Source of the DNA: a virus
Lineage: Duplodnaviria > Caudoviricetes
Reading direction: 5' to 3' (one strand)
DNA: 39,466 nucleotides
IMG/VR virus record: IMGVR_UViG_3300037608_000244
Span: 1 to 39,466 of that record
Below the pieces are notes generated by a model that saw only the letters and a list, made by a program, of their open reading frames with translations, ran no database searches and was not told the origin of the DNA. The position numbers and the translations under genes are program-made. Shown here piece after piece: positions 1-39,466 of this stretch (within the stretch, counting starts at the first letter, position 1; every line of letters starts with the position of its first letter).

Positions 1-963
1 TTGGCAAAATCCATCAATGATAAAAAAACTGTTGAACAAATCGAAACGGTCGACGACAGAAAATTTAATTTCTATCAGCCAAATAATGATCTGGTTTTAA
101 AGGCTGGTAAAATTATAGGGGTTGTTGGCTGTGCTGTTTATAATAGTCTCCTGTGCCACGCCGGAAATAAATCAAGAGATAGCTGGCCGTCGATTGAGAC
201 TATAGCCGAAGAGTGGAATTGTTCAAAACATCCGGTCATAAATGCGATAGCTCTATTAGAACAGTTGCATATGATTACCACTCAGCGTAAGACTGGGAAA
301 CCTAACAAATATCATCTAAATGACGTTTCTGAGTGGCGATTAGAGATCACTAATCCCATATTTGAAGGGTTAACCAGTGCACCAGATGCACCGGTCGAAG
401 GGTTAACCAGTGCACCAGATGCACCGGTCGAAGGGTTAACCAGTGCACCAGATGCACCGGTACCAGTGCACCAGATGCACTCGAACTATACGTATTTAAC
501 TATACTAAAAGAAACATACCTCGGCAGTGTACTTTTTGAAGAGATTATAAAAGCAAACCCATACAGCAAATTAAAAGCCCAAACACCAAAACAGAAAGAT
601 ACAACTATCACTCGTTGGGCTAAAGATATTGAGAAGCTACTCCGCATTGACAAACAGGATCCCTCAATTATTGAGGAAGTCATAAAGAAAGCAACACATG
701 ACGATGTATTCTGGGGCCGTAATATTCTGTCTGGAGATGCGCTGAGGAGAAATTGGGATAGACTTACACACCAATTTGTAACAAAAAAACCCGAAAATAC
801 CTTCACAGAAAAGGAAAAAAAGAAACCCGCATTTGTCATCGGCAAGGATGGTATTAAGCGAAATTTAGCAACGGGTGAACCTGTTAATATACCAAAATCT
901 GAAGTTGAATCACTGGAAGAGATTCAGGCAGCTATCCGGGAAGGCTTATATGCCCCCGCATAA
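1..963 (+). CDS. Phage replication initiator (N-terminal winged HTH, lambda O-like organisation)
   Basis: N-terminal motif VYNSLLCHA..SWPSIETIAEEWNCSK..VINAI..L typical of HTH_36 initiators; internal iterons; C-terminal D.FW..NILS...LR..WDRL motif typical of phage O-like proteins. TTG start at the window edge is uncertain. Confidence 0.85.
   Translation: MAKSINDKKTVEQIETVDDRKFNFYQPNNDLVLKAGKIIGVVGCAVYNSLLCHAGNKSRDSWPSIETIAEEWNCSKHPVINAIALLEQLHMITTQRKTGKPNKYHLNDVSEWRLEITNPIFEGLTSAPDAPVEGLTSAPDAPVEGLTSAPDAPVPVHQMHSNYTYLTILKETYLGSVLFEEIIKANPYSKLKAQTPKQKDTTITRWAKDIEKLLRIDKQDPSIIEEVIKKATHDDVFWGRNILSGDALRRNWDRLTHQFVTKKPENTFTEKEKKKPAFVIGKDGIKRNLATGEPVNIPKSEVESLEEIQAAIREGLYAPA
364..480. repeat. Iteron array / putative replication origin
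   Basis: 33-bp unit GAAGGGTTAACCAGTGCACCAGATGCACCGGT(C/A) x3 plus a fourth core. 19-bp core ACCAGTGCACCAGATGCAC at 373, 406, 439 and 462, with internal dyad GTGCA-N5-TGCAC, followed by an AT-rich tract. Confidence 0.85.
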
Positions 964-968
964 TGAGC

Positions 969-1015
969 GGGTCCTCCCTAAGATGTTTTTCTCTAACGGT
1001 TTCGAAGACGGCGAG
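969..1015 (+). other. Putative cos site (cosQ/cosN-like)
   Basis: GGGTCCT (identical to lambda cosQ) at 969-975, a 17-nt spacer, then CTAACG-GTTTCGAAGACG-GCGAG, matching lambda cosQ-cosN spacing. Lies upstream of lambda-type terminase genes. Confidence 0.55.
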
Positions 1016-1091
1016 GATTCAGAGGTTTTGAATAAAATCGGAGGTGGAAAAATGGAAGTACCTGAAAATATAGCACAAAGGAATATTTGGC

Positions 1092-1517
1092 ATGAATGAA
1101 ATTAAAGCAGGTTTGATAAATGACCGGGCGGGATATTTACTACCGGAGGACGTGTCCAGGAATTTTAATGCGTGGTTTTTGGATGAAGAGCTTTGTAGAT
1201 TGACCATACTTGAAAAACTGCACCCAAAAGGTCCATTGTGTCCGAAATGTAATCAGGCATTATCTGAAAAATATAAATATCGTTTCTGGCACAATGAGAG
1301 GATCAAGTGCCATCATTGCGGTAAGTGGTTCACGGCTTTGACCGGAACAATGTTCCAGGGCATACACATGGATTTCCGGGCCATTATTCTTCTTGCATTA
1401 TTTTTGGGTATAAATCAACCGGCTCGTTATATTGCTGATATTTTGGGTGGGAATGAAGAAACGGTACGTATTTGGCGGAATAAGTTTGAGAAAGTGAGGA
1501 CTCTAATTAACAAATGA
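1092..1517 (+). CDS. Zinc-ribbon + HTH protein resembling the IS1595 transposase N-terminus, without the DDE domain
   Basis: CPKC...KCHHCGKWFTALTGTMF..(H) and ARYIADILG.NEETVRIWR motifs. Ends at 141 aa with an ATGA overlap into terS. Confidence 0.7.
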   Translation: MNEIKAGLINDRAGYLLPEDVSRNFNAWFLDEELCRLTILEKLHPKGPLCPKCNQALSEKYKYRFWHNERIKCHHCGKWFTALTGTMFQGIHMDFRAIILLALFLGINQPARYIADILGGNEETVRIWRNKFEKVRTLINK

Positions 1518-2374
1518 CCGACGCTAATAACAAAATCCCTGATAAAACCGACGTCATTCTTAATAATCTCGCTGCAGGCAAATTAATTAAACCAAAAATG
1601 TATAATAATTTGCTTCAAAAAGTAACCTCCGGGGATATATTAAGCAAAAAAGACCTCGAAACTTTTGATATCCTGGATAAAGAATTAAGGGGAATTTATA
1701 CACCAGAAGAGTCTGCCGGTTCAGCATCCTCTCAGTTGACCTCCGATCAGGAAACAAAAACCATAGTCCAGGAATCAACCCCCGAGGCTTTCGAAAATCT
1801 TCATGCCGTTGTTCAATATCTCCAGACATCCGGATATAAAATAAAGAAGTCCGCAATATACAATCACCAGACGGCCGGTAAGATCAGGCCGAACAAAGAG
1901 GGAAAATATCCTCTGGCTGATGTTGAAAAATATGCCAAGACACATTTGAAACTCTCCGACGGAACCCCTTCGGGAGGAAAACTCCTCGACAAGGCGCAAA
2001 AAGATAAGCTCGATGTGGAAACCCGCGAAAAACTGGCCCGCGCGCGGCATTGGGAACTCCGGGTAGGTTCCCTGGAACAAAAGCTCATTCCCCGTGAGAC
2101 TGTAGAGACAGATCTTGCCGCCCGCGCTTCTATTTTCCGCACCGATGGAGAAAACTTTTTTCGGAGTCAGGCGCCGGCAATAATAAACATTGTCGATGGC
2201 GACGCAACAAAAACCCCGGATTTAATAGATTTCTGTCTCAATGCTTTTGAACATTTTCTTTCCCGGTATTTGCAGGAAGAAGAATTCAAGGTCGACGTTA
2301 CAGCCTATGAAAAGATTTTTGAGCAAGCCGGCAAGGATGAAACAGAAGAAGAGAACACAGATGAGAATGAGTAA
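1514..2374 (+). CDS. Probable terminase small subunit (Nu1-like)
   Basis: Central winged-HTH-like segment followed by coiled coil EKLARARHWELRVGSLEQKLIPRETVE, resembling Nu1-type proteins; lies upstream of a gpA-type large subunit. Confidence 0.65.
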   Translation: MTDANNKIPDKTDVILNNLAAGKLIKPKMYNNLLQKVTSGDILSKKDLETFDILDKELRGIYTPEESAGSASSQLTSDQETKTIVQESTPEAFENLHAVVQYLQTSGYKIKKSAIYNHQTAGKIRPNKEGKYPLADVEKYAKTHLKLSDGTPSGGKLLDKAQKDKLDVETREKLARARHWELRVGSLEQKLIPRETVETDLAARASIFRTDGENFFRSQAPAIINIVDGDATKTPDLIDFCLNAFEHFLSRYLQEEEFKVDVTAYEKIFEQAGKDETEEENTDENE

Positions 2375-2386
2375 AAGGAGGATAGC

Positions 2387-2953
2387 ATGTATAAAGAAGT
2401 AAATCTTAAAAATATCACCCCTAATCCACACAACCCCCGGACGTGTTTCGAGGGCCGCGCTTTCGACGAGCTGGTGGCATCCATCAAAAAACAGGGCGTT
2501 ATCGAGCCGGTTATAGTCCGGGCTCTCAACGGTTCCGGAAGCTTTGAGCTTATTGCCGGTGAGCGCCGTTTCCGGGCGTCGAAAGAAGCCGGCAAAGAGT
2601 CAATTCCTGCCCTGGTTAAGGATCTCACAGATGACCAGGCTTTTGATGTGATGACCATCGAGAACCTTCAGCGGGAAAATCTTACCGAATATGAAGAGGC
2701 CAAGGCATTTAAGCTTTATGTAGATCGCAAAGGCGCTGATAAGGCCGTTGCCGAACTTGCTGAGCGCACAGGTATCAACCACCGGTATATTCAGCGCCGC
2801 GTTGCTGTGCTCAGCCTCCCGGACTATATCCTTACCATCTGGCAGGAAAATAACCTCTTATACGGCTCCCGGAAGATGAAATCACAAAATTTTATGAAGA
2901 TTATCTTGACCCGAAGCAGGGTAATAATTGGAACCCCCGCCCTGTCACAGTAA
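2387..2953 (+). CDS. ParB/RepB/Spo0J-family protein, N-terminal part (frameshifted)
   Basis: NPHNPR, ELVASIKKQGVIEPVIVR, ELIAGERRFRA, IENLQRENL..EEA motifs plus HTH. Sequence stops looking ParB-like after LLYG. Confidence 0.85.
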   Translation: MYKEVNLKNITPNPHNPRTCFEGRAFDELVASIKKQGVIEPVIVRALNGSGSFELIAGERRFRASKEAGKESIPALVKDLTDDQAFDVMTIENLQRENLTEYEEAKAFKLYVDRKGADKAVAELAERTGINHRYIQRRVAVLSLPDYILTIWQENNLLYGSRKMKSQNFMKIILTRSRVIIGTPALSQ

Positions 2954-2955
2954 AG

Positions 2956-4080
2956 ATGCTCGAACAGGCTATTAATAACCGGTCCATACCCTTAAAGCAG
3001 GCAAAGTTTAATTTGGCAAAGGACGGCTGTAAAAATTGTCTTTCCAATTCATCCGCCCAGGCGACTATTTTCGGCGATGATCTCTCCGGAAGTAAATCAC
3101 GCTGTAACAATCCCGCCTGTTTCCGCGAGAAACAGCGGGCCTGGCTTACCGAACACTGGCCGGACGGTTATAATGATTTTGGAACAACAGGTTTTATTTT
3201 TGATGATGAGTTCAATCAATGTAAATTTAACGTAATCTATGAGCATCACATTGATTCAGCGAAAAAAAGAAATGCCGACATACAAAAATGTCTTACATGT
3301 CAGTCACATATCACCGTACTTGAGCTGACAGGCAAGGTAAGAATTGCCTGGGGAAAGATTTGCACGGGCGAAAAAGCCTGCTATGAAAAAATATACCACG
3401 GTGAATCAGAATTTGAAAACACCTCATTTAAAACTTCCGCAAACCACGGCCCGGAATTTCAGGACCGCTTTTACCGTGAAAGTATTCCGGAAAGATTTAT
3501 GCTGCTCAAATACGATGATGCCCGCGCACTGCGCATGACCCTTTTTGCTCTCCTCTATGGTGATTATAATGCCAAATGTCGCTTCGCTAAAGAAAACAAT
3601 CTTGAAGGCTATCAGGAAGACGTCACGCGCAAAATATGGATTGCCCTGGAGGCAATGCCCGTTCCTTTGCTCCATACCTGGATAAGGAACATAGTTTGTT
3701 TTCTGCTTATTGACAACCCGCTGATTGCCCAGGGACCTATCGCCGGAGGGCTCGAATACAAACCCCTCATAGCAAAGCACCTCGGGATACATATTGAAAC
3801 CGAATGGGTTATTACAGAGGAGTATCTTAAGAAAAAAAGAATTCCGGAATTAATTGAGCTGGGAAATTCCCTTGGTATTTTTACAGATGAGAAAGCAGTT
3901 GCCTTTCTTGCCAACACGATTAAGGAAAAGAAGTTTGAAAACTGCAAGAAAAAGGACCTGATCCGGGTTTTTATGGAATCCGAGGTTGACCTTACCGGCA
4001 GGATCCCGGAGGAGATATTACAGGGCCAAGTCGGCTGTGATGAGCCTCCTGAAAGTGATAAGACAGAGGAGGAAGAATAA
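2956..4080 (+). CDS. Cys-rich C-terminal part of the ParB-family protein
   Basis: Frame is open from 2854 (RLPEDEITKFY...), overlapping the ParB ORF in the -1 frame; carries CKNC, C..PAC and CLTC motifs. Confidence 0.65.
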   Translation: MLEQAINNRSIPLKQAKFNLAKDGCKNCLSNSSAQATIFGDDLSGSKSRCNNPACFREKQRAWLTEHWPDGYNDFGTTGFIFDDEFNQCKFNVIYEHHIDSAKKRNADIQKCLTCQSHITVLELTGKVRIAWGKICTGEKACYEKIYHGESEFENTSFKTSANHGPEFQDRFYRESIPERFMLLKYDDARALRMTLFALLYGDYNAKCRFAKENNLEGYQEDVTRKIWIALEAMPVPLLHTWIRNIVCFLLIDNPLIAQGPIAGGLEYKPLIAKHLGIHIETEWVITEEYLKKKRIPELIELGNSLGIFTDEKAVAFLANTIKEKKFENCKKKDLIRVFMESEVDLTGRIPEEILQGQVGCDEPPESDKTEEEE

Positions 4081-4082
4081 AT

Positions 4083-4625
4083 ATGTCAAATAAACTTGCC
4101 CGAAGATCATTCGGTGAATCCTATTTATGTGCTAAACCTTGGCCTGCAGACTGTTTTGTGCAATGTGGTAGTCACGGCATTGTTGTTGATAAAGGCTCTT
4201 TAGAAAAAATGATGGAATCAAGTAATCCCATTAAAGAACTTGCAGAAAATACTGCATACACAACGGCCTTTTTTGAAGCTTTTCCCAGAGATGCCACATG
4301 TAAAACTTTCATTCGCGGCGAGGGCAAGACAGTTGAAGAGGCCGAGGCAGCAGCGTATGAGAAATACGTAAAGTATAAAGCCTGTGATCATCCACAGTTT
4401 GAGCGCAGAGAATACCGTAACGGCGCGGGATTCTGTGTTAAATGCGGAATGTTTAAATACGCCTTTGAACCGCTTGAAATCTGTTGTATTTGCGGAAAAT
4501 ATACATATTATTCATCAGATATTGAGGGAAAGTGGTATTGTAAAGAATGCGTAACGCATATGCCGGAAGATAAAAAGCACAAATGGCAAAAAGATATAGA
4601 AAAACGGCATGAGGTATCAGCATAA
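4083..4625 (+). CDS. Cys-rich phage hypothetical protein
   Basis: FFEAFP..FIRGEG and several CxxC motifs; tightly packed between neighbouring genes. Confidence 0.7.
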   Translation: MSNKLARRSFGESYLCAKPWPADCFVQCGSHGIVVDKGSLEKMMESSNPIKELAENTAYTTAFFEAFPRDATCKTFIRGEGKTVEEAEAAAYEKYVKYKACDHPQFERREYRNGAGFCVKCGMFKYAFEPLEICCICGKYTYYSSDIEGKWYCKECVTHMPEDKKHKWQKDIEKRHEVSA

Positions 4626-6618
4626 TATGACTCAAGCCCTTCACACATCACATTTCACGAATAACGTTTCACGGGGTTTCCCGCCTCCTCTCTCTATCCG
4701 CTTCACCCCTGGAGAGCGCAGGGTGTTCGCTTCCCGTGAACGCGACCCCCGGACAGGCCTCCCCCTTACTGTCAGCCAATGGGCAGAGCGGTACCGGGTT
4801 GTCACGGGCGGACCTATGCCGGGACGGTGGCAAAATGCCAACGCTCCATATGCTGTTGAGCCTATGGACTGTTGGACCGTGCCGTCGATCAGGGAAATAT
4901 ATCTGTGTTTTGCACCTCAGGTTGTGAAGACTCAGATTGCTTTTAATTGCCTCGGGTATGCGGCCGATCAGGACCCCGGAAGCGCGATGTACGTCATGCC
5001 CGATGAAAAAACTACAAAGCGTATTGCACGGCGCCGTATCCTGCCCATGATAAAGGCCTCCCCGCGCCTCGCGTCGCTTCTTTCTCCTCGTTATGATGAT
5101 ACAACTACTCTTTCCATCCGTTTTATTAACGGTATGGATCTCATGATGGCGTGGGCAACTTCCGTAGCGGAGATATCCTCGGAGGATGTGCGGTATTTTA
5201 TCGGCGATGAAATTTCTAAGTGGCCGGGGTATTCGGGTACCGGAGAAAAAAGGGAGGCTCATCCCTGGTATCTCGGCAAGATCAGAACAAACACATACCC
5301 GCATACAAAGAAGATCCTCGCGCTGTCCTCTCCGGGTGCAGCTCCATGTCTTATTACGGAGTTAATGAAGTATGAGGCCGATGAGACGCGGCGCTATGAA
5401 GTGCCCTGTCCCATATGTGGACACTTTCAGATCATGAGTGACGAGAATATTGTCACGTTAAAAAATGAGCATAACCCTCTTGTCATTGTCCGGAACAAAC
5501 TCGGACGCTATTCCTGCGCGAAGTGCGGCATGTTTTGGGATGACTATATGCGCAACCAGGCTGTTAAACACGGCAGATGGGTACCCGGCCGGTTCGACGC
5601 AAACGGAGAATGGCAGCCCGCGGACCCAATCATTCGCCCGGTGTCCGTGGCGTTCCATCTTCCTGCCTGGTATTCGCTTTTTGAGTCCCTCTCAGAGGTT
5701 GCCGCGTCCCGCATACGCGGTGAAGACGATCCGAAGAAGCAAATGGTCTATGTGACGCAAAAAAGAGCAGAGGAATATAAAGAAGTCGTTGAGACAAAGA
5801 AAGAAGAGAACATTCTCGCGGAACACAGGGTTACCCTACCCACAGGCATTGTCCCGGCGGCGGCGCTTGCTCTCACTGCCGGGATTGACTCCCATACCTG
5901 GGGCTATCGTTTTACGATCTACGCCTGGATTGAGGATGTCCTTGGTTTTACTGCCCAGAAGATACAGCACGGCCACCTCGGTACCCTGGCTGACATCGAG
6001 GCCCTTGTCTATCATGCCCGTTTTCAGGTCGAGAACTCATCCGAGACAATGGGTATCTGGCGCGCTGCAATAGATACAGGTGGAAACAGGCCGGGCCCGA
6101 ATACCAACGACAATGAAAAAACCATGACGGATGAAATTTATGAATGGCTCCGCAAACAGCCCCGAGGAACTATTTTCGGCGTAAAAGGAGCGTCTCACGA
6201 CCAGCAAAGCCGTGTAAAACTCACGGTTATTGACAAATTCCCGCACAAAAATAAACCTATCCCCGGAGGCCTTGAGCTCCGCATACTCGACACAAATCAG
6301 TTTAAGGGACTCTTTCACTGGCGTTTGACCCGAGCTGCTGGCGATACCCAGCGCATTTTATTTGACGCCGGTACCGATAATGAGTTTGTCCGGGAACTCC
6401 TTGCCGAAGAATTACGGAAGAAACGAAACGGACAGACCGAATGGGTCCGGGTACGCACCGCAAACCATTATTTGGATTGTTCGGTCTATGCCATGGCCGC
6501 CGCCGATGCCGAATGGCAGCCGTCGCTGAAGCTGTTGTCAAAAAGGATAAAACAAATCCGGGAAGGGGCCCCGCAGGAAAAACAACACCGGCGTGTATTA
6601 AGCAGGGGCATAGAGTGA
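4609..6618 (+). CDS. Terminase large subunit, lambda gpA family
   Basis: LTVSQWAERYR, PGRW....PY, Walker A-like PQVVKT, Walker B FIGDE, VPCPICG zinc motif, LTAGID, AAIDTGG, NHYLDCSVYA. Start may instead be 4627. Confidence 0.95.
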   Translation: MRYQHNMTQALHTSHFTNNVSRGFPPPLSIRFTPGERRVFASRERDPRTGLPLTVSQWAERYRVVTGGPMPGRWQNANAPYAVEPMDCWTVPSIREIYLCFAPQVVKTQIAFNCLGYAADQDPGSAMYVMPDEKTTKRIARRRILPMIKASPRLASLLSPRYDDTTTLSIRFINGMDLMMAWATSVAEISSEDVRYFIGDEISKWPGYSGTGEKREAHPWYLGKIRTNTYPHTKKILALSSPGAAPCLITELMKYEADETRRYEVPCPICGHFQIMSDENIVTLKNEHNPLVIVRNKLGRYSCAKCGMFWDDYMRNQAVKHGRWVPGRFDANGEWQPADPIIRPVSVAFHLPAWYSLFESLSEVAASRIRGEDDPKKQMVYVTQKRAEEYKEVVETKKEENILAEHRVTLPTGIVPAAALALTAGIDSHTWGYRFTIYAWIEDVLGFTAQKIQHGHLGTLADIEALVYHARFQVENSSETMGIWRAAIDTGGNRPGPNTNDNEKTMTDEIYEWLRKQPRGTIFGVKGASHDQQSRVKLTVIDKFPHKNKPIPGGLELRILDTNQFKGLFHWRLTRAAGDTQRILFDAGTDNEFVRELLAEELRKKRNGQTEWVRVRTANHYLDCSVYAMAAADAEWQPSLKLLSKRIKQIREGAPQEKQHRRVLSRGIE

Positions 6619-6869
6619 TAAAATGCCCGGACCTGCCCGAAAAGACGCTATTAAGACCCGACGAAGTGGCGGAATTTTTTTCCGTATCGGCACAGACTAT
6701 ATATATGTGGTGCGACTCAGGCACTCTTGACGCTATCAAAGTAAACGGTACTACCAGAATATACCGGCAATCTGTTCTGAGGGTACTTCAAAAAGGAGAT
6801 CCTCTTACCGTTCAGCGCCAGGTGCAACCAGGCGAGAAAAAAAGAAGAGTACTGAGTAAGGGGATATGA
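6615..6869 (+). CDS. Excisionase/BldC-like (HTH_17, MerR-like) DNA-binding protein
   Basis: LLRPDEVAEFFSVSAQTIYMWCDSGTL.A.K..G..RI motif; GTG start overlaps the terL stop (GTGA). Confidence 0.85.
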   Translation: MIKCPDLPEKTLLRPDEVAEFFSVSAQTIYMWCDSGTLDAIKVNGTTRIYRQSVLRVLQKGDPLTVQRQVQPGEKKRRVLSKGI

Positions 6870-6897
6870 CCCAAGAAACAAATTAGCGATTAAATAC

Positions 6898-6925
6898 TTG
6901 ACACCGGTCTTTTTCTTGCTATACT
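6898..6925 (+). promoter_or_regulatory. Sigma70-type promoter for a small RNA
   Basis: TTGACA (6898-6903), 16 nt, TATACT (6920-6925) with an extended -10 TG at 6917-6918. No + strand ORF before the terminator. Confidence 0.8.
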
Positions 6926-6931
6926 ATCGTT

Positions 6932-7005
6932 AAGAGAATTAAAGTTTTGGATCGGGGTGTCGCCCGGTCGGTAGAAGCCTCTCATCACGAGAGGCTTTCT
7001 TCTTT
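6932..7005 (+). ncRNA. Putative DUF3800-associated structured small RNA (~75 nt)
   Basis: Lies between the promoter and the terminator; hairpin GATCGGG-gtgtcg-CCCGGTC (6950-6969) plus the terminator hairpin; convergent with the DUF3800 gene. Families of DUF3800-associated RNA motifs are known. Confidence 0.65.
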
Positions 7006-7007
7006 TT
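6975..7007 (+). terminator. Intrinsic terminator
   Basis: AAGCCTCTC-atcac-GAGAGGCTT 9-bp stem followed by TCTTCTTTTT. Confidence 0.8.
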
Positions 7008-7746
7008 AAGGAAACAGCTTTAATCCCCACCCTTTGTAATCCCCGTTTTTGTTGCAATATATTTTATTTTTTAATAGTTCAAAAGGAATATTAGGCTTAT
7101 TAGGATTTATTAAATGTCTTGCAAGCGGGTACGCGCACAAATCTGCTATTTGAAGGCCTATTAAATTATCTTTCTTACCAAAACATCCAAAACTAATTAT
7201 TCTTTTTTGTAGTCTTTCTCGACTTACATAAGATGTTCCTCTATCAGAAAGAGAATTATAATAGTTAAGAAGCATTTCATCGTCTTTTTTACCTCTTTTC
7301 TCTGCCTTTATTTCTATCTCGGCTTTTTTATCAAATATATCTAAACAAAAAATGAGCCTTTCAATTATAAAAGATAAGGAAAGGCTGTATGGGTCTTTAG
7401 CTCCTTTGCCATATTTTTCAATATGTTTTTCTTTATGTATTCCAGATCCAATGATAAAATAATTTGCGTCACTTATTATCTTGTTCAAATCTTCATAAAA
7501 TTGTTTTTTTATCTTTGAATCAAAGAGAATTTGAAAGGGACCTTCACATTTTCTTATATCGCGTGAATGTAAAATAATATTTTTGCTACCGAAATATTTT
7601 GTTTTAAACTCATCGACCATATTTTCTACTTTCATAAGATCATCCTCTCTAAAGAGACATCCGCATAAAAGAAAAATAGGAAAATTATAATCAATATAAC
7701 TCAACCCATGATCGCCTGTTTCATCAAGAAATAACTGGTATTTCAA
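7006..7746 (-). CDS. DUF3800 domain protein (predicted RNase H-like fold)
   Basis: N-terminal LFLDETGDH, ILHS.DIR, GLQIADL.AYP and C-terminal GLKLFP. AT-rich and antisense to the operon; AGGAGA RBS with TTG start. Confidence 0.85.
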   Translation of the reverse strand: MKYQLFLDETGDHGLSYIDYNFPIFLLCGCLFREDDLMKVENMVDEFKTKYFGSKNIILHSRDIRKCEGPFQILFDSKIKKQFYEDLNKIISDANYFIIGSGIHKEKHIEKYGKGAKDPYSLSLSFIIERLIFCLDIFDKKAEIEIKAEKRGKKDDEMLLNYYNSLSDRGTSYVSRERLQKRIISFGCFGKKDNLIGLQIADLCAYPLARHLINPNKPNIPFELLKNKIYCNKNGDYKGWGLKLFP

Positions 7747-7773
7747 CTTTATCTCCTATATTGCGTAAAACTA

Positions 7774-7820
7774 CCACTATATGTAGTGTAAATTAATAAT
7801 TCAGTTACCATATATAGATT
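7774..7820. promoter_or_regulatory. Tandem NrdR-box-like operators upstream of the DUF3800 gene
   Basis: CCACTATATGTAGTGT (7774-7789; 14/16 match to acaCwAtATaTwGtgt) and TTACCATATATAGATT (7805-7820; core C.ATATAT.G), 31 bp start to start. Confidence 0.7.
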
Positions 7821-7981
7821 CAACAATATTTACTCCAAATTGTCAATAACACGAAAAAAAACGCACATAAAATAATCCTAATTATGTTAAGCAATTATAA
7901 ATATTTTAAAAATCTATAATTTACACTGTTCAAAAACAACTTAACTCTATGAAATTATTTATTACACCCCCTGAAAAAACA

Positions 7982-8011
7982 TTCAAATGCTTCAAATGCT
8001 TCAAATGCTTC
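7982..8011. repeat. 9-bp tandem direct repeat (TTCAAATGC x3 + TTC)
   Basis: Seen directly; lies immediately upstream of a candidate -35 for the head operon. Confidence 0.9.
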
Positions 8012-8012
8012 T

Positions 8013-8042
8013 TTGCACTGTACTTCCTCTTTTTTGTAATCT
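8013..8042 (+). promoter_or_regulatory. Candidate late (head operon) promoter
   Basis: TTGCAC (8013-8018) followed by TGTAAT (8035-8040) or TAATCT (8037-8042); ~40 nt upstream of the gpW start. Confidence 0.4.
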
Positions 8043-8079
8043 CTCCCCATGCATAAATCAACTATTCACTGGAGTATTT

Positions 8080-8295
8080 ATGGCCGGTAGAACACTTGCA
8101 GACGCCCAGGCGGACTATACTGCCACACATGCGGCATATTTGAAAGCCCTTGACGCGGAAGCCTACGGCATTGGAGATAAGAACCTCAGACGTCCACGCT
8201 CTCAGGAGCTTTACGATCAAATGATGAGGCTTGACGCTGAAATAAAGCGGCTTTCCCGCGGAGGAATAAGAATGCGCGGAGGTACCCCAACTTGA
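8080..8295 (+). CDS. Head-tail joining/completion protein, gpW-like
   Basis: 71 aa helix-hairpin-helix pattern (AY.IGD..L.R....EL) immediately before a lambda-type portal; GGAG RBS ahead of ATG 8080. Confidence 0.75.
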   Translation: MAGRTLADAQADYTATHAAYLKALDAEAYGIGDKNLRRPRSQELYDQMMRLDAEIKRLSRGGIRMRGGTPT

Positions 8296-9932
8296 AATAC
8301 AAAACCCAAGCCGGGCACAAGAATATAGAATTCGAAGATAATTTCATTGACCGGGCTATCAATTTTCTTGACCCGGTAAGAGGGGCCCGCAGATTACAGA
8401 GCCGTCTTGCTCTTGCAGTATCAGGAATGTATTTCGGTGCTTCAACATCCCGCAGGGCCCTTTCCGAGTGGACTCCTAAGGACTCCGACCCCAATGCAAC
8501 CCTCCAGTTTGATCTTGATATGATGAGGCAGCGCAGCCGGGACATGATCCGGAACGTTCCTCTGGCAACGGGCGCGATCAATACCGTATGCACAAATGTT
8601 GTCGGGAACGGCTTGCAGTTGCAGGCGCGCTTGGACAGGAGTATCCTGAATCTGACTGATGAGCAGGCCGACGCCTGGGAATCAAAAACAGAATCGGAAT
8701 GGTCTTTATTCTGGGACTGCACTGAGGTAGACAGCGCCCGAACGTTAAACGGCGCCGGGATAACGGAACTTGCGTTCCGGCAGGCTCTTGAAAACGGCGA
8801 ATCTTTTATCAACCTTCCCCGTATTAAACGTGCCGGGGCCTACGACCTTAAACTGCAACTCATAGAGGCTGACAGGATATCCAACAAGGATAATATTGCC
8901 GACACGGAAACCCTGTTTATGGGCATAGAGAAAGACTCATACGGCGCGCCTGTCGCGTATCATGTCTGCAATCAATTTCAGTATTCTACCCTTCCGCAGA
9001 ATGTTATATCCTGGCAAATTATACAGGCATACGGCAGTAAAACAGGCCTGAAAAACATAATTCATTTGTTTAAACCTATCAGACCGGGCCAGACGAGAGG
9101 TATCCCGTATCTGACACCTGTCATTGAGTCCTTAAAACAGCTTGGCAGATATACCGAGTCTGAATTAATGGCCGCTGTCATATCATCGATGTTCACGGTT
9201 TTTATCAAAACAGAGGCTGGTGAATCTGATTTTGATATCGGTGAACTCGGTAGAGAAACCGGGGCAAAAGCAAGCGATACAGATGTTAAACTCGCTCCGG
9301 GCGCAATTATAGACCTTTTAAAAGGTGAGGATATTGTAACAGCAAACCCGAACCGCCCGAACACGGCTTTTGATCCTTTTGTCCAGGCCATATTAAGGCA
9401 GATCGGCGTCGCCCTGGAACTGCCCTTCGAGGTTTTGATTAAACATTTCACCGCATCATATTCAGCGGCCCGCAGCGCTCTCCTTGAAGCGTGGAAATTT
9501 TTCAATAACCGCCGCCAATGGCTTGCTCAGAATTTCTGTCAGCAGGTTTATGAAGTTTGGCTGTATGAAGCTATCGCCTCCGGAAGGATCGCGGCTCCGG
9601 GATATTTTAACAACCCGCTTATTAAGAAAGCATATTCCACCGCAGAATGGGTTGGACCGTCGCCCGGACAGATAGATCCGGTGAAGGAAGTCACCGCCGC
9701 AGAGAAGCGCCTCCAACTCTTACTGACAACCAGAGCACAAGAAAGCGCAGCAATGGGCGGAGATTTTGACGCAAATATAAAACAGATCAAAAAAGAACGG
9801 GCTCAAATTATTGACGCCGGCCTTAATCCGGATAGAAATTACAAAAATCAACAGCCCGCATTTACACAACCGCAGCAGGAAAATGACGATGAAAACGACA
9901 ATCAGGGAGGGAACGACCTTGAAAATACTTGA
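8292..9932 (+). CDS. Portal protein, lambda family
   Basis: RQRSRDMIRNVPLA.GA, LQLIEADR, RPGQTRGIP, SYSAARSALLE, IDPVKE motifs. Confidence 0.95.
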   Translation: MKYKTQAGHKNIEFEDNFIDRAINFLDPVRGARRLQSRLALAVSGMYFGASTSRRALSEWTPKDSDPNATLQFDLDMMRQRSRDMIRNVPLATGAINTVCTNVVGNGLQLQARLDRSILNLTDEQADAWESKTESEWSLFWDCTEVDSARTLNGAGITELAFRQALENGESFINLPRIKRAGAYDLKLQLIEADRISNKDNIADTETLFMGIEKDSYGAPVAYHVCNQFQYSTLPQNVISWQIIQAYGSKTGLKNIIHLFKPIRPGQTRGIPYLTPVIESLKQLGRYTESELMAAVISSMFTVFIKTEAGESDFDIGELGRETGAKASDTDVKLAPGAIIDLLKGEDIVTANPNRPNTAFDPFVQAILRQIGVALELPFEVLIKHFTASYSAARSALLEAWKFFNNRRQWLAQNFCQQVYEVWLYEAIASGRIAAPGYFNNPLIKKAYSTAEWVGPSPGQIDPVKEVTAAEKRLQLLLTTRAQESAAMGGDFDANIKQIKKERAQIIDAGLNPDRNYKNQQPAFTQPQQENDDENDNQGGNDLENT

Positions 9933-10839
9933 TGTGCTTACCAGTCCCTGGGCAATTCTTCCCGAAAAGCTGGCAGAAATCCAGGCCATTTACAGCGTTC
10001 ATCTTCGCGGGGAAAAAATAGATATAAAAGGTATTGAAGCACAAATCGGCAAACCTTTAAACAACGAACAAAAACCTTACCAGGTGATTGACAATGTTGC
10101 AATTATTGAGCTGAACGGGATCATGGCTAAAAGGATGAATCTTTTAATGCAGATTTCCGGGGGTTTTTCATCTCAGATTGCAATGAGGGATTTTAAGCAG
10201 GCGTTCGCGGACCCGGAAGTATCGGCCGTAATCCTTGCTGTTGACTCTCCCGGTGGTACGGTAGACGGTACAGAAGAACTTGCTAACGCAGTCTTTGAAG
10301 CACGTCAGCAGGATACAAAACCCGTTATCACTTACGCTGACGGCCTGATGGCTTCGGCAGCCTACTGGATAGGGGCGGCATCCGACAGAATATATATCAA
10401 CGGTGAAACCGCGCAGATAGGTTCAATTGGTGTTGTGGCAACTCATGTGGATTACAGCCAATGGGAAGCTAAAGAAGGCATAAAAACAACAGAAATCTTT
10501 GCCGGTAAATATAAGCGCATCAATTCAGAATATGAGCCCCTGAGTAAAGAGGGCAAACAATACATGCAGGATACCGTAGACTATTTCTATTCAATTTTCG
10601 CGAACACAATGACCAGATACAGACCGGGCAAGCTCGCTATTACAGAGGACGGTGCTCTCCCCTGGGCGGATGGCAAGGTTTTTATAGGTCAGCAGGCAAT
10701 AGAAAACGGGCTGGTGGACGGTGTGAAATCACTCGACGAACTAATAATGCAGCTCTCACAGGAGGGCAAAACCATGCTTATGCAGGAAAAAATTAAAGAA
10801 GACATGGAAAGGAGGCTACAAAATGGAAGTAACGGCTGA
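9919..10839 (+). CDS. Prohead protease, S49 (SppA/ClpP-like) family
   Basis: VDSPGG, MASAAYWIG, GSIGV, AGKYK motifs; TTG start after GGAGG. Confidence 0.92.
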   Translation: MKILDVLTSPWAILPEKLAEIQAIYSVHLRGEKIDIKGIEAQIGKPLNNEQKPYQVIDNVAIIELNGIMAKRMNLLMQISGGFSSQIAMRDFKQAFADPEVSAVILAVDSPGGTVDGTEELANAVFEARQQDTKPVITYADGLMASAAYWIGAASDRIYINGETAQIGSIGVVATHVDYSQWEAKEGIKTTEIFAGKYKRINSEYEPLSKEGKQYMQDTVDYFYSIFANTMTRYRPGKLAITEDGALPWADGKVFIGQQAIENGLVDGVKSLDELIMQLSQEGKTMLMQEKIKEDMERRLQNGSNG

Positions 10840-11353
10840 AAGTTTGAAAACAGCATATCCGGGCATATTTGCATCAATTGAAAAAACCGCCTTTGACAAG
10901 GGATTTTCTGAAGGCCTCACAAAAGGCACAGACGAAGGCATGAAGGCCGGCGCCGATAAGGAGCGAGCCCGTATCAAGGCAGTTGAGGAAAGCTCTCTTC
11001 CCGGTCACGAGGACCTTGTTGCCCGTATGAAATATGACGGCGTAAGCACTGCCGAGACCGCGGCGGTAAAAATCCTACAGGCGGAGAAGACGCTCAGGGA
11101 AACAAAGCTTGACGCGTACAAAGCTGATGCCCCGGCATTCGTTGCCACTGTTGACGCGGCAAGGACAGAAGAGAAGAAAACAGAAACAGCGGCATCCGGC
11201 GAACTTATGACAGAAGAACAGATGAAAACCGTCTGGAATAAGGACGCAAAACTCAGGGCAGATTTCGGCAATGATTTTGACGCCTATAAAGCATATACCG
11301 ACGCCGAACATGCCGGACGCGTCAAGATATACGGCCAGAAAGGAGGTAAATAA
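10823..11353 (+). CDS. Putative capsid scaffolding protein
   Basis: Charged, helical, G...ERARI motif; follows the protease. Confidence 0.65.
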   Translation: MEVTAESLKTAYPGIFASIEKTAFDKGFSEGLTKGTDEGMKAGADKERARIKAVEESSLPGHEDLVARMKYDGVSTAETAAVKILQAEKTLRETKLDAYKADAPAFVATVDAARTEEKKTETAASGELMTEEQMKTVWNKDAKLRADFGNDFDAYKAYTDAEHAGRVKIYGQKGGK

Positions 11354-11355
11354 TT

Positions 11356-11943
11356 ATGTGCGCACTCGCAGCAGATCTTCCCAGAACGTTTGAAATAGGA
11401 CCCATAAACACTTTGCCCGTACTGGGCACTTCGACTATTTACAGAGGCAGCGCTGTTGGCGATAGCTCCGGTTATTCAAGACCCCTTGTTGCCGGCGACT
11501 CATTCCGCGGTTTCGCGGACGCGAAGGTCGATAACCTTACCGGCGCGTCAGGCGCGAAAAATGTTGATGTCATAACCGAAGGCTATGCCCAGGTGACATT
11601 AGCAAGCGTTGCCATTACGGATGTAGGCAAACCGGTTTATATGAGCGATGATGAGACGTTCACGCTCACTCAGGGCAGCAACAGCCTCGTAGGGTCCGTT
11701 TATCGCTATGTTGCCGCAAACACCTGTGTCATTAAATTCGGCGACAATAAAACGCTCCAGGCTTCAGCAGTATCCACGACAGCAGTCACAGCCGTCGCAA
11801 CTACCGCCGCGTCCCTGGCAGGCTATGGATTCACGACACAGGCGCAGGCAGACGCGATAGTCGCTTCGCTGAATGCTGTCATCACAAAACAGGCGTCAAT
11901 TGTAACCGCCCTGAATGCAATGCTTGGCGGGTCAAAGGGTTAA
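11356..11943 (+). CDS. Head decoration/cement protein with a Ser/Thr/Ala-rich C-terminal extension
   Basis: IYRGSAVG...F.GFA...DN..GA.G...V.V...DVGKPVY.SDD.T motif typical of decoration proteins next to gpT-type capsids. Confidence 0.75.
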   Translation: MCALAADLPRTFEIGPINTLPVLGTSTIYRGSAVGDSSGYSRPLVAGDSFRGFADAKVDNLTGASGAKNVDVITEGYAQVTLASVAITDVGKPVYMSDDETFTLTQGSNSLVGSVYRYVAANTCVIKFGDNKTLQASAVSTTAVTAVATTAASLAGYGFTTQAQADAIVASLNAVITKQASIVTALNAMLGGSKG

Positions 11944-11944
11944 T

Positions 11945-13483
11945 ATGAATATCGCGGTAATATATACACTTCTCTGTGTTGCTGTGCTGCCTTTCTGGAT
12001 AGCGCAGCAGCACTTAGGAGGCCGCTCAATCCCCTTTATCCTGGCAACGTGCGGGTATGTCCTGTATTCACTGGCATCCGGGATCAATATCCCCATGGAC
12101 AATACAACAATGATTGCCGGATCTATTGCTGTCTGGCTGCTTATGTCTCTTACCTGGACGGACACAAAGCGAAGTGTCTTTGAGCTTTTTAATCTGCTTG
12201 CGTATCTTGTTTTATTCACAGTTGCCCGGACAATCCCGCTTGTTATAACTGTATCTGCTGTTTTCACAATCGGAGTGAGCTTTGCAACAATGGAAGCTGT
12301 CCGGATTGTCAAAAGGCGCAAATTCCCGAATGCAGGGGAGACATTTACTTTCGGCAACGGCAACCATACCGGGGCATTTATGATTGTCAGCCTCTTTACG
12401 GGAATATGGCTCGTAATCAATTTATCAGTATGGTTTACACCTTTTGTCCTGCTCATAGCCGCAGTGCTCATCATATCCCGCTGCAAAGGCGCGATTGCGG
12501 GATGCGTTTCTGCAGGCGCGGTCACACTATTTATTACAGAATTCTGGCAGCCGGCAGCTTTAATCAGTTTGGTGGCAGCGGCTTTTGTGCTCAGACGTTT
12601 CAATGCAATCCCTAACGCGAGAGCTTCAATAGGCGGGCGGATATGGTTATATCTGGCATCCCTTGAAATGATTGTTAAAAAACCCTTTACCGGGTACGGG
12701 CTGAATTCATATCAAAAAGAACTGCCCGACATAATCGCGCGGATTACAAAGAGCAAACTTCATGAAATTGCCGGAGATAGATTAAAAGCACAAATGAACA
12801 CCCGGTCTCACCGGGTACACAATGACCATCTTGAAATCATGTCGGAAATCGGTATTCCTGGATACCTTCTCTTTGTATACCTCTTTTTAAGCGTCACATA
12901 CGATCCTATTATACTTGGCTTACTTATTGCTTTCCTGATTCACGCGCTTTTCTTTTTCCCTTTTCGCGAAGTTCATACGGCAGTGCCCTTCTGGGTAATC
13001 ATGGGGTCAATGGCAGGCGGGTCAATCAGCGCGGTGACAATGCCCTTGCTGATAAAAATCCTCATCGGCTGTATTGTCGCAGCCGTGATAATTCAAACTT
13101 TGCACAGATTTCTTGGCCAGTGGTATTCGGAAATGGCGAAAAACAAACCGGGGATAACCGAAGAGCAGAAACTTGAATATATTGATATTGCGGTATCCCA
13201 TGACCCCTATGATACGGGATATCTCTCGGATGCAGCCTATTATTATTCAAAAGCAAATCCTGTAAAGAGCTTCTTTTATGCCGCGCGCTGTCTTTTGCAC
13301 TATGACGGTACCCGCATGAAACAGGGTGTTTATGATCTCTTCGCCCGCACATTAATAGCGGCAAAAGAAGTTAATGTCTGCCACTTTGTTGAAGATAAAG
13401 CTCTATGGATAGACCCGATATTTCAACCGGCAATTACCATAAAGAGTTATTTATACAGCCGGTATGCAGGCGGTAAAAAATGA
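11945..13483 (+). CDS. O-antigen ligase family (Wzy_C; WaaL/PglL-like) polytopic membrane protein
   Basis: About 12 hydrophobic segments; TFGNGNH, SRCKGA, GR..LY...L.MI.KKPFTGYG..SY and HNDHLEIMSEIGIPG motifs; helical TPR-like C-terminus. Confidence 0.88.
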   Translation: MNIAVIYTLLCVAVLPFWIAQQHLGGRSIPFILATCGYVLYSLASGINIPMDNTTMIAGSIAVWLLMSLTWTDTKRSVFELFNLLAYLVLFTVARTIPLVITVSAVFTIGVSFATMEAVRIVKRRKFPNAGETFTFGNGNHTGAFMIVSLFTGIWLVINLSVWFTPFVLLIAAVLIISRCKGAIAGCVSAGAVTLFITEFWQPAALISLVAAAFVLRRFNAIPNARASIGGRIWLYLASLEMIVKKPFTGYGLNSYQKELPDIIARITKSKLHEIAGDRLKAQMNTRSHRVHNDHLEIMSEIGIPGYLLFVYLFLSVTYDPIILGLLIAFLIHALFFFPFREVHTAVPFWVIMGSMAGGSISAVTMPLLIKILIGCIVAAVIIQTLHRFLGQWYSEMAKNKPGITEEQKLEYIDIAVSHDPYDTGYLSDAAYYYSKANPVKSFFYAARCLLHYDGTRMKQGVYDLFARTLIAAKEVNVCHFVEDKALWIDPIFQPAITIKSYLYSRYAGGKK

Positions 13484-13605
13484 TTGATAAACGTAGGAGA
13501 AACGGCGCAGCCGTGGCGGTAGTCCATGGTGTAACAGAGGGACAGGGCGTCCTTGTTGGCGTGGATGAAAAGAATAAACCACAACAAAAACAAGGAGGTA
13601 AATAA
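13480..13605 (+). CDS. Small 41-aa ORF, not in the supplied track
   Basis: ATGA overlap with the ligase stop; MIDKRRRNGAAVAVVHGVTEGQGVLVGVDEKNKPQQKQGGK; ends 2 nt before the capsid ATG. Confidence 0.45.
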   Translation: MIDKRRRNGAAVAVVHGVTEGQGVLVGVDEKNKPQQKQGGK

Positions 13606-13607
13606 TC

Positions 13608-14567
13608 ATGGGTAATCAGTATCAGGGAATTACATCAAAAGGTGTTATCGGTCAGTTTTACGCGGCATTAAGGCAGAATCTGGGCAATACATGGATACCG
13701 GGAATTTCGATGTATTTCAACAGCACTCAGGAAACAGAAAGTTACAAGTGGCTCGGCATGGTTCCCGGAATGCGGGAATGGAAAGGAGGCCGCCAGGGTA
13801 AAGGGTTAAGAGAAAACGGTATGTCCATTACAAATATTAAGTATGAGTCAACTCTTGAGGTCAATGTTGACGATCTCAGACGGGACAAAACCGGGCAGCT
13901 CAGAATCAGGATATCGGAACAGGCGAGGAGGGCAAACGCACACTGGGCAAGCCTCCTGTCAACGCTTATTCTGAATGGACCTTCCGCGGTCTGTTATGAC
14001 GGACAGTATTTTTTTGATACCGACCATAGCGAGGGCGACAGCGGATCACAGAGCAATAAGATATCTGTTGATATATCGGCATTGCCCTGCGCGGTACACG
14101 GCAGCACGGAGGTCCCCAGCCGCGAGGAGGCAGTGCAGGCCATACTCAAGGGTGTTTCCGCAATTGTCGGTTTTGTTGACGACCAGGCGGAGCCGATGAA
14201 TGAGGACGCCCAGCAGTTTGTTGTTTTGGCGGCTCCTCAGAATCCGATATATCTCTGCTTGCTCGGCGGTATAGTATCCGACAATCTTGCCGCCGGTGTG
14301 CCGAATATCATACCGGATAGCGGATACAATATAATCGCCGCCCCGAATGCCCGGCTTTCATCCTGGACGGACAGGTTTGCCATATTCCGGACGGACGCGG
14401 ATGTAAAAGCCTTTATCAGACAGGAAGAAGAGGGCATATCCGTCGCGGCAAAAGCCGAGGGATCAGAATTTGAATTTGATTTCGATAAACATCAGTACGG
14501 GATCAAAGCCATACGCAATGTCGGTTACGGCTTTTGGCAGGAAGCCTGTGAAGTAATCCTGACATAA
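13608..14567 (+). CDS. Major capsid protein, Mu gpT-like family
   Basis: E.Y.WLG.VP.MREW.G.R, N..YESTL.V, CYDGQYFFDTDH, R.NVGYGFWQ.A motifs. Confidence 0.92.
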   Translation: MGNQYQGITSKGVIGQFYAALRQNLGNTWIPGISMYFNSTQETESYKWLGMVPGMREWKGGRQGKGLRENGMSITNIKYESTLEVNVDDLRRDKTGQLRIRISEQARRANAHWASLLSTLILNGPSAVCYDGQYFFDTDHSEGDSGSQSNKISVDISALPCAVHGSTEVPSREEAVQAILKGVSAIVGFVDDQAEPMNEDAQQFVVLAAPQNPIYLCLLGGIVSDNLAAGVPNIIPDSGYNIIAAPNARLSSWTDRFAIFRTDADVKAFIRQEEEGISVAAKAEGSEFEFDFDKHQYGIKAIRNVGYGFWQEACEVILT

Positions 14568-14587
14568 ACAGAAAAGGAGCTTGCGCA

Positions 14588-14854
14588 ATGGGTATTGTAG
14601 ACAAAATGCTTGATAAAATGTTGGGAAGCGAACTTCCGGAGCATACTCACCCTGTTCGTTGCCATAAGTGTAATGAAATAATTGGTTATACGGATCCGGA
14701 TACGTTATCTCCTATAGACCTTTTTTCAGGCACTATCCGACAAATGTATGTGCCGCTCATTGTCTGCAAGTCTTGCGAATCAGAAATCAAACAGGGCGGG
14801 GAGATAATCCCCGCCTTAAAAACAATAGAACAAAACAAGAAGGGGGAGATATGA
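14588..14854 (+). CDS. Hypothetical protein with two CxxC motifs
   Basis: CHKC and CKSC; AAGGAG RBS. Confidence 0.6.
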   Translation: MGIVDKMLDKMLGSELPEHTHPVRCHKCNEIIGYTDPDTLSPIDLFSGTIRQMYVPLIVCKSCESEIKQGGEIIPALKTIEQNKKGEI

Positions 14855-15144
14855 GCCATAATCCTGTAACAGAAGTGGCGCCATCGGAATTTGCTCACAG
14901 CAATAAAACCATAGGTACCGTAGCTGATAAGCTCGTTGATGAGAATTCTTATCGGCGCTCTATCCTTGTACAGAATCTTTCAGCAACGAATGATCTATAT
15001 ATCGGCAATGCAAGCGTAACAACAGCGAATACTGTTAAAATCGCCCCCGGTGAAGGCCTGACGCTTTACACCCGTAGTGCCATCTATGCTGTCGCCTCTG
15101 CTGACACATGCGATGTGAGATATTTGGAGGAATATTGTGGCTGA
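14851..15144 (+). CDS. Small beta-rich putative virion protein
   Basis: RRSILVQN....LYIG...V......I.PGE pattern; GGGGAG RBS; ATGA overlap. Confidence 0.65.
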   Translation: MSHNPVTEVAPSEFAHSNKTIGTVADKLVDENSYRRSILVQNLSATNDLYIGNASVTTANTVKIAPGEGLTLYTRSAIYAVASADTCDVRYLEEYCG

Positions 15145-16822
15145 TTTACGAAGAACCTATTTATTAACACTGCTTGCCACCCTCCCTGCCCACTACGAAC
15201 GTGATATAAAATGGGCATTAAAAACCCCCTACACCACAGCGGCAAACAGGTACACCTTACTGACACCCAACCGCCTCACCGTCAACATCAACGACAGCGG
15301 TCATGCCCTTAACGCTCAATCGCAAATCGACCTGTCTGTAGCTGCAAACTGGGACACCATTGCCGGAACTGACTATACCGTTGCTGCTAATCGCGCTGGT
15401 AAGGATTTTTATATTTATGCCTGTCAGCAATCAGGAGGCGTACCTAAATTTGTTATTTCCGCCAACTCTACAGTTCCCACGGGCTACACCTCTTCTAACT
15501 CCCGTAAAATAGGCGGGTTTCACTGCCTTTGTGCATCGTTTACCCTGACAGCTTGGGCTGCGGATACGGTTATAGCCCTTTATGAGACAAGAAAACCCAC
15601 GGTTAAAGACAACTACATTTATGTCTGCACCGCACGTGCAGGTGATTTTAAAACCCATGCAGCCACGGAACCCAATTGGGCATCTATAGCCAATGGTGCA
15701 ACTATCGTTGACGATCAGATTACCTGGATGAAATTACCGAATAAGTTAGAAGGATTTCTGGCAGGGGATATACTTCCTGACTCTATTTGGGACTTAAAAC
15801 ACAAACCCCGCGAGGCCTCCCCGGAAGGGATGGTCTATTCCGATCAGATAGGCAAATGGGTAGATATCTATCTGGCCTCCGGAACAGACACATCAACCGC
15901 ATCCGTTAACGGCGGAACCATCAGCGACAGTCGTACATGGCTTAATTTTGTAGACGATGGTGCAGCAGTTAAAAAACGCCTCCTCCGGGACATGGAGTTT
16001 CAGGCTATAGCGGCAGGTAGCAATGAACAGACCAATATCACCGGCTCTGCCGATCCTGTGACTACCGGCGGGCACGTAGACACATTGTCACGCCGCATGA
16101 TATCGAACATCGGCTGCGAGGATTGTTGTGGTGCTATGTACCAATGGCTGGATGAACAGTCGTACCAGTGCAATCCTGATGGTACAATCACGGCAGCATC
16201 AAAAACAGGTACTATCACCCACGTTGCAGCACCCGGTGGTAATCCGATATATATCAAATTCTTTAATGACGGGACTCCTTATCTTTGCAGCAATATGGCA
16301 AGTGCGGCTGTTAACAAGATAATCGCTCTCGGTACGGATTATAAAGTACAGATTACTCATGATGCCGATCCGGCAGCCGGTGGTCTGCAAGTCTATTTTG
16401 ATGAGGACGCGACACAACCTTCCCGGCTCCTGTGCAATAACACGGTAATCGGCAAGGATGTCTATGCGGCCACAAACAACCCAGCCTACATGTTGCAGAT
16501 AAAGCATAGCGCCACTGCCTCATCTCTGGGAGTGGCTGTAAATTATGATGACGGAGCAGACAACAGACTTGAATTTACGTCCCCCACATCAGCCAACGGC
16601 ACCCTTGACCTCGCCTTAAACAGTCAGGCATTTTCCTTCAAAACTATAGGCGGCAGCAAGGGGCAACTATACAGCCAGGGCACCTACGGAGATGTAAAGC
16701 TGAACGCTGGCGGTTATTGGTATACGGGGTCGGCTGCGGGCTCTCGGTTTCGGTATGCGTATAACTATCGCTGGTATACGTATGCGTATCTCGGCGGGCG
16801 GTTCGCGGCGGAGCCGTTATGA
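15137..16822 (+). CDS. Mtd-like receptor-binding / DGR target protein (C-type lectin/FGE-like fold)
   Basis: SRKIGGFHC, ILP.SIWDL.H.P, PEGMVY, WVDIYLAS, RRMISNIGCEDCCG..YQW motifs and a C-terminal GG.W..G..AGSR.R......W......GGR variable region. Confidence 0.85.
   Translation: MADLRRTYLLTLLATLPAHYERDIKWALKTPYTTAANRYTLLTPNRLTVNINDSGHALNAQSQIDLSVAANWDTIAGTDYTVAANRAGKDFYIYACQQSGGVPKFVISANSTVPTGYTSSNSRKIGGFHCLCASFTLTAWAADTVIALYETRKPTVKDNYIYVCTARAGDFKTHAATEPNWASIANGATIVDDQITWMKLPNKLEGFLAGDILPDSIWDLKHKPREASPEGMVYSDQIGKWVDIYLASGTDTSTASVNGGTISDSRTWLNFVDDGAAVKKRLLRDMEFQAIAAGSNEQTNITGSADPVTTGGHVDTLSRRMISNIGCEDCCGAMYQWLDEQSYQCNPDGTITAASKTGTITHVAAPGGNPIYIKFFNDGTPYLCSNMASAAVNKIIALGTDYKVQITHDADPAAGGLQVYFDEDATQPSRLLCNNTVIGKDVYAATNNPAYMLQIKHSATASSLGVAVNYDDGADNRLEFTSPTSANGTLDLALNSQAFSFKTIGGSKGQLYSQGTYGDVKLNAGGYWYTGSAAGSRFRYAYNYRWYTYAYLGGRFAAEPL
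16699..16822 (+). other. DGR variable region (VR) with GC-rich IMH-like end
   Basis: All 8 Tyr codons are TAT, with TTT/GCT/AAC at other spaced positions, as expected from AAY template codons; GC-rich run 16792-16816. Confidence 0.75.
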
Positions 16823-16871
16823 GCAACACGAAAAACGCAACACGGATTTTTAAACGGCTGACAGATCGATC

Positions 16872-16886
16872 CCCGGCTTTGCCGGG
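16872..16886. other. GC hairpin/cruciform downstream of the VR
   Basis: CCCGGC-TTT-GCCGGG, 50 nt after the stop codon. Confidence 0.7.
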
Positions 16887-16892
16887 ACAGGT

Positions 16893-16904
16893 GCTGAACG
16901 CTGG
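16893..16904 (+). repeat. Probable truncated template repeat (TR) stub
   Basis: GCTGAACGCTGG identical to the VR start at 16699-16710; identity ends just before the HNH RBS. Confidence 0.55.
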
Positions 16905-16912
16905 ATTGAGGT

Positions 16913-17476
16913 ATGTCTATGCCTAAAAGAGACTGCGTCTGCGTTGTTTGCAAAAAACAATTTAGTATTTCGGGAAACGATAGAACAGGAAAATACTGTT
17001 CAAGGGATTGTTATTGGGTGCAAAAGTCCAGGGATATGGATGGAGAAAAACACCCAAGATACAACAAAAAACACGGGTTTTTTGGTACAAAAGTCTATCA
17101 AGTATGGGCAGCGATGAAAAACAGATGTCTGTGCAAGTCTAACAAAGATTATGAAAAGTATGGCGGCAGGGGTATAACCGTGGACGCAGACTGGCTCAGC
17201 TTTGAAAACTTTTACCGGGATATGGGTGATTCTCCCGATGGGCATAGTTTGGATAGAATAGACAATTCCAAAGGTTATTCAAAAAATAATTGCAGGTGGG
17301 CAAATTCACAGACTCAACAAAATAACCGCAGAACCACCATATTGCTAACATATAAAGGTGCCACGAAATCGCTGTCTGAATGGGCTGAGGAAAAGGGAAT
17401 TTTATATGGAACTATGTTGACAAGGCATTATAGAGGATGGTCGCCAGAAAGAACGATTGAACATGGAGGTATATAA
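16913..17476 (+). CDS. HNH homing endonuclease with N-terminal zinc finger
   Basis: W..MK.RC....Y..YGGRGI.V...W..FE.F..DMG......SLDRIDN..GY...NCRWA....Q.NNRR motif; CVVC...YCSRDC. Confidence 0.9.
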   Translation: MSMPKRDCVCVVCKKQFSISGNDRTGKYCSRDCYWVQKSRDMDGEKHPRYNKKHGFFGTKVYQVWAAMKNRCLCKSNKDYEKYGGRGITVDADWLSFENFYRDMGDSPDGHSLDRIDNSKGYSKNNCRWANSQTQQNNRRTTILLTYKGATKSLSEWAEEKGILYGTMLTRHYRGWSPERTIEHGGI

Positions 17477-17477
17477 C

Positions 17478-17765
17478 ATGGTCGGGTTTCCACGTTGGTT
17501 CAACACACGGCAGGATGTAGAACTTTGCCTGAAAGAATATCCGGATCAGATGAAAGCAAAACTTCGGGAATGGAAGAAAAATTGCTACTGCTGGCAACCT
17601 GGCACTCAATTGGTTGACGATGACGCAGGCATTGAAGATGAGACACACATGATTGAAACAAGAGATGATGGTACCAGATGGCAGATTGCATTGGTTGAAG
17701 ATTCGAATGGGCATCTGGCGCGATTGAGGATAACAGGGGAAGATGCAGATAAGATGTGTAATTAA
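17478..17765 (+). CDS. Hypothetical phage protein
   Basis: GGAGGT RBS before ATG 17478; GFP...NTRQD N-terminus. Confidence 0.7.
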   Translation: MVGFPRWFNTRQDVELCLKEYPDQMKAKLREWKKNCYCWQPGTQLVDDDAGIEDETHMIETRDDGTRWQIALVEDSNGHLARLRITGEDADKMCN

Positions 17766-17777
17766 GGGGGTAGGCAC

Positions 17778-17999
17778 ATGGGAAACGGCTTTATTGTGGT
17801 GAATAAAGAAGATTGGGAAAAAACGCCTGCTGAACAAAAGGATTGGCTCATATTTAACACGCTGCAAAGTTTAAATGAGCGCGTCGCCACTTTGGAAACC
17901 CGGTTTACATTTAAAACTACACTCAATTTTTTTGGCTCTGTTGTTGGTGGAGCGGTTATGGTCCTTGTGTTGGCGCTGTGTAAAATAAAGGCTTTTTAA
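17778..17999 (+). CDS. Small membrane protein (coiled coil + 1 TM), possible holin/antiholin
   Basis: Single C-terminal hydrophobic helix; directly upstream of the endolysin. Confidence 0.55.
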   Translation: MGNGFIVVNKEDWEKTPAEQKDWLIFNTLQSLNERVATLETRFTFKTTLNFFGSVVGGAVMVLVLALCKIKAF

Positions 18000-18009
18000 G
18001 GGGGAACAA

Positions 18010-18372
18010 ATGCCAAGCAGAAAAGTAGAAGATCTATTGCCTGAGCTTCAAGTTTTATTCCATGAATTTACCATGAAAATGCATGATGAAGGCATACAGT
18101 TTATTGTCACATGCACAAAAAGAAGCAGTGAAGAACAAAAAGAACTTTATGCCCAGGGGAGGACTAAACCGGGAAAGGTTGTTACCTGGACTATAAATAG
18201 CAAGCATTGTGAAGGTAAAGCATTTGACATTGTATTAATCGAAAATAATCAAGCCTGCTGGGATGCAAAGAAGTACACAAGGGCAGGTGAGCTCGGCGAA
18301 AGTGTTGGCCTTGTGTGGGGCGGCAGATGGAAAAAACCGGATGCGCCGCATTTTCAACTGAAGGAGGGGTAA
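18010..18372 (+). CDS. Endolysin, M15 family L-Ala-D-Glu peptidase
   Basis: R...EQ..LYAQGRTKPG..VT, S.H..G.AFD, WGG.W...D.PHFQ motifs. Confidence 0.92.
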   Translation: MPSRKVEDLLPELQVLFHEFTMKMHDEGIQFIVTCTKRSSEEQKELYAQGRTKPGKVVTWTINSKHCEGKAFDIVLIENNQACWDAKKYTRAGELGESVGLVWGGRWKKPDAPHFQLKEG

Positions 18373-18375
18373 AAC

Positions 18376-18948
18376 ATGGACTGGAAAGATATTGGTCAGA
18401 TCGCGGCAAAGTTTGCGCCTCTTGTGGGTACCGCCCTCGGGGGTCCTCTCGGCACCGGGATAGGCGCTATTATTGCATCAGTTTTCGGTGTTGAAGCGCA
18501 GCCGGACAAAGTTGCTGATGCTATATCAGCAGACCCGCAGGCAGCACTCAAACTCCGGGAGATTGAAATAAATAATGCTACGGAGCTACAGAAAGCCGTC
18601 ATAGCGGCTGAGACCCTGCGGATAGCCGAAGAGACAAAACAGATACAGGCGGTAAATGCCACAATGCAGATTGAAGCACAATCCGGACACTGGCCGACCT
18701 GGTCCTGGCGTCCTTATTGGGGATTTATCAGCGGTACCGCTTTTCTCGTTGTCTGTGTCCTTGTTTGCATTCTTGCCTATAAAGCTGTTCTTGAAAAACA
18801 GCCTGAAGCTCTTGCGATGATACCGCAACTGGTTACTTCCTTTACCATGCTCTTCGGCATCCCCGGCGCGATCCTCGGCGTAGCCTCTTATATGCGCGGA
18901 AAAATGCAGGTTGAACATGCAAAAACAGTCACCGAAGGTGCCAAGTAA
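18376..18948 (+). CDS. Holin, 3TM (GTA-holin-like) family
   Basis: AP..GTALGGP.G N-terminus, WRP..G motif and two C-terminal TM helices; follows the endolysin. Confidence 0.75.
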   Translation: MDWKDIGQIAAKFAPLVGTALGGPLGTGIGAIIASVFGVEAQPDKVADAISADPQAALKLREIEINNATELQKAVIAAETLRIAEETKQIQAVNATMQIEAQSGHWPTWSWRPYWGFISGTAFLVVCVLVCILAYKAVLEKQPEALAMIPQLVTSFTMLFGIPGAILGVASYMRGKMQVEHAKTVTEGAK

Positions 18949-19271
18949 TGACCTTTGCAGATCAGATAGCCGCGGACCTGACGGCCGTATTCTTTAACAC
19001 CGATGAATTTGCCGAAACGATCACATTCAAAGGCGTAACCATACCGGCAATTGTTACGCGACAGAAGAAAATAAACAATGTCGGGACATATAAAATAACT
19101 GCCTGGATTGAGGTAAAAGTCTCGGACGTGCCGGCTCCGAAATACCGCGATGTTGTCGTTATAGGTGCCGATACATTTTATGTCTACCAGGATGATGATG
19201 TAACGCCGGAAAAAGACGACAGCGGATTGACCTGGATAATACCGCTGATACGGGATGAGAGGCCGTTATGA
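18948..19271 (+). CDS. Head-tail joining protein (gpFII-like)
   Basis: F.DQI..DL..VFFN.DEFAE N-terminal motif; first gene of the neck/tail block. Confidence 0.7.
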   Translation: MTFADQIAADLTAVFFNTDEFAETITFKGVTIPAIVTRQKKINNVGTYKITAWIEVKVSDVPAPKYRDVVVIGADTFYVYQDDDVTPEKDDSGLTWIIPLIRDERPL

Positions 19272-19876
19272 GCTTGATAAATTGTCATATGAATGAATTT
19301 TTAAAAGAGTTTGAGGCTGATAATCAAAATAGGATTAAAGCGGGGCAAACGGCTGTTAAAGTGGAAGGGTTCAGGCTCATGCGGCTTTTGCAGTCTCAGG
19401 TTAAAACCTCATCTCCGGGAGGAAAAACGTTTTCTCCCATGACTGAAATTGCAAAATCAATATCAGGCAGCGCGATTAAACATAAAAACAAACCTCTTTA
19501 TAATCTTTATAAAGCGATCCGGTATAATGCAGCCGGTGATAACTCACATTACAAAGTTGAAATAGGAGCTACAGATACACGCCGGGAGCGCCTTTCACAA
19601 AGCTGGAAAAATATATTTACGGAAACCCAGCAGGGTGTTGTAAAGCAGGTGACGGATTCTATGCGGAAGCGTTTAATCGCCCTGGGTGAAACTTTAAAAG
19701 AAAAGAGGGGTAAAGCTAAAGGCAGGGCTAAATTCTTCTTCCTCAAGCCAACTACAACCCAGTTCAAAACCCCGGCAAGGGATATAATAGACACATTCCT
19801 GAATGCTAATGAAAGTAATATTATGCCCAACATCCGGAGTAATTTTGAGCGCAAAATAAGAGGCGAACGGATATGA
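19268..19876 (+). CDS. Putative tail completion/neck protein
   Basis: Basic protein with a C-terminal PAR motif, positioned between head-tail joining and tail terminator genes. Confidence 0.55.
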   Translation: MSLINCHMNEFLKEFEADNQNRIKAGQTAVKVEGFRLMRLLQSQVKTSSPGGKTFSPMTEIAKSISGSAIKHKNKPLYNLYKAIRYNAAGDNSHYKVEIGATDTRRERLSQSWKNIFTETQQGVVKQVTDSMRKRLIALGETLKEKRGKAKGRAKFFFLKPTTTQFKTPARDIIDTFLNANESNIMPNIRSNFERKIRGERI

Positions 19877-20721
19877 GCAACATCAACACAATCCTCGATA
19901 ACTGGAAACTGATAATTGCTCTTGATCCGCTTATCAGGGCCTGGACACAGGCAACATACAGCAAGGATCATACTATTTATATCGGCATTGACGAACGGGA
20001 CAGGCCCCCTGATGCTGATTATCCCTGTATATTGCTTTACCCTGCCCGGAAAAGCTCCGGATATCAGAAAGAAGTTGTTGAGCACATTATCGGTGTTTCA
20101 ATGGGCGTGATAAATGCACAGCGCGAACCGTACCTGAAAGAACTGCCCGGACTTGCAGAGGGAACAAACGCACATACACTGAAAATAGCCGCTGACTGCA
20201 CATACAGCATTAACGGCATTGATTATACCAAAGATGCCGCCGACAATATCGCCATGACCGCCTGCGTAGAGCAGGCAATTAATACATATTGCTATTATCT
20301 GGTGAGCATTAATAAAACCGGCTCCGTGACAGTGACAAAGGGCACGAGCGCAGCCACTTCCGCAGACGCCGCAATTGCTTTGCCGGCACTTCCTGCTGAC
20401 AGTGCGCCCCTGGGGACAATCCTGATCCTGACGGACGCAACCCATACGTTTACATCCGGGACAACAGACCTCTCGGCAGCCGGGATAACAGCGACAATAA
20501 GAGACTGGAACATCAAAGAATATAAGGGTGTCAAGGAAGCGGAGAATTTCAGGCAGAAAGTGCTTGCGGCAATTAAGAGCATGACGGAGGCGCAGCGCGG
20601 CGGGATGATTGATTCCGATGATCCAGAATACGCGATGATTGAATTTTACCCGCACTTTGTAATTGATATGCCGTTGACTATTACACAAAGTCTTTATCAG
20701 GGCGTCGACCCTGTTGAATAG
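19873..20721 (+). CDS. Putative tail terminator with an inserted beta-rich domain
   Basis: IYIG.....P....YP.I N-terminus typical of terminators; ~125 aa Thr/Ala-rich insert. Confidence 0.5.
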   Translation: MSNINTILDNWKLIIALDPLIRAWTQATYSKDHTIYIGIDERDRPPDADYPCILLYPARKSSGYQKEVVEHIIGVSMGVINAQREPYLKELPGLAEGTNAHTLKIAADCTYSINGIDYTKDAADNIAMTACVEQAINTYCYYLVSINKTGSVTVTKGTSAATSADAAIALPALPADSAPLGTILILTDATHTFTSGTTDLSAAGITATIRDWNIKEYKGVKEAENFRQKVLAAIKSMTEAQRGGMIDSDDPEYAMIEFYPHFVIDMPLTITQSLYQGVDPVE

Positions 20722-20773
20722 ATACAAATAGCTGACCGGTTACGGTTAGCTCATAAGAAAGGAGGTAACGGGC

Positions 20774-21037
20774 ATGATGAACCCATATAAGGGCATTATC
20801 AGGCTGGAATGCAATGAGGAGAAGTGCGGTGTTGTGAAGGGGAAAAATGTTGAGCCCCAGTGCATCTACTGCAAGGCAGGCATATTTATTGTGGATCACG
20901 ACGGAAACACGCTGGCACACTCCACATGTCTCGAAGCAATAAAAGATGAATCACCGGCTCCACAACAGGAGGCCAAGCCGAAAGTTAAAAAGGACGCCGG
21001 AATAAAATTAGAGGAGGTAACAGAAGATGGCATATAA
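20774..21037 (+). CDS. Small Cys-containing hypothetical protein
   Basis: AGGAGG RBS; overlaps the tail tube start. Confidence 0.6.
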   Translation: MMNPYKGIIRLECNEEKCGVVKGKNVEPQCIYCKAGIFIVDHDGNTLAHSTCLEAIKDESPAPQQEAKPKVKKDAGIKLEEVTEDGI

Positions 21038-21443
21038 CACGACTCCCTTTCACGGCAAGGTAGCAAGGATTGAGAAGAACAATGTTGCAATGGCTTTTTC
21101 GGACGGCTGGCAGATAAGCACATCGCTTGATATGTCTGATAAATCTGCTCAGGGGGATAGTTGGAAGTCGGCAAACCCCGGTCTTGCATCCTGGAACGGC
21201 TCTTTTTCTGGCAGTTTTGTGGCGGGCAATACCGAGCAGAAAGCATTTATTGACAATATTGTAAATGCGGCTCCGGGAACAAAGTTAACGGATGTTAAGT
21301 TTTTATTGGATGCCTCCACAAATGCCTATACCGGAGATATCTTTATTACAGGCATCAGCATAAATGCCGCCCTTAGTGATAATGTAAAACTCACCGTCAA
21401 TTTTCAGGGCGATGGAGCTTTATCATTAACAGACGCGGCATAA
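21027..21443 (+). CDS. Tail tube protein
   Basis: HGK...., W.I....D..D....GD.WK...PGL.SW.GS, Y.G...IT..SI.A.......V.FQG.G.L pattern. Confidence 0.8.
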   Translation: MAYNTTPFHGKVARIEKNNVAMAFSDGWQISTSLDMSDKSAQGDSWKSANPGLASWNGSFSGSFVAGNTEQKAFIDNIVNAAPGTKLTDVKFLLDASTNAYTGDIFITGISINAALSDNVKLTVNFQGDGALSLTDAA

Positions 21444-21458
21444 AACAGGAGGTGTGAT

Positions 21459-22352
21459 ATGGCTGACATAAGCGTGCCTTCTCATGGCAAACACGGCAAT
21501 ATTTTCCGACTCAGGCCCAACGGTTTCAAGGGCGAAGGGTTAAACGATGCTTTGTGGGGCACAGGCTACAACGGCGCTGCATCCGGTGATTTTGAAGTTG
21601 TTATTGACCACGCCGGTGCAACCGACAGCTTCAAATGGCGTAAAAACGGCGGAGCATGGACCGAGGATGTGGATATCACCGGAGCGGAGCAGACTCTTTC
21701 CGATAACCAGAAAATTACCTTTGCAGCCACAACAGGGCATACCGCCGGAGATCAATGGAGCATCGGGAATTTGAAAGACGAAGCAACAACGGAATCCGGC
21801 ACGACAGCACAGATAACGGCAGCTGCAAAGCGCCTGCTGAATCCGAATGCTACCCTTGTCTGGACGGATTCAGGCGGGGCAGTATGCCAATGGGTTGACT
21901 GGTCAAGCGGGATCGGGCATTTTGACAAGAATGTTACCGCCGTCACCGTTACCGGAAATAACGGGTATGTCGTCGACTCCGGACTGCAAAAACTCGGGTA
22001 TCTCCTGTCCTGGAATATGACCGCGAATGTTGACATGGCTGATAAAACCGTCATGGGCGACAAATGGAAATCGGCATTACCGGGTATGGCCGGAGGCAGC
22101 GGAGGATCGGAAGGATTTTTCATCGGGAATAAATCGCTGCTCGACGAACTTCTTGCGGCGATAGCGGCAACACAGAAAGTGTGCCTGGTACAGCTCTTTA
22201 CCTATGACCCGGATCAGGATCAGACAGGCTCGCATTTTAACGTCTGGGTGAATTTTACCGGGCTGAGTGTAAACGCTTCTATGGGCGAAATTGTAAAAGA
22301 ATCGGCAAATTTCCAGTTCTACGGCAAGCCGGGGTATGTAGCAAATGCGTAA
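21459..22352 (+). CDS. Second tail tube paralog with a ~155 aa insertion
   Basis: Shares P.HGK N-terminus and W......DM.DK...GD.WKSA.PG.A and NFQ..G motifs with 21027-21443. Confidence 0.7.
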   Translation: MADISVPSHGKHGNIFRLRPNGFKGEGLNDALWGTGYNGAASGDFEVVIDHAGATDSFKWRKNGGAWTEDVDITGAEQTLSDNQKITFAATTGHTAGDQWSIGNLKDEATTESGTTAQITAAAKRLLNPNATLVWTDSGGAVCQWVDWSSGIGHFDKNVTAVTVTGNNGYVVDSGLQKLGYLLSWNMTANVDMADKTVMGDKWKSALPGMAGGSGGSEGFFIGNKSLLDELLAAIAATQKVCLVQLFTYDPDQDQTGSHFNVWVNFTGLSVNASMGEIVKESANFQFYGKPGYVANA

Positions 22353-22360
22353 CCGAGTAC

Positions 22361-22385
22361 CCCGCCTTGGTAAAAACAGGGCGGG
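22361..22385. other. Intergenic stem-loop after the tail tube genes
   Basis: CCCGCCTTG-gtaaaaa-CAGGGCGGG; no U-tract. Confidence 0.55.
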
Positions 22386-22405
22386 ATTAAAATTAAGGAG
22401 GTTTT

Positions 22406-22762
22406 ATGAGTTTTAAAATTGATATGTCAAAGCTGAAATATGAATCTCAGGAGTTTAATTATAAAGAAGATATAAAGCTGAAAATACGGCCTTTTCCGGC
22501 AAGTGAAGGGGAGATAGTATATTCGAGCAGGGGCGCTGTGATACCCAACAAAACCGGACAGGATAAATTCGTTTACTGTCTCACCGGATGGAGCGGAGAT
22601 GTTGTTGACACTGACGGCAAGCCCTTACCCTGCACAGATGATATTAAACGCGCAATATATGATTTCCATGAAATAAATCAGGATTGCATGGATATGGTTG
22701 TTTTTGTAATAAGTAAGGTAAACGCATTCAAAAATAAAAAGGAAAGTGAAGAACAGGACTGA
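22406..22762 (+). CDS. Tail assembly chaperone (gpG-like)
   Basis: Position between tube and tape measure; L.GW...V.D..G..LP motif. Confidence 0.75.
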   Translation: MSFKIDMSKLKYESQEFNYKEDIKLKIRPFPASEGEIVYSSRGAVIPNKTGQDKFVYCLTGWSGDVVDTDGKPLPCTDDIKRAIYDFHEINQDCMDMVVFVISKVNAFKNKKESEEQD

Positions 22763-22797
22763 AGCAGTGGGCTGATTGGTGGTTCGCGGACGCGAAA

Positions 22798-23139
22798 ATG
22801 AGCTGCGATCTGTGCCGGTCGTCCCAGAAAGATGAATTTGAGGGGTATAAAGATTTGAATTGCGCGGGCATCGACACCACAGAAATCTGCAGGAAGATAG
22901 GCAAGGCCGGCTTTCCTGTCGTGCCCAAACTCTCACAGGAGAACAAACGATTCATTGACGGTTTTTTCTCCCGTGTAGCTCCGGGCTTGTTTAAAAGCTC
23001 CGGTGATTATGATTACGGCCCGATACAGCTTGCGTTTAATATTTACGGTATACGGGACACGTCACAACGGAAGTATTTGATGGACAAATGCCTCGTGATG
23101 ATAGCGGCGCATAGTGAGGCAAGGAGAAAAAAGGGATAA
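22798..23139 (+). CDS. Tail assembly chaperone second ORF (gpT-like)
   Basis: In the -1 frame relative to G and open from 22750 (LKQWADWWF..CDLC); precedes the tape measure gene. Confidence 0.65.
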   Translation: MSCDLCRSSQKDEFEGYKDLNCAGIDTTEICRKIGKAGFPVVPKLSQENKRFIDGFFSRVAPGLFKSSGDYDYGPIQLAFNIYGIRDTSQRKYLMDKCLVMIAAHSEARRKKG

Positions 23140-23142
23140 ACC

Positions 23143-26100
23143 ATGGCACAGCTTAAGATAGACCTCATTGTTGATGATAAAGGCAACGTCATAATCAACA
23201 AAACAACCGAGAATTTCGGCAAGATGGATCATGCTGTCAGGCAGGCCAACACAGCAGTTACAACAATGCAGTCCTCCGTAGATAAGCTAAGCAATTTTGT
23301 CGGGGAAGCTTTTGCGATAGGTGCAATAACACTATTTGCCAAGTCGGCCATAGATGCAGGGCTCGCCATGGAGCGCATGAATTCGACAATGGATGCAGCA
23401 GTAGGTAACAGCAATCTGGCAGGCAAGGAACTGCAATTTGTCAGAGAGCAAAGCGAAAGACTTGGTCTTAACCTCGTTGACACATCCCTTGCTTATGCAA
23501 AATTCGCAGCATCAGCAAAAAACACGTCTATTGAAGGGGAAGCTTCACGCAAAATCTTTGTTGGAGTATCTGAAGCGGTTACCGCATTGAGATTGCCCGG
23601 AGAACAGGCAAATGGCATATTTTTGGCCTTGTCTCAGATGATATCGAAAGGCAAAGTACAGGCTGAAGAATTGCGCGGGCAGTTGGGCGAAAGATTACCC
23701 GGCGCCTTCAAACTGGCCGCTGATTCTATGGGCGTAACCACTGCCGAACTTGATAAAATGCTGAAAGATGGAAAGGTGATTGCATCTGACATGCTCCCCA
23801 AATTAGCGCAAAAGCTCCATGAAACGTATGGCTCAGCGGCGGCGGAAGCAGCCGAAAAGGGCCAGGCGGCAATTAACCGGTTTAACAATGCGTCTTTCGA
23901 ATCTAAAGCAGCCCTCGGAGAGGCTTTATTGCCCGCGCTGGTAGATGTATTAAACATGTTCCGCGGTGGGACTCCGATTATAACAACCTTTATCGGTACG
24001 TTTAAATTTATGGTTGTTGATATTTTAAGCGGGGCGGATAAGTTGATGGTATACATGAAAGACCTTAAAAGCGTAGCTATTGCGGGCGCTGTTGGAGGTC
24101 CCATTGCCGGAGCTGTCGCAGGCGTGGCGAAACTTATCAGTGGAGTAAGCGACAAATCAAAAGCTGAACTGGCAGAGATAGACCGCCGGGCGCAATGGAC
24201 AAAAGACGATATAATCAAATCAATGGCAAAAACCGAGACATCCGTCAAAACAGCATCGGAATTGGCCGCGGAAGCGGCAAAAGCAGCGGCGGCAAAAGCA
24301 GGGGAAGCCATAGGCGGGCTTTCCAAAGAGGAACAAAAAGCGGCTAAGGAAGCCAAAAAAGTTGAAGAGGACCTCCTTGCCCAGCTTACCAAGCAGAATA
24401 AAACATTTTATGACACCGTAACGGCAGACGCGAAAAGCTCAGCAGAATTAAAAATAAAAATGGGTGAGAATGTCCTTGACGTCTCCCTGGAACTGTACGC
24501 GAAAGAGCAGAGCGCTCTTAATGCCTGGTATAATAAGCAAGCAGAATACATCAACAGCGGTTTTGACAATGAAAAAGTAAAGCAGGAAAAGCTTAATACC
24601 CTATATGATGAGTACGGGAAAAAATGGGAAACAAATGAAAATACGAAGGCAAAGAAAGTTGAAGATTACTCTCAGAAAAACCTTACAACCGAAGCGTCAT
24701 TGTATAAAACAATAGATCAATATTCTGAGAATTCCGTAAATGCCGACATAGCTGCCCTGGAAAAGAAATACAAAGAATATGCCAACTATACAAAAAATAC
24801 CGTCGCATTGGAAGAAGCCCGCGCGATTGAAGAAAAAAGAATCAGGCTCAATAATGCGGCAGCCAAAGCAGGCGTTGAACAAAATTATTATTCTACTGTA
24901 GCGGCCTGGGGCGCGGATTATTATACCGCTGTTGAAAAACGCCTGAACGCGGAAGCAGACCTTGAAGCCCTGAAGGTCGGAAAAACGTTCGACAGAGAGA
25001 AATGGCTTACCGTAAAGTGGCGGGACGAATACGCGAAAAGAGATTCTGCTGCTGCAAGCTTTTATGGCTCTTTGCAAAATTACGGGGAGACATCCTACAA
25101 AGCAGAGATAAGGAATATTGAACGCCAGGCGCAGGCATTTAGAGACGCCGGTTATGAAGAAGCCGCTGTCCTTGAATATGTCAGGCTCAAATCTGCTGAA
25201 TCATATATAAAAATGGCTAAAAATTCACAAGACTGGGTCATCGGAGTTAAAGCCGGATTATTAGAAGTATCCCTTGCGCACACTACCTGGGGAGATACGG
25301 CAAAAGCGGTTACGCTGGCTTTTGTCAATGAGTCCAAGACACAGTTAACGGATAATCTTTTCAATGCTCTAAAAGGAAATTTCAACAATATCGGCATTGA
25401 TTGGCAGAATCTTCAGGATACCATGCTGAAATCTCTTGCAAAGAATCTCGTTGATATGGGAGCTGAAGCAGTATCAAAAGGTGCAATCAAACTATTTTTT
25501 GAAACTAAGTGGACCGAAGATGGCTCCAATGTCCTCGGGATCGTCAATAAAGTTCTCGGCTTTGCCGGGGATTTATTGAGCGGTACAACCCGAGATTCGG
25601 CGGGTATTATAGGCGGCACAGATGCAATGTATACGCTTGCCAACGGTGGTTTTGTCCCTGGTTACGCAAACGGCGGTAACTCTCCTATGAATGACACTGT
25701 ACGTGCCATGCTCTCTCCCGGTGAATTTGTTATTGACAGGGAGAGCATACAGGCAATAGCAGGGCAAGGGCAGCGCGGTGACACCATGCTTGCACACATT
25801 AACCCTGCTGAAGCGGCATTGTTAAAAACGCTGGGCGGTGCAGGCACCATTAACCCTCGCACCGGTCTCCCTCAATTCTACGGTACATTTCAGAAAGTAG
25901 GCGCAAATGAAAGATTCCCGGATGGTACATACGCATCCACTTGGGGCGATTGGCGATATGTTTCTGATAATCCGGCGAACCCTTACCGATATTTCACCTC
26001 ACCCATTGACAGCATGAACGGGGCGGTTGCAGACTGGTCAAAAGTCACCTGGAAGAACGGCGTTGCTTATACGGGCGGCGTTGATTCTATGTGGAGTATG

Positions 26101-26856
26101 AACCCGGTTACGGGGTATGTAAGACTGAATTCTCAGGAAGGACAGAATCCGGGGAGAAGTTTGTTGGGCGGTTTAATCGGGGAAGAAGCAGCGGGTTATG
26201 TAGCGATGGCCGGGAAAATGCTTGCGACATATTACGGCGGGCCTATTGGAGCAATGATAGCGACAGGAGGCGGGGAGTTGTTGGGAAACGCAATACAGGG
26301 TAATGATATTGATTTTGCTCAAATTGGGATAGATACCGCGCAAGCAGGGGCGACGGCTTATATTACGAAAGGAATTGGAGAATGGGTAAAAGGTTTAGAC
26401 TTGTCCAAATTATCTACGATGGCGTTGAAATTCGGGGCAAATTATGCCGCTGGTACAGCAATTGCGATGGCGGCTAATGCTGCAAGGGGTGCTATAGGCG
26501 GTGATGCTGGCGGCTCCATGTCAGTAAAATATATGGGTGCGAATGATAACGGCTTGCTGGCTGGGTTAAGCGGCCTTATGGCGGGAATCGCGCCTAAGTC
26601 ATACGCACTATCCGCAAAAAACGGGCTTGATTATGTGCCCAGGGATAATTTTTTGATAAATGCGCATGAAGGCGAGGCGGTGTTGACAAAGCAGGAAAAC
26701 AGGGAGAGGATGAGCGGGGGTAAAACGGGCAGTTTTGACCTTCCTCCTGTCCAGGTTAATGTTGTTGTTGATAACAGGGTCCTGACATCGATTATATATA
26801 AACAGAGCAAGGCCGGCGTAAAAATTATGCATACACGGGGGATAACAGACATATGA
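23143..26856 (+). CDS. Tail tape measure protein
   Basis: [28 protein letters not shown] tape-measure N-terminal domain; long helical Ala/Lys/Glu-rich body; 1237 aa. Confidence 0.95.
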   Translation: [1237 protein letters not shown]

Positions 26857-27623
26857 GTATATTATTTCTCCACAACAACCTCCTGGACACGGCGACTCTT
26901 ACGGCAAGCAGCGCGGCTATCGGGTTTCCGGCGAATAATCTCAAGAATCCTTTCCGGACAAAGACATGGAAGACAGCCGGAGCAACTGCAGGGACGGCAC
27001 AGCTTGTCATAGATCACGGCACTGCAAAGGCGGTCAACGCGATTGCTCTAACGGGTTATCCTGACTGGCTCGCGGCTCCGGGAACGCTTCAGGTTGAATT
27101 TAACGATACGAATGTATGGGGCGCACCGGCGGCAACGGAAGCCCTGACATGGCTTGCGCCTACAACGCCGGGCGGAAATAAGGGCTCTATAATAAAAAAA
27201 CTGGCAGCGACACGAACCTACCGGTATAACCGTCTTTCCGTTGTTAACGCTCCGGGTGACTGGAATCTGGGAAGACTTTTTGTGGGGACGTATTTCGAGC
27301 CTGCTATTGATTACGGCTGGGGATATAGCGAGGAGGTTGTTATCCCTTCTCTGATATCAAAATCCATAGGAGGGCAGGCTCACGTTGATGAGATAGAAAA
27401 GTACAGGGTTATCCGCTGTAACGGCGTTATTGAAACTCAGGCTCAGTGGGTGCTTTATCAGGCCATGATTAATATTGTGGGCATGGAAAAGGAATTCTTT
27501 GTTGATTTTAACTTTTCCGGTGAGCTGGTGGAAAAGTTCATATACGGCAGTTTTTCAAAAGTACCGACAATTACCCGACCTTTTCATTTTACCTATGATT
27601 TTGAATTCACGGAGTCCCGCTGA
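26853..27623 (+). CDS. Putative distal tail protein
   Basis: Follows the tape measure; FPA.NL.......W and LGRLF.G motifs typical of tail-tip proteins. Confidence 0.6.
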   Translation: MSILFLHNNLLDTATLTASSAAIGFPANNLKNPFRTKTWKTAGATAGTAQLVIDHGTAKAVNAIALTGYPDWLAAPGTLQVEFNDTNVWGAPAATEALTWLAPTTPGGNKGSIIKKLAATRTYRYNRLSVVNAPGDWNLGRLFVGTYFEPAIDYGWGYSEEVVIPSLISKSIGGQAHVDEIEKYRVIRCNGVIETQAQWVLYQAMINIVGMEKEFFVDFNFSGELVEKFIYGSFSKVPTITRPFHFTYDFEFTESR

Positions 27624-29545
27624 TGGGTTTAACAACAACCTTTGCCGATCTGGTAGATTCACCCGTATCCGAAAAGGTTTTCCTTTGTGAAGCGAAGCCG
27701 GGCGAACAGGTGACAAACTTTACTCTCACAGCCGGGAAAACATATACATATGAAATAACATACCTTAATGAAATTGTAACCCTTACTGACAATGCAACTG
27801 AGACAGTGAGAAAGGCCGTTGTTGTCTGTGAACTTGACGGCACGGCTTTAACAGCAAAAACAAGCATTGTTGAAGTGGAAGCTACAGCAGGATCATACTG
27901 GCACGATACGGCAAACAGTAAATTATATATACACCCAACAGACGACGGCTCTCCGAACCATCATACAATCATCGTCTATTTCTGGGTCTATTTCGCCACA
28001 AAGGGGATCACCCTTGATTCCCGGTATTATGAGCCCTACATCGCGGAGGACGGCATTCCGTCCATATCTCAGGAATCACAGTCAATCCACTGGGGAGCTT
28101 CTCAAATATCAAGCGGGTCTGTAGTCCTGCTCAACGGGCGTGGATATTTTGATCAGATAGCCAGGCGGTGGATATGGAATAACAAAGATATTAAGCTTCT
28201 TCTGGGCGGGGACGCGCTTCCCTATCCGGAGTACACCTGCATCTTTGCCGGTAAGATCATGCAGGCAGCATTTACCAAAACAAAATACACGATTGAAATT
28301 GAATCAAAGAGCTTTGCCCTTTTGCGGTCATTGCCGATAAACAACTTCTGGATATCGACCTGGGCGAATCTCGACCCGTCCGCTGAAGGGAAACCGATCC
28401 CCTATTATTGGGGATCATATGACGCGGCTCAGGCTCCGATTGTGACATGCATTAACACTGCCTACGGGGCAAATGTTTATCAATTCAAGATTTGTGACTG
28501 CGCTTTCCACGCCATTAAATCCATTACTCAGGTATATGTTGATTATGGAGACGGCGCAGGCTGGCAAACTATAGCGCACAGCAATGAGGATTTGACCAAC
28601 GGGACTTTTACTATTTCCTCAGCTTCCTTTGTCCTGGGAACATCCAGTGTTAAAGTTGCTTTTGAGGGCTATCATTCCGGAGGGGTGCTGATTGAAGGCG
28701 CTCCGGAGATCGTGGAAGACCTTTTGCTGAATCAATGCGGGTATGCCGCCGCGGACCTCAATGCGGCGGCTTTTACCGCGTCAAAGGTAGTGAGCACATG
28801 TGAATTGAATGTTGCTGTAGAGACGGAAACAGCGGCGTTGACGATCATCGAGACGGCCTGTCAGTCAGACCTTGCCTTTTTTGATGAGGACGGCTCCGGG
28901 CTCTTGCGGTATCGGACATGGTATCCGTCAAATACCGGTACCGTTCCTGTTTTGGCAAAAGAGGATATACAGGAAGAACCTGAAATAGTTGACGACAGCT
29001 CACAGTTATACTGGAAGGTAAAAATAGGCTATGCCTGGCAAGGGCCTACCGGGGAACGTCTCTACACGGAAGCCTCGAATAATGAATCAAAATACAGATA
29101 CAAATCAGATGATTATTTGACAATAGATACGTATCTGAGGTCAAAAGCCGACGCTGAAGAGCTTGCCGCACGTCTGAACTGGATTACAAGGAGTCCTTCT
29201 CCGGTCATATCATTAATACTCAAGGCCGGGCAGATCAGCAAAACCCTGGGGGATAAAGTGTCAGTAACACTGGCACGAGCCCCGTATCAGACACCCGGAG
29301 GGTATACAGAAAGGGTTTTTGAAATTATCAGCAAAGAGGTTTCCTGCTTCCCTTTATTTGTCAAGCTGCGAGGCCGCGACCTCATGGACTTTGGCAATAA
29401 TGTCGGTTTCTGGATGGGCGATACTGCACCCGACTGGGCGACGGCAACCGATCAGGAAAAAGATAACTCCGGTTTCTGGTGTGATGATGACGGCCTTTGC
29501 CTCACATCGGACGCGGAATCATTAAATAAATCATTATGGTGGTGA
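27623..29545 (+). CDS. Putative tail tip/hub protein
   Basis: EGKPIP..WG motif; 640 aa; position in the tail module. Confidence 0.65.
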   Translation: MGLTTTFADLVDSPVSEKVFLCEAKPGEQVTNFTLTAGKTYTYEITYLNEIVTLTDNATETVRKAVVVCELDGTALTAKTSIVEVEATAGSYWHDTANSKLYIHPTDDGSPNHHTIIVYFWVYFATKGITLDSRYYEPYIAEDGIPSISQESQSIHWGASQISSGSVVLLNGRGYFDQIARRWIWNNKDIKLLLGGDALPYPEYTCIFAGKIMQAAFTKTKYTIEIESKSFALLRSLPINNFWISTWANLDPSAEGKPIPYYWGSYDAAQAPIVTCINTAYGANVYQFKICDCAFHAIKSITQVYVDYGDGAGWQTIAHSNEDLTNGTFTISSASFVLGTSSVKVAFEGYHSGGVLIEGAPEIVEDLLLNQCGYAAADLNAAAFTASKVVSTCELNVAVETETAALTIIETACQSDLAFFDEDGSGLLRYRTWYPSNTGTVPVLAKEDIQEEPEIVDDSSQLYWKVKIGYAWQGPTGERLYTEASNNESKYRYKSDDYLTIDTYLRSKADAEELAARLNWITRSPSPVISLILKAGQISKTLGDKVSVTLARAPYQTPGGYTERVFEIISKEVSCFPLFVKLRGRDLMDFGNNVGFWMGDTAPDWATATDQEKDNSGFWCDDDGLCLTSDAESLNKSLWW

Positions 29546-29549
29546 CAAT

Positions 29550-30221
29550 ATGGCGCGAACAGCAACCAACCCGACAACGATTGGAAATGCTACAAAAAAA
29601 AGCGACTACAATAAATTATGGGATAATGCCGATCTGTTATTCGGTGAGCATGGAGACGACGGCGCACACAGCAAGGCGATGGTGCAGCTTACTGCAAACA
29701 GATTAGTAAGGGCTAATGCATCAAAAATACTTACCGCGTCCGCTATGGAAGAGTCTGCCGCCGGCGAGGTTGTAAATGCCAGTCAACCGGCATTTTTAGC
29801 GCGTTTAAATACATCAGGCGCAGCCGTTACCGGCGAGGGATCGGTATACACGGTTATATTCGATACTGAGGTTTTCGATCAAAACGCGGATTTTGATATA
29901 TCAACGGGCATATTTACCGCCCCGGTGGCGGGCAGATACCGGTTTGAATGCGCTGTGCATTTGTCGCATCTTGCCGCCGCGCATAACTTTTACTGGTTGT
30001 CAATTCTTACCAGCAACAGAGAATATGCCATATATGATCAGTTTGCAGCAGGCGCAAACCCCTTTGTATCACATAAGTCTATGGTACTGTCATGCCTGGC
30101 AGATATGGACGCAGGGGATACAGCCAAAGTAACTACATACGTCAGCGGAGGCACCGGCGTTGTGGTTGTTGATGGATCAGGAACCGTATATACATTTTTT
30201 AGCGGCAGTCTGGTTTGCTAA
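29550..30221 (+). CDS. Tail fibre/spike with C-terminal C1q-like domain
   Basis: PAF.A......VIFDTE.FD....FD..TG.FTAPVAG.Y.F....GDT..V...FSG pattern. Confidence 0.8.
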   Translation: MARTATNPTTIGNATKKSDYNKLWDNADLLFGEHGDDGAHSKAMVQLTANRLVRANASKILTASAMEESAAGEVVNASQPAFLARLNTSGAAVTGEGSVYTVIFDTEVFDQNADFDISTGIFTAPVAGRYRFECAVHLSHLAAAHNFYWLSILTSNREYAIYDQFAAGANPFVSHKSMVLSCLADMDAGDTAKVTTYVSGGTGVVVVDGSGTVYTFFSGSLVC

Positions 30222-30233
30222 AGGAGGATACAA

Positions 30234-30440
30234 ATGGTATTGTCAGATGAAGATAGGGCAGTGTTGAATCATATAGTGATTGACGCTGATGTCTGGGCAG
30301 AACACGCAGTTGAAACGATAGGAGAATCGGCTGTAACGGCAAAAATAGAGCGCTGGAAACCTGTTTATCTTGCCGAAAAAGAAAGGCTTGGGGAAGATTA
30401 CAAGACAAGAGCGGAACGGGAAACAGAAGTGATGATTTGA
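30234..30440 (+). CDS. Small hypothetical protein (possible fibre-associated)
   Basis: AAGGAGG RBS; last gene of the late operon. Confidence 0.7.
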   Translation: MVLSDEDRAVLNHIVIDADVWAEHAVETIGESAVTAKIERWKPVYLAEKERLGEDYKTRAERETEVMI

Positions 30441-30452
30441 AACCCTATAATT

Positions 30453-30797
30453 TTATGGCCATGGAAAATCCCTATACACCTTAAGTACGGCAGCGCATGT
30501 ATCGGGGCTTCTCCCTTCTTTCTGCTCCTGGGCATTATATGTTATAGCCTCTGCAAAAATCGGCAAGTATCTTTTGTTATCTCCGGAGGCTTTGGTAAAC
30601 CTTTTATCAAACCATTTGCTGACCTGTTGCATAGGCTTTTCTATTTTAGCTCCACAGGCCACAGTTCTGCCCAGGACCACCGCGTATGTTGTCATTTTAT
30701 CTATGTCGGCTTTAGAAGCGGCAAACGCTGGTTGTGAAAAGCCTATGCTTAATACAGCAAAATAAAATATCATTTTCTTTCCTATTTTTTTATCCAT
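30453..30797 (-). CDS. Predicted secreted/periplasmic protein
   Basis: Signal-peptide-like KK-hydrophobic-PAFA|A; two Cys in the mature part. Confidence 0.7.
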   Translation of the reverse strand: MDKKIGKKMIFYFAVLSIGFSQPAFAASKADIDKMTTYAVVLGRTVACGAKIEKPMQQVSKWFDKRFTKASGDNKRYLPIFAEAITYNAQEQKEGRSPDTCAAVLKVYRDFPWP

Positions 30798-31053
30798 GCT
30801 GCCACCATGCGCCGAAACGGCTATAGATATAAAGGCCTAATCCCAAAAGAGAACCTACAATACCAACCGGAGGATATGTAAATAGGAAGATAAATCCAAT
30901 GAAAAATATTAATAACCCTATTAACTGTACTTTTTTGTATTGTTTTCCGGTAGCTTCAATGGTTACGGCTTGTACGGGATGCCCACAGGAAGGGCATGAT
31001 TTTGCCATACTGGAAATCTCCTTTTTGCATTCTGAACATTTTATAAGCGCCAT
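30790..31053 (-). CDS. Zinc-ribbon protein with two TM helices
   Basis: MALIKCSEC..EIS..A..CP.CG.P followed by two hydrophobic helices. Confidence 0.85.
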   Translation of the reverse strand: MALIKCSECKKEISSMAKSCPSCGHPVQAVTIEATGKQYKKVQLIGLLIFFIGFIFLFTYPPVGIVGSLLGLGLYIYSRFGAWWQHG

Positions 31054-31062
31054 AAATCTCCC

Positions 31063-31473
31063 TTATATTATCATTTCCGATACTGCCTTTTCTTCCTTCT
31101 CTTTTATAACCCAGCCTATACCCTCAAATTCTTTTATGCTTTCATCGTCATTGTAGATTGCTCTATTATACCACCTGATTTTCATGCCGTGTATATTATC
31201 AATATACGTGCGGATCGGTTCCTCTTTTGTAAATAAATAAATCCGCTTTGCAATCTTTTTCCGCTGTTCTTTATCGTGCATATCTTTAAGTATGGTATCA
31301 CCCGGACGGCCGGGAAGGTATTTCCGGCACATTTCATTGACATAGGTAAGCGTTCCATCGGGCAGAAATCTCGCTGCAAGAATATGCCTGGAAGCGCGAA
31401 ACATAATGGTTTCATATATATACTCAATGGTTAATACCTTGCCTGATTGCATATTCTTTATATCAAATAGCAT
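31063..31473 (-). CDS. Stand-alone PAS-domain protein
   Basis: RFLPDGTLTYVNE..KY and W.NRAIY.D...I.EF.GIG match PAS/PAC segments of bacterial sensor kinases; TAATG overlap with the repressor stop. Confidence 0.75.
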   Translation of the reverse strand: MLFDIKNMQSGKVLTIEYIYETIMFRASRHILAARFLPDGTLTYVNEMCRKYLPGRPGDTILKDMHDKEQRKKIAKRIYLFTKEEPIRTYIDNIHGMKIRWYNRAIYNDDESIKEFEGIGWVIKEKEEKAVSEMII

Positions 31474-32066
31474 TAACTGTTTCCAACCCTTTTTTTGTCT
31501 ACGCTTCCCCTTTCCCCACCCCCCGTTATTTTTGATATTGTTTTAGGCTTTACAGGCTGGCTCGGCGGATGGCTTGGAGCAGGTACAGCAGGATTTACAA
31601 GCCTGACAAATTCCCTTAAGTTCTGTTTAATCGCTAATTTTGTCCCCTCCTGATCTGAACCAAGAATCGCAGACAACATAAGAAAAGCATCTTTATCTTC
31701 TGGCGATGAATCTATACAGGTTTTACAAATCGTGCGGCAAACAATGTCAGCGGGGCAATTGGCGGTGTATTCGCTGCTTGTATCGTTTACAATAGTATTT
31801 ACGCCGTTTGGATGAGATTCAAGCTCTGGGGGGTTAATCTTATTATCTGCTTTACCTGAAAAATAATTTGAAGCTAAATGAAGCTTATTTATGATGACAG
31901 ATAGATTTTCAGTAGTGGGCTTAGATAACCCCTTTTCCCAGCGCATAACAGTCTGTTTCCGGACACCAAGTAGCAGCCCCATGCTTTCCTGATTTATTTT
32001 CCGGTTCTTTCGTAATTGTTTAAAAAGCCCCGGAAATGTATCTTGATTAAAAAATGTACTATTCAT
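31473..32066 (-). CDS. CI-like repressor (XRE HTH) lacking an S24 peptidase domain
   Basis: LFKQLRKNRKINQESMGLLLGVRKQTVMRWEKGLSKP; divergent from the early operon. Start 32066 preferred; 32096 possible. Confidence 0.85.
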   Translation of the reverse strand: MNSTFFNQDTFPGLFKQLRKNRKINQESMGLLLGVRKQTVMRWEKGLSKPTTENLSVIINKLHLASNYFSGKADNKINPPELESHPNGVNTIVNDTSSEYTANCPADIVCRTICKTCIDSSPEDKDAFLMLSAILGSDQEGTKLAIKQNLREFVRLVNPAVPAPSHPPSQPVKPKTISKITGGGERGSVDKKRVGNS

Positions 32067-32079
32067 AGTTATTTTTTTC

Positions 32080-32109
32080 TTGACATAAATAAACATACTT
32101 GTTTATTAT
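32080..32109 (+). promoter_or_regulatory. Rightward early promoter with overlapping palindromic operator
   Basis: TTGACA (32080-32085), 18 nt, TATTAT (32104-32109); AATAAACA-tact-TGTTTATT at 32088-32107. Confidence 0.7.
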
Positions 32110-32143
32110 TCCATTATGACATTCCATAAAATTCATAATGGAA
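32109..32143. repeat. Perfect 11-bp inverted repeat
   Basis: TTCCATTATGA-N13-TCATAATGGAA. Confidence 0.8.
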
Positions 32144-32173
32144 ACAGCAAATAAACCGTAAAGGAGATAAATC

Positions 32174-32815
32174 GTGGCTGAAGAAAAATCTTTTAATAAC
32201 CCTCCTACTGCACGTAAACCACGGGTAATTCTTTCTGAGCTTAATTTTGAAGAGCGTTTAAGTTTCTTGGCAAATAAATCAACAGAATCTGCAAATAATA
32301 CGCTCATATCACCCCTCGGAAGAGAAGTTCACCGGCACATAGCAAAGACTTACCTGCATTCCCTTAAAATGTATCAAGAAACCCATCCTAAATCCCCCTT
32401 TAATAATTCCAAAACTCTTTTCATATCACAGTGGGTGGCCTGGATAAAAACGTCAATATCTTCATTTCGGGAAAGGTTTTTTAATGTTTCGCCCGCAAGA
32501 TTTTCCAAATTGCCGGATAATATATTTCCCAATTCAACACTGCAAGAGTCTGTAATTTCACACACAGAGAATTCACCATTATCCAACTCAACAGCAAAAA
32601 AGCCTATTCTCTCATTTAACCCTTTTACAATGCCTTTCAATTTATGCACCTCCAATAAACACTACGCAAAACAGGCGTTGAGTACGAAGAGAGCCCAGCC
32701 ACGAGCCTTAAACGGAAAAACGCCTGTCTTCGTTTTTAATTCTCCAAATTTTACAAGGGTTTTGTCAAGCATATTATTAATGTATACCGGGTTTGCCGCC
32801 TTGCGGCAATTATAA
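32174..32815 (+). CDS. Hypothetical first early gene (cro position)
   Basis: Strong AAGGAG RBS with GTG start; no HTH recognised; the 3' part overlaps an antisense gene. Confidence 0.45.
   Translation: MAEEKSFNNPPTARKPRVILSELNFEERLSFLANKSTESANNTLISPLGREVHRHIAKTYLHSLKMYQETHPKSPFNNSKTLFISQWVAWIKTSISSFRERFFNVSPARFSKLPDNIFPNSTLQESVISHTENSPLSNSTAKKPILSFNPFTMPFNLCTSNKHYAKQALSTKRAQPRALNGKTPVFVFNSPNFTRVLSSILLMYTGFAALRQL
32374..32640 (-). CDS. Small OB-fold-like hypothetical protein
   Basis: GGAGGT RBS then TTG at 32640; KGIVK.LN...GFFAVE..NG.F beta pattern resembling cold-shock/OB folds. Confidence 0.65.
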   Translation of the reverse strand: MKGIVKGLNERIGFFAVELDNGEFSVCEITDSCSVELGNILSGNLENLAGETLKNLSRNEDIDVFIQATHCDMKRVLELLKGDLGWVS

Positions 32816-32833
32816 CCAATAAAGGGAGGTATA

Positions 32834-33349
32834 ATGAAAAGCTATGAAGCGCTTCAAAAGGCTATTGCGGGCAAAACCGCCGAGCACGCCAGACGGCTCC
32901 ATCTGTCAACAATAACCGTCAATAAATGGCAGGAACCTACTACGGATTTTACCGACAGCGGAGCATTTAACTGTCTTGACCGTATTGAAACTATTGTCCA
33001 GACCGCCCTTGACCTGGGTATACCCAAGGATGATGCTTTTGCACCTATTTATTATCTGAACACAAAATTCGGACTCAACGCAGTAATGGATGAATCCGCC
33101 GAAGGGATTGAGGATCTATCCATGGAACTCGTCGAAACGCTCCGGGAAGTAGGACATTTAACAACAGCGGCAACGGACGCACTTTCTACCGGAGAGATAA
33201 CACAACTTCATGCCAGAAAAATTGAAGAAGAGGGAACACACCTTATAAGACGGGTATCATCGTTTATAAAAAAGACTCGTGAATTAACCCGTAAAAAACT
33301 GTCATTAAAACTCTTTTCCCGGAAGGCAAAGGAAGCAGCAGGACTATAG
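32834..33349 (+). CDS. Phage regulatory protein, CII (CP76)-like
   Basis: N-terminal HTH-like segment, P..YL...FG motif and C-terminal AL..G.IT..E...I..E motif. Confidence 0.7.
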   Translation: MKSYEALQKAIAGKTAEHARRLHLSTITVNKWQEPTTDFTDSGAFNCLDRIETIVQTALDLGIPKDDAFAPIYYLNTKFGLNAVMDESAEGIEDLSMELVETLREVGHLTTAATDALSTGEITQLHARKIEEEGTHLIRRVSSFIKKTRELTRKKLSLKLFSRKAKEAAGL

Positions 33350-33417
33350 TGAGAATCATATAAAAAAATTTTCATAATTTTCCGTGTAACGATTATGCCC
33401 ACAGGGAAAAACGGAAA

Positions 33418-33786
33418 ATGATTACAAGGAGGATGGATATGGACAGGAAACCTAAATTTATGATCGTGGAAGAAAAAAACAGGCGGACAATGCGGTGTTT
33501 CTTCTGGGTAGTCATCATTGTTGTTTTCCTGGGCGGGGTAATAGCCGGGAGCGAGATGAACAGCGATACTATTTATGAGAAAGGAAGGGCCGCTACGCTT
33601 GCGCATGTAAAGAAAGTAATAAAAGAACGCATGAAAGACGGCGGGATGTTTTATGTGGCTGACCTGGACATGAAAGTTTCCCCTCATCCGGATATGAAAA
33701 ATACGGTAACTCTCAGCTTTACTGACGATCCGGGATATGTATTGAAAACTGCTGCGGCGTCGAAAGGAGCCGGGGGGAAAAGATGA
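33418..33786 (+). CDS. Hypothetical single-TM protein
   Basis: One hydrophobic helix; start may be one of the downstream ATGs after AAGGAGG. Confidence 0.6.
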   Translation: MITRRMDMDRKPKFMIVEEKNRRTMRCFFWVVIIVVFLGGVIAGSEMNSDTIYEKGRAATLAHVKKVIKERMKDGGMFYVADLDMKVSPHPDMKNTVTLSFTDDPGYVLKTAAASKGAGGKR

Positions 33787-34031
33787 TTGAGGTCACTCAC
33801 GATGTAGCTTTCCATTGCGATGGATGCCGTAAGCGTGTTTATGATGATAGTGCTTATTGTCCTGACTGCTATGAGAAAACCAAAGCGGAAAATGAGCATC
33901 TTTTAAAAGAGAATGCACAATTAAAAAGTCTGCTCCAAGTCTATAAAATAGAATACACAGAACCTACAGCAAGAGCGCCTATTCTATACCCTGATTTTGC
34001 TAAAAAACATGGCATTGCTTGTGCTGCCTGA
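33783..34031 (+). CDS. Zinc-finger + coiled-coil hypothetical protein
   Basis: CDGC...CPDC followed by a heptad repeat. Confidence 0.65.
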   Translation: MIEVTHDVAFHCDGCRKRVYDDSAYCPDCYEKTKAENEHLLKENAQLKSLLQVYKIEYTEPTARAPILYPDFAKKHGIACAA

Positions 34032-34045
34032 AAGGAGATATACAT

Positions 34046-35284
34046 ATGGAATTTACAATTAATGCTGAATATTTGAAAGGGAAAGTTGACCTGCTCAAAG
34101 GGATTACAAAGGTCAAGTCTTTGATGCCGGTTACCCGCAATGTCCTCATGACTCTGGCCGGTCAGGGCGGGACGATCCGGGCGACGGATCTGGAAGTGAG
34201 CGCCATAACGGAACTGCGCTCGGAATATGATGGTCCGGAACCGAAACAGATCATGGTTAATGGGGGCGTCCTTTCGGGTATTCTTGAGGGATTTGCCAAA
34301 AAAGATGTAAACATTACGCAACCCGAAGAAGATAAAGGCACCCTGGTAATCCGATACAACAAAACCGAGATCGGTCTCGCCATGCAGAATCCGGAAGACT
34401 TCCCGGAAGTGAAAGCCCTTGACGGTGACGTTGCTTTATCCGTGCCGGGTGTGGACATCATGCGAGGTATAAACAAGGTCCTGTACGCGGTAAGTGCTGA
34501 CGAAAGCAGGTACACGCTCACCGGCATCCTGATCGAGATCAAAGGCGGGCAGTTCCGGATGTGCGCGACTGACGGTTTCCGGGTGGCGCTCTATAAGAAG
34601 GATATACGGGACGGCGCAACTCCCACGCCTCAGATACTTGTGCCCGGCAGGAATATAAAGATGCTCAAAGAGACAATCGACGACAAGGACGATGTTGACG
34701 TTGTCATTGACGCGAAACATGCCCAGTTCATGACGCCGGTTGTGACGCTTATATTCCGGACCATCGAAGGGGCATTCCCTGATTATGAGAGTCTCATACC
34801 CTCAAACCATGATCATATGATCTTTATCCGGCGTGTCGCGCTTCTTGATTCCCTGAAGCATGTCGCCCCGCTTACAAAGAAAGACGACAACGTGGTTTTC
34901 CTGAACCGGGATTTCTCCGGCGGGCTCACAATATCCGTTGAGACCTCAGCGGGCTATGCCGTGGACACAATAGATTGTGAGTACAAGAGTCAGGCCCCCT
35001 TCCAGCAGGCATTCAACCTGAAATTCATCCTTGACGCGATAGAGCATATGGATGCTGACCAGATCAGTATTACATACCCTGAGGGCTTCGGCGCGGCAGT
35101 ATTTGAGGAACCGGGTTACACCTGCCTTGTTATGCCGATCAGGGGCATGGAAACACCGATCATTGCAAGGAAAACCAGAATACCGGATACATCTTTGGCA
35201 AGTCCGGGTGAGGATCGCGCAGAAAGCACGGAAAAGAAACTGAAATTTCACAAAACAAACAAAGGGAATAAAGCCGATGAATAA
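34046..35284 (+). CDS. dnaN: DNA polymerase III beta sliding clamp (phage-encoded)
   Basis: ATDLE, DFPE, ESRY.L.GI, ATDGFR, IEG.FPDY, AFN.KFILDA, LVMPIR motifs; AAGGAG RBS before ATG 34046. Confidence 0.93.
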   Translation: MEFTINAEYLKGKVDLLKGITKVKSLMPVTRNVLMTLAGQGGTIRATDLEVSAITELRSEYDGPEPKQIMVNGGVLSGILEGFAKKDVNITQPEEDKGTLVIRYNKTEIGLAMQNPEDFPEVKALDGDVALSVPGVDIMRGINKVLYAVSADESRYTLTGILIEIKGGQFRMCATDGFRVALYKKDIRDGATPTPQILVPGRNIKMLKETIDDKDDVDVVIDAKHAQFMTPVVTLIFRTIEGAFPDYESLIPSNHDHMIFIRRVALLDSLKHVAPLTKKDDNVVFLNRDFSGGLTISVETSAGYAVDTIDCEYKSQAPFQQAFNLKFILDAIEHMDADQISITYPEGFGAAVFEEPGYTCLVMPIRGMETPIIARKTRIPDTSLASPGEDRAESTEKKLKFHKTNKGNKADE

Positions 35285-35492
35285 GAGAATTGTTATAAAC
35301 ATCCCTGCTTCTCATAATAACACCCCCAACTCTCCGGACGGTGACTCATCCCGCCGTCCGGAACTTAATAAACTTGATGTCACTATACAACTTGCTCACA
35401 TCTTCGATATAACGTATGCCGAAGCTATATCAGCACAGAACGACCTTGATAAAGCTGGCCTTGAAATTAAATGGAAGGCGGTAAGCCTATGA
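35277..35492 (+). CDS. Hypothetical protein
   Basis: Overlaps neighbours in the operon. Confidence 0.5.
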   Translation: MNKRIVINIPASHNNTPNSPDGDSSRRPELNKLDVTIQLAHIFDITYAEAISAQNDLDKAGLEIKWKAVSL

Positions 35493-35632
35493 GCGGGAAT
35501 AGCGCACTGATACAGGTTTTAAAAGATCAGCTTCAACGGGAACATGACCGTATTGATCGAGCGGAAAAGGAAATTATTAAAATTAAGCTGGATCTCCTTG
35601 AATTAGGAGTTGAACTGCCTTTAGGAGAATAA
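35489..35632 (+). CDS. 47-aa coiled-coil ORF, not in the supplied track
   Basis: ATGA overlap upstream; stop abuts the next ATG; MSGNSALIQVLKDQLQREHDRIDRAEKEIIKIKLDLLELGVELPLGE. Confidence 0.6.
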   Translation: MSGNSALIQVLKDQLQREHDRIDRAEKEIIKIKLDLLELGVELPLGE

Positions 35633-36265
35633 ATGTTGAATCAGGGAAGTGTTTCTTGCAGCACCCCACCAATCCCCGGAGGTTTTGTCCTCCCTCCTCC
35701 GGGGAAACTAATCCTTGTATGCGCGAAGTGCGACAGCGGGAATATTGTTGATGACTATGACACTATTAACCGCATAAACGAAAAAAAATGCCTGTCTTGC
35801 GGCAGCAGGAAGGTAAAAGAAGTGGCGCCCGAGCAAAAAGAGGCTGAGCCCGCTAAAGTTTTAGAAATTGATGAGAAAGTCCAACAAAAAAAAGCGGAGG
35901 TAACTGATATGGCAGATAAGAAAAAATGTACTAACTGTAATGAGAAATATGCGCACATTGAAGGGCTTTGCGATAAATGCTTCCATAAAATAAAAGGGTA
36001 TATCTATAAGCCGAAGAAAAATATCGGGAGGCATACTGCAGCCGCCCCGGATATAGAAAATAAATCAACCGAAAACGCGCCTGACCAAACGGTAAATGAA
36101 GTTCATCATATACTTAAAAAGCCTCCAGCTTTTCCGCTTATTTTAACCGTAGACTTCTCGGAACATCCAGATTTACTCGAGCAATTACAACCTTTAGCAA
36201 AAAATGATTTTCGTTCGCCCGAGGAAGAAATGCTGTTTATGTTTTCAACTTGGGTACATAAATAG
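35633..36265 (+). CDS. Multi-zinc-finger hypothetical protein, possible C-terminal ribbon-helix-helix
   Basis: Four CxxC motifs; C-terminal LTVDF....LLEQL...A....RS....M pattern. Confidence 0.6.
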   Translation: MLNQGSVSCSTPPIPGGFVLPPPGKLILVCAKCDSGNIVDDYDTINRINEKKCLSCGSRKVKEVAPEQKEAEPAKVLEIDEKVQQKKAEVTDMADKKKCTNCNEKYAHIEGLCDKCFHKIKGYIYKPKKNIGRHTAAAPDIENKSTENAPDQTVNEVHHILKKPPAFPLILTVDFSEHPDLLEQLQPLAKNDFRSPEEEMLFMFSTWVHK

Positions 36266-36275
36266 AGGCCACATC

Positions 36276-36464
36276 ATGAATGAACTTGAACTGAAGGAAA
36301 TCCGGGAAATTAATCACATCGGCGACAAAACGGTATGCGAAGTAATTGCATATCAAGGGACTGAAGTATTTGCAATCAAGTTTAAATTCAGAAGCATTTA
36401 TGACAATCAGTTTGCCAGGCTTTTTCAGCATGTAATCCCGGTAAAGGAGCAATCGAGGACATGA
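36276..36464 (+). CDS. Hypothetical protein
   Basis: GAGG RBS before ATG 36276; ATGA overlap with the next gene. Confidence 0.55.
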   Translation: MNELELKEIREINHIGDKTVCEVIAYQGTEVFAIKFKFRSIYDNQFARLFQHVIPVKEQSRT

Positions 36465-37249
36465 GTATAAAAAAGGAAAAAACCGGCACTCGGGAATGGT
36501 CGGAACATTCATTGAATCTGTTTTACGGCTGCAGGCATGACTGTAAATACTGCTATGCAAGGGAAATGGCGTTGCGCTTTAAATGGATTAAAGTGTCTGA
36601 AAACTGGCGGACAATGCAGTGGATCACTTTTAAGGTATTAAAGAAAACACCGAAAAAACTTCCAGGGCGCATTATGTTTCCGACTATGCATGATATCTTT
36701 CCTGAGGGCATAGATATAACAATAGCTTTTTTACGCCCCTGGCTTGAAGCAGGCAATAAAATACTTCTGGTTACAAAACCTCATTTTGAAGTTGTCACGG
36801 CCCTTTGTAAGGAATTTGCAAGCTGCAAAAAACAAATCACCTGGAGATTCACAATCGGCTCTATGGATGATGAAGCCCTTAAATTCTGGGAGCCGGGCGC
36901 TCCAACATTATGTGACCGCCTGAACAGTCTTGAATTTGCTTACAAGTCAGGTTTTAAAACTTCCGTATCCTGCGAACCATATCTTGATGATTCAATCATC
37001 GACCTGGTAAAAAATGTTAATCCTTTCGTCACTGATACAATCTGGATCGGCAAGATGAACAATATCAAGCGCCGGGTTGATATGTCAACCTGGGCTCCGA
37101 ATGATTTCATGTTTCTCCGGGAACTCCGGAACTGCCAGACAGATGATTTCATTCGCAATCTTTATAATGAGCTGAAGGACTCCCCGAAGATCCGCTGGAA
37201 GGATAGTATCCGGCAAGTTCTTGGACTGCCGGAAGAGGTGCAGGCATGA
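36461..37249 (+). CDS. Radical SAM protein (DUF5131/gp37-gp68 or SplB-like)
   Basis: GCRHDCKYCYA CxxxCxxC motif; LLVTK, WEPGAP...R, SVSCEP. Confidence 0.85.
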   Translation: MSIKKEKTGTREWSEHSLNLFYGCRHDCKYCYAREMALRFKWIKVSENWRTMQWITFKVLKKTPKKLPGRIMFPTMHDIFPEGIDITIAFLRPWLEAGNKILLVTKPHFEVVTALCKEFASCKKQITWRFTIGSMDDEALKFWEPGAPTLCDRLNSLEFAYKSGFKTSVSCEPYLDDSIIDLVKNVNPFVTDTIWIGKMNNIKRRVDMSTWAPNDFMFLRELRNCQTDDFIRNLYNELKDSPKIRWKDSIRQVLGLPEEVQA

Positions 37250-37470
37250 TCCTCTTTGACGGCAGCCATCTTGTAAGCGATCAATCCATCGACGAGCTGC
37301 ACCGCTTTGCCAACAGCCGCAGAATAGGATTAAAACGGGAATGGTTTCAGGATCACCGCTATCCTCATTATGATGTCCTGGGCTGCAAAGTGGAAGCGGT
37401 CCAGAAGACTCTTTCTCCGGAGCGTCTTATCAACACGACAGAACTTGTTAAACGAGCGGTAAGGGAATGA
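37246..37470 (+). CDS. DUF4031-like protein
   Basis: HLVSD..ELH.FA..IGL.R.WFQ....PHYD motif. Confidence 0.8.
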   Translation: MILFDGSHLVSDQSIDELHRFANSRRIGLKREWFQDHRYPHYDVLGCKVEAVQKTLSPERLINTTELVKRAVRE

Positions 37471-37760
37471 TAATGCAAAGAACTATCCATAAACACCGGT
37501 CAAAGCCTTCACTGCCCGAGCAGGATGCAATAAGCGCAATCCCCAGGGTATTAGCGGACTCCACCGGAACACCGACACATGTCTGGATAATGAAATGCGA
37601 GGGCTATCGCCCCATTCTGGGACTCAATATATTTTATCTCGGCAATCTGCTCAAAAAGCTCGAAGCCGCCGGCAAGCGGGACTCAAAGTTATGGATCGTA
37701 GTCGACGCCGAAATTAAGCGACAGAGTGAAGGAGTTAGTGTATCCGGGGGTGAGGTATGA
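37467..37760 (+). CDS. Hypothetical protein
   Basis: ATGA overlaps at both ends. Confidence 0.55.
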   Translation: MIMQRTIHKHRSKPSLPEQDAISAIPRVLADSTGTPTHVWIMKCEGYRPILGLNIFYLGNLLKKLEAAGKRDSKLWIVVDAEIKRQSEGVSVSGGEV

Positions 37761-38026
37761 TGTGTTATTCAGAGGCAAATTCCTGCCGGGCTTCTTGCAA
37801 TATAACTTGTGCTACAGATCATGACTGTAACAATTGTCGGCAACGATTTGGAATAACTATAATTTATGTTATACGTCCGAACCGTAATATTGATGATTTA
37901 TCGGTATTCGAGCGGCCGAAGCAAGTCTATGAAAAACCAAAAAATGATAAAATACCGGATCGTGTTTTTGTCCCTGCTGTAATCAACAGAAGACTCTCAC
38001 AACTGAGGAGGATGCATGACCGATAA
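37757..38026 (+). CDS. Cys-rich hypothetical protein
   Basis: GAGG RBS; ATGA overlap. Confidence 0.5.
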   Translation: MMCYSEANSCRASCNITCATDHDCNNCRQRFGITIIYVIRPNRNIDDLSVFERPKQVYEKPKNDKIPDRVFVPAVINRRLSQLRRMHDR

Positions 38027-38058
38027 TAACCTGCATATGATCGGGGGAAATATATTTT

Positions 38059-38199
38059 ATGAACGTTCTCCACAATAATAAACCTGTCTATTTTGTATGG
38101 TGGCCATTTTATGCATTCCTATTATTTGCGTTGATTATCCTTGCCATGTTTACAAGGGCTATCGAGGCAGTATTAACGTTTATGGAAATAGATGAATAA
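38059..38199 (+). CDS. 46-aa small membrane protein, not in the supplied track
   Basis: MNVLHNNKPVYFVWWPFYAFLLFALIILAMFTRAIEAVLTFMEIDE; GGGGGA upstream. Confidence 0.4.
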   Translation: MNVLHNNKPVYFVWWPFYAFLLFALIILAMFTRAIEAVLTFMEIDE

Positions 38200-38218
38200 A
38201 ACAGTCCGGAAGGCAAGC

Positions 38219-38247
38219 TTGACACATAAAAAACCCTCACGTATGAT
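38219..38247 (+). promoter_or_regulatory. Sigma70-type promoter for the integrase
   Basis: TTGACA (38219-38224), 17 nt, TATGAT (38242-38247); AGGAGG RBS before ATG 38282. Confidence 0.75.
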
Positions 38248-38281
38248 ATCTCAGGATGATTTAAAGAGAGGAGGTATCATT

Positions 38282-39466
38282 ATGACAGGGGTAATTTTGT
38301 GTAATAAGTGCCGCAAAAAGATGGATGGGGTTTGTGAGTGCGGTAATTACAAGTGCCTTATCTGTGTTTATTGGGGCGGGAAACACTACGAATACCGCCG
38401 GGATGAACAGGGGTATGTATTTACCTATGACAAGGCAAAAGACAGGCTTATAGAGATATCAAATGCAATCAAAAAAGGTATTTTTAAACCGGTTGACTTT
38501 ACTGATGCACGAATTGCTGAAAGAAAGTTTGAAAACCAGATTGATAAGTGGCTTGATGGCAAGATAAATCAAGAGAAAATGGGTGAACTTAGCCCTGGAA
38601 CAACTCGAAATTATGCATCTTATACGCGGCACCGTTTTACTTTTTTTGAAGGCATTGATGTTAAAGATATAACCCGAGAGCACCTTGAGAATTTTAAAGA
38701 TACACTTGGTGGAATCAGCATTAAGACCCGTAAAAATATTCTCAATGCTTTACGGAATTTCTTTTTCTGGCTCAAAGAACGGGAAACGATTAATGTTATG
38801 CCCCGTTTTCCTATGGTAAAAGGTGATGACAGCAAGACCGTCCTGACAATCGATTATGAATTGCAGGCCGAAGTTTTACAGCATATCCCGGAGATGCACA
38901 GAGACCCCATAGAATTTATGATGGAGACCGGTTTACGGCCCGGTGAAGTCTGCGCGTTGCTTGTGGAGCATGTCGATCTGAGAAACGGCACTGCCCGGAT
39001 TGAGCGGACCTATGTGTCCGGAAACAAAATTCGTGAGACTTCAAAACAAAAGCGCAAACGCATAATTCCCTTGTCTGACCGGGCTCTTGAAATTGCCGGG
39101 CGGCACATCGATTCTAAGCTGCCGAAACAATTTTTATTTATTAACGCAAAAACCGGCAAAGGATATTTTCCGAATGCGCTCTGGTTTCAATGGTCGCAAC
39201 ATTCAGGCTTGCCAGGCGTAAGCCTCTACGGCGCAACACGCCACAGTTTCGCGACCCAACTCATACAGCATAATGATGTAACAGTGGTAAAGGAATTAAT
39301 GGGTCATTCTGACATCCGGACTACCCAGAAATATGTTCATATGAGAATGACAAAATTGTCTGATGTTGTAAATAACCGGCATATTATAAAACTGGCAAGC
39401 CGGGTAGAAAACAGAAGCGAAACAGAAGCGGCTTTAAGCGGTAGTACATCTAATAATATTAAGTAG
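38282..39466 (+). CDS. int: Tyrosine integrase with N-terminal Cys cluster
   Basis: TGLRPGE, YGATRHSFAT, MGHSDIRTTQKY catalytic motifs; CNKC..CECG N-terminus. Confidence 0.93.
   Translation: MTGVILCNKCRKKMDGVCECGNYKCLICVYWGGKHYEYRRDEQGYVFTYDKAKDRLIEISNAIKKGIFKPVDFTDARIAERKFENQIDKWLDGKINQEKMGELSPGTTRNYASYTRHRFTFFEGIDVKDITREHLENFKDTLGGISIKTRKNILNALRNFFFWLKERETINVMPRFPMVKGDDSKTVLTIDYELQAEVLQHIPEMHRDPIEFMMETGLRPGEVCALLVEHVDLRNGTARIERTYVSGNKIRETSKQKRKRIIPLSDRALEIAGRHIDSKLPKQFLFINAKTGKGYFPNALWFQWSQHSGLPGVSLYGATRHSFATQLIQHNDVTVVKELMGHSDIRTTQKYVHMRMTKLSDVVNNRHIIKLASRVENRSETEAALSGSTSNNIK
39409..39430. repeat. 11-bp tandem repeat, possible arm-type integrase sites
   Basis: AAACAGAAGCG x2 in the 3' end of int. 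Confidence 0.55.

What the first reader, a model, noticed from the sequence alone, without database searches (positions are those of the whole stretch)
6589..6869. HTH protein ends in a copy of the terminase C-terminal motif (RRVLSxGI)
Seen: terL ends RRVLSRGIE* (6589-6618) and the next gene ends RRVLSKGI* (6843-6869) after a flexible linker. Codons differ (CGG CGT GTA TTA AGC AGG GGC ATA vs AGA AGA GTA CTG AGT AAG GGG ATA), pointing to selection at the protein level. Known: the extreme C-terminus of lambda gpA mediates prohead binding. Inference: this Xis/BldC-like DNA binder mimics the terminase tail and may dock on portal/proheads, either tethering DNA for packaging or being titrated by proheads as assembly feedback on transcription. 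A shared degron is an alternative.
Basis: partly seen in the sequence, partly recalled or inferred. Interest (0 to 1): 0.72.

Follow-up and report, generated by a model that had tools for sequence, protein, structure and literature searches.

The report
Phage regulator copies terminase's portal-docking tail
In a group of uncultured phages, a small DNA-binding protein ends in a copy of the DNA-packaging motor's last residues, and both copies switch type together with the capsid's portal, so the protein likely docks on empty heads and would let head supply feed back on head-gene expression.

Summary
Confirmed and extended. The gpA terminase (4609-6618) ends RRVLSRGIE. The overlapping 84-aa BldC/Xis-like HTH gene (6615-6869) ends RRVLSKGI after a variable linker. 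Of 14 distinct complete TerL-HTH pairs, 10 HTHs have a tail and all 10 match their own TerL's type: 8 RRV.S.GI and 2 of an unrelated G[WF]V..W type. Four have no tail. Synonymous codons match no more than chance (21 of 51; 19.2 expected). TerL tail type is scattered on the TerL-core tree but follows portal clades. Two phages with 97.6% identical TerL cores differ in both tails and in portal. New: a 9-bp direct-repeat array (7982-8011) sits just before the head operon, and similar arrays occur in 6 of 8 tailed loci tested, the BldC binding layout. Best model (0.5): the HTH regulates the head-operon promoter, probably as an activator, and empty portals capture it through the copied tail. Main rival: a DNA-to-prohead tether. 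Not found in ten literature searches or in four look-ups of this scan's earlier findings.

The parts
4609..6618 (+). Large terminase, lambda gpA family
   Evidence: PF05876 + PF20454
6589..6612 (+). TerL C-terminal peptide RRVLSRGI, inferred portal-docking motif; its Arg-Gly codons (AGGGG, 6604-6608) also look like the ribosome-binding site of the HTH gene
   Evidence: tail type follows portal clade
6615..6869 (+). 84-aa BldC/Xis-like winged-HTH protein overlapping the terL stop (GTGA): core about residues 6-60, variable linker, tail
   Evidence: PF12728; best PDB matches 6AMK/6AMA = BldC
6843..6866 (+). HTH C-terminal copy RRVLSKGI
6974..6998 (+). Terminator-like hairpin after the HTH gene, separating it from the head operon
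   Evidence: consensus scan only
7006..7746 (-). DUF3800 gene between the HTH and the repeat array; this slot holds other genes or none in relatives
7982..8011 (+). 3.3 perfect copies of TTCAAATGC (9-bp period) before the head operon; inferred HTH binding site
8080..8295 (+). gpW-like head-tail adaptor, first gene of the head operon
   Evidence: phrog_118
8292..9932 (+). Lambda-family portal, inferred common partner of both tails
   Evidence: PF05136
1514..2374 (+). Small terminase, a separate gene; the HTH is not the TerS
   Evidence: phrog_57

Best explanation
The small gene after terL encodes a BldC/Xis-like DNA-binding protein that ends in a copy of the terminase's last residues; the copy likely docks on the portal as the terminase tail is inferred to do, and the protein would thereby be captured by empty proheads while it likely regulates the head-gene promoter. 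Shown: the two tails match in type in every tailed pair, the type follows the portal clade, the fold is BldC-like, and 9-11 bp direct repeats lie just upstream of the head operon. Inferred steps: (1) the HTH is made by translational coupling to terL; (2) it polymerises head-to-tail on the repeats and regulates, more likely activates (about 60:40), the gpW-portal-protease-capsid promoter; (3) free portal sites on unfilled proheads bind its tail and draw it off the DNA, slowing head synthesis when heads are in excess; (4) the sites disappear when terminase docks or gpW caps the filled head, which releases the regulator. The result would be a homeostat that matches head production to packaging.
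For: Pairs: 8 R/R, 2 W/W, 0 mismatched, 4 tail-less, of 14 complete distinct pairs; one more HTH is cut by a contig end. Fisher 8,0/0,2 p=0.022, pairs not independent. Within the R class each HTH tail resembles its own TerL tail more than other TerL tails (permutation p=0.011); synonymous identity is 21 of 51 against 19.2 expected. On a 49-row HTH-core tree, two starred clades each hold both R and W tails and at least 3 changes are forced. TerL R tails need 11 changes for 14 rows on the TerL-core tree (shuffled 12.8; 61 of 500 as low) but 2 for 13 rows on the portal tree (shuffled 10.0; 0 of 500), and W tails form one starred portal clade. R tail versus window-type portal: 13/0/1/16; of 7 independent pairs 6 go the same way and 0 the opposite (p=0.031). 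L071 (W/W) and L074 (R/R): TerL cores 97.6% identical, HTH cores 73.6%, portals 24.7%. In lambda, loss of the last 5 gpA residues blocks prohead binding (PMC4856287 passages) and a portal mutation suppresses a gpA binding defect (PMC2366019 passage). BldC binds 9-bp direct repeats head-to-tail (PMC5859096). Arrays at p<0.05 in 6 of 8 tailed loci. Arg at the position matching BldC Arg30 (matched by eye) goes with GACA arrays in 4 of 6 loci against 0 of 6 (p=0.06, post hoc).
Against: No binding or expression data. The tail is missing in 4 of 14 pairs, two of which (L116, L131) have an R-type TerL and a window-type portal. Arrays also occur with tail-less HTHs (2 of 4) and with other small post-terL proteins (7 of 10), so they support DNA binding but not a role of the tail in transcription. 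Two of 8 tailed loci (L124, L070) show no significant array. TerL tail, HTH, gpW and portal are physically linked, so part of the co-segregation is linkage, and gpW or the protease cannot be fully excluded as partner (S49 tree, AU p=0.057 for one R clade). The W class has genomic context in only two related loci. Activator versus repressor is not resolved: the promoter scans are weak, and the related phage protein D29 Gp36 is a repressor (PMC12266134 abstract). Tail labels of L116, L081 and L213 were set by eye.
Confidence: 0.5

Rival explanations
1. Packaging tether (gpFI-like role): the HTH filament on DNA shows 3-4 tails that grip the portal ring and bring phage DNA and proheads together before terminase takes over.
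For: Needs the same portal-docking inference. Multivalent display follows from BldC-type polymerisation. Lambda gpFI bridges DNA-terminase and prohead. No gpFI family appeared among the 36 window proteins scanned.
Against: The only perfect array lies at the head-operon promoter region, about 6.5 kb downstream of the terS start. The packaging start site was not located. A tail copy would compete with terminase for the same sites. Arrays persist where the HTH has no tail.
Confidence: 0.2
2. Portal guard or timer: free HTH occupies portal sites to block premature terminase or gpW docking, independently of its DNA role.
For: Same tail-portal covariation. Lambda gpW's C-arm binds the portal by beta-sheet augmentation (PMC10721106 figure legend). 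gpW tails in W-type loci end in KRRILTRL / KRKVLMKL, which resemble the R tail.
Against: Does not explain why the peptide is fused to a DNA-binding protein. Weak GTG/TTG starts coupled to terL in several loci suggest few copies.
Confidence: 0.1
3. Shared tag for another partner: a degron for a host or phage protease, or a site for gpW, the protease or a host factor.
For: The basic-then-hydrophobic end recalls the MuA-type ClpX tag (recalled, no call). 9 of the 10 R-tail loci in which the next gene was seen have an S49 protease. One S49 clade for R loci is not rejected (p=0.057).
Against: 0-24 residues follow the motif and the last residue takes 12 values, including D and E. S49 occurs with 4 non-R tails, and one R-tail locus has a ClpP-type protease. 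A host partner would not track portal clade or switch to a Trp motif.
Confidence: 0.1
4. By-product: occasional local duplication of the terL 3' end onto the HTH gene, carried along by linkage, with no function.
For: The tail is absent in 4 of 14 pairs. In L074 the two tails share visible DNA likeness (4 of 7 codons), so copying may be how tails arise.
Against: No overall excess of synonymous identity. The motif is kept over spacers of 19-32 residues while linker columns average 0.28 identity (that alignment was chosen for having tails). It persists across HTH cores under 50% identical, in two unrelated motif types.
Confidence: 0.07
5. Programmed frameshift giving a TerL-HTH fusion that needs the docking tail at its new end.
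For: The HTH frame is open 235 nt upstream of the terL stop in the window and is the -1 frame in 14 of 15 loci.
Against: The frame is closed within 4-7 nt of the terL stop in L027, L074, L118 and L131, and L027 is in the +1 frame. Each HTH has its own start codon at the junction.
Confidence: 0.02

Closest known systems
BldC family of MerR-like/Xis-like wHTH regulators (BldC 6AMA/6AMK; mycobacteriophage Pukovnik Xis 4J2N; D29 Gp36)
   Same: Fold and sequence; small size without a MerR coiled coil; 9-bp direct-repeat array at a promoter region.
   Different: Carries a linker plus a terminase-type tail, lies directly after terL, and the tail switches with portal type. The abstract and passages read mention no such tail.
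Lambda gpA C-terminal prohead-binding domain
   Same: gpA-family terminase whose extreme C-terminus follows the portal rather than the enzyme core.
   Different: Here a second, non-motor protein carries the same peptide. I did not compare these tails with lambda's own tail sequence.
Lambda gpFI packaging chaperone
   Same: A protein with a DNA-binding side and a prohead-binding side (PMC4856287, PMC13595911 passages).
   Different: gpFI binds the gpE lattice and DNA non-specifically; this protein has a sequence-specific regulator fold and a portal-type peptide.
T4 gp55/gp33 clamp-binding tails shared with DNA polymerase; P22 scaffolding-protein autoregulation (both recalled, no call)
   Same: A transcription factor borrowing an enzyme's C-terminal docking peptide; head-gene output tied to titration by assembling proheads.
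   Different: T4 couples transcription to replication through the clamp; P22 acts on translation through the scaffold itself. Neither uses a terminase-portal motif.

Membership tests
BldC/Xis-like wHTH regulators (HTH_17) | Stand-alone MerR-type winged HTH without coiled-coil or effector domain | tested here: met
   PF12728 over cut-off; model and Foldseek top hits BldC and Pukovnik Xis; profile search
BldC/Xis-like wHTH regulators (HTH_17) | 9-11 bp direct-repeat site in a promoter region | tested here: met
   7982-8011; 6 of 8 tailed loci; occupancy itself untested
BldC/Xis-like wHTH regulators (HTH_17) | Head-to-tail oligomerisation on DNA and effect on transcription | not testable with these tools
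   needs EMSA, structure and reporter assays
Excisionase (recombination directionality factor) | Encoded beside integrase/att and acting there | tested here: not met
   The integrase is at 38192-39466; all 15 TerL-linked homologues abut terL. An extra role at att is not excluded.
Small terminase | Gene before terL, oligomerisation core, TerL-binding end | tested here: not met
   Separate TerS at 1514-2374; hhalign probability 0.2%; one weak TerS-family hit for the L070 homologue, E 0.0065
gpA-type TerL with C-terminal prohead-binding peptide | gpA ATPase and nuclease domains | tested here: met
gpA-type TerL with C-terminal prohead-binding peptide | Tail specificity follows the portal, not the enzyme core | tested here: met
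   (genomic covariation; linkage contributes)
gpA-type TerL with C-terminal prohead-binding peptide | Direct tail-portal contact | not testable with these tools
gpFI-type packaging chaperone | gpFI sequence or fold | tested here: not met
   only HTH families and wHTH folds lead the matches
C-terminal protease degron | Motif flush with a conserved free C-terminus | tested here: not met
   0-24 trailing residues, 12 different last residues in 28 proteins; degron rules recalled

The most novel reading that the evidence does not exclude
A phage assembly checkpoint built on motif mimicry: a head-operon transcription activator carries the terminase's portal-docking peptide, so empty proheads titrate it and throttle their own synthesis. 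The peptide has been exchanged repeatedly as portal modules were swapped, which also gives a readable tail-to-portal recognition code for gpA terminases.
Probability: 0.4. Interest if true: 0.86.

Novelty: new variant of a known kind. Interest (0 to 1): 0.72.

Why it matters
If true, it links the state of capsid assembly directly to transcription of head genes through a short borrowed docking peptide, a link I found no paper for. Apart from the regulator, the data give a sequence-level rule for which terminase tail goes with which lambda-family portal, and natural swap pairs (L071/L074; L017/L018) that make the long-known but structurally unresolved gpA-tail/portal contact testable with short peptides.

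Tried and rejected

Two degenerate DNA pattern scans that required a tail gave no new pairs: 4 of 10 and 4 of 19 matches were loci already held, and the rest had no HTH or TerL.

GenBank phages hold no close HTH homologue (1 weak hit), and TerL matches there are all under 60%.

Genome samples: 30 gpA matches in 22 of 401 genomes, none followed by this HTH subfamily. 11 matches in 10 of 96 genomes of the same order gave one tail-less pair; one search repeated the same 96 genomes. The HTH profile matched 2 of 401 genomes at E<=1e-15, with no TerL pair among them.

Other small proteins after terL do not copy the tail: among 69 TerL ends the six best tail matches (scores 26-36) are all this subfamily and no other protein exceeds 17. 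Those other proteins look Xis-like by eye only (0 of 6 PHROG hits; hhalign 2%).

Rejected readings: recent DNA duplication; frameshift fusion; TerL-core or TerS partner; ribosome-binding-site constraint on the HTH tail (the head operon starts 79-1210 nt after the HTH stop in tailed loci); a decoy for a host sensor (not tested directly; the tail follows portal clade). The ESM Atlas gave only generic HTH_17 clusters.

Full report
Observation. The window is a provirus record with a lambda-like head module: TerS 1514-2374, gpA TerL 4609-6618, an 84-aa HTH_17 gene 6615-6869, a DUF3800 gene on the minus strand, a gpW-like adaptor 8080-8295, a lambda-family portal 8292-9932, an S49 protease and a gpT-like capsid protein. 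TerL ends RRVLSRGIE and the HTH ends RRVLSKGI at the stated coordinates. Among 1231 unrelated ORF ends none matched more than 4 of 8 residues.

The HTH tail is conserved. It is present in 9 of 13 first homologues. Among 255 proteins from three searches, 28 carry R[RK][VIMT]x[SND]xG[IVLF] after a 19-32 residue spacer, and 8 carry a different end, G[WF]VxxW or close to it. The remainder, including the chromosomal clusters L031-L040 that have no terL nearby, have neither. The W ending suggested a test: does the HTH tail follow its own terminase?

Gene pairs. Loci came from scans whose peptide patterns lay wholly or mostly in the HTH core, from a TerL scan and from genome searches. After collapsing duplicates, 15 TerL-HTH pairs remain, one with a cut HTH. 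Eight are R/R (window, L026, L027, L042, L074, L113, L118, L124), two are W/W (L070, L071), four HTHs are tail-less (L003, L116, L131, L217), and none is mismatched. All 24 tail-ending HTH ORFs flagged in the 193 loci lie directly after a terL. Fine detail also matches, for example GRRVLNSGV/GRRVLNKGV in L027 and RRVRSKGL/RRIRSKGI in L042; permutation within the R class gives p=0.011. Synonymous codon identity is at chance, 21 of 51 against 19.2 expected, so recent copying does not maintain the match, although L074 hints that copying may create it. On a 49-row HTH-core tree (61 columns, many forks open, some rows are the same protein twice) two starred clades hold both R and W tails. Circumstantially, four further R-tail HTHs share longest-contig lengths with window-type portals (5679, 6316, 7664, 21701).

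The partner. TerL tail type is no better than shuffled on the TerL-core tree (60 rows: R 11 changes for 14 rows, W 5 for 6) but follows the portal tree (30 rows: R 2 changes for 13 rows, 0 of 500 shuffles as low; W one starred clade of 5). The 2x2 table of R tail against window-type portal is 13/0/1/16, and 6 of 7 independent pairs go the same way, none the opposite. L071 and L074 have 97.6% identical TerL cores yet differ in both tails and have 24.7% identical portals; L017 and L018 (99.7%) likewise differ in TerL tail and portal; the window and L026 share the R tail with 26.9% identical TerL cores and 55.7% identical portals. This excludes the TerL core as the selecting partner and fits lambda genetics, where the last five gpA residues are needed for prohead binding and a portal mutation suppresses a gpA binding defect (PMC4856287 and PMC2366019, passages). 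Protease type fits less well: S49 occurs with four non-R tails and one R locus has a ClpP-type enzyme, but one S49 clade for R loci is not rejected. Caveats: these genes are linked; three labels (L116, L081, L213) were set by eye; trees were quick or FastTree; loci without a portal in range were left out of the portal tests.

The DNA side. The HTH's best solved relatives are BldC (6AMK, 6AMA) and Pukovnik Xis. BldC binds 9-bp direct repeats head-to-tail (PMC5859096, passages and section 10). The window has 3.3 perfect copies of TTCAAATGC at 7982-8011, ending about 70 nt before gpW; these are the only exact matches to the repeat in the window. Arrays of 9-11 bp period upstream of the first head gene score p<0.05 against shuffles in 6 of 8 tailed loci, 2 of 4 tail-less loci, 7 of 10 loci with other small post-terL proteins and 0 of 2 without one; gene starts were picked by hand and four windows were widened from 150 to 260 nt after inspection. 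L042 and L113 were left out because no head-operon start was identified in them. The recognition-helix residue matching BldC Arg30 (by eye) may set the repeat sequence (4 of 6 against 0 of 6, p=0.06, post hoc). So the slot 'terL - small DNA-binding protein - repeats - head operon' looks general in these phages, and the tail is an add-on in one subfamily.

Mechanism. The simplest join of the two halves is a head-operon regulator that portals can capture. A terminator-like hairpin and an opposing gene separate the HTH from the head operon in the window, and the head-promoter consensus matches are poor, which leans towards activation; D29 Gp36, a similar protein, represses (PMC12266134, abstract). 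With activation, empty proheads would damp their own synthesis; with repression the loop would be a positive switch. My odds: portal docking by the HTH tail about 0.75-0.8 in all; feedback on transcription 0.5, tether 0.2, guard 0.1; another partner 0.1; no function 0.07; frameshift 0.02.

Comparison and novelty. The protein belongs to the BldC/Xis-like family by fold and site layout; it fails the tests run for excisionase, TerS, gpFI and a C-terminal degron. Ten full-text searches listed no paper on a regulator carrying a terminase tail; two searches returned nothing. The library lacks most subscription papers, and no supplements were opened. Also seen: PMC10721106 passages (gpW C-arm augments a portal beta-sheet), PMC13595911 passages (gpFI), PMC7617512 passages (terminase contacts the portal clip). 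The T4 gp55/gp33, P22 scaffold and MuA-tag analogies are recalled. This scan's earlier findings hold no match by sequence, place or words; one search listed three notes on other kinds of mimicry.

Verdict. A real, selected and previously unnoted feature: new variant of a known kind, interest 0.72.

Noticed in passing
window 6898-7007 (+): Near-consensus promoter (TTGACA-16-TATACT, 6898-6925), a weak sub-threshold match to the DUF3800-I RNA (6911-7007, E 0.92) and a terminator-like hairpin, facing the 3' end of the DUF3800 gene.
   Followed up: partly
L015, L016, L018, L025, L017, L021, L096 and others, directly after terL: Most gpA terL genes in these loci are followed by a 60-100 aa protein that looks Xis-like by eye but had no PHROG match in the six tested, many with 9-11 bp repeat arrays before the head operon: probably a wider, unannotated class of head-operon regulators.
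   Followed up: partly
TerL ends across L007-L221: Further recurring TerL tail types (RPDxSRIRERLxxRxxR, RPxW, TRSxSRW, GGKGGSWL); the few with a full portal in range group by portal clade, suggesting a tail-to-portal code.
   Followed up: partly
L070:4367-4918, L071:2687-3239: The long (183 aa) gpW-like adaptors of W-type loci end in KRKVLMKL / KRRILTRL, which resembles the R-type terminase tail.
   Followed up: no
L074, L118, L070, L071, L124 head-operon starts: Candidate -10 hexamers lie 7-10 nt before the start codon, suggesting leaderless head-operon mRNAs.
   Followed up: no
window 2387-4625: A ParB-like gene apparently split in two ORFs (2387-2953, 2956-4080) and a further ORF sit between terS and terL.
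   Followed up: no
window 364-461: Three perfect 33-bp repeats inside the HTH_36 replication-initiator-like gene, a likely origin.
   Followed up: no
window 11915-13483, 15137-16822, 34019-35284: An O-antigen-ligase-like gene inside the head module, an Mtd-domain protein, and a full-length sliding-clamp gene.
   Followed up: no
L031, L033-L040, L045-L051: Deltaproteobacterial chromosomes carry clusters of two or three tail-less HTH paralogues of the same family, with no terminase nearby.
   Followed up: no
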